Under the pieces are notes generated by a model. The model was not told where the DNA came from, ran no database searches, and saw nothing but the letters and a program-made list of their open reading frames with translations. 64,000 nucleotides of DNA from Carcharhinus longimanus (Eukaryota), in the NCBI GenBank assembly GCA_030264375.1, contig JASCQW010000112.1, positions 36,959,650 through 37,023,649 of the forward strand, in the 5' to 3' direction. Position numbers and translations under genes: made by a program. Below are positions 1 through 64,000 of this stretch, piece after piece; positions within the stretch are counted from its first letter, which is position 1, and every line of letters starts with the position of its first letter.

Positions 1-99
1 CTATTGAAATGAGCAGGTCACGTCCAACAAATAACAGATAGACAGAACGTTAGTAGAAGGTTACTCCCAAAATTGATTATTAGTGAGTAAAAAACAAAA

Positions 100-1225
100 A
101 GCAGTACAGCACAGGAACAGGCCCTTCAGCACACCAAGTCTGTGCTGACACAAACACCTCTCTAATATTTTCTTGCCTCTATGTGGTCCATATCCCTCTA
201 TCCCCTGCCATGTATCTATCTAGATGTCTCTTGAACTTGCTATAGAATTTGCTTTCACCACCTCCTCTGGCAGCACATTCCAGGCATTTACCATCCTCTG
301 TGAAAAACTTTCCCACTTACATCTCTTTTAAACTTTCTCCTTCTCGCTTTCAACATATGCCCTCGAGTAATTGACCCTTCAACCCTGGGAAAAAGACTCT
401 GGCTATCCACTTTATCCAAGCCTGTCATAATCTTGTAGACTTCTTATCAGATCCTCCCTCAAACTCCGATGCTCCAATGAAAACAATCTAAGTTTGTTCA
501 ACCTTTCTTCACAATCCACAAACCAGGCAACATCCTGGTAAATCTCTTCTACACCCTTTATAATAAATCAATATCCTTCTGGGAGCATGGTGACCAGAAT
601 TGTACACAATACTCCAAATGCAGCCTAACTGAAATCTTATACGACTGCAACACGACTTTCCAATTCCTATACTCAATGCTCTGACCAATGAAGGCCAGCA
701 TGCCATATGCCTTTTTGACCACCTTATCCACTGGAGTTGCCAACTTCAGGGGACTCTGGATCTGCATGCCTAGATCCCTCTGTATGCTAATATCTCTAAG
801 GGCTCTACCAATTACTGTATATTTTCCTACTGCAGTAGACCTTCCAAGTCGGATCACCTTACATTTGTCTGTGTTAAATTCCATCTGCCATCTTTCGGCC
901 CAGGTCTCCAGCTGATTTATATCCTGCTGTATCTTCCGACGATCCTCCTATCTGCTACTCCCCCAATTTTTATATCATCTGCAAATTTACTAAATCAGAC
1001 CACCTGCATTTTCCTCTAAATCATTTATATATATTACAAACAGCAGAGGCCCCAGCACTGAGTCTTGGGGAACACCGCTTATCACAGACCTCCAGTTAGA
1101 AAAGTACCCTTCCACTGCTACTCCCTGTTCGCTATGCCCAAGCCAGTTTTGTATCCATCTTACCAGCTCACCTTGGATCTCATATGATTTCACCTTCTGG
1201 ATCAGCCTGCCATGAGGAACCTTAG
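100..1225 (-). mobile_element. CR1/HER1-like LINE, 3' part of ORF2 (RT) plus 3' UTR, decayed
   Basis: KVPHGRLIQKV..GVPQDSVLGPLLFVIYINDL, MEFNTDKCKVIRLG, LEYCVQFWSP; frameshifted. Confidence 0.92.
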
Positions 1226-1269
1226 CAATGGGAGATACCACGAGTTAAAGGAATGCATTGGAGTTTTCA

Positions 1270-2050
1270 AAGAAGGACAAAATGCCAGGATCTGATGAAA
1301 TCTATCTAATGATCTGATGGGAATTAGAAAAGGAAATAGTGGAGCCACGAGAAAGTATGCTTCAGTATTCTATTGAAAGAAAATGTATATCAGTGAACTG
1401 GAGAGAAATTAATGTAATCTCCATTTTCAAAGAGGAACAGAGCTCCAAAAGATAATTACAGACCCATTAGTCTAACATTCTTGGTGTGGAAAATGTTGGC
1501 ATTTTTAGTTATAAAAATGAAATTGTGGAAAAAGATATGAAACAGTGTAATCAGAAGCCGTCAACACAGAGGGAGTGATGTTCAGAATTGAAAATAATAC
1601 CAAAATAGGAAGTTAAGTCAATCGATGGCCCAAGGAAGTTGCAAGGGAATATTGCCAAGATGATAGAATGATTGAACTTTCTATATTTTGGTTAAGCAAA
1701 ATTTAAGATTTTAATTCAAATGAGAAAACTGGACATAGAAGAACAGACAGGTTTGAGAATTTAGGTTTACCAATCATTTTCTCAACAGGTTAAAATTTAA
1801 ACTAAGATAAACAGAAACCCTGCAGTTCTAGCAAGAGTTAAGGAACACAAAAGTCAAGATATTAATGGCAAAATAAGACCATAGTTGGAGAGATTACCGC
1901 ACAGAGAAAGGACACCAAGGCCACAGAGATAGTGCATTTTACTCAGGATGCTGCTTACGATGAAGTGGTAGTACAAAAGAAAGACCTGAAATAACTGAGG
2001 CTGTATTTGTTGGAACACTGCAAAACAGAGGCCACTTCATCAAGAGGCTT
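1270..2050 (+). mobile_element. Highly decayed CR1 ORF2 fragment
   Basis: Remnants of PGxD, DW..ANV.PIFK and NYRPISLT motifs. Confidence 0.65.
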
Positions 2051-2717
2051 ATATACTAAGTGGAACAGTCAGTCACCTTACATACTTCTCCTATTCAGAT
2101 TGCAATTAAGGAAACAGTAGACTCAGTCTGTAGAGTGGGAAAGCATAAACTGGCACCAAGGGAAACAGTGCTACTAAAAAATAGTATCAGTGCACTGCAT
2201 TTTATAGATAGAATTTATGGTAGCAGCGATATTGAAGTGTCTACAAACATTGTTTATGAGTAGCTTTGGAAAGGGATTTGAAAAGTGTCTTCAGGGAACT
2301 CTCAGTGCATAACTGTGTCTTTTGAAAAAGATGTTCACAGGGCTACTTATGGAGCAACCTAGTCAGGTTTTTAAAATGAAATTTCTATGGGTCTGTGCGG
2401 CGAACTGTTGCCCCTTGCCTCCTTCACATGCTGCAGTGGATTCTGCTCGATCACTTTGCCCCTCTCCTCTTTCACCTCCTCTATATCCATGAGTAGAACT
2501 CTTTAATAGGCAAAGCTGCAAACAAGCAGTGCACAACCTTTAGTATTCTAGCTGGACTACATTATAGAGCTTCCTCTCCCCACAGCAAGCCTCAGAATAG
2601 ACCTCAATGTCATTTGTCTGGTCTAAGGTCATTCTGTTGATTGCTGGAGTTTATAAACGCACCTGTCATAAGCCATTGTTGCTGACAGTACTGTTGGCCT
2701 CAATTTAGTAACTCCCA

Positions 2718-2907
2718 GGAATGTACATGTTTTGTTTTGCTATAGAGCACCTTTCATGTCCCAAACCAATTAAGTTCTTTGAAGTGTAGTCACTGCTGTA
2801 ATCTAGGAAACATAGCAGCCAACCGGGACACTGAGCTGTTATAAAAGCAATGCGATAATGATCTGCTTTGGTGATGTTGATTGAGGATAAATATTGGTCA
2901 GGACACC
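2718..2907 (-). mobile_element. DeuSINE (SacSINE1-like) 3' fragment
   Basis: Reverse complement of the ...tcctgaccaatatttatcctcaa...gtgactacacttcaa... Deu domain/tail. Confidence 0.65.
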
Positions 2908-4624
2908 AGGGCCAGGATCTTATGGCCCGTCCTGCCCTGTGGGATATTACAATCTCGCTGAAGTAAAGGGAATTTCAATTGCCCACCAAATGGCCTGCGG
3001 GAAAGGTCTTGTGGCATAAATCTCAAATGAATTTTCTCAATTATTGTAGTCACTAAAGCCATGGCTCCTGGGACAAGTGGAGGTCCTATTACACTGGTTT
3101 ATATATCCTGGTGTAAAATACCAGCAAGCTATGCCAAAAATGCTTGTGTTTCTGCCTGAACAACCGTATCTTCCTTCCTGGCCCAATCATTCTTTTCCAA
3201 AAATCATAAGGGACTGGGTTTTTAAGCCCCTGAAGGGGATGGAAACAGGCAGGCGGGCCCAGGATTTTACATCACTGGGTGGGAAGCAGGGCTACCCACC
3301 TGTAAGTAGAGGGTAGCCTATTAAGCCACTTAAAGATCTTAAAGACCCTGCCTAGGTGAAGAATGCACCCTATTCCCTTCCCCCCCATCCGCACAATGAT
3401 GGTTTAATCAATTTTCATCCTTAAATTTGAAAAGGTTAGAGACGATGCCTCCATCTTGGTGTGTCCTCTTCCTCACCGAACTGCAGCAGCATCCAGTTAT
3501 TGCTTTCAAACTGGGGAGTGGATTGTCAGGCCCTGTTTTACAGCAGCATGCACAATGTTATACAGAAGACAAGCAATGAAAGTCACAAAACAGGATGTCT
3601 GAAATTAGTATCCGATTTCCTTGTTGCTTAGATTTGTTCTTCTGCCAGTTTATAGCAGAACATTTTCATGGGTTGCACAACACGGAGTCCTTCCATTTTT
3701 CATTCCTGCTCTAATACCACAACTCAAATTTTAAAATCATGGTCAGAATTATTCCGAAACACATAGCCGATGGAATTTGTCAGCTGTACTATTAGAAAAC
3801 ACTGACTTTTTAAAATCAGTCAATAGCAAATGCACCAACATACTTGCTGCTCAATGTTCTTATTCTTAAATGATATTCCAGCGTATAAGCAGGTTAATTT
3901 AGCCAATTTGCAAATNNNNNNNNNNNNNNNNNNNNNNNNNNNNNNNNNNNNNNNNNNNNNNNNNNNNNNNNNNNNNNNNNNNNNNNNNNNNNNNNNNNNN
4001 NNNNNNNNNNNNNNNNNNNNNNNNNNNNNNNNNNNNNNNNNNNNNNNNNNNNNNNNNNNNNNNNNNNNNNNNNNNNNNNNNNNNNNNNNNNNNNNNNNNN
4101 NNNNNNNNNNNNNNNNNNNNNNNNNNNNNNNNNNNNNNNNNNNNNNNNNNNNNNNNNNNNNNNNNNNNNNNNNNNNNNNNNNNNNNNNNNNNNNNNNNNN
4201 NNNNNNNNNNNNNNNNNNNNNNNNNNNNNNNNNNNNNNNNNNNNNNNNNNNNNNNNNNNNNNNNNNNNNNNNNNNNNNNNNNNNNNNNNNNNNNNNNNNN
4301 NNNNNNNNNNNNNNNNNNNNNNNNNNNNNNNNNNNNNNNNNNNNNNNNNNNNNNNNNNNNNNNNNNNNNNNNNNNNNNNNNNNNNNNNNNNNNNNNNNNN
4401 NNNNNNNNNNNNNNNNNNNNNNNNNNNNNNNNNNNNNNNNNNNNNNNNNNNNNNNNNNNNNNNNNNNNNNNNNNNNNNNNNNNNNNNNNNNNNNNNNNNN
4501 NNNNNNNNNNNNNNNNNNNNNNNNNNNNNNNNNNNNNNNNNNNNNNNNNNNNNNNNNNNNNNNNNNNNNNNNNNNNNNNNNNNNNNNNNNNNNNNNNNNN
4601 NNNNNNNNNNNNNNNNNNNNNTAG

Positions 4625-5635
4625 GAGACAATCACACCCTTTCAGGCAGACTCAATGATTGGGTCCATGGGCAGATAGGGGAAGGTATGACTATAAGTGG
4701 CAGGTATGGGGATCAAGGTAGAAACGGAGGAGCCTTGGGCCGAGCAATTGCCTAATGGATTTGACATTTTTGGGCTTGTCCAGATGAAAGCAGGTGTTGC
4801 AGGGTGGATGAGCAAACTAACAATGGTGCTTTGATACAGAAAGCCAATCTTGGGGTGAGGGAGAGGGTGGGAAGAATTAATAGGAACATAATGGTGGTAG
4901 GGCACAATGTGATTAGGGACAGACTGCTCTGCAGCCAAAGCAGATATCAGGAAGGCTGTGTTGCCTGTGGACTGGGAAGGAGCTTGCTATTTGGGAGCAG
5001 TGTTGGGGGGGAGGAGGGGGCACTATGGTGGTTGGATCCAATTGTTGTGGACCATGTAGGTACTGACGACAAAGGTTAGAAGAAGAGGTTTCTCCTTAGA
5101 GTCTGAGCAGCTAGGCACTAAATTAGAAAGCAGCATTTCTAAGGTAAAAATATCTGGATTATTTACCTGAGCCACAAGCAAATTGGAGTAGGGTAAGTAA
5201 GTTTCAAGAGTTAAATGCATGGCTCAAAGATTAGTTTTGGAGAAATGAGGTTCAATTCATGGACCACTGGCAAAGTGGGAGCTGTATCTTTTGGATGGTC
5301 TTCACCTGAACTATGCTGAGACAGGCGTTATGGGGTAGAGAGGGCTTTAAGCTAAATAGTTGGGGTGAAAGATCAAGTGATGGAAGATGTGATAAATTAA
5401 AGAGAAGGGACAAGGCAAAAAAGCAAGATAACAATAAAGGAATTGATAATCTGAGTGTGGAAGAAAGAGTTGGAGCATTTAAATCGGAATGTGCCAGCGT
5501 ACAAGGCCAGAAGTTACAAAAATAATAAAAAGACAGAATTAAAGACAGTCTGTCTGAATGTACATGAGGTAGATGAATTGATGGCTCAAATTCATGTAAA
5601 AACGTGCAATATAATTGCTATTATGGAGACATGGT
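4625..5635 (+). mobile_element. CR1 LINE 5' portion (ORF1 esterase-like remnant and start of APE endonuclease)
   Basis: DPIVVDHVGTDD resembles the ORF1 SGNH-like motif; LNVHEVDELMAQI..NIIAIMETWL resembles the APE N-terminus. Confidence 0.75.
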
Positions 5636-5667
5636 TAAGGTGCATTACACATAGAATGAAAACTCAC

Positions 5668-5817
5668 CACAGGGTCAGTTGGGTGAAATATATTGTACAA
5701 CCGGCCACAGATACTTCTCGGTAGAATGTGATCCTGATTACCACTATGTTGAGGACGTATGCCACGTAATGCTAGGAAAACAGCTAGAGGGGATCCCATA
5801 CAGAAGAAATTTTCAAC
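5668..5817 (-). CDS. DDHD1: DDHD1 exon 9 (150 nt, phase 0-0), leading into the DDHD domain
   Basis: tttcag|GTT...CCTGTG|gtgagt; VENFFCMGSPLAVFLALRGIRPQHSGNQDHILPRSICGRLYNIFHPTDPV. Confidence 0.97.
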
Positions 5818-6665
5818 CTGAAATAAATTAAATTTATGGTCTAATTGACAGATACTATTAAAAATAAACTGCACAAAACAAAAAGCAGAAACATCTCATT
5901 TATTTGGAATTTATTTCCTGAAAATTATAATCATAATGATCACAAACACACTGTGCTAACATGAACATTCAGCTGGTTATTTTTCAACATTGGAATGGAT
6001 ACTCCTTTTTTGTAAATATTTGCATATTCAACATTGGTTCAAGTCTCAAGTTTAAACAATCCCAAGAATCCAAAGCAATATCTTTCTAAACCGGCTACAA
6101 TGAATGAACTACACCATCTAACAAGCGGAAGGGCTGTATGGACTTTTTTGTCATAAGACGGGGTCTGGACTTTCTGTCCTGCAGTGGTGAGACACGTCAT
6201 AGCAGATTAAGCGGCTCAGCCAGAAGTCTATTGATTGTTGGCAAGTCTAGACGACCCTGGCAGTGGTCAGGGCCAGAAAATCCCACCCAGAGGTTATTCA
6301 TTCTGTCCTTTCTGCTTGCACATCAAGCCAAACCTTCTCCAAGGCTGCTGCTTTTCCTAGCATATTATTCCAGTTGATGACTGAGAACAGGCTCACAACC
6401 AGTATCACACTAGTAACTGAAGTATAAATGTACCAGAAATAATCTGAATTCCATGAAGGTCTATGATCTATGTAAAGCTCTAGTTGCAGAAGGAGAGAAC
6501 CCCAAGAATAAAACAATTCAGCTGTTGCTGACGTCTGTAACTGTTATCAGATGGCGCAAAACCGTCATCACTGAGGATTATTTTTAATTAAAGATTTGTA
6601 ACCTGTGGCTTTGCCTACCATCTTAGGCAAGGAAAGGAAAACATACACACTACAGATACTTTCAC

Positions 6666-6707
6666 CTTAACTGCAGCTTTAAACTCAAACTCAGCGGAGC
6701 TGAAATT
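6666..6707 (-). CDS. Candidate 42-nt DDHD1 cassette exon in intron 8 (NFSSAEFEFKAAVK)
   Basis: tttcccctcaagcag|AATTTC...GTTAAG|gtgaaa; phase 0-0, no stop. Confidence 0.3.
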
Positions 6708-6965
6708 CTGCTTGAGGGGAAAGCATTGCAGGCAGTTTTATTAACACAAACTATCAGAAAACATACACGGTCAAAACACAAAGACATGCTGCACCAGTAA
6801 TCAAAAGTACAATGCTGTTGAGAACAATATAACAACATTCTCAAGTGAACTTAAATGAGTTAGTCTACTTTTTTTTTGTTAATAAGGGACAGGCATAGGA
6901 CCTCCTCTCGATTTTAATTATGCAAATTTTAAACGGTAGGTTAACAAATCTACTTCTACACTCAC

Positions 6966-7041
6966 CTTAAATTTCAAAGCAGGAAATCTGAATGGAGCTG
7001 ATGCTTTCACTTGAAGCAATTGGTGCTCTAATTGTTTTAAT
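6966..7041 (-). CDS. DDHD1: DDHD1 exon 8 (76 nt, phase 2-0)
   Basis: ttttacag|ATTA...TTTAAG|gtgagt; (R)LKQLEHQLLQVKASAPFRFPALKFK. Confidence 0.93.
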
Positions 7042-8024
7042 CTGTAAAATGAAATTCAAGTATCAATGGATGCCACAATAGAATTGTACTGTAAACAGAT
7101 ATTTTCACAAAAAACAAACGTTATAAAAGCACCTTTAACCTTCAGCTGCATTTTTGTTCCCTGGTCCAATAACTATGCCACAAGGGATAGTTAAAGTTGG
7201 ATATTAAAATAAATTTATCTGTATCCTTTTCACATGGATATCACATGGTTAGCAAGTATAGTCTGATACACAGTTTGAAATAGACATGCACATACACAGC
7301 CGCCCACCCTAGCCTTTAGGCAACTTCTTAGTAAGCTCTAGATGCATCACTTTTGGCTTCCTATCTCCGAAGGACACAGTCTGCAACAATATATGCGACA
7401 ATCACCCACCCACACAGCAAAGTCACAATATCAAGAGAAGAAACTTTGTAGAGCAAGTAAAAATCAAAAAGCACGTCACTCTGGGTCACTTCAATCACCT
7501 TATCAATGGCCTGGAGTTGGCGTTTAGAAGGAACATTGGAGGTCAGTTGCCAAGTGATGGGGTACATGGCAAAGAGACCTATAGGAAGCAAACAATTAAA
7601 ACAAATGGGGGGGGGACAAAGTGGCAATGAGTACCTTTCCCCCACTATCAGATAAAGTGCTATTTTGTGTTACTTATTTGTGGCATAGTACCAGGTAATT
7701 ATTTTAACATGTAACCACCAAAATAATTTCAGATGGCAAAGCAAGTCTCAATGTTTATACAGAGGAAATAAGTCAGGAAAACAAAAGTGAAAGTAGATAA
7801 AGGGAAAGAGAGAGAGAGACAAGAATGGATACAAAGTACAAGATACAGGAACTGCTGACGGCTGCAATTCAAAAAGAGAGAAATGCCATGATGACAAGAT
7901 GAATTTTCTTCACTTTTTCTTTTTGAGGTCTTGTAGAATTTTACAGAGCACAAGATGATACAGACTAATGCATAGCGATTGTTTTACAAAGAACTTCCAT
8001 TCTGTGTCCTTTTCTACATCTTTG

Positions 8025-8990
8025 TAAAGAATTTATTCATGGCACGGGAGAGCACGAGGTTAGCAACTGGTACCCATCTTCAACTGCCCTTTGAGAAGGC
8101 GATTATGAATCATCTTCAATTGCTGCAGTCCTTGTGGTGCAGATACATCACAGTGCTGTGGGGATTGGAGCTCCAGGTTTTTGGTCTGGTGAGTGAAGGA
8201 ACAGCAATTCATTGCGAGTCAGGTAGCCAAACCTGCAGGTCGTCATGTTCCTGTATTTCTGCTGCCCCTGTTCTTCTTGGCGGTACAGGTCACAGGTTTG
8301 GAAGGTGCCGAAGGAGACTTGCCGAGCTGATGCAGTGTATCTTACGGATAGGACATACTGCTGTCACTGTGGGCCAATGGGGGAGTGTGTGAAAGGTTAA
8401 GATGATGGATTTGGTGCTGAGTTTTCTTGGATGGTGTAATGATTCTTGAGCATTACTGGAACTACACTCATCCAGGCAAGAGGAGGATATTTCATCACTC
8501 TTCAGACTGTATCTTGTAGGTGAGGGAAAGGCTTTAGAAGTGAGTTATTTGCTGCAGAATAACCAGCCTCTGAATTATTCTTGTAGTCACAGCATAGTTG
8601 ATCTAGTTAAGGTGTCCTTTAATGGCAACATCATAATTATTGATGGCAGGGATTTAACAATGATAATATTATTGAAAGTCATGGGGAGATGGTGAGATAT
8701 GGTCAATGCCTGGCACTTGTGTCACTCTCCACTCATCAGCTGTACGTTGATTGTTGCCCAAGTTCTGCTGCATGTCAGCTTGGACTGCACCAGTATCTGA
8801 GGAGTTATGAACAGTACTGAACACTGTGCAAGCAAAGGACATTCCCACTTCTGACATTATGATAGAGGGAAGGTTGCTGATGAAGCAGCTGGAGATGGTC
8901 GGGTCTACCCTGAAGGGCTCCTCTGATGATGCCTGGGGGCTGAAATGAACAGACTCTGACAACCATGGCCATTTTTTTTTTCTGCATCAA
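8025..8990 (-). mobile_element. Non-LTR retrotransposon (CR1/L2 group) 3' region
   Basis: PTISSCFISNLPSIIMSEVGMSFACTVFS is RT-like; same 3' end as the 57005-57640 copy. Confidence 0.8.
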
Positions 8991-10259
8991 GACTCATTTC
9001 TATTAGTTTTAAAAGCTTTATTCTCTCCATTTGTATTTCAGGTAGCGCATTATATGTCCAAATAACACAATGCCAAAGCATTTCTAACAACTCCCCATTG
9101 CCACTCTCCTTTTCACTCCTTGTTGATCCTCAATTTACGTGTTCTAGTTACTGACTAATTGGTCAGTGGAAATAGTTTTTCCATAACTTGTATTATTAAT
9201 ATCCTTCATATTTTAAAAATCTGCTTCAGATTTTTTGTTTTAATAAAAAGAACCTTAGTTGCTTGTAGGCTAGCTAGTAGTGTCTAAACTGTTCACTACT
9301 CCTGGTATAACTTCAATAAATCCTGCTTTATCATCATGGCCTTGAGGTTAATATCTTCTCTGAGTTCAGAAACAAAGGCCCATTTATAAAACAACTCACA
9401 TTGCACAAGTTTGCTTTTTTGACAGCTTTATCTACATGTCTGCATGTAAATATTGTGCATCTGAATCTCTCTGCTTTGTTGCAGCTTTAGAACTGTTATT
9501 GTTTAGACTATGTTGACTCCCCATTTCCTCCCAAAATGTAGCCTCACAAAGTTCTCTACATTAAATTTCAGCCAGTCTACATTGTCCTGAAGTTGCATAA
9601 TTCCCTTCACAGCGAATTTATCTACAAACTCGCTATCTACAAACCTTGGCCTGGGTTCTCAGGCCTCTGCTCGTGTCAGAATGGAGGCAAAAGGACTTCT
9701 AAAAGTGACGGTTGAGACCTGGCTCAGGGAATCCTGCCCCTATTTCAGTTTCTGTGAATTTTCTGGCGCAGCAAAGGGTGTGGGTAACAAGCCCACACAT
9801 AGCACTCCTTTCCACTGAGGAGACCCCCTGTAATTTTGACGGAGTTGAGCCAGCTTATGTAGGAGATGCAGTTCATGACTTTTCAGGGCAATCACGAACA
9901 ATGGAGGAAGTCTACCCTGGAGTTGGGAGCCAGAGAATGCCACAGGCATTCAATATTCCCTTTGAAAAAAAAAACGCCCTCTTACTTTCTGATAAAACTG
10001 CCAAACACAACCAATGCCTGTGCATTTATTTGGAATCCATTAATCCTTTCCAAATAAATGCACAGGCATTGCAAAAAAAAGATCAAAAAATAAATAATAA
10101 AAATGTCAATGAAGCAAAGTTAGCAGTTTGCTTGCAACTACATAAACAACCACACATAGAACGGAATGCATTTGTTATTGCTGGAGTTCAGCCTAACTTC
10201 GATAATAAGACCATCTATCAATTTTATCAACAAAGGCAGGCTGAACAGATAGTCTGACA

Positions 10260-10576
10260 ACTGGCAAAGTGGTTAACACTTCTGCCTCATAGCGCCAGGG
10301 ACTGAGGTTCAATTCCAGCTTTGGGTGACTGTGTGGAGTTGGCATGTTCNNNNNNNNNNNNNNNNTTGGTTCCCTCAGGGTGCTCCATTTCTTCCCACAG
10401 TCCAAAGGTGTGCTGGTTAGGTGGATTGGCCATGCTAAATTTCCCCTTAGTGTATAGTTTGGGGGATTAGTAGGGAAAATATGTGGGGATAGAACCTGGG
10501 CAAGATGCTCTGTTGGAGAGTCAGTGCAGACTCAATGGGCCAAATGGCCTTGTTCTACACTGTGATTTTATGATCT
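10260..10576 (+). mobile_element. HE1-like V-SINE (tRNA-derived)
   Basis: A/B boxes (gtggttaacac, ggttcaattcc), V-domain and CR1-type tail. Confidence 0.88.
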
Positions 10577-11329
10577 ATTCTGCAAGATGGACTTGTACTA
10601 TATTAATAAATATTTAGTTGAGCTCCAAGACTGACTAAGAGGATATGTTACACAGTCAAAGTGCACTGCTTGCTTTGTTGTAGTGAGTTCTTGCCTTGAA
10701 GTGATTTTTCAATGCCTGTGTGCTTATTTGGATAGAATTGGAGGTTTCTTAAATGGGACTTTCACTGACTGTGTTTGGCTGACAGTTTTATGTATTTGTA
10801 ATGGACCATTTTTTAAACAGAATGTTGTTGCCCAATTCATTTTATATTTCCTAAGAATTTCAAAGACTTCCAGTGTTATGATATGGCTCTCAAATTCTGT
10901 ACCTAGTGGATACTCTGTGAGTGGACTTGGAAAATGCATGGGAGAGTGAGGGCAAGAGGATGAATAATGCCCAATCTTTGTCCCAGTAAATGAATGCAGA
11001 TCTTCTAACATGTCAGCCTGGCCATTCTTCAGCCTTATTTGCCACCTCTGTAGGCAGCAGGCTTGATCCCAACCCCTGCCCACTTCTGCGACATAAAAAA
11101 TAGAGAGGGTGTTTCCATGACGGAGCTAAGATCACAGAGGCAGAAAAATTCCCAACCCCCAATACCTGTCTCAAATGAAAATTTGGCCAGTTGATACCAC
11201 GTTCTTAACGTTCTACTCCAGTATCTTCCTGTGTTGGGAAGGATAATGATTCCAACACTGTCTTTGGAATCAGCACTTCTTATATTTTAGTCTGAAAACA
11301 TCCATTAACCACTACTGCTTACTGTCCTT

Positions 11330-11800
11330 TTACCAACTTTCCATTAATGTCATCATATTCTCTTCAGTATTGTAACATCCAAATTTGTAATTAATGCTGT
11401 TTTGAAAATGAAAACTGCATCTCCTTTATCGATAGATATTTTCCCAAGGAAGTTGATTGAATTTATCATACAACACTTACCTTTTAAAAATGTATGTTGG
11501 CAACCTTTAATTAGTCCACCTCCTTCTACATGGGTTTTAATTTTATTCCACATTATGGTTACTAGAAGCTGCCCCAGTACAGATGTTAAGCTGACTAGTC
11601 CATCATTATCCGATTTATACTTTCCCCCTTCTTGAATCAACATAAAAGTTGCAAAATTGACCAATCTTCTGGTAGGTGCAATTTCCATTTCCTATGATAC
11701 TTAGAAAACTCTAGTTAACGCCGCAATTATTTTTTCCTCTCCAATCCGCCTTAACATTCCAATATCAATGCCATCAAGTTCTGGAGCCTTTCTACGGAAT
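11330..11800 (-). mobile_element. Decayed CR1 RT fragment
   Basis: LVSLTSVLGQLL..QHTFLKGKCCMINSINF. Confidence 0.75.
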
Positions 11801-12009
11801 TGCACAAATCATTTCAATCCGGCTGCCTAAACTAGTTACTTCATCTAATTTCTCCAAGACAAAGCATTCATCTGGTATCTCTGCCATCCCTGCAAGCTCC
11901 ATGAAAGATTTCCTTTGTTTCTAGTTGCTTCTAACTTTTCAGCAACAATTCTTTTACTACTTTTGTTGATGACACCAATTTCTGGGGTGAATGCAGAAGC
12001 CAAACCTGT

Positions 12010-12420
12010 GGTTAAGTTGTAGCATTCTCAGCTCTTAGATGATGTGGGTTCCAGTCCCACTTCGGAAACTTCAGCACATAATCTTGCCTGCCATTCCAGA
12101 GTGGTGCTGAAGAACTGCAGCACGGTCAGAGGTGCTGTCTTCCTGATGAGGTGTTAAATCGCGTCCCAGGGTCTCAGCTGGATGTAAAAGATCAGATTGC
12201 TCTATTCCTAGAACAGCTGGTTCTCCTGGTGTCCTGACTCATGTTTATCCCTCAAGTCAATGTCCAGAAAGAGATGATCTGGTCACTGATTTTCTCACTC
12301 TTTCTGGAAGATTGTTTTGTGCAAAATGGTTACTATACATCCTACAGGATAAACACACTTCATTGGTTGTTGAGGCTTTTGTGATGTCAGATATCATGAA
12401 AACAACTCAAGAAATACTTC
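12010..12420 (+). mobile_element. DeuSINE (SacSINE1-like)
   Basis: gtgggttccagtcccac...gcacggtcagaggtgctgtct...gatgtaaaagatc...tttatccctcaa Deu-domain pattern. Confidence 0.75.
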
Positions 12421-12990
12421 TTCTATCTACTGATTAGACAAGGGACAGGCAAATGACAGAAATGATGGCAGATATCAAGAGTTGGGAGGATTGTCTGAAC
12501 AGTTGATCTCAAATTCATCTTTCCATCAGCCTAAGACATGTTTAGACTGACTGAAGTTATTTATTTCATTTGCAAAACCAGCACCCAGGTAATGCAGTCT
12601 TCATATGTATACATTGTGACTTTAATGATCAAATGCTTTTCTCAACCTTTTGCCATCAGAAGAAATCAACTGCTGCCAGAAGCCAACGAAAAACAAACAT
12701 GTATTTGACACAAGTTAACAAAGTTCTAGGGTCTTCTCTTCCCTTCCACAGTCTGTGCACCTTTTGGAATTCTGATGATCTTTAACATTCTGGTTAAGCA
12801 AACAAAGACACAGCCTTTTTCCTACATTATGCCACATAAACCAAAGATTCAAAAGCATCATTGTCAAAAATCTGAATTGATTCATCAGTATTACACTTCA
12901 TGCAACCTTAAGTAACTTTATGCATGTAAATTTGATAACAACAAGGCTAGGCACCATGATTTTAACATTATACCATGCATAAATCCTTAC

Positions 12991-13250
12991 CGTTGTTTAG
13001 TCTTGAGAATATCATCCAGTAGCTCACGCTCCTCAAAGCTCATGGAAGCCTCTGTCATCTCTTCTTCCTCTTGGACCATTTTGTCATAAAATCGCACTGG
13101 ATACCATCCAGTCATAATGTCATATGTGATGACACAGCCCAGCGAGTGGGCTACTATTGAAACCTTGCCGCCTTGCATTTCAAAATCTGGGTTCCGAGAA
13201 CAGAAAAGTGCATATAACCGATTTAACTCCTGCTGAAGACCTTTCACAAT
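12991..13250 (-). CDS. DDHD1: DDHD1 exon 7 (260 nt, phase 0-2), contains catalytic serine motif AHSLG
   Basis: cttcag|ATT...CAACG|gtaagg; IVKGLQQELNRLYALFCSRNPDFEMQGGKVSIVAHSLGCVITYDIMTGW... Confidence 0.97.
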
Positions 13251-13893
13251 CTGAAGTAAGAAAAATATAAAAATATTTAAATGACGTACCGAGCTTTCAC
13301 TATGGTATACATAAATGCTGGAATTAAAAGTATAGCCACATGATGAATAGACATGGAATTTTATGCTAATATACATTTGGATAATTCTTGCAGATAGCAG
13401 ACACACACGATGGGTCGAATGATTCCCTTCTGTGATGCAACCCCTCTGTAATTCTATGAATTCCATGCATGCTGTGTAAGATGCAAATTTACACTGGAAT
13501 TATAACTGGATTCAAAAAAGCAGTGTACATCCACTTCAAAAGATTCCTACTACAAGCTGAATAATATACAAGCTAACAATTAAATTGATACAGTGTTACT
13601 TCTACTTTTGGCCTAATTCACGAACAGGAAAGATCATGAGAATTATTATTCAATAACTTATATAGAAGACTATATGAGTTACTGAACTGAACAATAACCA
13701 GCTACAGCCTTCAAAATTACTTGTCCTGGTTATCAGTTGCTTAACTGGAACTAATACAACAGTGTACAGTGTGTAGCCTGATCGAAATAAGATCAATGGG
13801 CAGATTTAAAAAGTCATGGCACTTCTTAATCAAGTTTTATTATTGTTTGTGTATTGAGTTCCAAGGTATACAAATTCCAAAGAATAAATAATC

Positions 13894-14745
13894 ATATTGC
13901 CTTTTTGTTCTGGCTAGACTTGCTGTCAACAGTTTGGTAATAAGCTGCATTACACCAATGTTTAGCTTGGTAATGTCTTGTATTTGTATAGAATAATTAA
14001 ATGGTCAAAAGCTGCTGCTCATACTCATGTCCCCTTGTCACCCTGACAGACAAGGCATGGGGAAAAGAAACACTGCAGCAGAGGATCACTCAGATTTGAA
14101 AACCTAAATTCTGCATTAAATAAGGATTTATCCTCCAGCAAAAACACATTTTATTTAGGATAAAGTGTTGCTACTTGTAATTTTTTCTTACCATCTGAAT
14201 AATTCTTGTCTGATTAAACAGAGCTTGGTTTAAAACGAACACTTTAAAATACTGTGGTTACAAAGTTAGTTGTTTGAGTGCATGCACGTAGTTTGTCTAA
14301 TATCCAAAAGGAAGAAAAAGACAGGAATTCATTTTGGGTGGCAGTACATTGTCAGCCCACGTCATCCAACATTCGGTTCCATTAACTTTCATGTTACATA
14401 CACAAGAGTATAGCAAGCAGCTGAGGCAGTATGAACTTCCAGGATGGATGCTTGCTCCCAAAGTGTGTGTTTTGGAGAAGGTTTGTGTCCTACTCCAGGA
14501 TAATCATTACTTACTACTGACAAAAATCTCATGTTAAAAAATATTGCACTATGACCCCCCTCCTTCAACATTGGATATGCACAACAATATTGTCTTTTTG
14601 TTCTGGCTAGACTCACTGTCAGCAATTTACTAATAAGCTGCAATACAATGATGTTTAGCTTGCTAATGTTTTGTATTTGTATAGAATAATTAAATGGTCA
14701 GAAGCTGCTGCTAATACTTGTGTAACCTCATCACCATGAGACACA
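13894..14745 (+). repeat. Local direct duplication of about 155 bp (13894-14050 and 14587-14745)
   Basis: Both copies share atattg-ctttttgttctggctagact...tgtatttgtatagaataattaaatggtca.aagctgctgct. Confidence 0.9.
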
Positions 14746-15111
14746 AACCTGACCCCTATTTTCTTCCAGTTAAATTGATAATTCCTATCCACTAAGTTTT
14801 AAAAAAGGAATCCAAAAGGATGCAGTGAGAAAACTGCTGATGAAGTTACGATGTGGAATCTGGACTCATGCATGCTGCTTTAAAACAAATTCTGATAAAC
14901 ACTTCAATGTTAAAATTAGTTGATGCATTTTGAAGCTACTGTGCTGATACTACTTAAATGTGAACTATGAACAGCAAAGGGAACTCCTATTTTTAAACAT
15001 CCAACTTGGGAGTGAAGTTTTACTGCAAAGCTTTATAATCCATGAATTAACAACCTTCCAGCTTTAGTTTCTGTAAGAATCTCAATTTTTCTCTATTTTA
15101 GCTCACCACAT

Positions 15112-15706
15112 GAGCAGGATTTAACACTCCACTGCCGGCAGGTATGAAGTGGGGGGGCGGGGGGGGGGGGGTGTGGTGCGCATACAAGATCCAGTGGCAG
15201 CCTTGCCTGCCAACTTGATTTGCCAAAGTAGCCAAATAGTACCCACTTAAGGCCTTACGCCATTGCCGCTAGGATTCAACCGGCAGCAGGAGAGGCCCAC
15301 GCTAAGCGTCCATGCAGTCAACTTTACCTGCATGGTATAATGGCGGGCAGGATGTGGCCCTTTAACAGGCCCATTAGATTTAATGGGGCACTCACCCCAA
15401 GGTACAACCTCCCCCAAGATATTTCAATCCTGGCCAGCCACAACAGCCTACCTGCCTGATCTCATCAAAACCCTCAGACTTAACTCTGGTCCTGGTTTGA
15501 CAGCAGCTCGCCTTCCTGTATGTGTCACCGTGATACTGACAGTGGCCACCGCTCCCGATAGCACTGTCAATATGGACACTGTCATACTGGAAAGCTGCTG
15601 GCTTCTAGCTCTAAGGGGTGGACGTTCTGTTGCTGATGGGCAGAAGTCATGGATGTCTCAAGCCAGTTAATGGCTGGGGACCACAGCGCTCTGTTAAATC
15701 CAGCCC
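15112..15706. mobile_element. PIF/Harbinger-type MITE
   Basis: TIRs GAGCAGGATTTAACA and reverse complement GGGCTGGATTTAACA (13/15). Confidence 0.7.
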
Positions 15707-16745
15707 TATCTCATCATCTCCTCAAGCCCATTGATCTAGCCCTCCAGAGTTAAAAAAAAGTCCCAAAACACCAACCAAACAAAAACTTTTCAGAATTAAC
15801 AACAAGGCTACAGATCTTCATGCATTAACTACTTGACTACCAGGAGTTTTGAATAAAAACTGTGTTATTAAGTCATTAACACAGGCAAAATAGGTGCATC
15901 TTATGTGCCAATCAATATTAGAGATCTAAATCAAACTTCTGATATGCTTTTACCAGAAGCTAGTAGAATCATTGGTAACATCACTACTGCTGTTGCATCA
16001 TAGGGAATTAGAGACAGCATAGAAAGCAGATACACTTCCCCGCAGAAAATCAGCATCGGTTCCACCCAAACTCTAAATACTGTCTAATCCCCAAGTCCCA
16101 GCTCCACTTACTTTAGTGTTCATGTGGAATCTTAATTGTGTTCTTCCTGAGTCACATGACCTACTGCAATTGGTCTCAAATCTACACTAGTATTATACTA
16201 AATCTTGCCCTAAATTATGATAAGAGTTCTACTATAACTGTGTAGGAATGCAAGCTAACATTTTATTCATATACAATTTCCACCCATCACTGCAGCTTGA
16301 ATTGAAGCAGTTTCTACTTTTATTTACATTCATTCTGCATGTCACCTCACTAGTTCTGTGCAAGATAGGGACAATGTCTGATAAATCTACAAATGCTACA
16401 ATTGAAATTCCATCAATTTAATGTCAAGATGCTATTTAAGTGCTTCTTTAAAATATATTCTTAAACACATAATTTAATTGCTATTCCCATCTGAGCCATG
16501 ATACCCCCATCCCCATTTTGAAGTTTAAAAAATGCATTATGAAAATATAATGATGTTATCAACAATGTAGAGGAGTAAAACCTTGTCATTTATGGTAGCA
16601 CCAAAGAGGACAATATAGATGGGGCATCTGTTAACACATTCCACCCAGTATTTAGTTTCAAAGATTTTAATGTTACCGAATTTACAATGGTATGTCATAG
16701 AAAGGGCAAAAGTTGCTTTTTCTATGAGATGCTTCCAGAAAATTT

Positions 16746-17507
16746 GGCCTGGAATTTGCTTTTGCAGTCAACACCCTACTGAAACTGAAGCAACTTCTGA
16801 AGCTTGCACATACGTAGCATAAAGTGGGAAATATAGAGGGTTCTGTCAGTGATTCTACAATTCTCCAGTGAATGCACTGTTGAAGTCTCCCCATTCAATA
16901 TTTCCTTAGCAATCAGAGGGTTGGTGAAAATTTCCACTTTGATCCTGTTAGCTTCACTGTAAAAACCTGTTAAATAAAGGTTCAACAGGAGCAGCATCCT
17001 AATTTCATAATCACTGTTACACAACTTCACTAGCTAATTTTATATCTGTGGGATGTCAAATTTCTCCATTATGAATTAAAATAATCCTACATGTTTTTAA
17101 TATAACTGTTTTTAGAGTTTATTTTTTAATCTTAATCCAATCATAATTTATTTCACTATCTGAAAATTTAAATTAAAAGGGGCAATATTGATGCTTTAAA
17201 ATTTGGAGATTTCTGTTTCTGTGATTGGCTGCTTCCCCTGCTTTCTGGCATTACTGCTAATGTGTGCCTGGAGATCTCCTTGGTGCCATTAGATTAAAAC
17301 AGGCTATTAAGGGAAATTCCTACCAGAGACATCTTTGGGGTCACCTTTCTTCGAGATTANNNNNNNNNNNNNNNNNNNNNNNNNNNNNNNNNNNNNNNNN
17401 NNNNNNNNNNNNNNNNNNNNNNNNNNNNNNNNNNNNNNNNNNNNNNNNNNNNNNNNNNNATTAGCAGCAAATGCCATTGCTCTGTTGCTGACTGCAAAAT
17501 CTGGCCC
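16746..17507. mobile_element. PIF/Harbinger-type MITE (contains an N gap)
   Basis: Ends GGCCTGGAATTTGC and GCAAAATCTGGCCC, flanked by TTT on both sides. Confidence 0.55.
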
Positions 17508-18630
17508 TTTGTTTTTTTTAAGACAGCGATACGCATATTCTGCCTTTATTGCCTATTTCCATTGAAAGCCTTTAGAATACCAGGGAAAAGATGGAATCTT
17601 TCAGGCTTCACACATTAAACAAAGTACACTCCATCAACCCAATGTGAACGAGGTGCACTTACGAAGTTTCCAGTTCTGCTCAGTTAATTTTAGAGCATTT
17701 GTTTCTCTTACGCCAAATAAGTAGAAACCTTTTCAAAATCCCAGTTCTATGTTTTTGGAAAAGCTTTAATGTCAATAAATAATAAAGCTGTATATAGGTA
17801 ATGAGCCTTTGTCAAATCAGAGACAGGGTCTGTCGCATGATTATAGAACTGTGAAGTTGATGTATAAGATTTATTTTATGTATTTTTCACATGTCAATCT
17901 AATTTCGACTGCACCCTGCTATTTCCTGCTTTCTTTTGACAAAGCTGTGATATATGATTTTGCACATTCCCTGACTTACTACTCTAAACCAACTGCCCCA
18001 TCAGTGTGACCTTGCTCGAAACTCACACTAGAATATTCAACTTGGATCCCATTATCTTTCAAATGTGTTTATTGGCTAATTGTGTCACTTTGTCACTGCC
18101 ATTTAAGTTGTACAATACTGGTTCATTCAACATTAGCACGTGCTAGAATGTTCTTCTCCCCTTATTTCTCTTTATTTTCCTAATGCTTTTCCTCTCAGCC
18201 TTAACAGTGTTTACATGTTATTAAAATATTCCACAAAGACAAAAATGACACCAGATATAAACAGCTTGTCAGATAAACAATTAAGGTAAGAAGGCCGTTC
18301 ATCATCTGGTTGTCGACTTTTAACCAGTCAAATTTTTATCTTTATTTGCTGTACTAATTGAATGACCATAGCATTTGTTTACAAAAGCTCAAAAGAATTA
18401 CAATCTTAAAAAAATGCACACATTATATATATATTAAAAAATCAATCTGATTTGCAGCAAAATATAAGTGGCATTCTGCACCCCACAGTGCAGCGAGTAG
18501 AATGCACTTTTGTGTGAAAACTAATGAAATCTAGTATTGTACACAAAAAAATTAACTCAAAATCCCACATTAATAAACCATGATTATGCCTACTTAAAAC
18601 TATTTACAACAAGATGAGAAACAGACAGAC

Positions 18631-18737
18631 CTCATCCCTGTAAAGGGGGCTAGTGTAGTACATGATGTCCATAGCACTGCTGTTTAACATGTCTCTAAGT
18701 CCACGTACTTTATCTGGAGTTATAGATTCAACAGTAT
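18631..18737 (-). CDS. DDHD1: DDHD1 exon 6 (107 nt, phase 1-0)
   Basis: ttctag|AT...GATGAG|gtctgt; DTVESITPDKVRGLRDMLNSSAMDIMYYTSPLYRDE. Translated by hand. Confidence 0.95.
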
Positions 18738-19427
18738 CTAGAAACATAGAAAGTTGAAAAAGATCCATTTTCATTGATTCAGCAAGGCAACATTTGAAAA
18801 TAAATCTTCATGGACATTCTACTTGAACACTGATGCCACAGATCTAAGGCAACATGTTTAATCCTGTCCCCAGTGATGCCACTGTCTCCAGCACCTTGCT
18901 GAAGTGACCATTCTTCAGCAAATCCCATTGTTCTCATCTGGTACCAGCGCACAGCACACTTCCAGACAGGAGTGCAACTTGCACTATATGCTCCCTTCCC
19001 TTGACCAGAGGTTTCAGTGTCAGTTCTAAGTCCCTCAACATAGGTCAGCTTACTTAGCACGAACGTGAAACTGCCTTTTCCTGGTCTGTACAGCTCAGTA
19101 TTCAGCAGCATTTACCACTGTGCTAACAGAGGAGTTATACTACGCTTTTCCCAGGTAACAGTTGCCTTTGGTGGGCTGGAGCAAGTATAACGTCAGCAAC
19201 CAGATGAGAAAACAGTTCAAATTTTCTTTTAAAAAAAAATGAGTTTTAGTGGCAAAAAAAAAAGGACACGTTTGTTTGAAGAATAGAATGCCTCTTCATT
19301 TAGACTATTATTCAAGTAATACTGTTTCTCACTGTTTTAAGAATTCTAAAAGAGATTGCTGCTAATATCAAAATACAATGAAAAACAAGGTCCACAAACT
19401 CTGAAAGCCAATTACTTCTTAAGCATC

Positions 19428-19850
19428 AGCCTTGGCAGTGTAACGGCATTCTCAACTCAGTCTGAAACTGTGGGTTTAAACCCATTCCAGACATTGGAGC
19501 ATGCCATCCAGGTTGACACTCCAGTGCAATACTAAAGTGTGTTGCACTGTCACAGGAACCATAGTTTCAATGAGACATTAGCAGAGTCTGCCTTCCCTCC
19601 CAGCTGGATACAAAAGATCCAAGGCAATACTTTGAAGACCAGCAGGGAATCTTCCTTGACCAACATTTATCCCTCAATCCAATCAAAGACAGATGACCTG
19701 TTTATTTCAGATGGTGGGAGCTTGCTTTGTGCAAATTGGCTGTCAGAGTTTCTAATTTACATCAGTGTGCACACCTCAAAAATATTTCATTTGCTCCAAA
19801 TTGTTTTGGTACGTAAAAGGCACTATCATAAATGCAAGTCTGTCTTTCTT
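19428..19850 (+). mobile_element. DeuSINE (SacSINE1-like)
   Basis: gacactccagtgcaatact..gttgcactgtc..aaaagatcc..aacatttatccctcaa..aaggcactatcataaatgcaagtc. Confidence 0.8.
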
Positions 19851-20356
19851 TTACTTCCTTCCCTTGACTTAAATGTCAATGTGTATTCACTGGTTGAAAA
19901 ACAATTTAAGTATAAGAACTGGTTATAGTGTAGCTAAATTTAGCAGCTTATTCTTGTCAAGAGTCAAGACTGAAAGAGAACTTAATCATTGTCAATTGGT
20001 TTGACGTGCAGTTGCTCATGTTTACGAACAAGAGAAAATATATTTCTCTCGATCTTCTTGTAACCGTGGCTCTGTCTCCCTAATTCTTTGCTTCTCCATT
20101 TCCATCTTCTGTTCTTTCTCCCTCTTTTTCTCTTTAGATAGTTGAGATACTTTCTCCTGTTATTGCTACCTGTCTTCCAAACCTTCATTCTTTCTCTCCA
20201 TTCTTTTGTAAATCCTTTTTTCATCTATCTTGCTAGATTTCTACTCATGTCATACGATTTGCATTGGTATGTCTAACCAGATTGCATGCCCAGCATTCGA
20301 GCCGTTCTTAATTCATAAACTGTTCTTGAATATTTTCTGATTGCTTCCTTCTTTAC

Positions 20357-20662
20357 AGCAGCACAGTGGTTAGCACTGCTGCCTCATAGCACCAGGGACT
20401 CGGGTTCGATTCCAGCCTTGGGTGACTTGTCTGTGTGGATTTGCACATTCTCCCCACATCTGTGTGGGTTTCTTCCCATAATCCAAAGATGTGCAGGTTA
20501 GGTGGATTGGCCATGCTAAATTGCACCTGAGTGTCCCAAAGCTGTGTAGATTAGGGGGATTAGAAGGGTAAATGCATGGGGTTACAGGGATAGAGCGGGG
20601 CAGGATGCTCACTGCAGATCTGATTGGCCTCTTTCTGCACTGTAGGGAATCTATGGATTCTA
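20357..20662 (+). mobile_element. HE1-like V-SINE
   Basis: gcacagtggttagcactgctgcctca...ggttcgattcc...ctgcactgtagggaatctatggattcta. Confidence 0.92.
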
Positions 20663-20795
20663 AAAGTGATATCCTTAGAGATGGAGATGGATGTTAATTA
20701 TTCTTGCTCCATGTAAGATCCCTTAATCCAGTCGTGTTTAAATAAACCCATTAAAAATTGTCCTCTTGTTATGCTTGTCCCTCTCTCTGTTACAG

Positions 20796-20929
20796 GTCTT
20801 TGTCTCACCGTCGGCGCAGTTCTTTGGTTGTTTGTTTACCTGAGCTGGAGATATTTCCCGGGGATTTATTAATTTCTAATGGTGCAGAGCACCTTTACCG
20901 TACAGCGTCAACACCCATCCTCAATACAG
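20796..20929 (+). pseudogene. PLEKHG7-like exon A (134 nt), antisense within DDHD1 intron 5
   Basis: ctctctctgttacag|G...AATACAG|gtaagc; SLSHRRRSSLVVCLPELEIFPGDLLISNGAEHLYRTASTPILNT resembles the recalled RRRSSVVVSLPGLDVFPGDLLVSDGA motif N-terminal to the PLEKHG7 DH domain. Confidence 0.72.
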
Positions 20930-21121
20930 GTAAGCCCACTGACCTGTGTACAAGTCAGATAGGATCTTCCACAGCCTGTTTGCTTTGTCAATAACTCATA
21001 TTTCAGAAGCTTGGTGTTGTGGGTACTCAGTGGGTTTGCGCGTTGGGTAATTTGAAGAAGGAAGTGCGATCTGCCGGAGAGGATGGCAACATTCTAAAGC
21101 TGCCCCAACTTTCTCTTTCAG

Positions 21122-21162
21122 AATCCAAGAAGTCAAAGTGGCCGTTCACCAAACGAGGAATG
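21122..21162 (+). pseudogene. PLEKHG7-like exon B (41 nt)
   Basis: ctttctctttcag|AATCC...GGAATG|gtaatg; joins exon A in phase to give ESKKSKWPFTKRGM. Confidence 0.7.
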
Positions 21163-21635
21163 GTAATGCTGTGTAATGTTTTAGTAGACTGTTTAATGTT
21201 CTGGCACTCCCTCAGGTTTTGGAGGTGGAATCTGTGACAGACTGAACAAATAGTTATATACATTGGGCAACTTGTGTCAAACACTTCCCAAGATAGCAGT
21301 GAGTTTGTGCCTCAGTCACCTCCTTGTACGTGAGATTGGGGAGGTTCCGTTTACAGTGATTCTCACAAACCCAGATAAATTTAGCAGGTACAAACTTGTC
21401 TAACCTGAAGCTTAATCCTAAAGCGCTGTACCTCGGGTGATATTAGGTTTGAAGTTTCAAGCTTATTCATTTGTGTCACAAGTAGGCCTACATTAACACT
21501 GCAATGAAGTTAATGTGAAAATCCCCTAGTTGACANNNNNNNNNNNNNNNNNNNNNNNNNNNNNNNNNNNNNNNNNNNNNNNNNNNNNNNNNNNNNNNNN
21601 NNNNNNNNNNNNNNNNNNNNNNNNNNNNNNNNNNN

Positions 21636-22397
21636 CAAAGATGTGCAGGTTAGGTGGATTGGCCATGCTAAATTGCCCCTTAGTGTCCCAAGATGTGTAG
21701 GTTAGATGGATTAGCCATGGTGAATGTGTGGGGTTACCGGGATAGGGCAGGGCAAAAAGGCCTGGGTAGGACACTCTGGGCCTGATTTTACCACAGCCCT
21801 CTTATTACTTGGTAAAGTTGGGCGTGAGGCCATTAATGCGATCCGTGCCCACGCAGATGCCCACTTTGCCAAGGCCCGAAAATGGCCACAATCTGATTCG
21901 CACCCAAAACTGGTGCAATACCAATTTAAATGCTGCCACTCTGTGGGCAAATCGGTGGAGGGGAAAGGGGGCAGGGGGTCGCAATCGGTCTGGGTAGCCA
22001 GGGAGAGGAAAGTGGGTGGATAAGGGGGAAAGTAATGTTGTAGGGGTGATGTCTGTGGGGACCATCACTCCCGGGCCGCTTTATCCATTTTTTGTGGCCC
22101 AGGAGCGATGAAACAGGGGCGCGATTTTCAAATGTTTTTCCTCACTGCGCAGTTCAGAGCTCCGATTGTTTCTGGTGCACTAAGCCCCACCTACAGCGCA
22201 TTTCAGACTCACAATTTTTTTTTTCAGGCTAAGTGATTACGGGGAAGCCTGAGAGCAGATTTCTAAGTCGGATCTGAATTGCGCCCAGATTCAGCACTTA
22301 GAATGAAAATGGTAAAACTCGGCCCTCTGTCAGAGAGTTGATGCAGACTCAATGAACCGAATAGTCTCCTTATGCACTACAGGACTTCTATGATTCT
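21636..22397 (+). mobile_element. HE1-like SINE 3' half, split by a MITE
   Basis: SINE sequence resumes at 22326 after the insertion. Confidence 0.85.
21778..22325. mobile_element. 548-bp PIF/Harbinger-type MITE with 3-bp TSD (TCT)
   Basis: TIR GGGCCTGATTTTACCA vs reverse complement GGGCCGAGTTTTACCA (13/16); TCT at 21775-21777 and 22326-22328. Confidence 0.85.
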
Positions 22398-22759
22398 AAT
22401 TCTCATTCGTTTCTTGCAAATCAAGTATTCAAATTTGATTTCTTGGGAATTTTATTTTAATTTGGCTGCTGAGCTGCCAGCAGACGTTTACAAGCATCCA
22501 CCAGTCTGCTAACTTTCTTCACCAACATTAATCCTCTTTACCTTAAAAGGGACAGGTCAGGTTAGGCATAACTGCATCTTAGCAGCAGAATATATTACAC
22601 GTCACATGATCTAATACTCCTGGTTGTAAAATAGCACATCATCTTTCTCACTGAGATCAGTGCCACTGCAAATGAATTGATCGGGCAATTTGCAAAGATT
22701 TCGTTCAAGAACCGCATAGTGAAAGGGATGAGATGAGATTGGATTAAATTTGAGCCACA

Positions 22760-23072
22760 GGGTGGCACAGTGATTAGCACTGCTGCCTCACAGCGCCAGG
22801 AACTCGGGTTCGATTCCTGCCTTGGGTTACTGTGTGGAGTTTGCACATTCTCCCCACGTCTGCATGAGTTTCCTCTGGGTGCTCCGGCTTCCTCCCACAG
22901 TCAAACATGTGCAGGTTAGGTGGATTGGCCATACTAAATTTGCCTGAGTGTCAAGGGGACTAGCTAGGGTAAATGCATGGGTTATGGGGATAGGGCCTAG
23001 GTGGGATAGTAGTTGGTGCAAACTCAATGGTCTGAATGGCCTCTTCTGTACTGTAGGGATTCTATGATTCTA
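22760..23072 (+). mobile_element. HE1-like V-SINE, near full length
   Basis: tRNA-like head, V-domain and gggattctatgattcta tail. Confidence 0.92.
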
Positions 23073-23375
23073 GGATGAGTGGACCAGGATCAGTCTGTGA
23101 ATGTTAAAAGAAATAAAATAAGTGAAAACAAATATCAGAAAATTTAAAATAAGGGAAACTTCTTATTTATATAACACCTTAACAGATCGGAGAAAGACCC
23201 CAAAATACATTACATAAAGGATCTCAAATTCCACCAACACAAGAGTGCTGTGACTGCTTGCTTCTTATTTTGTGCATACCAACATCAGTAAGATGACTAA
23301 TTGATCCATTTCTGATAAGTGTTGTTTAAGAGAGGAATACCAGCTACCATAAACAGAGGAATTTCCTGTAGCCAG

Positions 23376-24330
23376 AGCAAAATACTGTGGATGTTCAAAA
23401 TCTAAAATAAATACAGAAAATGCTGCAAATACTTAGTAGATTTCGCAGCACTTGTGCAAAAAGATAACTAAAATTTCAGATTCCAATGAAAGGTTATTAG
23501 CCTGAAACTTTGGGCTGATTTCTGCTACTAAGGTGGGTAGCTTGAGTTGGGAATTGCTGGATTCGACAGAACCACCTCCATAAAGGAGACCCTGTCGAAC
23601 CCACCAGAAAGGCACGGAAAGGATAGACTCTGGCTTGCCCACCCTTGAAGTTGATCGGAGGTGGCCATGGAAGCAGGCAAGGGCCAAAGTGGGCTGGTTA
23701 GAAGGCCCGACTTGGTTCATTGGGACTTTGCTCGAAGATGTTGGCCCTTTAGCCTTCACGCCCCGTTCATGATCCCTTTATGTCCACTCACCCAGTACAC
23801 AATGTAGAGAACCATTAAGCCATATAATAGCAATGGCAAGTCTTGAAATGCTGAGGAAAATCTTTCAGAAATCTGCTTTAAAAACCCTGGCTGAGCTAAT
23901 TCAGTTGCCCTGGAACTCAGCCAAGTATTCATAATAAGGTCACCTGGTAACTGCATTAATGGAGACCAATGGCCAAACAACTACTTCAATAAATGGGTTC
24001 ATTATGAATTCAGGACTTGGCATTTTTTTTATTATTGCCTGGGCATGGAAGGGGCGTGGGTGAGGCCTGCTAAACTTACCTTTCAAAAGGTTCTCAAATC
24101 CAGATTATCCAGGATAGGAGATGCTTATACTCAATAGAACTACCAAGGTGGGAGTGCAGGGTGTGGGCTGCCCACACTCTTATTCTGCACCAAAGAAAAT
24201 TATTGGCAGCAGGAATGGAGGCAGGAATTCCAGATTCAAGTCCTGTCCACCACTTCTAAATCCCTCAGGGCTCTGAAAATCTGGGTGTTAACCGTTTCCC
24301 TCCGCAGATTCCGCCAGATCAATTGAGCAT
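23376..24330. mobile_element. Penelope-type terminal repeat interrupted by a GC-rich MITE (about 23512-24287)
   Basis: gcaaaatactgtggatg...cctgaaactt | insertion | ttaaccgtttccctccgcagattccgccaga. Confidence 0.6.
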
Positions 24331-24601
24331 TCCTATAAATCTTCCCTCGTTTTCTGCAGACTTCTTGGCTCAATTCTAATTAGCTTTGAAATTTGAAAGT
24401 TTAGAAAACTGGCAGGTGCTTGTAAAACTTCTTTAATTTTCTTGTAAACTCATGTTTAATCACATTAGTAGGTTTATGTTTCAATACTATCCACTTTAAT
24501 GAGGGATGAGAGAAAGTGCTAAGACCATACACAAATTCTAATTCAATTCCGATCTACAAGAAGCCCTTATCCAAATGGTACCCCTGTTTACATTTAATTA
24601 C

Positions 24602-24714
24602 CCCCATCCAGGCACAGCTTCGACCTCCACTCCACAGGCAGAAACTCAACATATTCCAAATTTGTGGCATAAGGAAAATGCTTTTCTTCAACCTTTCTTG
24701 CAGCTTCTCGCATC
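24602..24714 (-). CDS. DDHD1: DDHD1 exon 5 (113 nt, phase 2-1)
   Basis: ttggtag|GATG...GATGGGG|gtaatt; MREAARKVEEKHFPYATNLEYVEFLPVEWRSKLCLDG. Not in the ORF track; translated by hand. Confidence 0.95.
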
Positions 24715-25509
24715 CTACCAAAATAGAAGAGAAATAATCTTATGTGGACCTGTGATAAGTGTTAAGATGAAAGCAAACAGACCAGGCTGCTGTCAGTTTA
24801 AAATGTTATCTATTTTTAGCTGTTGGCAGGCTTAACAAACAAAAGTAAAACGAAGTACATGAGCTTTATTCTTTCATCACTAATTTGACAAGAGTGCAAA
24901 AATTCACAAAACGAACTGTGTAGATACTTGCATGCTGCAACTGAAATTATGGTTCAATTTGTTACTATTAAATGTCTGTAAAAATTGACTGAAGTTCCTC
25001 CAGGGTGACTATTTAAAAAAGCAATAATCTCTGGGCTAATGAAAATAAACGTAGGCATCTTTAGACTTTGTTGCAATGCACCTCAGAAAGAGGCCAAAAC
25101 ATGTTTCTATGAAAAGCCTTTCTTTCTCAAAGACAACAAATACAGAACGGTGGATTTTAAAGCCTTTGCCGGTTAGCCAGTGTATTAAATTAGATTATGT
25201 TTTCAGTAAATAAACTGCTGTCTAAAGTTTACATTGAGGAAAAAATCATATGATAGTTTTGTTTTTTGTATTCACCCAGTAAAGTGGAGAGATTCATATC
25301 TTACTGTATCATTCTGTTCACTCATCTGTCTCATGCAAATAAACTACCTGCTGGTCAAAGGCCAGCATTTTATCACTGGTTCTGCATTGGGGAGGTGATG
25401 GTGAGACTCTGCAATCCCTGGAGTGAAGGTGTTCCCACAGTGTTATTTGGATGGAACTCCTCTGATTTTTACCCAGTGTCTATGAAAGGTTGATGATATT
25501 CCTTTTTAT

Positions 25510-26010
25510 GATTCATTGGTGGGACATGGGTGTTGCTGGCTGGCCTGCATTTATTGTGCTAGTCACCCTTGGAGGACAATTGAGAGTCAACCACATTTCT
25601 GTGTCTCTGGAGTCATGTGTCGGCCAGACCAGGTAAGGATGGCAGATTTCCTTCCCTAAAGGACATTAGTGAACCAGATGGGTTTTTCCAACAATCAAAA
25701 CAACCAAGGGACATCACTCTCCCATTGCATTAATTTGCATTTGTCTGCACTTTCTCCCAGTGTCAAGAGTGTTATATGGACTCGATAACCTAAGGGAGCT
25801 AATTGTGAAGTGAAATATTTTATTTGTTTGTTTTTCCAACAATTGACAACCATTTCATGGTCATCAGTAGATTTGTAATTCCAGATTTTTTTTTATTGAA
25901 TTCAAATATCACCATCTGCTGTGGTGAGATTCAAACCCAGATTCTCAGAACATTAGCTGAGTTTCTGGATTAACAGTCAAGCGATAATATCACTAGGCCA
26001 TCGCCTCATG
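25510..26010 (-). mobile_element. LINE-tail/SINE-derived repeat
   Basis: catgggtgttgctggctggcctgcattt...ggatggcagatttccttccctaaaggacattagtgaaccagatggg; same family as 42345-42700 in the opposite orientation. Confidence 0.7.
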
Positions 26011-29000
26011 TCTGAGAGTTGGAGACTATGCTATTACGAACTAGCAAACATTTATTGACTGTTTCCATTATCAGAGACAGACTTTAGCAGGGCATCGTTA
26101 GCCAATTCTTCCCTCAGCTTCCAGCTACATAGAGTCATAGAGTTTTACAGCACAGAAAGAGGCCCTTCAGCCCATCAGGTCCCCGCGCCAGCCACCAAGC
26201 ACCTACTATTCTCATCCCATTTTCTGGCACTTGGTTCATAGCCTTGTGATGTGATCTGACATCAACTGGCATCACTAATGATGCACCCTTAACAATTCGC
26301 GTGATGGTTATTAATGCTACACTCGGATACAATTACAACATTGGAAAGACATTTGGGCAGGTTGGGATGGGAAAGATTTGGAGGGATATGGGCCAACGCA
26401 GGAAAATGGGACTAGTTCAGTTTAGGAAGTTTGGTTAGCATGGAGGAGTTGGGCCAAAGGGCCTGTTTCTGTGCTGTATATCTCTATGTCTCTATGACAA
26501 TTCTCTCCTGCTATAAGGGTCCGAAGCTGTTCAAAGATGTGTGGGTTAGGTTGATTGGCCATGCTAAAATTGCCCCTTAGTGTCCTGAGATGCGTAGGTT
26601 GGAGGGATTAGCAGATAAATGTGTAGGGATATGGAGGGAGGGCCTGGCTGGGATTGTGGTCGTGCNNNNNNNNNNNNNNNNNNNNNNNNNNNNNNNNNNN
26701 NNNNNNNNNNNNNNNNNNNNNNNNNNNNNNNNNNNNNNNNNNNNNNNNNNNNNNNNNNNNNNNNNATCTGAATGTGTCCTGCAGCTAGTATAGAATGTAT
26801 ACAGCTCTGTATTCTCTTTTACAATCTCTGTTTCATGCTATTGTCCATTTAGGTATTGGGCAAGAAATATTGTACCACCCCCCCCCCATCCCAGTTAAAA
26901 CCAAAATGACATTTCAATTGTGTGAAGTACTACTTGTCACTGACAGTCACTTTATAATGAAAACAGTGTACAACATGCAAAGTAACCACAACACTCCAAG
27001 AAAACAGCTGACAGAACGGATGCCATCGATTTCTCAGGAATTCTATCCAGTACTGAAAGGGGGACACATTTCAGTAATGCAGAGTCACATAGCCATATCA
27101 GAGATAACTCAGGTCCATTGACCAAAGCAACCGTGTTATAATGGAGAAAAGCTAACACCCATCTCTTGCTAAGTCTCACCTGTTTCTCCTCAAACGTTGT
27201 GTGTGCAATCAAAAGTCAACTTTCATTTTTTTGTTGAGAAACATTGCATATAGATTAAGATTTAAAAAGTTACTAATTTTCTAATGTTAGATTTCTTACA
27301 AAGGCATTAAGAACACAGATCAGCATTAAACAATCACTTACAAGAATTTGTTTTACTAAATGGGATGACTATTCAAAATAGTCTCAAAAGCAGCCTAAGC
27401 ATTTAATGTTACTGGATAACGCTATGGTTTTACAGTTTTGTCTAAAACTGGCAAAATACATGACATAGTTCAAGTGCAAAGGTAGCACTACAACGTGTGA
27501 TAGTTGGGGAAGGAATAAATGTGTACAAGATTACATAGACCACCTGACCCAACCAGTCCATGTTGGTGTTTATGCTCCATTTCAGTCCCCTACTATCTTT
27601 TTTCATCTAAATCTATCATTGTAACTGAGTAGACTAAGGTCTAGTTTCTCCTTAAATGTATCTATTTGATTTACTTCAAGTACTCTCTATGGTAGTGAGT
27701 TCCACATTCTTACCAGCCACTGAGTGAAGTGGTTTCATGGAACCTTCAGAGCTAGTCACCCAAAACCCACATGGGCAGATGTCAGGAGACACGCAGAGAT
27801 GAAAGAAATAAATTTCTAGCAATCTAATCCAGCTCCCTCTTACACACTTAAGTGAAAAAAAATCCTATTCACAAAACACATTCAAAGCTTTAACTCTCCT
27901 CAGTGCTTAAACTAATAAAACATTTTACTCAGCTCACACATCAAAGACACCAAACTGTGAACTGAGCCCCTTCTCAGACAATTGCAGTTTTTGAAACTCG
28001 GCCATGCATTCATAATAATAGCCCATGAGAAATGTTAACGTTTACTGAAACTGAAAGAACAAATTATATTTTTTTTCATACCTACACCAGATGACCTGTC
28101 AATCCAAGAAGTCTAGAAGATTGTTTTTAAAAGCTCCTGGACAGTTTCATCTTGTTTTCTAGTTTAAACAACAGGGAATTTCAAAAAAACTTCAATTCGT
28201 GATATTTAAATAAGATCTTACCCATCCTTCAAGAGCATTTATGTCGACTCCAGCACCTACACAACAGATTAAGGTCTCTGGACCAGCCATAGTGGGGTCT
28301 GTTTGAACTCAACCACAGAGTTCAAGTGGCAGCAATGATTCTGAGTTTCCTTTCATGTAAATTATGCCTCCCCATGCTGAAAAAAATGGGATTTGATGAA
28401 AATGGGGGCATATCTCACTGGAGTCAGCCCGGCATTGCAAAAATCCTGCCCCTAGTGCTTGGTTTGCTTTTTAATGACTTTGCTAAGCTACGGCACAACT
28501 TTTGGTAGTCAGCATATTTCTACTGGGAAATCCAGTTATTTTTCCATTTCATCTAGACCTGCACCTTTCTCAATAAATGTATTACCTCACACTTGTGTCA
28601 CAATTTACCCATTCTGCAAGTTTATTAAATCCTCCTATAAGTTGTAGAAAATAAAATTATTCTAGTTTCACAAGAATTAAATTGAGAAAGCTAAATTGTG
28701 AAGCTGATCTTTGTTCCAGATAGGCTCTGCAAACTACGCATTCCATTCACATATAAACACTGCTTTAAGGACTGCTGAAGGAACAAACAAAAGACTTGAA
28801 TATGAAGAGATCAGAGATTGCCTGAGTATAAAGTGCCAGGAAAATTGGGAGGTCAGAAACATGGCATCTCAGTTTACTGCTGCAAGTTACATTATTGAGA
28901 ACAGAAGAATTGTTTTTACACACTGCAGCACACAATGCAGGTAAAATGGCAATTATGTCTACTAATTTCAATATTCTTTCTGCCTGTCTATTTTGGGCAT

Positions 29001-29249
29001 TGGAACTGAGCTTTCATCTCTCGGAGAGGAAATTCCTCATTAAACAGCTGATTTCCCAGAAGAGTGCCCACTAGAGACACAATGAAGGTTACAAGCAGAG
29101 CAAGTCTGGGATTAGATTTGGGTGAGAATGATGAGCATGAACAGACCGGGATGTCAGAAAGCCAAAGCAGCACTAAAAACATTTGTCCACAGGTACCATT
29201 TCAACATCCATCAGATGCACTATACCTGGAACTGCACCCAATTTTTACT

Positions 29250-30060
29250 GAAGGACAATACCCAAGAAAACTATGAACAAGCTCTGCCATGTCTTATAGA
29301 AGATCTTTAGCTAGCATGCTCAATCCGGGTGGCATGATCAAGGTTACTGTGAGGCTCAGTTTCCATTCTTTCCAGGTCATCTATGTGGACAGCTGGAGTG
29401 TTGCTGAGTTCAACGATCATTGCTGCACGATGGATGCTTTGTTCCGAAACCAGTATTTTCATCATTATTGAGCACCACCATTGTGAGGGGCTGCATAATT
29501 TTAATGTACTGCTGGCTTTCTACAGCTAAAAGGAATAATTGTATTGGAGATATTATTTGGGCCCCAGCTTGTAATACTGTGGTGCTTCCTTCGCATCCAG
29601 TTGGTCTGAGAGCCCAAGAATTATGCAGTCCAATAATTAGTTCCTCTGCAGCTCCTACGATGCCTTTATTTTTCACCAAACAACTGTGCCAGGCTTATCT
29701 GACGAAAAAAGCGCAGTAAAACGTGGGACAAGATGGTCCTATTCAAAATTGGCTAAAGATATCCTGTCAGATATGAACAGTAGTGGAGCACTGACAATGA
29801 AGTCCACGTAACGACCAAAATAAATGTGAAATATGCCATTTAATATATTAAAGTAGAGCTTCTAGATTCTCAGCTGACCAGTTGGTGCATTACATGATAA
29901 GCCCAAAGTCGTCAAGATAATAATGGGTCCTGCAGACTCCATAACTTTGCTTTACAAAGGGCCCTGCCAATAGAGAAAGAGCAAATTCCAGAAGATGCAA
30001 TAGTACAGGACGAAGATAGGTCCTGAAGCAAGGATGTGGGCTGGAAAATTAATGTAGCGG
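29250..30060 (+). mobile_element. Fossil Harbinger (HARBI1-like DDE) transposase, copy 1
   Basis: Frameshifted segments KVTVRLSFHSFQV..HCCTMDALF, NEVHVTTKINVKYAI, VGALHDKPKVVKII and LHNFALQRALP, in HARBI1 order. Confidence 0.7.
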
Positions 30061-31490
30061 ACACTGGTACAAAATATATATTTACTCAAGTACCATAACT
30101 GCCCCTTTTAGGAAGTCTTCTTTACACATACATAAACACACTGGCTCAAAACAGCAGTAATCGCCCTCCATTATGATCAATGTCCAACTATTGTTATGAT
30201 GTTGGATGATCCAATGACAGACATTCTTGGCAGAATGAACAAATCAAGTGAACAAACACAGTTGAGTGACGTGCGAACAATGTAGCAGAGCAAACAGCCG
30301 AGTTCCTTTGGCATATCCACTCATTTTATGCAAATCAAAGTAACGCAGAAAGAATAAATGCAGCTGATGGCTGCAGGGTTTTTGATGGTCCTTGCAGGGA
30401 TCTGGAATAGTGAAAGGTTCTGCTTGTACCCTTTGCTCCTCAAGTCTTTGTAAACAGCTTTGGAATCCATGCTTGGCTTGGCAACGTTTAATTCAAGAAC
30501 ATTTTTTTCTTAAGTAAACAGCTAGCTTCCCTTCCAATGCTTTCTCAAACACAGAACTAGTTATCAATTAAAGGTCACAGCTGAATTAGAAAATTAGTAC
30601 CGTCCTGTTTTCAGTGGGCTAAAATGTGGATTTTCTTTCCAAAGTCAAACAACAATCTCATTCTCTCTCTCTCTCTCTCCCCCTCCCCCTCCATATTCAG
30701 TGAGCAGAATCATGTGGCTGGGGGGCTGGATGATTATATTCAAATCCATTAAAATCCATCAAAATGAAGTCCTTGCCCTCTGTGGGCGCGGACCTCATGA
30801 CATCACTGGCAAAGGGTGGGAAAAATTAGAAAAGCGACCTCGGCGTTCTCTGATGCATATGCTGAAAATTGTCCCCATCACACGTATACCAAACCAGGAG
30901 TAAATTCTTCCAGAAAATTTTAGCACCCACAATTTGCTTGTGACACCAACAGCAATTTCTAGGTTCTCTTGCAAGGTATGTTGATGTCTTCCTGGAGAAA
31001 AAGGAATTACTGCTTGGTAAAACATACTTTTCCATTCAGAGATGTGAATAAACTTTTACAGGAAGATTTATTCAGAAGGACTGCAATTAATGTATTTATT
31101 AATTAATCGCAGTACCTTTGGTTCAGATCTTTGCTTATCTTTGATGCAATGAGGCAGGGAACACATTGTAATTAAAGGTAATATTTTGCACAATATAATT
31201 GGTAAATAATAGAAGTATAACAAAAAATATTTGAAATGAGAACAAAAACTTAAATTAATGTGTCACAAGTAACCAGCAGCTTGCCTAATCCAGGGATGAT
31301 GGCAGATATCAGAAACAAAATATTCTAAGTATACAATACGGGTTTAGTACCAGTAAAGGCCAAATTAAAAATTTTGAAAATGTTATAAAAATACAAGTTG
31401 TATATTATTCCATTACTTTAATACATGGGTTTTGCCTGCAGCGTTTGAATTACAAATATCTCCAGAGTCAGATATAATATTCCATTATAA

Positions 31491-31642
31491 TATCACTCAT
31501 AGGAACGACTGACCCATTTTCAACTGCTATGCACATGGAACCCTTCATCACTTTGGCCTTCAAAGTTCTTGTTTGAATATTTGCTACTACCACCACCAAG
31601 ATCTATACCTCCAACTGGACTTCCATGCTCACCACAGCAGCC
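31491..31642 (-). pseudogene. Diverged 28S rRNA fragment
   Basis: Plus strand GACTGACCCATTTTCAACTGCTATGCACATGGAACCCTTCATCACTTTGGCCTTCAAAGTTCTTGTTTGAATATTTGCTACTACCACC is the reverse complement of a conserved LSU rRNA segment. Confidence 0.88.
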
Positions 31643-34189
31643 TGTCTCACCAGCCTGTATCGTATACTTCGAATATTTTGTGCCTAATATCTGCCATCAT
31701 CCCTGGAGTTGGCACACTGTTGGGTGCCTGTGACACATTCATTTAAATTTTTGTTGTCATTTCAAATATTTTTTATTATACTTCTATTATTTGCCAATTA
31801 TATTTCATAAAATCTTGCATTTAGTTACAATGTGTCCTCTGCCTCATTGCATTAGAGATATTCCAGCTGACTATTATGCTTGACAGTCAGCTAGGATTCA
31901 ATAAAGTTTACAAAGCAATGCCATCATTCTCTAGATTTTCTAATCTTTGCCGTTTCAGAAATTTCAATCTACTGCAAAACAATGAATTAATAATTTATCA
32001 CAATTGCATCTGGATTAGTCACAAAATAAGCAACGAACATGGCATTTTCACAACTGCAGATCACAAGAACAGCTGAATAATTCTTTTCACCAAGGAGGTG
32101 GTAATTTTCAATCCACATGATGAATAAATATCAAATGCCAAAATTTTGCTTTTTTATTTCCCTGGAAAGTTTTGAATATCAGTATATTGCTAGGGTAAAA
32201 TTGCTACGCTACACTGGACCAAGATTAAAAACAAACTCCAGTAGCTGATGATAAGTTGGTTATTAAAACAAGTTATACGTACATCTCAGAGAAAAATCTC
32301 TAGATATCTCAAAAATTCGGACTAACTTTGCTTTTTCTTTTTAAAAAAAGGAAGTACCTATGTTTATGTTGCATCTCTTAGCAACCCAAGGACAGCAGCT
32401 TGCACTTACAGAATGCTAACATGTTCCACGCTTCAGAGAACCATACGGAGAAATAAGTTCACATGAAAGCAAAGAAAACGAAATTAGGATGGGTGACCAA
32501 AAGATTGGTTAAAGATACAACTTTTTATGAAGGGTTGTGAAAGGAGAAGATATTTATACAGAACATACTGCTTAGAACCTTGGCACAGGAATTTGGGGGT
32601 GTTCAAAACTCGAACAAGTAGTATGCAATGTTCTTAAGGAATTCAGGAAGTTACAGAATAAATTTGGGGTCATGAAAGGATTTCATCATGAGATCATGAA
32701 TATTAAACTGGAGGCCTTTGAAGGCTGTGAGCCAGTGTAGGTCAGCAAGAAAAGGGTGATGGATGAGCAGGACTTCTTGTACTATATGGGCAGTACAATT
32801 TTGTATAGTCTAAAGGTTATCTAAGTGGAGGTTGGCCAGAACAGCATTGGAATAAATTGAGCATAGAGGCACAGATGGGAGTTTCGGCAGCAAATAAGCT
32901 GAGACTGGAGGGAGAAAAGATAGTTAAAGTAAGCATTCCAAGTGATTATGAGGACACAGGTTCAGAAGTTCAGCTCTGGACCATACAGGATGTTGAGGTT
33001 GCGAGCAGTCCTTTTTAAATGGAATCGGGTGCCTGGCGGGGAATGGAATCTAACAGAGGGAATGTGGCAGGAGTCAAAGAACAATGGCTTCTATTTTTCC
33101 AATATTTAACTGGAGGAAACTACAGCTCATCTAGGACTCTTGTTAGATAGGCAGTCTGGAGCGGTTCAGTCAGAATTAACACAAAAAATTGCAAGAGAAA
33201 TGCAAGCTCACAAACAACATAGAAAACTAGAAGAGATATCATAAAGAAACAAAAAGGTGTATCAAGCATAAGAAAGTAAAGATGAGGAAGAAATTCAAGC
33301 AAAAATAAACAAGGAAAAAAAAACAGAAAAATAAAACTGAGGAATAAATGCAAAGCATTATGGTTGAGAGTTATGTTTAACATTATTTAGAGAAGATATG
33401 TAGTTGGAAATTGTAATTCCGGGTAGGAAAAGGCATCAGCCTCCCCAAAAGTCCATTCTGCATTTTGAACTGTGTGAAGAACCTTTTGACATAACTGAGA
33501 AATGTATTTTCTGCTATTTTGCATTCCTTATCTCATATTGCAGATTTACCTTTTCCATTGCTTTTCTGGTCTTTTGTGTCTCAACGCAAATCTGATACTT
33601 ACCTCCTTTCAGGACTAAATGCTTCAAGTTTCTCAGATGCTCTGGATTACTTTGCATCACGAGAAGCTTAAGGTTTTCCTGGAGAATTGGTCAAAGGTAT
33701 AATGTGATCAGAGCATAGACAACTTCCTCACACCTGTACTCTACTGCTTCGTCGATATGGTTCAGCGTTCTGCATGTTTTGTTAGCTGCGCTGATTGGAC
33801 ATGTTGAACACAGAATCGATTAATCTTTTAGAATTGGATCACTCATGGAATGTGCAAACCACTTACTTTGCCTATCTGTATGCAAGACTTCCATTTAATT
33901 TCATTGGCCACTGTTCTATCCACTTATATTTTATTCATCACTAAGTATTTGGCAGTTCTCTTATACATCTTCCCATTTTTCATGTGGTGATCATGTCTTT
34001 CCTCAGACTTACCTGCTTCTCAGTGCCTGATGGACTACAAATGTGACCAGTTGCATTGAGTTTCTGAATCCAAGCCATTATTGTAAATAGGAAATTGTTC
34101 TATAATCTATTGGCATGAATTGTGTTTGAATACTAAAGACTTGTTGCCTGAATTCCCCCTGACCTCTCATATCATATATCATCGAAGGA

Positions 34190-34552
34190 TGTGAGGTGAC
34201 CTGACAGAAGTGTATAAAGATGTTGAGAGGTATAGATTGGGTGGATTCTCAGAGGCTTTTTCCCAGGGCTGGAATGGTTGCTACGAGGGGACACAGGTTT
34301 AAGGTGCTGGGGAGTAGGTACAGAGGAGATATCAGGGGTTAAGTTTTTTACTCAGAGGGTAGTGGGCGAGTGGAATCGGCTGCCGTCGGTGGTGGTGGAG
34401 GCAAATTCGATAAGGTCTTTTAAGAGATTTCTGGATGAGTACATGGGACTTACTAGAATTGAGGGTTATAGGTAAACCAAGTAGGTAGGGATATCATTGG
34501 TGCAAGTTGTGTGCCGAAGGGCCTGTTTGTGCTGTAGTTTTTCTATGTTCTA
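34190..34552 (+). mobile_element. 5'-truncated CR1/HER1 LINE 3' end
   Basis: FFTQRVVGEWNRLPSVVVEANSIRSFKRFLDEYM, followed by a ttctatgttctat tail. Confidence 0.92.
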
Positions 34553-34650
34553 TCAATATAAGAATTAGATGTTCCTTTTCCAAATTGAAGAGATTTAACA
34601 AAATAAAATTTGTGCTTCTGGTAATCTGACCACAGGAATACAGCAGATAT

Positions 34651-36445
34651 AAAAGCAAAATACTGCAGATGCTGCAAATTTGTAATAAGAACAGAAAATG
34701 CTGGATAAACTCAGCAAGTCTGGCAGCATCTGTGGAGGGAGAAACAGAGTTAACGTTTCATGCCCATATGGTTCTTCTTCAGAGCTAAAAGAGGGAGAAA
34801 TGTGATGATGGATATTATACCATAAGAGACGGGTAGTGCAAAATTGAAGGTCAGTGATATGTGAGAGCTAGAAGGGATTGCACAAAGATGTTTGGGGAGC
34901 AAGAGAAAGTAAATGTTAATTGCAGTGAGATAAAGTCGCCACAGTCCCAAATAACCATAACCCTTTTGTGGGGCACAGCTGACTGATGGTGATTTAACCC
35001 AAGGATCACCACACCTCAGGTGAGGAGCCAAATTGAGAAGGTGAGGCCTTCGTGAATAACGTCAGCCAGTACAGGAATTGAACCCATGCTGTTGGCTTCA
35101 CTCTGTAACACTAACCAACTGAGCTAGTGTAAAGAGAGCAATAGAAGATACTGATAGTGGTGTAAAGATAAGAGAGCAGAATTGTTAATAGGAGAACAAA
35201 GGTCTGTGCTTAGTGAAGGCAAAACTTAAGAACAGGTAACAGATGGCCCTGCAGCATTTTTTGGATTTAAAAAAAAGTCAAAGTGGAGCAGAAAGTCTAA
35301 ATTTGTTCAACTTAACATTGAATCCATAAGGCTGTAACTTCCTCATCAGAGGATGAGGTGCTGTTCCTCCCATTTGCATTCCACTTCATTGAACATTGCA
35401 GCAGGCCAAGGACGGATATTGGTCAGGATAGCAAGATGGTGAATTGAAATGGCAAGCACCAGGGTCATGCTTCTGGACTGAGTAAAGGTAGTCCATAAAG
35501 GGGTCACCCGGTCTGCGTTTAGTCTCCCCAGTGCACAGGAAACTACATTGGGAGCAACGAATAGAGTAGATTGAATTGAAAGAGGTACAAATGAAGTGCT
35601 GCTTGACCTGAAAGGAATGTTTGTGATTTAGACAATGAGGAGCTAAATGGCCAGGGGATGGAGGTGACGGTGGAGTGGACCAGGGTGTCATGGAGGGAGC
35701 AGTCCTCACAGAATGCTGACAGGAGAAGTAAGTGATGATGTGTTTTGTGGTGTCGTGCTAGGGTTGGCAGAAATGGTAGAGGATAATCCTATGAACATGG
35801 AGGTTGGTGGAATGGAAAGTGAGCAGAAGGAGAGCTTATCATGGTTCCAGATGAAAGAGAAGGGGGAGGGACTAGTGGGAAATGGGTCAGACATGATTGA
35901 GTGCTCCGTCATGGTGGAGTGGGGGCACGGTTTTCAAAGTTGAAGGTTGCATCACTGGAAATGATGCAAAGAAGGCCAAGAAACTGGGAGAATGGGATCG
36001 AGTCCTTACAGGGACACAAAAGGAGCTGTAGAAGTCGGTGGTGAATATTGGTGGTCAGTCTATCACCAGAAATTGAGACAGAGAGGTCAAGGAAAGGAAG
36101 TGTCAGAGATGGACCATGTGAATGTAAGAGAGAGGTGGAAGTCGGAAGCAAGGAAAAGATACATTTTTCCAGGTCCAGGCAAGAGCATGAAGTGACACTG
36201 ATACACTCATTGATAAGACAGAAAAAGATTTGCAGGAGGGGGCCGGAGTTAGGACCAGAACAAGGAATGTTCCACATAATCCACAAAAAAAAAGCAGACA
36301 TAACTGAAGCCCATATAAGCATCCATAGCCACACCTTTTATGTGCAGGAAACACAAGTTAAAGGATAAATGGTGGAGTTGCAGAACAAGTTCAGCTTGGT
36401 AGAGGAGAGTAGTGGCAGACAGGGGTTGTTTAGGCCTCTGTTCAA
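34651..36445 (-). mobile_element. Penelope-like retroelement (RT C-terminus, GIY-YIG endonuclease, terminal repeat), decayed; SINE inserted at about 34925-35125
   Basis: LPFLDLSVSISGDRLTTNIH..KDSIPFSQFL and FQVKQHFICTSFNSIYSIRCSQC..GETKRR..ACHFNS. Confidence 0.88.
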
Positions 36446-36899
36446 CTTCAACTTAATTATTTGTTTGAAGCAATTCAGCAGATAAATGCATAATTTAGAC
36501 TCTACGGGCACAAAATTCAGACATGGTCGAGTACTTAAGAGGTTGAAAACAGTATCTGGGGCATTGATATGGATGTCCTATTGAAGATGTTAACACTGCT
36601 GCAAATACGACATCAATTGGCACATTCCACTGATGTGTTGCCAGTGCTACTATTTTAGAACCCAACACAAACATCTCAAACTCACACAGATGTACATGCA
36701 TTCTGTAAAAGGAAGGACATCCTGCCAACACCAGCACTATTTAAAGGGATCAGCAACTATTTGCAGATTAGTCGTTGATTGATTTCAACAGGTTATTGCT
36801 ATGAATGTACAAGCATTTGATACTTCCTAGAGTTGGCTAAGTTGTTGAGGTCTGCAAGGAGTGGTATGGCAGGTACTGATGTACTTTGGTCCTGGCTTC

Positions 36900-37900
36900 A
36901 GGGCTTCTGTACAAACCATTGCACCCAGATGAGTGAAGCAGTAGACATTACTTTTTGGGACACAGCAGGACTAGGAGAATGCAGAGCAGGGCAAACAGCT
37001 AGAGAAACAAGTAGGTAAAAAAGGACTACTCAGCAGGAGACTATTATCCACACAGGGTGTTCAGGGAGCAATTCTCCTACCTGAATCTAGCAAGGAACAA
37101 GGTGAGACATCTGCGCTTCAGTAAGGACATCTTCACTGTTACCTGCTGCAACCGCAACTGCAGAACAGAGCAAGGACAGCACTATGAATTGCTGTGAAGG
37201 TGAACGTAGCTATGAGCTTTTATATCAGTCCCTTTCCAGGTTGAAGTTGAAGATATTTGAAATTTCTCGCTGTTTGCCATCCACTATTGCATGAGGGAGG
37301 TTACTGATGTTCTTTTTCCAAAGACACCTGACTACATTTCATTCTCTGTTGCCAGAGAGCAGGAGGTGGAATGAATACACAGTTTCATTACGATTGCAAG
37401 TTTCCCCATGGTGTAGAATGGCATTGACCACAATCATTTCACTTTGTAGGTACCACATCAACTGAGATGTACATGAACAAAAGGGATTCCACTCCTCCAA
37501 TGTTCAGCTGGTGTGTAAGCAAACATGGGAAATCATGCAGATTAATGTCCTGTATCCTGGCAGCAGTCATGATGCCTTTGTTTTGTGGCAGTCTATCGTA
37601 CCACTTGCACTTGAGCCACCAGACAAACCAAAGGATGACTAATAGGCACCAAGGGCTATTCACGGATGACAAGGTTCATGGACTCCTGTGCGCAATAAAA
37701 GCACAACTAGATAGCATGAATACAATCATTGCCATGATGCCACATGTGACAGAGCAGACCACTGGTATGCTGAAACAGCTCTTTTGCTTCTTGGACCGCT
37801 CAAGAGGGACCTTGCGGTACTCAGCTGAGTAAGCATCAAGATTTGTAGTGCTCTGTTGCTTGCTGCGTAACTTTTCTATGAAGTCCGCAGGACACCTGCC
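36900..37900 (+). mobile_element. Fossil Harbinger transposase, copy 2
   Basis: NKRDS/FHSxNVQL-like segment, YPGSSHDAFVL, EQTTGMLKQLFCFLDRSRGTLRYSAE; many frameshifts. Confidence 0.85.
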
Positions 37901-39279
37901 AGCAACTATATGGCAAGAAAGTGAGGGGCTAAAAAGAAGGGAGGCTTTAGCTTAAACAGTCCCTTTCTGACAGGACCATGAACAACTCATCTGACTGATA
38001 CCAGTAAATGCAACCCCAAATTCTCCATTCTCTAACTGTCTCACATCCTACCTTCCCTTCATCACTGATTATGACCAAATGCATGCAGTGATAATGTACA
38101 AGTAAGTCAACACAAAATAAACATTCTAAATCAAATTTACTATATTGCACATGAATGCAAGTTAATCATCTTTATGCATTCTTTTCGTATCTGATGTCTT
38201 TGTCTCAGTTTTCCTACGTAGTCCTCCCTGAGTGATTGCAATATGGAGGAGGCTGCAAACAGAATTGCAGGATGTCCTCACACATCTCTGGCCTGAGAGG
38301 TCCAGCTTTGGAGAACATTATCCTGGCATGGGCACTAGCATGATTGGCTGGCTGACAGGCAACAAGGATACCTGTAGATTGGGAGGACAGATGCTGACAA
38401 CCTGAGAGATGACAGTAGGTTTGTGCTCTATGGAGTCACTATCATTCTCCTAGGGCATTGCCTCAGTATTTTTAGTAACCTATTTTACTCTTAGAGCATC
38501 TTTTGAACACTGATGCCTGCAATCACGATAGCAGATATAAGATAGCTTCTGTCACAATGAAAGCGGAGACATAACCATCAGATGTTACATCATGATCGAA
38601 TCAAAACCGCATGAATAAAGTTGGCCACCACTACCACACTGGAAAGCACGGGCCTTGGACCTTCAAACTCTGCACTAAGCCCTGTGCAACACTGGCACCA
38701 GACTCTATGCTCTTGCATGCAGCCTTTCTGGCTAGCCCGCCAATACACTGCGTATTTGTGCTTACCCATCAGCCTTTTCCTTAGGTTGCCCAGTGTTCAT
38801 CTGAATTGCTCCAGCAGAACCCATGCGTGACCTCGCCCTCTGGCAGCTATACAACCCTTGCTCTCTGCCGTGACTGCAAGTTATTCATATCCTGTGTCTC
38901 ACCGCTAAGAGATCATGTCTCCCACCTATTTTCTTAATTATGTGCAGTGTGTGTATCTGAATGGTAACTGCGAGTGTGAAATCGAGCAACAATGTTTCTC
39001 CATCAGCAATGTCTTGATGCTCTTCCACCATTACCTGGTCAGTTAGTAGTTCTTGATATCAGAAAGGAGAAAGGCACAAAGGTAAGGCTGTTGGGAGGGA
39101 AGCGGGAATGGGAAGGAGTGGGAAATTTGAGATGCAGGCTTACATCTGCAGCTTGCAACTAAAAGAAGATTGCAGGAGGAGGAGGAGGAAATGAGATGAG
39201 GAGGAGGAAAATTTAGGTATGAGGATATCATCACCTTCTATGACTTCAGCCAAGTCACTGGCCATGTCTTGAGCAACAG

Positions 39280-39395
39280 CTGATGAAGAAACATTGTTGC
39301 CCCAACAGTCAGCAGCACCATTTTCTCCGTTGGGGTGAGGACATGCAGACGTGCCTGCACACTGCCAATCAGTACCAGCTACATTGGTTATGCAT
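39280..39395 (-). mobile_element. Remnant of the Harbinger second gene (Myb/SANT-like partner)
   Basis: Minus strand reads GSVQARLHVLTPTEKMVLLTVG, like the TGGG..LTPxEExVL motif that follows Myb_DNA-bind_5 domains; convergent to the transposase. Confidence 0.5.
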
Positions 39396-40951
39396 CATAG
39401 ATTCCTACAGTGCAGAGGCCATTCGGCCCATTGAGTTTGCACTGACTCGAACAGAGTATCTTCTCTAGGCCCTCGCTCCTACCCAATCCCTGTAACCCCA
39501 CACATTTCCCATGGGTAATGGGACACTGAGGGAGAATTTAGCATATTGGCTCTATTCTCTCCCCATAGATGCTGTCAGATCTGCTGACATTTTCCAGCAT
39601 TTTCTGTTTTTGTTTCAGATTCCAGCATCTGCAATATTTTGTCTTTTATATGAAGGGCTGATAATATGTGCAAGCCATGAAATACGGGTGATAAGCTTGC
39701 ACCATTGTTAAGTGAGTGAAGGCGAGATGCAGCACGAATGTTATCCCGATTGATAGAGATCATTTGATTGTGAGTGATGGGGCTGTGGTGCATTGAGTAA
39801 TATCAGAGGCTAGTGGTGCAGTTGGTAGGATATGGCATTTGAAGAGGAACTAAATTACCATGGCCACTTGGGTGATGTTACTGATAACTGGGTGCAAAGC
39901 TGCAAAGTATCTCTCAGCATTGACAGTCACAGCTACCTTTNNNNNNNNNNNNNNNNNNNNNNNNNNNNNNNNNNNNNNNNNNNNNNNNNNNNNNNNNNNN
40001 NNNNNNNNNNNNNNNNNNNNNNNNNNNNNNNNNNNNNNNNNNNNNNNNNNNNNNNNNNNNNNNNNNNNNNNNNNNNNNNNNNNNNNNNNNNNNNNNNNNN
40101 NNNNNNNNNNNNNNNNNNNNNNNNNNNNNNNNNNNNNNNNNNNNNNNNNNNNNNNNNNNNNNNNNNNNNNNNNNNNNNNNNNNNNNNNNNNNNNNNNNNN
40201 NNNNNNNNNNNNNNNNNNNNNNNNNNNNNNNNNNNNNNNNNNNNNNNNNNNNNNNNNNNNNNNNNNNNNNNNNNNNNNNNNNNNNNNNNNNNNNNNNNNN
40301 NNNNNNNNNNNNNNNNNNNNNNNNNNNNNNNNNNNNNNNNNNNNNNNNNNNNNNNNNNNNNNNNNNNNNNNNNNNNNNNNNNNNNNNNNNNNNNNNNNNN
40401 NNNNNNNNNNNNNNNNNNNNNNNNNNNNNNNNNNNNNNNNNNNNNNNNNNNNNNNNNNNNNNNNNNNNNNNNNGGCCTGGATGGGAGTGTGGTTGGTGCA
40501 GACTCAATGGGCCAAATGGCCTCTTTCTGTACTGTAGTGTTTCTATGATGTAAAAAACAAAACTATGATCTGTTGCACGTAAGAATCATGATAATGAGCA
40601 GGCAGCCCAAATTTGGTGTTTAACAGGCACAGGATAATCGCTCATCCTGAACCCCATGCCCGTTTTCGGGAGTGGCTAAATTAGTCCTCTATTGTACTGT
40701 ACGAGCGAGGAGAGAATATTATCTCCAAAGTTTGAATGTGTATAGTTATAGGATACTACCAAATTAAATGGATTAACTGACCAAATATTGAACCTTTTGG
40801 CCACAGATTACAGTACATTGCTGAAATGAATCAACATCTATCAGTAATGCATACTGTTCATTACTAAGCATTCCACTGAATAGTTTACTTTTGTTAACTG
40901 AGAAATGGTTGTTGCAGTAATAGAACAGGTATTTTGAAATACAGTACTTAC

Positions 40952-41099
40952 ATGCCTGTGTTTTTGATAATACGACCTTGGTCCATTTTTTGTCCTATTC
41001 CATGTACAACAAAGACAATGTGCGTAGGAAGTGGAGGTTTGTCTTCAAGTGAAGACTCTTCTACATATCCTCTGTGAAGTCTAGTTCCGCTGCTTGATG
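40952..41099 (-). CDS. DDHD1: DDHD1 exon 4 (148 nt, phase 1-2)
   Basis: aatgcag|CA...GGCAT|gtaagt; ASSSGTRLHRGYVEESSLEDKPPLPTHIVFVVHGIGQKMDQGRIIKNTGM. Confidence 0.96.
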
Positions 41100-41409
41100 C
41101 TGCATTGACAAAAAAGTAGACAATATTTGTGCACACAAAATATAAAACAATATATAAATCTAAGAAGCATAACATGGAAAACATCAAGCAGTCACACACC
41201 ATCAACTACAAAGCTGCACAGTAGCTGTAAGTTTTTAAACTGGTAAAGTTACTCAACAAAAAATTAAATAGAAATATAGCCAACTAAACACAAGTTTGGG
41301 TGGGATAAGAAATTGCAAAATAAAGATGTCACTAACGGGAGCAGTTTATAGCCCCAACCCCCACCAGTAGCTACACAGTAGGAGAGAATATACATCAAGA
41401 AATAATTAG

Positions 41410-43520
41410 GGTTTGCAAGAAAGGTGCTGCAACAATTGTGACTTTGACCTTTACATCGATTGGGCAAGTCAATTTGGCAATGGTGGCCTGGAGTATGAGC
41501 TTTCTGGACAGTTTCTTGGAATAGTATGTTCTAGAACTGACCAGGTTAGTTTGGATCCGGTAATGTGCAATACAGCAGGATTAATTAAGGACCTCATAGT
41601 AAAGGCTCCTCTAGGCAACAATGACCATAACATGAGAAGGAGAAATGTGGATCCATAATTAGTGTCTTAACTTAAACAAAAGGCAATTACCGTGGCATGA
41701 AGGCAGAGTTGGCTAAAATGGATTAGGAATATAGGTTAAAGGACAAGATCTTGGTGAAGCAGTGGCAGATGTTTAAGAAAATATTGCACAACTTTCAACA
41801 ATTATATCTTTCACTAAGGAAGAAAGAGTCCTCTACCATTTGTGGCTAATCAGGAGAGGCATCAAATGCAAAGAGAAGGCATACAATGCTACAAATAATA
41901 TTGACTGGGCAGAGGATTAGGAAATGTTTAGAAACTGAAGGATATCAAAAAAACAGAAATTGAAGTTTGAGAGAAAACTAGCAAGAAATATAAAACAGGC
42001 CATAAATGCTTCTACAAATACATGAAAAGGCAAGAGAGTAACCAAAATGAGTACTGGTGTTTTAGCTAGCGAGACTGGGGAATAATAATGGGAAAAGAGG
42101 AAATGGCAGACTTTGGACAAGAATTTTGTATCTGCCTTCACAGTAGAAGACACAAAAAGCATCCCAAAAATATTAGAAAATCAAGAGGAAAAAGGAAGTG
42201 AGGAACTAAGAACAATAATTATCACCAGAAAAAAGATTTACACAAAATGAGAATAAATGCTACAAGTCCCTGGACTGGATGGCCTGTATCCTATGTCTTA
42301 AAAGAAATGGGTGAAATGATAGATAGTGGAAGCATTGGTAGCAATCATGGGGAGACAGTGGTACGTTAGATGAGCAATCCAGAGGCCAGGGCAATATTCT
42401 GGGAACAAATCGCACCACAGCGACTGGTGGAATTTGAATTCAATTAATAAAGCTAGTCTCAGTCACATTAACCAAGAAACTATCATCAATTGTTGTAAAA
42501 TCCCATATGGATCACTACTGCCCTTTAGGGAAGGAAGTTCATACCTGGTCTAGCCTATATTTGGCTCCAGATCCACAGCAAAGCTATTGACTCTTAACTG
42601 CCCTCTGAGATGGTGTGCCAAGCCACTCAGTTCAAGGGCAGTTAAGATAGGTAACAAATGTTGGACTTGACAGCAATGCCCACATCCCAGAACAGAATAA
42701 GAATAAGTAATTTTCCAAAGTTCTCTAGACGTGGAAAAGAGCCCAACAGATTAGAAAACACTTCTGTTCAAGAAAATAGGAAAACAGAAAAATATAACTT
42801 AAGTTCGCCTGCTTGTTATTAATGAGATCCTAAACTATGATTAGAAAATCATAATTAATGATTAGGAAATCTTTATACAATATGACAGAGTAATGGTTTT
42901 ATGAAAAGGAAATTGTGTTCGACAAACTTATTAAAGTTCCTTGACGATATAATACACAGGGTGGATAAAGAGGAACCAGCGGATGCAGTACATTTGGATT
43001 TCCAAAAGGTACAAAGCGCCATGTAAAAAGTAAGATGAGGACATAGTGTTGGGGTGACATACTAACATGGAAAGGCGACTGGCTAATGAATAAGAAACAG
43101 AGTTGGAATAAATAGGTCATTTTCAGGATGGCAGACTGTAACTAGTACAGTGCAATAGCCTCAAATATTTACAATCTATATTAATGATTTATATGAAGGG
43201 ATTGGTTCTATTGTAGCCAAATTCTCAGCGGATACAAAGTAGTAAAGTAAGATACAAGGATGGTAAGAAGTGTCCAGAGGGATTTATAAATAGGTTAAGT
43301 GAATGGGCAAAAAATTGGCAGATGGAGTATAATGTGGGTAATGAGTGTTTGTCCACTTAGCAAGAAGAATAGAAAAGCACAGTTTTTTTTTTAAATGGAG
43401 AGAGACTGCAGAATGTGGCATGAGAGGGACCTAGGTGTCCTTGTACATGGATTGAAAAAAGTAAGCACACATGTACAGCAAATAAATAAGAAAATGAATG
43501 GAATGTTGACCTTTATTGCA
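41410..43520 (+). mobile_element. Decayed CR1 ORF2 (EN-RT) with a nested repeat at about 42345-42700
   Basis: APLGNNDHNM, SPGLDGLYP, YLDFQK-like and ERDLGVLVH motifs. Confidence 0.85.
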
Positions 43521-44136
43521 AGGGGGGAAAAATGGAGATCAACAGATGAGCTTCTCAAACGTCTCCATCAGTGTCACTCTGAACTGCTACAAGGCCATCT
43601 GCAAGAACAGATTTTCAATGAATCTGGTCATAACTTTTTCTGGTTGACTAATCTGTATTCACTGATGGAGGTGCGCAGTTTGGAAGGTGTGAATTAAGGT
43701 ACTGCAATCCACACCAAACTGGGCAGCTGAATCTGGCAACAACAAAGGTGACAAACTCACCCAGCAATTAAGTTTCACAACTTACATTTGAAAAACGATG
43801 CAGCATCAGTGGAAAACCTATTTTGGGAATACTGTCTAACGTTGTGTCAATTTTACAGGTACTGTTTGACTCAGGCTCCTGCTTATAACACACTTGATGA
43901 AAACATTGACTGTGACTAGGGGTTGTGAAATAGCCACTGTCATGCAATCCCATTCCTCTCTCAAAATAAAAATCAAACTTACATTTTCCAACTCATAATC
44001 CTTTAAAAAGTATCTTTAGAAATGAAATTACCATTGTGTAGGCAAGCTTAACTTATTCAACTTGCTTTCAAAAAATTCAGGTCAACATTAACATAAAGCA
44101 ATTAATAAAGCCAAATGTTTTTTGACCAAACTGTAC

Positions 44137-44265
44137 CTTTGGAAAATCCCAATTTCTGGGTAACTGTCCTCGCAATTTTGGATGTGGTGGCATCACTGTA
44201 CAGATAGACCTCATCCACGCTGTACCAGTCCACATGGTTACGGCTGAGCTTTAAACTGTGTATAG
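44137..44265 (-). CDS. DDHD1: DDHD1 exon 3 (129 nt, phase 1-1)
   Basis: gtcacag|CT...AAAG|gtacag; AIHSLKLSRNHVDWYSVDEVYLYSDATTSKIARTVTQKLGFSK. Confidence 0.96.
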
Positions 44266-45369
44266 CTGTGACCCAGAGACATATTTCAAATATTAATAAA
44301 ACACAGTACACAGATTGGTCTGCTGTTTGTAAAGACTTGTAAAACTTAACTTTGAATTGTGAAAAAGTGGTCAAAGTGCATGCAGTGATTAAGGGACAAT
44401 CCAAACCTAGAGATTTATTAGTAAATACAGACAAGAGGAAACACTTCATGAACTGTTAAATGCTTCCAAGTTTCTTGCACAATAAAACTTCTTTGCCCTT
44501 CAGTGGTTTCTCTGACAGGTGGGAGGTTAAGAGAGACATACCGTCAGAACCACGTAATCTCCCCTCTACATAGAGTTCAGATTGTCAATACACTTGGACG
44601 TGGCAAGATAGCAAACAATTTGTATCCAAGACAAACAAGTCTTTTTCAGTAATATACAGGAGGTAATGAATACGGTGCAAGTCTCAAGTTACTAATGATA
44701 ACTTGTGCAATGGAAGTACTTTTTAGTAAACAATGGCAGAATTGTTCAATTCTGCTAAAGTCTTCATAGCAGCATAAAATCACTCTCTGCTTATTCATTT
44801 TAAACTATAAACCAATTAAACCTCATCAGCCATAAATGATTTCTATTCTAATAGGACCAGCAATATTAAGCGACCAATTATAAGCAGTCCTGGTTGAACA
44901 GTTCATGATGTGTAACTCTCTGTTTAAGGAATCTATCTTGCTAGTTCTGTAATACTATTTATCATTGCTACAAGATTCCTAGTGGAGCCATGCACTAAAA
45001 GCAAACGGCATGGCCTGGATTTTCTGGTCGCACCCACAGCGGGACCAGAAATTCCCGCCCAAAGTCAACAGACTTTTGGCTGGTCCGTCAAATTTTCTGT
45101 CCCACCCACGACGATTACTGCAGGTAGGAACAGAAAATCATGGTATTAACCTAGATGCCAGGCACAATTTCTTAAAGGTTGCAACTGAAGCACATAATAA
45201 TGAACATAGACAGCAGGTTTTCTATGGGCAGAGCATTGATGGGAGGGTAGGGAAATAATATCAAATTCAAGAACAGTCTTACTTTGGTTCAGGAGGAGAG
45301 GAGTTTAAATGCTACTTGAAAAGCTCTTCTAACCAATAGCAAAGCTGTACAGAGTAATCTATACTATAC

Positions 45370-45420
45370 CTTGGCAACGCTTTCTTTTGTTACATGCAGT
45401 GGCTGTACTTTCTTTATATC
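45370..45420 (-). CDS. Candidate 51-nt DDHD1 cassette exon in intron 2 (GYKESTATACNKRKRCQ)
   Basis: Long polypyrimidine tract, then gag|GATAT...GCCAAG|gtatag; phase 1-1, no stop. Confidence 0.42.
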
Positions 45421-46168
45421 CTCTCCATTTGAACAGAAAGGGAAGGTAGAAGGGAGGGAGTTGTTGGAAAACTAACAAAGCAAAAAAAGTGAACTTCATG
45501 GATTTTGTGATCATTCAACTGATCTTCAGAATAAGGTCTCAAAATCAAAATACATTCTAGGCTTTCCAACTAAAAGGTTCTCTGATGTTTACCCACATCA
45601 AATTGGTGCACTCATAATTCTAAATTATTTCTAACAAAGTGAGTGGAAAGTTAAGTACAAATTACATCTTACCTACAAAGACAGAATACAATTTGACATT
45701 TGCTGCATGATCTAATGGAGTTTTATGTTCATACTAGGGTTGTCATATTAATGTTTCAACTATGCAATTTCCAGGTTACCAGCAACTGTCCAGACACTAG
45801 TTCCTTGAGAAATCACACAGTTGTTTTTGGCAGAGTTCCGTTGGTCTCTACGTTTGACAATAAAGTGCAGTCAGGTATCATATAATCAGCACAGCAATAG
45901 CCAAAATGTAATAATACATCAGTTTAGTTTTTATTTAAAGACATCGCAACAGCATACCATTGCCCCATCTACTGAAAAGCAGAATGAGCAACAAAAAAGT
46001 TATTAAAAGTGTTACAGGAATCACTAATCTTTTCCATTAGAATATTTTATATCAGGTTATCCACAAGAACCAATTGCACATTTCTTCCCTTCATTTTCAC
46101 CAGTAGCCAGGCTTACTCACATCAGGTTAGCTGACATTTTATGATACCAAATGCACTATCTACTCATG

Positions 46169-46510
46169 ACGAGAGGTCAAATGACGCCAGGTTATAGTCC
46201 AACAGGTTTATGTGAAATCATAAGCTTTTGAAATGCTGCTCCTTTGTCAGGTGAAGTGGAGACAGGTGGGCAGGCACAGAATATATAAGCGGAGTGACAA
46301 TAACCCAGTACTCACCGACATTTAGGAGTGTCGGACTATCGTCATTCCGCTTATATATTTTGTGTCTGCGCACCTCTCTCCTACTTCATCTGACGAAGGA
46401 GCAGCAATCTGAAAGCTTGTGGTTTCAAATAAACTGTTGGACAATAACCTGGTGTTGTGTGACCTCTCATATTGTCCACCCCCAGTCAAACACTGGCATC
46501 TCCATCTCAT
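46169..46510 (+). mobile_element. Foldback Penelope-derived non-autonomous element with 12-bp TSD
   Basis: Imperfect inverted arms spanning 46171-46468; TATCTACTCATG at 46157-46168 and 46511-46522. Confidence 0.8.
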
Positions 46511-47559
46511 TATCTACTCATGTTAGAGATAAGAATTTACAGTTTTAGAAAAAAACAAATCAGGCTCCAGCAACTAGCAGTCAGCATTGCATTGGTCATT
46601 AATGAAAAATAACAACTCAATTTCTCAATATCTCAAATCCTACGATTCCAGGAATGTAGGGCAAAATCACAAGGGAGAAAATGATAGTTCTATCTACATC
46701 TGGTGCTTCTTTTCCTCATGTTCCCTTTGGAGAATCATGGAATTAACTCCAGGATGCTTTAGTCTTATTTGTAAAATACAATGAAGTTTCATGCAGCACA
46801 CAAGTGAATAATTATTGGCATTAGTGATAGATAAATTGGGTGAAAAACGTGGAAATTAAAGGCTAAATTAAATAGTTGGATACATCACATACACTTGGAG
46901 TGTAACCAAAATGTATTATGCTAGTCAGTTGTTATCAAGGAACATAACTAAATACTCAAAGCTTTATTCAGTGACTATTAGCTGCCAACTAAAGTGAGCA
47001 AGACATTTGAAAATTTTTATACTGATCTTATGAGTCAGTTAGATAGGATTCAACCTACCAATAGGTTGGGTACAGAATGATAGTCAATAGTGTATTCAAT
47101 TGAACCTCCCATGTGATTCAGATGAATGAAAACCTGAAGATAACGGTGCTATTAAATATTTGTATATCAATATCCTACAATTAAGAGCTGTGATGCATTT
47201 TGCTGTGCTCAAGATTCTTCACAAACCACCTTCTCCCAATTTTCTTCCCTTGCTCTTGAAAAATGCCATTTACTACCTGCTAATATCGCAACCAAATGAC
47301 TAGTCTTTATAGGCGACTCGATGGGCTAGTACAGCATTACATCTGAACATAGGTCCACTGACACTATTTGAAGCATCCCTATCAAAACTGCAAGAAATCA
47401 AGCAATATAGCACAGAGGAATAGATTCTCTATCTTTTCTGACTGTGTGCTTTAGGTCCACATTGGATACTGTGCTTGACAATAAATACTGATTATATTTA
47501 ATGCCTACAACAAAGCTGCTATTATCCGTATAGCTCTTCAATTCTCCAAGGTAACTTGG

Positions 47560-48200
47560 TTAGCACACTAGTTGGCACTGCTGCCTCATAGCACCAGGGC
47601 ACTGGGTTCAATTCTGGCCTTGGGCGACTCTGTGCAGTTTGCATGTTCTCTCTGTTCCTGCATGGGTTTCCTCCAGGTGCTTTAATTTCCTCCCACAGTA
47701 CCAAGATGTGCAAGTTAGATGGATTGACCATGCTAAATTGCCCTCTGCTAAATTTGTGCAAAGATGTATCGATTAGGTGAATTAACCAGGATAAATGTGT
47801 TGAGTTACAGGGATAGTCACAGGGATGTTTCTTGATTTTCAGAAGGCGTTTGATAAGGTGCCTCACAAGAGGTTATTACAGAAGGTCAGGGGGCATGGAG
47901 TTNNNNNNNNNNNNNNNNNNNNNNNNNNNNNNNNNNNNNNNNNNNNNNNNNNNNNNNNNNNNNNNNNNNNNNNNNNNNNNNNNNNNNNNNNNNNNNNNNN
48001 NNAGGGCGGGAATGTGGAACTGAGCCACGACAGATCAGCCATGATCCTATTGAATGGCGGGGCAGGCTCGAGGGGCTAGATGGCCTACTCCTGCTCCTAT
48101 TTCTTATGTTCTTATGATAGGACAGAGGGGAGAGCCTAGGAAAAGTCGGTGCAGACTCAATGGACCAATTGGCTTCTTTCTGCACTGATTACGTGGTTCT
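47560..48200 (+). mobile_element. HE1-like SINE with a nested truncated CR1 (about 47822-48115)
   Basis: FLDFQKAFDKVPHKRLLQKV and a tcttatgttcttatg tail lie inside the SINE body. Confidence 0.85.
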
Positions 48201-48726
48201 ATTCTCTTAAAAATGGTTTCAGGCCTGGCTTATATATCAATGGATTTGGCCAAAACTAAACTCCCTTATGTAAGAGAAACAAAAGTTAAACAATGAGTAT
48301 GTTTTCAGCTGCAGTGATCATAACCAAATTAACATTTTGCTTTGTAAAATATGTATTTTGTTTCAAAGCCAAAATTCTGTGCAAATTTGTAAAACAAATT
48401 TAACCGATGGCATGCAGAATTATTCAGAAAACTTTTAAAAGAAACAGCCACGGGGTCCTCCCTGGTTACCAAAGATAAACTGTTCATTTCAAAAATTACA
48501 CAATAGGATGATTAAGAAAACGAAGCTTTTAAAATATTTAAAATAACTTAACAAGCTGATTAAAGCTATTACTGTGCTGATCATTTGAAGTTCATTCTTA
48601 TTCAGGTGAATATAAGTTAAATAAATGGAGACAACCTAGTCTTCCATATTAAAATATAATACCCAAAATTTAAAGATAAATTGTACTTGCTTAAGTTTTC
48701 AAATTACAGAAAAATCTCCCTCCCAC

Positions 48727-48750
48727 CTTTAAAAGATAGTTGATGACAGA
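48727..48750 (-). CDS. Candidate 24-nt DDHD1 microexon in intron 2 (VCHQLSFK)
   Basis: gtttgcatgcacatcgctag|TCTGTCATCAACTATCTTTTAAAG|gtggga; phase 1-1, no stop, TGCATG motifs nearby. Confidence 0.5.
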
Positions 48751-49139
48751 CTAGCGATGTGCATGCAAACAGCCAGACAAAACAAATGAAGCATTTTCAC
48801 AGCATAATTTCACCAACTATCATGCATATCTATTGACAATTTTTAAGGTTTGGTTCATGTTGTGTCCATCTTATACTTAAGCACATTTCTTCAATTATGC
48901 AGAACAGCTGTGTCATGACAGTGTCATTTGCAGAACAGCGACTACTTAATCCACGTCATGCTGCATTTGCACTGCATAGCTTTATTATAATAAATCTAAA
49001 ACATATTCAAAACAATTGATGGATTCAGTGAACAAAATGAGGAATTCTTCTGTCTTTAACTATGGCAGAAATTGCAAAATCTATGAATGGCAAACTTTTC
49101 CATGCAATTGACTACAGTAAGGTTAATTATCACACCGTT

Positions 49140-49782
49140 TGAGAAGCAAAGAGTGAGTATGAAAATGGACTAGCAGCTAACATAAAAGGGAATCTGAAGT
49201 CTTCTATAAACATATAAATAGCAAGGGGGCAGTAAAAAGATTGCTGGAGCCAATTAAGGATCTAAATTGAAATCCATGCATGGGACAAAGATAATAAACG
49301 AGCACTTTGTCTTTACCTAGAAAGAAGATGCTAGTAAAGGCATAGTCAGATGAGAGAAAATTTATAAAGAGGGCAATATTAGAAAGATTGGCTGATAAGT
49401 CACCAGGACCAGATGATGCATCCAAGGATAGGGAGGGAGGCATGGATGGATAGAAACAGCAGAGGCACTGGCCACAATTTTCAAATATTCCTTAGGGGCA
49501 TGGTAACAGAGGACTGGAAAATTTCAAATGTTACACTCTTGTTCAAAATAGGGTGCATGGATAAAGCCAGCAACTGCAGGCTAGTCAGTTTGATCATGGT
49601 AGCAGAAAAGCTTTCAGAAGCAATAATCCAGGATACAGTTAGTTGGATAAATGTGGATTAATTCAGAGAAGCCAATATGGATTTAAGGCAATAATATGTA
49701 ACCAACTTGGCTGAGTGTTTTGATGCGATAACAGAGTTGGTTCATAATGGTAATGTAGTTGACAAGGTGTAAGTGGACTTCT
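49140..49782 (+). mobile_element. Decayed CR1 RT fragment
   Basis: SPGPD..HPRI, EDWKISNVTLLFK, NCRLVSL. Confidence 0.8.
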
Positions 49783-52115
49783 GATAGAATTCTGACTATC
49801 CCTTTTATTTAGATGTCACTACGTTAGAGTCAAGCTATAATGACTTCAAATTTCCACTAAGTACATCAATAATACACAAATAAATGTGGACATCCACAAA
49901 GGTAAAGATGCCATCTCTGCTCTACTCCATTTTGTTTGCAAAATTTTCTTTTTGAATACAAGCCTTGACAAAAGTAGTGCTGAGAAGTTTTTTTTTAAAA
50001 ATGGTCAAATCACACAGCTACAACAACCTAAAAACATACCAGATTTTGAAATCTTCTGCGTTCAGGCAAGTGCTTCAGTTTAAAAAGTATTAAATCAGTA
50101 AAACAGAATCTATGCATTAGCACTTGTGATACAACCCCAAATCCAGCTTTTTATTGGGTGGGGGTGTCACTGATCTTTATGAAATTTAGAAAGGAACTCC
50201 CATATTGCCATTTTTCTAAACAGAAACACTGATTTCAATAAGTCACTTTGAAAAAAATGACTAAATCTGACTTACCCAATTCCACAGGACACTTTGAGTT
50301 GACGGTTAGGATTTAAACACTGAACATTTATTCCAGTGCACAGCTGATTTGATTCATTGGCTGGAGAATTCCGGCCTTTCATGCCCTACCGCCACCAGCA
50401 AGGACAGAGAATTTGGTGCTCAGTAAATCTCCGTTCAATGCAGCGGGACCAGAGAATCCTGCTGGTGTGAACGGCTGGAGAATCCCAAACATAACATTCT
50501 AGCTCACAGAAAGAATCCAAAAATAATTTTCCAGTCAAAAGAAACAGCAAAAACAAATTAAGGAGTTCCACGTGCCATTTCTTAAAGAGATGAAAAAATA
50601 GAACAGATGTTAGAAAAGCAGAAAAATAGAATGGATAGTTTGAAATATACTCTTTTCAAAAGAATTCTATATTTGAATGAAATTCAGCTAAAACTTAGTG
50701 AATTGAAACATTAATCGGCTGATTGCTTTACTTAGATTTTTTAAAAAAAAGTACAGGGCTGATGAGTTGAAGAATCCTTTTAATCAGAACTGAAAGGTTA
50801 TCAACCTGAAACATCAACTCTGTTTTTCTTCCCACAGATGACAACCTGCTTCGTATTTTCTGTTCTATGTTTTGTCTACTATAAGAAAGCAGCATACAAA
50901 TCAAGCCAACATAATATATATTGTTAATTCAGTCCAGATTTGGGGAAATTGAAGGAATATACATACTAAAGTCAGTGTAGAATGAAGGAGTGTCATTGTT
51001 ACTCTCCCAAGTGCTGTTACCACATGACTGGATGTGCAGCAGTGAGAATGAGCTTCTATAAGAAGGCAACAAGACTACCTATACAAGTGACTGATAGCAC
51101 TGAGTCAGAGAATATTTCTGCAGATCTAAATTCTTAACAATACTCATCAAAGGTCAATTATTTGTGATAATATTCCTTTACAAATAGAGCTCTGATGATG
51201 AGATTCTAGTAAATCAGTTATAGAAAATCAATGATGTAGAGCAAATAAAAGCACAAGTTTAATTTAAAAATCCCATTTCATCTTTATTCGTTTCATATTT
51301 TTAAAATTCTACTCTTGCAAACGTTCCATGTTATTCAAATATTTCTTTGGTGTGTGTGTGTTAACCTTTCTAGCATGTTGTACTAACCAAACTGAATCAA
51401 ATAAGTTTGCTTATTGGCTCAGTACTGACAAAGTTGCCTGAAAGTACATGAAATTCTGACACAACTGCTTCGAAAGAAGATAAGTAAAAACAAAATTGGA
51501 AGGATGGATAGGGAATGCAAGTTGTAATTTATTTTCTAATCTCAAAGGGCATTTTTCTGGATAATTACCAAAATATAAGAGGCAAGAAATGTTATTCTTC
51601 ATAAAATAAATATTAAAATAACTGTTACTGAATTCTAGACAGCATTGGAACACCATGGCCTTCAATTTTCCTTTTAAATCACACACTATCCTGATTGGAA
51701 CTACATCGTCATTCCTTCATCATCAATTGGTCATAATTCTGGAATTCCCTCCCTAACAGCGACCAGAGACCAAATGGACGACAACATTTCAAGGAGGCAG
51801 CTCACGCTGTTTGTTTCAAGGGGAGTGAGGGATGGACAATTAATGCTGATCTTAATTGTGATACCTACATTTTAAAAAGTTACTTCTATTGCCTTGCAAA
51901 GCTTTTAATGCCTTACATGAAAGGCATCAATTTCTTGCTTCATAATACATTCAGCAAAGGTCAGGGCTGCAATTCACAAACGTGAAATAATACGGCGTAC
52001 ACATAATAAATAACTATTGTGTATTCAAATAATAAGCAAGGCTGAAAACTTCCAGTCTCTCATTCAGAAACAGTGCACTGTGAAACTGAAATTATAATTA
52101 CCGGCTTTGTCTTAC

Positions 52116-52289
52116 CATCTTTACTATCCATAGGTTTAGCTACATCCAGTTCAAACGCATCGTGCATCTGTTCACCCCGAAAACGTTTTAGGTGTTCAGC
52201 TTCTATCAGATCACTGTCTTCCTCTTCTAAAGGTTGCCACGTACCATCAATAAACCACTGGCCACGCATGACTACAATAGTATCAGGTT
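52116..52289 (-). CDS. DDHD1: DDHD1 exon 2 (174 nt, phase 1-1)
   Basis: tttgcag|AA...AAAGATG|gtaag; encodes PDTIVVMRGQWFIDGTWQPLEEEDSDLIEAEHLKRFRGEQMHDAFELDVAKPMDSKD. Confidence 0.95.
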
Positions 52290-52915
52290 CTGCAAAGTCA
52301 AAGACAACACAGGCATAGTTAATAGTGGAAAGCAAAATCTGGCACGTTGCAAAATCTCAGAACACTTGTTTGCAAATATACTACAAAATTAATCTAAATA
52401 TTGCAACTGTTTTCATTACAGATGCTGCCTGATCTGGATTTTCTGTTTTTGTTGCAAGTTACTGAAACAATGGTAAGGGAAAGCGAGAAGGAAGACAGGG
52501 AAAAGGCAAACCTGCAACTAGTTTGCACTGTCCAAAATATTAAACAAAAAAAACAAGATTCGCATGTAAATAATTTTCTGTCTCATTACTTCTAAAGAGA
52601 TTTTTTTAAATATAAGTGGACTAACATAAGCTGTTAAGTGGTGGGGAGTGATTATTCCATGACTGTATTCCAGCAAGATCAACATTTCATTTCAAGCAAG
52701 AGAGTTTCAAAACAAATGCTCTATTTGTGAAGAAGCCTCCTTTCACCAGGTAGTACAAGGAATGTTATTACCAGCTCACTCAGGACTCTGACATCAAGGT
52801 GAAAAGTGGGCTACAAGGACATACTTGCCAGCAATGAGACCTGCTTGGTAATTTTAGCTCAGGCAGCTTCCTAATTGGTGGGCTGTGGGACCACTGTCCA
52901 ATTAAGCATTAAAAT

Positions 52916-53080
52916 AAAAGCAAAACACTGCAGAGGTCAGAAATCTGAAATGAAAACAGAAAATGGTGGATAAACTGAGCTGGTGTGGCAGCATTTGTGG
53001 AGAGAAAAACAGAGTTATAGTTTCAAATCTGTGTGACTCTTCAGAGTTGAAGAGTCATGTGGACTCGAAACATTAACCCT
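52916..53080. mobile_element. Penelope-type terminal palindromic repeat
   Basis: Similar to 34651-34780; contains the gactcttcagagttgaagagtc palindrome. Confidence 0.65.
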
Positions 53081-53419
53081 GAATAATTTCCATGACCCAG
53101 CCCCCAATCCTGGTGAAGAGAATTCTACAAACAAATGACCCTCAAAAGAGAAAAAAAAACTCTCTATCTCAGCCTTAAACAAAACATTAATGTTTACTGT
53201 GTTCCCTAGTTATAGAAACAGCCTCCCAGTGTCTAACCTATCAAGTCCCCTCAGGATCTTATATGTCTCAATAAGATCACCACCCAAAAAAAATGAGGGA
53301 AGTAATTAAGAGCTGGAAGGAAAGGTACAGAAGGGCCTGGAAATTCCTTGCTCAGCCCACCCACCTCAGGGGAAGTGGGGCCGGATTCAGGCTTCTGACA
53401 GGAAGCAATCCACATCCTT

Positions 53420-53735
53420 CATAGAATCCTCACAGTGCAGTGAAGGCCATTCAACCCATCAAGTCTGCACCGACTTTTTGACAGAGCTTCTTACCTAGAC
53501 TCACCCACGCTCTCTCTCTACCATAGATATACTATGGCTAATCCCCCAACCTACAAATCTTTGGGCACTAAGAGGCAATTTAACATGGCCAATCTACCAA
53601 GCCTGCACATTTCTGCACAGTAGGAGGAAACCAGAGCATCCAGAGGAAACCCACACAGACAAAGGGAGAGCATGCAAACTCTATCCAAGGCCAGGATCCT
53701 TGGTGCCATGATGCAGCAATACTAACCACTGTGCC
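53420..53735 (-). mobile_element. HE1-like V-SINE
   Basis: Reverse complement of the SINE head and tail. Confidence 0.85.
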
Positions 53736-53796
53736 CTGCCAAAAGTCATAAACCAATGAATGGGATTAGAAATCCCAGAATTGGGGCACGCACATG

Positions 53797-54190
53797 GGCA
53801 GCACAATAGTTAGCATTGTCGCCTCAGCACCAGGGACCTGGGTTCAATTCCAGCCTTGAGTGACTGTGTGTGGAGTTTGCACATTCTCTCTATGGCCGTG
53901 TGGGTTTCCTCTGGGTGCTCCGGTTTGTTCCTATGGTGCAAAGATGTGCAAGTTCGGTGTATTGGCCATACTAAATTGCCCCATAGTGTCCAAAGATTAG
54001 CAGGTTAAGTGGATTAACAATTCTAAATAACCTCTTAGTGTCCCAGGATGCATGGGTTAGGGGTATTAGTGGGAAAATACGTCGAATTACAGAGATATGG
54101 CTTGGCTGGGATACTCTGTCAAAGATTTGGTGCAAACTTGATGGGCTGAATGACCTTCTTCTACACTGTAGGGCTCCTATGATTCTATGA
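53797..54190 (+). mobile_element. HE1-like V-SINE with internal tandem units
   Basis: tRNA head, repeated ctaaat..tagtgtcc..gatg..ggttag units and ctatgattctatga tail. Confidence 0.88.
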
Positions 54191-55389
54191 AATGGCTCCC
54201 TAGTCAACCCTGCTCAGTGAAAATCTAGGTCCTAGTGTTCGGGGTCTGAGTTATGGAAAAAGATGAGAGAAATTAAAATTTTTATCAGGGAAAGAATGTT
54301 GGAAAGGCAACCTCATGATGATTGGTGGAAGTGATCCTTGAAATGCTGCCATTTTTTGTGGTGAACCTTGTCAGAAAGTGCTGAAAAGAGCATTTAAAAG
54401 GTGCAATGTTTAGTTGTTAAGGTTATAACATAACTTGGATGAATCCACGAGGAAATATATAATAGCAAATGGTACAAGGTTAATCTACAAATGCTACTTT
54501 AAAATAAAGAATGGGAGTGGAATCTGAGTGGGAAAAACAATTCTTACGATATAAGAATTACTAGAAAGGCCACCATTTGTTGTTGCCCATCCCCTAGAAG
54601 GTGATGGTGAGCTGCCCTCTGAAACTCTGTAGTAGTTTGACACAACTGAATGGCTCAGTAGACCACTTTGGCAGCAGTTAAGAGACAACAATGTCAGCAT
54701 GTGACTGTAGTCACATGTAGGCCAGGATGGGTAAGTAAGAATGGGCACCAAATACTGGTCTTGCTGATGGCATCCACATATTCAGAAAGGGTTAAAAACT
54801 TAGGCTAAACATAGATGCACTCAACTTTGAATATCACGGCACAATATCTGGTCATCATATCACTCAATTGTTTAAAAAATACAGAATAGATGGTGTTCAG
54901 GAAACTTGCAAGATTACTAATAATTTCCCCGCTTCCCCCTGGTATTTTTGGCACCTATGTGAAACAGACGGAAAGCTACGGTTTCATTTGGGAGTGGGAG
55001 GTGAAAAAGGCAAGAGTCAAAAGAACTTATAATTTTGTAAACTAGATCACAGGAGGAGCGTACAAGAAATCAGAGGGTTGAAGACTAGTATTAAAACACA
55101 ACAGATCAAACATTGCAAAAGGCAAATAAATATGATCCTCAAGCAGCACAGATGGTCAGCAAAGAAACATATGAATAAGCTCCCAAAGTAAGCAGCAAGG
55201 ACCTATTTCAAAGTAGACAAATCCTTTTGAAGGTCATGACGCATTTGGGAGGTTCCAGCATAACAGTAGAGGTTGATAATGCAAATCAATCGTAACTTTG
55301 AAGTTTATATATTAATTAGATTTAGAAATACAAATGTGAATGCAATTGGAGAGTTTCCCTTCAAACCTTCTCAAAGCAGCAAGCTCCCT

Positions 55390-55612
55390 TAGAATCAAAG
55401 GAGGAGGCCATTTGGACCATTGAGTCAGCACCGACTCTCCGACAGAGCATCTTTTCCCAGGCCTTCACCCACCCATTCCCATAACCCTGCACATTTGCCA
55501 TAGTTAATTTTTCTAACCTACACATCTTTGGACACTAAGGGACAATTTGGCATGGTCAATCCACCTAACCTGCACATCTTTGTACTGTGGGAGGAAACTG
55601 GAGCACCCGGAG
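55390..55612 (-). mobile_element. HE1-like SINE 3' portion
   Basis: ggccatttggaccattgagtc...ccacctaacctgcacatcttt..tgtgggaggaaactggagcaccc. Confidence 0.82.
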
Positions 55613-57004
55613 ATAACTCATGCAGCCACGTGATAAATATTTATTTAAGAAATGGGGGTTGGAGGAAAATAGAAGTTTTCTTTATTTTTGCACGTATGTG
55701 TGCTTTATCAAACTGAAAGACAAGCAGATTTAGATAATCAGATGATACATGCACATACATTTTATGCCTAACTGACCCTTCTACATTTGGCCATTTAAAT
55801 AGTATAAAAGGAGTACTTCACATTAGGTACTGACCCCCTCTGATCATTTATTATTCTTTTCATCTCCACTATATGTGATCTTTGTATGCTAACAATGCTT
55901 ACAAAAACTGAGGTTTTCTATACTTAGTAGCTTGACATCTCAATGCAGCTACATAGATTGGTGCCAATAGAATCACGATCATGGTTGTTGAGCAGCAGAT
56001 AGTATTCCTACTGTTCTATTATAGCACATAGGCTTACAGTACATTTGGAGTGAACTAAAACCTTTTAACAATACCACCACAATTTGCTAGGCATCAAAAC
56101 TGAATTTTTAGCTTGGCAAAATCAATTGCTGCATTAGACACACCAATATTCCACAAACAGCTATAAGATATTAATATATGCAAGATCAATGGTGATGACT
56201 TGTGCTTGTTAATGCGTTCACAATAATATCGAAAGTGCTTTTAATGAATATTTGAATGTTTACAGAAACATCTGATTAGAATTTTCTTCCCTACTCCCAT
56301 TCTGAAAGAACTCTGTTTAAATGCAATGGGCTCATCCAAGTTCTGTTATAACATTAATGACAGAACACTGCACCTCTTTTGATGCTCTTTTCAGTACCTT
56401 TCTTTGCAAGTACCACCAACAAATAGCAACATTTCAAAGAATCATTTCCACCAATTATCATCACTATCTTATTTTTCTACTTAGGCATTGCATTTTATCT
56501 CCCGAAACCAAAGACTCTGATTTCCTTCCCTACACATGCACCAACCCACACACACTCCAAATCTAATTTCAAACACCAGCCATCCTTTACATTCCCTCAC
56601 ATGAATGCATCAAATTATGCATCATTTTCTGGAGGGTATGCACTCAAAAATGGAATGATATCCACAAAGTACACTTACATATACCTAGATCAGATTTAAG
56701 TCCATGTAACAAACTGAAAAACCAATTTTGCAACAATCAACAGAAGAATATAAAAGGAAGTAGATTCTGCAGCCTCTTAAGCCAGCTCCACCATTCAATA
56801 TGATCATAAATGATACCTTACTTCCGGCCTGCTCCCTATATCCTTGTTCTGAGAAATCAAAAATCTCTCACCTCCATCCTGAATATACCCAAAGAAGCAT
56901 CTATTGGAATAGAAAATGTCAAAGATTCACAATCCGGAGTGAGGAAATTTCTTTTCATCCAAGTCCTAAAAGACTGCCCCCTTATCATGAAGTTTTTAAA
57001 AATT

Positions 57005-57640
57005 AATTTATGGAATGTGGGCATTGCTGGCTAGGCCAACATTTGTTGCCCATCTCCAACAGCCCTTGAGAAATGGTGGTGAGCTGTCTTCTTAAACTGC
57101 TGCAGTCCCTACGGTGTAGGTCTACCCAGAGTGCTGTCAGGGAGGGAGTTCCAAGATTTTAACTCGAAAACAGTGATGGGATGGCAATATATTTCCAAGT
57201 CAGGATGGTGAGTGACTTACAGAGGAACTTCCATGTGGTGGTGTTCCCATGTGACTGCTACCCTTGTCCTTCTAGATGCTAGAAATCCTGAGTTTGGGAG
57301 GTTCTGCCCAGGGAGCCTTACTACGTGAATCTTGCAGATGATACACACTGCTGCCAGTGTTCAATGGTAGAGGGGGGTGAATGTTTGTGGAAAGGGTGCC
57401 AATCATGCCGGCTGCTTTGTCATGGATGGTGTCCAGCTTCTTCAGCGTTGGAGGAGCTGCACCCATCCAGGCAAGTGAACTGTATTCCATCACATTCCTG
57501 ACTTTTGCCTTTTAGATGGTGGACAGGCTTTGGGGAGTCAGGAGATGAGTTACTCGCTGCAGAATTCCTAGCCTCTGACCTGACCCTGTAATCACACAGT
57601 ATTGATATGGCTTGTTCAGTTCAATTTCTGGTGACCTGTA
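57005..57640 (-). mobile_element. Non-LTR retrotransposon 3' end, inserted in an older CR1 tail (about 56740-57790)
   Basis: MEYSSLAWMGAAPPTLKKLDTIHDKAA. Confidence 0.82.
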
Positions 57641-60600
57641 GAATGTGTTGAATTCAACCCACAACCAGTGTTCTAGATTCCCTAACTATGTAAAACAATC
57701 TCTCAGTAGCTACCCTGTCAAGCCTCTTCAGAACGTCTGTACGTTTCCATAAAATCACACCTCATTCTTCAGAATGCAGAGGCCCAATAAATTGTGCAGG
57801 AGACCAAAAGTGAGCTTCCTGACAGCAGGATAAAGCTATTGAATTAAGTTGGTGGATACTAAGCTTCTTGACTGCAAACATCAGGAACCTCTTTTTAATA
57901 TGTTTCCATGTAATGCATCACATTAAAAGTTAATCCTACCAGAATTAAATGTACCTTTCCAAACAATAAGTGAGAGAGAAACACACGTCTTCAGTTTCAT
58001 AACTGCTTCAGAGTGGCATGCAGCAGGTGAGGTAGTCTTCATGTCCATTGATCAAAAGTGCTCAGGACAGGAAGAAGATCCTCCTGCACCCAGCCCTGGA
58101 AACAGAGTTCCCTACCTTTCCCAGAAGGCCTGGAGCAGAATCATCTCTGAAACCTGGGGCGGCTCTTTGTCTGCACTTGGACACTTGTCACTTTTGTAAG
58201 CTGTGCCAGCAGCTCCAGGGATTGAGGGGGAGTGGCAGCAGTTCCAGGAATTGGGTGGAGGGTGGCATACGGGGGAAAAAGGGAAGAGGATTGTAACATC
58301 TCTAGCGATCAATGATAGTTGGAGCAGGGTGTTGTGGCAGCAGATCCACGTGGCAGTGGAAGGAGGATGGCAATAGTTCACAAATCCTCTCAGACAGTGA
58401 ATGAATGCCTATCTGGGTGCCCTTTAAATTTGCTATCGGAGCTTCGAGCCTCGTGAATAATGGTAAGGGCATCGACTTCCTACCTGTCACGTGACTGACT
58501 GTGCTTCTCAAACCGAAGTGGCTGGTGATGTGTAATCATGTATGGACGNNNNNNNNNNGTGTGCAAATGCTGCACACTTCTACTTGTCCTTCTGGTAACA
58601 ACTTCACCAGGACCAGCAGTTTCCACCCTTATTTGCTCTCTAAATGGTCCAAAAGCAAAATGTGTACAAGAAGCATTTGGGCCAGTATTGTGTCCCACCA
58701 GAGAATGAACAGATACCTTTCTGACAGAAAAAATGCTACTTGAGTAAGGATAAATCTTACAAGAGAAAAGAAAATACAAAGTGAATTCTCTTTCTCTGAT
58801 ACTTAATTATAAATATTTTTGACTAAACGTCAGCCACTTTGGGGGTCAAGTTTAAGTTCATTTTCAGCACCATCCTGCTGGAAATAGTCAAGCTAGGGCA
58901 AAAGACCGGAAAATTGTGAATGCAAGGTTGATGCACCTAAATCACTTACGCTTGAGCTTTCAACGGTCTTTTATACTTGAAGATTCAATTTGTTGGATTA
59001 GACACTGCCCACAAAACCTACACGCTTCACTGTAGAATTTTTTACATTTGCACTGTTATCACCTTTTGGTTTTAGTTGCGGCAATCTGGTGCCCACAGAG
59101 GTGGTGAACGACTTGTTGTGTCATCAGTGGAATTACAATGGCAGAACTGGATTCAATTCAACTTCTACATCCGATTTTCAAATTTAATGACTCAAGGAAA
59201 AAACTTCCAATTTCTCAGCACAGATGCCTTCAGTTTGTCTACTAAAAATGTTGTGGCAGATCCTCAAAACCAACTGGTTTACTTACTAACGTGTTTAAAT
59301 TTAACAGATGGGCTGTTAGAAAATGCCTTGATCCAATATGCATCTAATTCCTAGAAGGAACATTGTTACTGTACAGGGAGAATTGCAGCATGCCATACTC
59401 TCATAGCTGACTATCATTCTGGACAACACATTAACTTTGCACTCAGCATGTATACAACACAATAGCAAATTTTTGTGATGCATATATTTCAATTATTTAC
59501 TTGAGCACTGAAAGCTTCTTCTGACAGATATAATCATTGAAGCGTGATTCCAAGTCAAAGTTGCATCACTGCATCCACCTGTCTACTAATTTTAACAAAT
59601 GTTATGCAAGACAATTAACATAACAATGCCCAGTTAAAAACAGCTGGTGCGTGACAAGAGACATATGGTTTATTGTCATTTCTACATTCTCTTCATAAAT
59701 ATGCACCATATATATTTGGAAATTGTAATCTCCTCTGCCCCACAATTTGGAGTGTCTTTTTACAAAGCTTACTTCCAAGTCAAAAGCTGCTGAGATAACT
59801 AACAACTGACATACATCAAGAAAAAAATCATATCAAACTTACAGTAAAGTGCAAAATATCCTGAAGTGTTTTCTATACTGTTAGAATGCCGATTAATTAA
59901 AACAACAAATGCTATTCCATGATCACTTGAAGATAACATACAATTTATATCCATCTTGACCTCTCACACACGTCCATGGTACACCTTTCATGTTCAGTCA
60001 TTTCACTCTTTAAACACTCCTTTCACTGTGCCTTCATGATCTTCATTTTTAAACCCTCCTCCTGTCCTAACTCAACTACCTTAAGCATAGTATCTTCAAT
60101 TNNNNNNNNNNNNNNNNNNCCCTGTCTCCTTCAGCTTCACCATCACAATAAACTAACACATCCTTGGCCACCATCCTCAATTTCTTCATTACGAGAGCTT
60201 GCAACCTTGAACATCTCCACCAGAGCAATTTTCTGAAATCACTCAACTCTTACACATCTTCTTATCCATCTTAATTCGTCCACTTTAATCGTCCAAACCT
60301 GTAAAATATGACCGGTTTATTCCCTTCCAAATGTCCCCTTAACTAGCTCTCCCCTCATCTATCCCTCATCCTGACAATGACATCTCTTAACTGGACGCAT
60401 AAATTTCTGGCCACTATCTTTAATATCTCCATTCTTCCATAGATTCCAGATGACCTCCCATCCCTACACTTCTAAAAATATAGGGACGAGAGATTTTCTA
60501 AAAAGAACCCCTACTGCTTTGTAGTCCATGGCTGATGGACAATTTCAGAGCAGACTAACATCACCAGATTCAATTTCACAAAGTTAATCAGCAACATCAC

Positions 60601-60728
60601 CCCTCCTCTATTTAAAGTCCTCATATTATTATCTCAACCTCCTCCAATTGATCTTCACCCCCGACATTAAATGTAAGGAGCTTGCGTACCTTTATTTCTA
60701 AAGGCAGAACCATCCACATGGCCTCCCC

Positions 60729-61032
60729 ATAGAATCCCTACAGTGCAGAATGAGGCCTTTCGACCCATTGGGCTTACATCAACAACGATCTCACCCATGC
60801 CCTCTCCCCGTAATCCCACGTATCTATCCTGTTAATCCCCCTGACACTATGGGGCAATTTAACATGGCCAATCAACTTAACCCACACGTTTGGATCGTGG
60901 GAGGAAACCGGAGCACCCAGAGGAAACCCACAAGGAGAAAATGCAAACTCCATACAGGCAGTCACACGAGGCCAGAATCGAACCCAGGTCCCTGATCCTG
61001 TAAGGCAGCAGCGTTAATCATTGTGCCACCAT
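60729..61032 (-). mobile_element. HE1-like V-SINE
   Basis: atagaatccctacagtgcagaa...gaatcgaacccagg...tgtgccacc. Confidence 0.9.
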
Positions 61033-62096
61033 CCTCTACCCCTCCGCCTCCTCTGTCCTCTCCATCACACTACATCTTCCACAATGGTACTCAGATTCCA
61101 GCATTCAAATTCACATTTCCATAGACCCAGAATCTAACTGCATCTGCTGTTAGTTAGACATACCCTTGTTTAGGTTTTTACACCTATGCAAGGCAAGTTG
61201 CCACAAGCGTGAGCTTTCAATGGCTCTAGAAAAAACAGGGCATCAGGGACCCAAGAGGTGCAATGGTGCATCGTGTTAACCAATTCAAGGATTATGAAAT
61301 TATCCGTATAAGGAAGGAGATGCAACTTAAAAGTGAGTGAATTCAATATCAAAAAGAGAATTAAAGAGAGGTAGAGGAGGATTGAATGTGAAAAGGCAAA
61401 TAACATTTCTAAGATCTTCCACAATTAAAATCCAAAGGAATAAGACTCCAAGTCTGTGAATGCAATTTTCAGTGCCAGGCAGATTGGTAATTAACTTTTA
61501 TAACATCACTAAAAGAGCATTTAAACTGAAATAGACAAAACTTAATTCTGTGGCAAGTTTATTAACAGTGCACCATTTAAAGCATCTCAATCTCAGAGAT
61601 GCCATTTTCGCAAAGCCACCGGCAGTAATATTACTAAGACGAGAAACATTTGGATATTAGAGTCTTATCAACATTTGCCCACCTCCTGAAGTTGCTGCAC
61701 TATTTGCACATAACTAATATTGAGCACCATTAATTCACCATTATTTTAACAGCAAAGTCTGGACCATTTTCTCTCTCAACTATCCCCCTAGCCAACTCCT
61801 AGTTACTCACACAAACATAGCATCATTAATTTCTCCCTTTCTTCTGTCATTCTTACAGCAGGGTTAATATTCAATTTCACTGCTTAGGTAGTAACTGACA
61901 GAATTAATCATATACCCATTATAAAGCCCAGTTATCATTTCCGTTGAAATCAATGGGATGAGAATAGGGCTAGTTCCACCACAGATTAGCGATCTTCACC
62001 ATCAGATTACCATTTAAGCAGGAAAGTTAAAAATTAAGCCTGCTTAGCGTCTCCAATCTCTTAATGCTTTAATACTCCTTAATGCTTCAATAGTTT

Positions 62097-62490
62097 TTGA
62101 GTCAGAAGGTTGTGCATAAAGTTCCACTTTGTGACTTGTACAAAAAGAAAGGCTGACACCCCAATGTAGCACTGAACAAGCACCAACCTTTGGATGAGAC
62201 GAAGTTACTGCTTGTCTCCTCATGGGGGACAAAAAGATTCCAGCACACTATTTCAAGTAGCGGGGGAGTTCTCTATGATGTCCTTACCAAAATTTACCCC
62301 TCAATCACCAGTTAAAAATTCTAATCATTCAAATGCTATTTGTGTCATCTTGCTGAACACAAGTTGATTTTCATTCCACCTACACAACAACAATGACTAC
62401 ACTTAAATTAGTTATTAAATTAGTTGTAAAGTGCTATGAGACATCTAGAGGCCATGAAAGGTGCTTTTTAAAAACAATTCTCTTTTTCTT
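62097..62490 (+). mobile_element. DeuSINE (SacSINE1-like)
   Basis: gagtcagaaggttgtg..ggctgacacc..ttggatgagacg..tgactacactt..gaaaggtgct. Confidence 0.75.
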
Positions 62491-63579
62491 TGTTGCCACC
62501 TAAATAAATATTCTGAATTCTCTCTCACCTACAACACAGACTACTTTCATTCCATCTATTTACGAAGTGTCTTGAGGTGCCACATTCTGTTAAGGTGCTA
62601 AGCAAATGCAAGTTATTGTAGTCTTAATCAAAATCACTAATGTCATGCACATGTTGTTACACTTATGCTTCCTACTATATTCAAGACTTTTTTCACCAAC
62701 TGAGTTCAGTGGTTCTTCACCATACTGTGCTCTCACACCTGCACAGTTAGTGTAGCCCTAAATTTCAACATTTTAAAAATTCTGTTATTGTACAATCATC
62801 TCCATTATACCTAAGAGCTTCATTGTTGCTAGCATCGCATCAATCATTTAAATTAACCTTTCTGCAACATCACTCACAATGAGCCATCTTTGGCATATAT
62901 ACTGTCCACCACTATCAAAACTGATTCAATGTCGCTACACTGTTAATGTAAGAAGTGTCTTCCCATGACATCTTTTTGGTGCCTATCACCAGTAACCTTT
63001 GATCTTGACTTGGTCAGCTCTTCCATGCTTCCCTCAGACTAAAGCATGTATACAAAACCATGACCTCAATTTGATACTGAACTGAGCTTTTTGGTCTCAT
63101 AACTGACCAGTTGTCATTCCTCAAAACTCAGCAAAATCACTGCAAGATCTTGTAGAAGTTTAAATCCTATTTTGCTTTACTATCTGGAAGAGCTCCTTCA
63201 GCTTTGTGCTCCTGATTTCCAAAGTGTTGACTGTTGCCCACTTCTGCTACAGCAACATTGTTGATGATTATACCCTTGCTCCCTGGGATTCTCTCAACTA
63301 AGCCACGTTGTCATCTTCAAACGTTGTTACTTCTGATAACTGAGGGAGCACCATATAAATGTATGATAATTAACCTAAAAATTGTGTGTATGTTTGGAGC
63401 TCCATTATTAATAACTTGAAGAGGTAATTAAAAAAAGGGTTAACTTCTATGCAGCATCTTATCAGTGTTAATTGAAACTCTAGAAAATGTTAAATAAAAC
63501 ATTTAGAAATCGGGGTACAAACTGGAACAATAAATGGTTTTCTAAAGGAAGGCAGGTGCGTTTACGGTTGAGAATCATT

Positions 63580-63843
63580 GCAATGGTTAGCTGCTGCTTC
63601 AGAACACCAGGGACCAGGGTTCGATTCCCGGCTTGGATCACTGTCTCTGCGGAGTCTGCATGTTCTCCCCGTGTCTGTGTGGGTTTTCTCTGGTTTCTTT
63701 CCACAGTCTGAAAGACATGCTGATCAGGTGCTTTGGCTGTGCTAAATTCTACCTCAGTGTACCCGAACAGGCACCAGAGTGTGGTGACTAGGGGATTTTC
63801 ACAGTAACTTCACTGCAGTAACTTGTGACACTAATAAATAAAG
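63580..63843 (+). mobile_element. V-SINE with an alternative tail (second family; a reverse-oriented tail lies at about 21455-21535)
   Basis: ggttcgattcccggcttgg, V-domain, and ggggattttcacagtaacttc...gtgacactaataaataaa tail. Confidence 0.82.
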
Positions 63844-64000
63844 CAAAAAACATCTTCCAGAAGCAAAGGGGAAGCTCATAGACAGGTCAGTCTTGTTTAA
63901 CCCAGTTGCTGATTTTTCTTGGCTATAAAAGGGGGGAGGCAGGTTAGGATAGGGGAAGAAGCGACACTCACGGTACCAATAGACAGGGTAACAGCCCTTG

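Follow-up and report, generated by a model that had tools for sequence, protein, structure and literature searches.

Parts of one report describe PLEKHG7 as a Dbl-like RhoGEF whose function is little known and which has been lost from several rodents (PMC5499878). The PLEKHG7 literature matches listed included no shark study, and the sole match covering both DDHD1 and PLEKHG7 was an unrelated cancer expression study. In cartilaginous fishes PLEKHG7 is a Dbl-family RhoGEF with a DH domain (PF00621), and its gene has the same consecutive exon pair, with a conserved E residue in a split codon, that we find in the 64,000-nt stretch of Carcharhinus longimanus DNA analyzed here (the window). The fragment in the window, however, comprises only ~59 codons and its genomic neighbourhood is wrong: it lies inside DDHD1. 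Two kinds of described cases resemble this situation. Passages of PMC3420103 describe, for cattle KIT and tilapia vasa (circular DNA intermediates) and for Alu-associated segmental duplication, how an intron-containing piece, with SINE homology at its boundaries, likewise came to lie far from its origin. The cattle segments are real copy-number gains of 492-575 kb, whereas the shark piece is 1 kb long and gives no sign of an extra copy. In the ALDH2 assembly case, foreign exons likewise turned up within a gene to which they do not belong, beside an assembly gap and without extra depth. That case was a false duplication from an adjacent gene, whereas the shark donor is on another chromosome and one of the junctions lies inside a contig. 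The results presented below lead us to conclude, with a probability of about 0.85, that the placement of the fragment is due to a chimeric contig in which a wrong branch was taken within a SINE. The features of the locus are collected in Table 1.

Table 1. Coordinates in the window of the PLEKHG7 fragment, the SINEs, the gap and the flanking DDHD1 exons.
Feature	Position	Strand	Remarks
DDHD1 exon downstream of the fragment	18738-18628	-	on the fragment's own gap-free contig, 17460-21535
SINE 5' half and core joined to the DDHD1 intron	20359-20524	+	high-copy
41-bp SINE core, proposed wrong-join point	20484-20524	+	identical to 21636-21676
Probable foreign PLEKHG7-locus segment	20525-21535	+	SINE 3' half, unique intron/exon DNA and second SINE tail; left edge inferred
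PLEKHG7 exon A	20796-20929	+	134 nt; residues ~241-285 of shark PLEKHG7, upstream of the DH domain
Native PLEKHG7 intron, phase 1, GT..AG	20930-21121	+	192 nt
PLEKHG7 exon B	21122-21162	+	41 nt; residues ~285-299
Sister SINE 3' tail, contig end	21460-21535	-	opposite orientation; left edge approximate
Scaffold gap, exactly 100 N	21536-21635		four of the window's nine gaps have this exact length
SINE 3' half without 5' half	21636-22398	+	split by the element at 21778-22325; complements 20359-20483
MITE-like insert	21778-22325		548 bp; 16-bp terminal inverted repeats (13/16), TCT on both sides
DDHD1 exon upstream of the fragment	24719-24603	-	on the next contig

An earlier reading of the sequence alone had proposed two PLEKHG7-like exons here. 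Their coordinates and lengths, the 192-nt intron, the splice sites, the matching phase and the lack of stops were all reproduced: both exons have AG acceptors preceded by pyrimidine tracts and GT donors, their phases match and the frame is open. A database search gave protein matches rather than no hit. All 16 protein matches to exon A, among 39 candidates, are named PLEKHG7 (best E value 2e-16), and identity to the shark and ray proteins is 74-93%. Exons A and B map to consecutive stretches in all 12 orthologues compared, in agreement with the proposed resemblance to the region N-terminal to the DH domain, and in each of the 12 the gap between the two stretches is exactly one residue, the E encoded by the split codon. 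All 31 columns that are invariant among the 12 orthologues are kept. The exons show 3-5 differences from three other carcharhiniforms, which differ among themselves by 2-5, and they look to be under constraint, as judged from these comparisons. One residue of exon A, I41, is absent from all 12 orthologues. A profile search of representatives gave seven matches: four are PLEKHG7-like (two full length, and two short ones that read through exon A, with divergence setting in at an identical donor position), and three are apparently spurious matches to repeat proteins. Taking their sequence as the guide, we consider exons A and B to be genuine, ordinary and consecutive PLEKHG7 exons with their native intron. 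A retrocopy is ruled out by the presence of the intron, and an ancient paralogue by the 74-93% identity to PLEKHG7 itself.

Only ~59 of the ~750 PLEKHG7 codons are present, without the start, the DH domain or the PH domain. A tblastn search of the window, outside its N gaps, with 16 PLEKHG7 proteins detected exons A and B only, the remaining matches being scattered with E values of 0.039 or worse. This agrees with the earlier impression, gained by eye, that the window holds no DH or PH exons elsewhere. The CpG content of the fragment had also been remarked upon as retained. The exons have observed/expected ratios of 0.84 and 0.91 and their intron has one of 0.38, as compared to 0.255 for the whole window and 0.44 for the DDHD1 exons. 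Because four of the six CpGs in exon A are the first two bases of Arg codons, this comparison indicates that the CpG signal is one of ordinary coding constraint. CpG retention as a mark of recent capture is thus ruled out.

The host gene, DDHD1, is on the minus strand, and nine of its exons were mapped. The PLEKHG7 exons are antisense within a single DDHD1 intron, as had been claimed; the DDHD1 exons mapped on both sides of it are given in Table 1, and we take the intron to be intron 5 according to the human exon numbering. The best match of the DDHD1 protein is that of Mustelus asterias (98%), which by itself would suggest a carcharhiniform shark. An extra DDHD1 exon at 45472-45365 (minus strand) is represented in the Scyliorhinus canicula and Heterodontus proteins, two of the three shark proteins tested, and not in the Mustelus isoform; it is probably alternatively spliced.

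In all eight usable elasmobranch species (Mustelus, S. canicula, Carcharodon, Cetorhinus, Heterodontus, Hemitrygon, Amblyraja and Rhinoraja), the longest contig with PLEKHG7 is not the one with DDHD1; the longest contig served here as a proxy for the chromosome, and clusters at 90% identity may pool species. Scyliorhinus torazame was left out of this count because its DDHD1 entry derives from a 485-kb scaffold, seemingly of another assembly, and four further species with PLEKHG7 had no DDHD1 entry among the best 120 of 1,183 DDHD1 matches. The two genes, which the sequence-only reading had described as not linked in human, are by this proxy unlinked in these eight species too, so that the fragment sits where it does not belong, whether in the genome itself or through an error.

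This bears on the proposal that the exons belong to a nested antisense gene. PLEKHG7 would then have moved in this lineage, and the two exons would be part of a true nested or overlapping gene whose remaining exons lie beyond the window or are hidden in gaps. Such a gene would account for the single version, the normal depth and the constraint, and the nine gaps of the window do conceal sequence. On the other hand, the tblastn search, which covered ~20 kb upstream and 42 kb downstream of the fragment, found no further PLEKHG7 exon, the loci are unlinked in 8/8 species including the triakid that gives the closest DDHD1 match, and the 41-bp overlap at the gap edge described below would be left unexplained. 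We consider a nested gene extremely improbable.

The edges of the gap next to the fragment are unusual. A run of exactly 100 N is the conventional mark for a gap of unknown size. The first 41 bases following it (21636-21676) are identical to 20484-20524, and no longer exact repeat occurs in the window. Since the 41-mer corresponds to the SINE consensus, finding it twice without a mismatch is less remarkable than it would be for unique DNA; 12 other matches to it carry 3-12 mismatches. The edges of the other eight gaps have no 12-base match anywhere else in the window. The second longest exact repeat is a direct repeat of 30 bp, whose copies at 13978-14007 and 14671-14700 are 693 bases apart; it could represent a small duplication or another assembly seam.

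We take the SINE at 20359-20524 to be HE1-like. HE1 is described, in the parts of PMC4824008 that concern it, as a V-SINE of sharks and rays. The SINE that follows the gap lacks its 5' half, which is exactly what 20359-20483 supplies, and its 3' end resumes at 22326-22398, beyond the MITE-like insert. Removal of 20525-21676 (1,152 bases) leaves a single complete SINE, within a DDHD1 intron that then measures ~4.7 kb. As expected for the true continuation of the DDHD1 intron, the contig after the gap begins at the 41 bases shared with 20484-20524. The SINE tail before the gap belongs to a sister element that runs in the other direction: positions 21498-21530 match a SINE copy near 63787-63819 at 94%, with a loose-end consensus at 21530. 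The two edges of the gap therefore do not belong together. The left boundary of the foreign piece probably falls within the left SINE, somewhere from 20484 to about 20629, and hence further to the left than position 20663, at which the sequence-only reading had placed its start. An Rfam scan of 17460-26665 gave no matches, and a tandem-repeat scan of the same region gave three trivial rows only. Elsewhere in this region, at 26128-26496, two 47-bp inverted arms (87%) lie 275 nt apart, each ending in an 8-bp tandem tail typical of the local retroposon ends; these are probably two tail-to-tail elements.

Contigs assembled from sequencing runs were compared with the window over positions 18800-21535, to the left of the gap. 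Four of 22 runs were used: three genomic ones (X1, X2 and X6) and X17, which we guess to be an RNA run. Contigs were matched at a threshold of 88% likeness after a record filter had been applied, and contig depth serves as a rough guide and not as a copy number. The window itself may derive from the X1 sample, which would in that case not be independent. In all three genomic runs the fragment forms a separate, free-standing contig (20631-21488 in X1, 20629-21491 in X2 and 20629-21500 in X6) that runs from SINE to SINE, as the description of a fragment between two SINEs had implied. The contigs on the DDHD1 side end at 20382 (X1), at 20383 (X2) and, among the X6 contigs listed, at 20103. The SINE between the two sets of contigs has a depth in the millions (bin 20456-20547). 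Thus, as expected for a chimeric junction in a high-copy repeat, both the X1 and X2 contigs on the DDHD1 side and the fragment contigs break inside the shared SINE.

Among the contigs listed for X1, X2, X6 and X17 none crosses 20383-20629 in either configuration. Hence neither a false join nor an empty site was observed, and that a wrong branch was taken is what we infer. Overlapping X1 and X2 contigs tie the DDHD1 intron together as far as 20382-20383. The fragment and the downstream DDHD1 exon are on one contig, and the switch from DDHD1 to PLEKHG7 consequently lies inside this contig. A pure scaffolding error, in which a whole contig is misplaced, is ruled out by the presence of that exon on the same gap-free contig. 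Three long X1 contigs, on both sides of the SINE, show no differences from the window. The organism of X6 differs from the window by 10 substitutions in the fragment (1.4% if all are non-coding) and by 17 in 1,332 bases of the DDHD1 intron (1.3%), which is as expected of two single-copy loci.

The region to the left of the SINE has peculiarities of its own. On the plus strand, positions 19850-20358 are strongly enriched in T and C (AT skew -0.28), which sets them apart from the remaining intron, and X2 contains a second, diverged contig of 268 nt over 19895-20102, which indicates that part of this region is a low-copy repeat. An old repeat, which we presume to be DeuSINE-like, occupies 19420-19850; depth is raised at 19628-19903, and X1 and X6 contigs break within this repeat while an X2 contig crosses it.

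A captured duplicate, as proposed in the sequence-only reading, predicts a parental version of the fragment in addition to the one in the window, as well as extra depth. At positions 21042, 21330, 21348 and 21372 of the fragment the total depth equals that of the single contig in X1 (7.8), X2 (6.38) and X6 (2), the last being the floor value and hence uninformative on copy number. A bin wholly inside exon A has a depth of exactly 6.38 in X2, so that no second contig of at least 88% likeness is present there. No second version was thus found at the five places checked, four of them in X1, X2 and X6 and the exon A bin in X2, although an identical copy would collapse into the same contig. The raised depth that duplication predicts (1.5-2 times) was not seen either: in X1 the depth of the fragment is 7.8 versus 9.39 and 11 for the DDHD1 intron, or 0.7-0.8 of its flanks, and in X2 it is 6.38 versus 14.1-16.7. 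Together these results disfavour an intron-containing duplicate, since neither a parental version nor extra depth is found in any of the three genomic runs, and the fragment looks like the only copy of PLEKHG7. Some bins do show extra depth, namely the exon bins in X1 (9.07-11.5 versus 7.8) and 21100-21375 in X2 (10.2-14.5 versus 6.38). This is likely to reflect alleles, a second copy being possible. The depth of the X2 fragment contig, under half of that of the DDHD1 intron contigs, might be due to split haplotypes or hemizygosity, which is a guess.

Among possible duplicates, one so young as to be still identical to its parent would alone fit the single version. In that case a SINE-bounded PLEKHG7 piece of ~1 kb would have recombined into the DDHD1 SINE very recently, as an insertion private to the species or individual, for instance from a DNA circle by a crossover in the shared core; a hybrid SINE would have been left on the left side, a second hybrid would be hidden in the gap, and copy and parent would still be identical and hence collapsed into one contig. 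Such an insertion would produce this very structure, with the 41-bp core identical on either side, and it would fit the gap-free contig shared by the fragment and the DDHD1 exon as well as the identity of X1 to the window in the three long contigs flanking the SINE. Moreover, passages of PMC3420103 describe, for vertebrates, both duplication by way of circular intermediates and dispersed duplication associated with Alu elements. Against it, the depth of the fragment in X1 is 0.7-0.8 of its flanks and not 1.5-2 times, and it further requires that the junction falls in the highest-copy k-mers, that the gap hides the second junction and that this gap ends exactly at the shared core. We regard a recent insertion as unlikely.

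Further evidence comes from X17, which by our guess is an RNA run from a relative with the same organism code as X6. Positions 808-940 of a 2,455-nt X17 contig correspond to 20794-20926 of the window without a single difference in 133 nt, including the I41 codon. The position of exon A in this contig fits a full-length PLEKHG7 mRNA, with implied UTRs of ~90 and 106 nt by comparison with the Mustelus coding sequence, and such a transcript is what we presume the contig to be. By depth, 44 bases over exon B are attributable to this contig, and none in the intron bin 21008-21099; this points to splicing of exons A and B at the 20929/21122 boundary, where three bases are ambiguous owing to a CAG on both sides. 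The absence of exon differences is weak evidence by itself (P about 0.10 for 177 nt, and about 0.18 for the 133 nt listed). The match over exon A indicates that the version in the window is the one that the relative appears to express in its full gene.

These data also bear on an older captured duplicate, which would be common to related sharks and would have diverged from the parent copy. The presence of the fragment in DNA runs of several organisms and the I41 residue, found in 0/12 orthologues, would be in line with such a history. Yet no diverged second version was detected at 88% likeness in 3/3 genomic runs, the presumed full-length transcript contig of the relative is identical over exon A, the I41 codon included, and the invariant residues and splice sites are all intact. 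An older duplicate is thus very doubtful.

The sequence-only reading had named a misassembly beside the N gap as one of three explanations, and it is the one that fits best, in view of the 41-bp overlap, the single version and the depth that is not raised. If the contig is chimeric, as we favour, events may be pictured as follows. The DDHD1 intron would carry one SINE, at 20359-20524 and resuming at 21677, and PLEKHG7, on another chromosome, would have its own copy of that SINE a short way upstream of exon A. Where the two copies share their near-invariant core, the assembler would have quit the DDHD1 path and taken the PLEKHG7 path for ~1 kb, until the next SINE halted it at 21535. The true continuation of DDHD1 would have become a separate contig beginning at the shared 41 bases, and the scaffolder would have placed it behind a 100-N placeholder, the real distance being negative (about -1,050 bases). 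The identity of the exons, the contig ends, the 41-bp overlap, the single version in each run and the depth that is not raised are observed; the wrong-branch step itself would be the link between them. The piece has probably been moved and not duplicated, and the PLEKHG7 model of the same assembly may lack exons A and B.

As an artefact, the fragment would mean that unrelated loci are joined at SINE cores in this assembly, even in the interior of contigs, and that findings of foreign exons or of synteny from the same assembly need equal scrutiny. A contig that begins after a gap with a k-mer already used upstream provides a cheap screen for such joins. Were the fragment a true insertion after all, it would show SINE-mediated exon shuffling through DNA recombination at an early stage, in a genome that evolves slowly. 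It could give rise to antisense spliced transcripts, and, as an instance in a cartilaginous fish of exons carried from one chromosome to another by way of SINEs, it would be small and open to dating.
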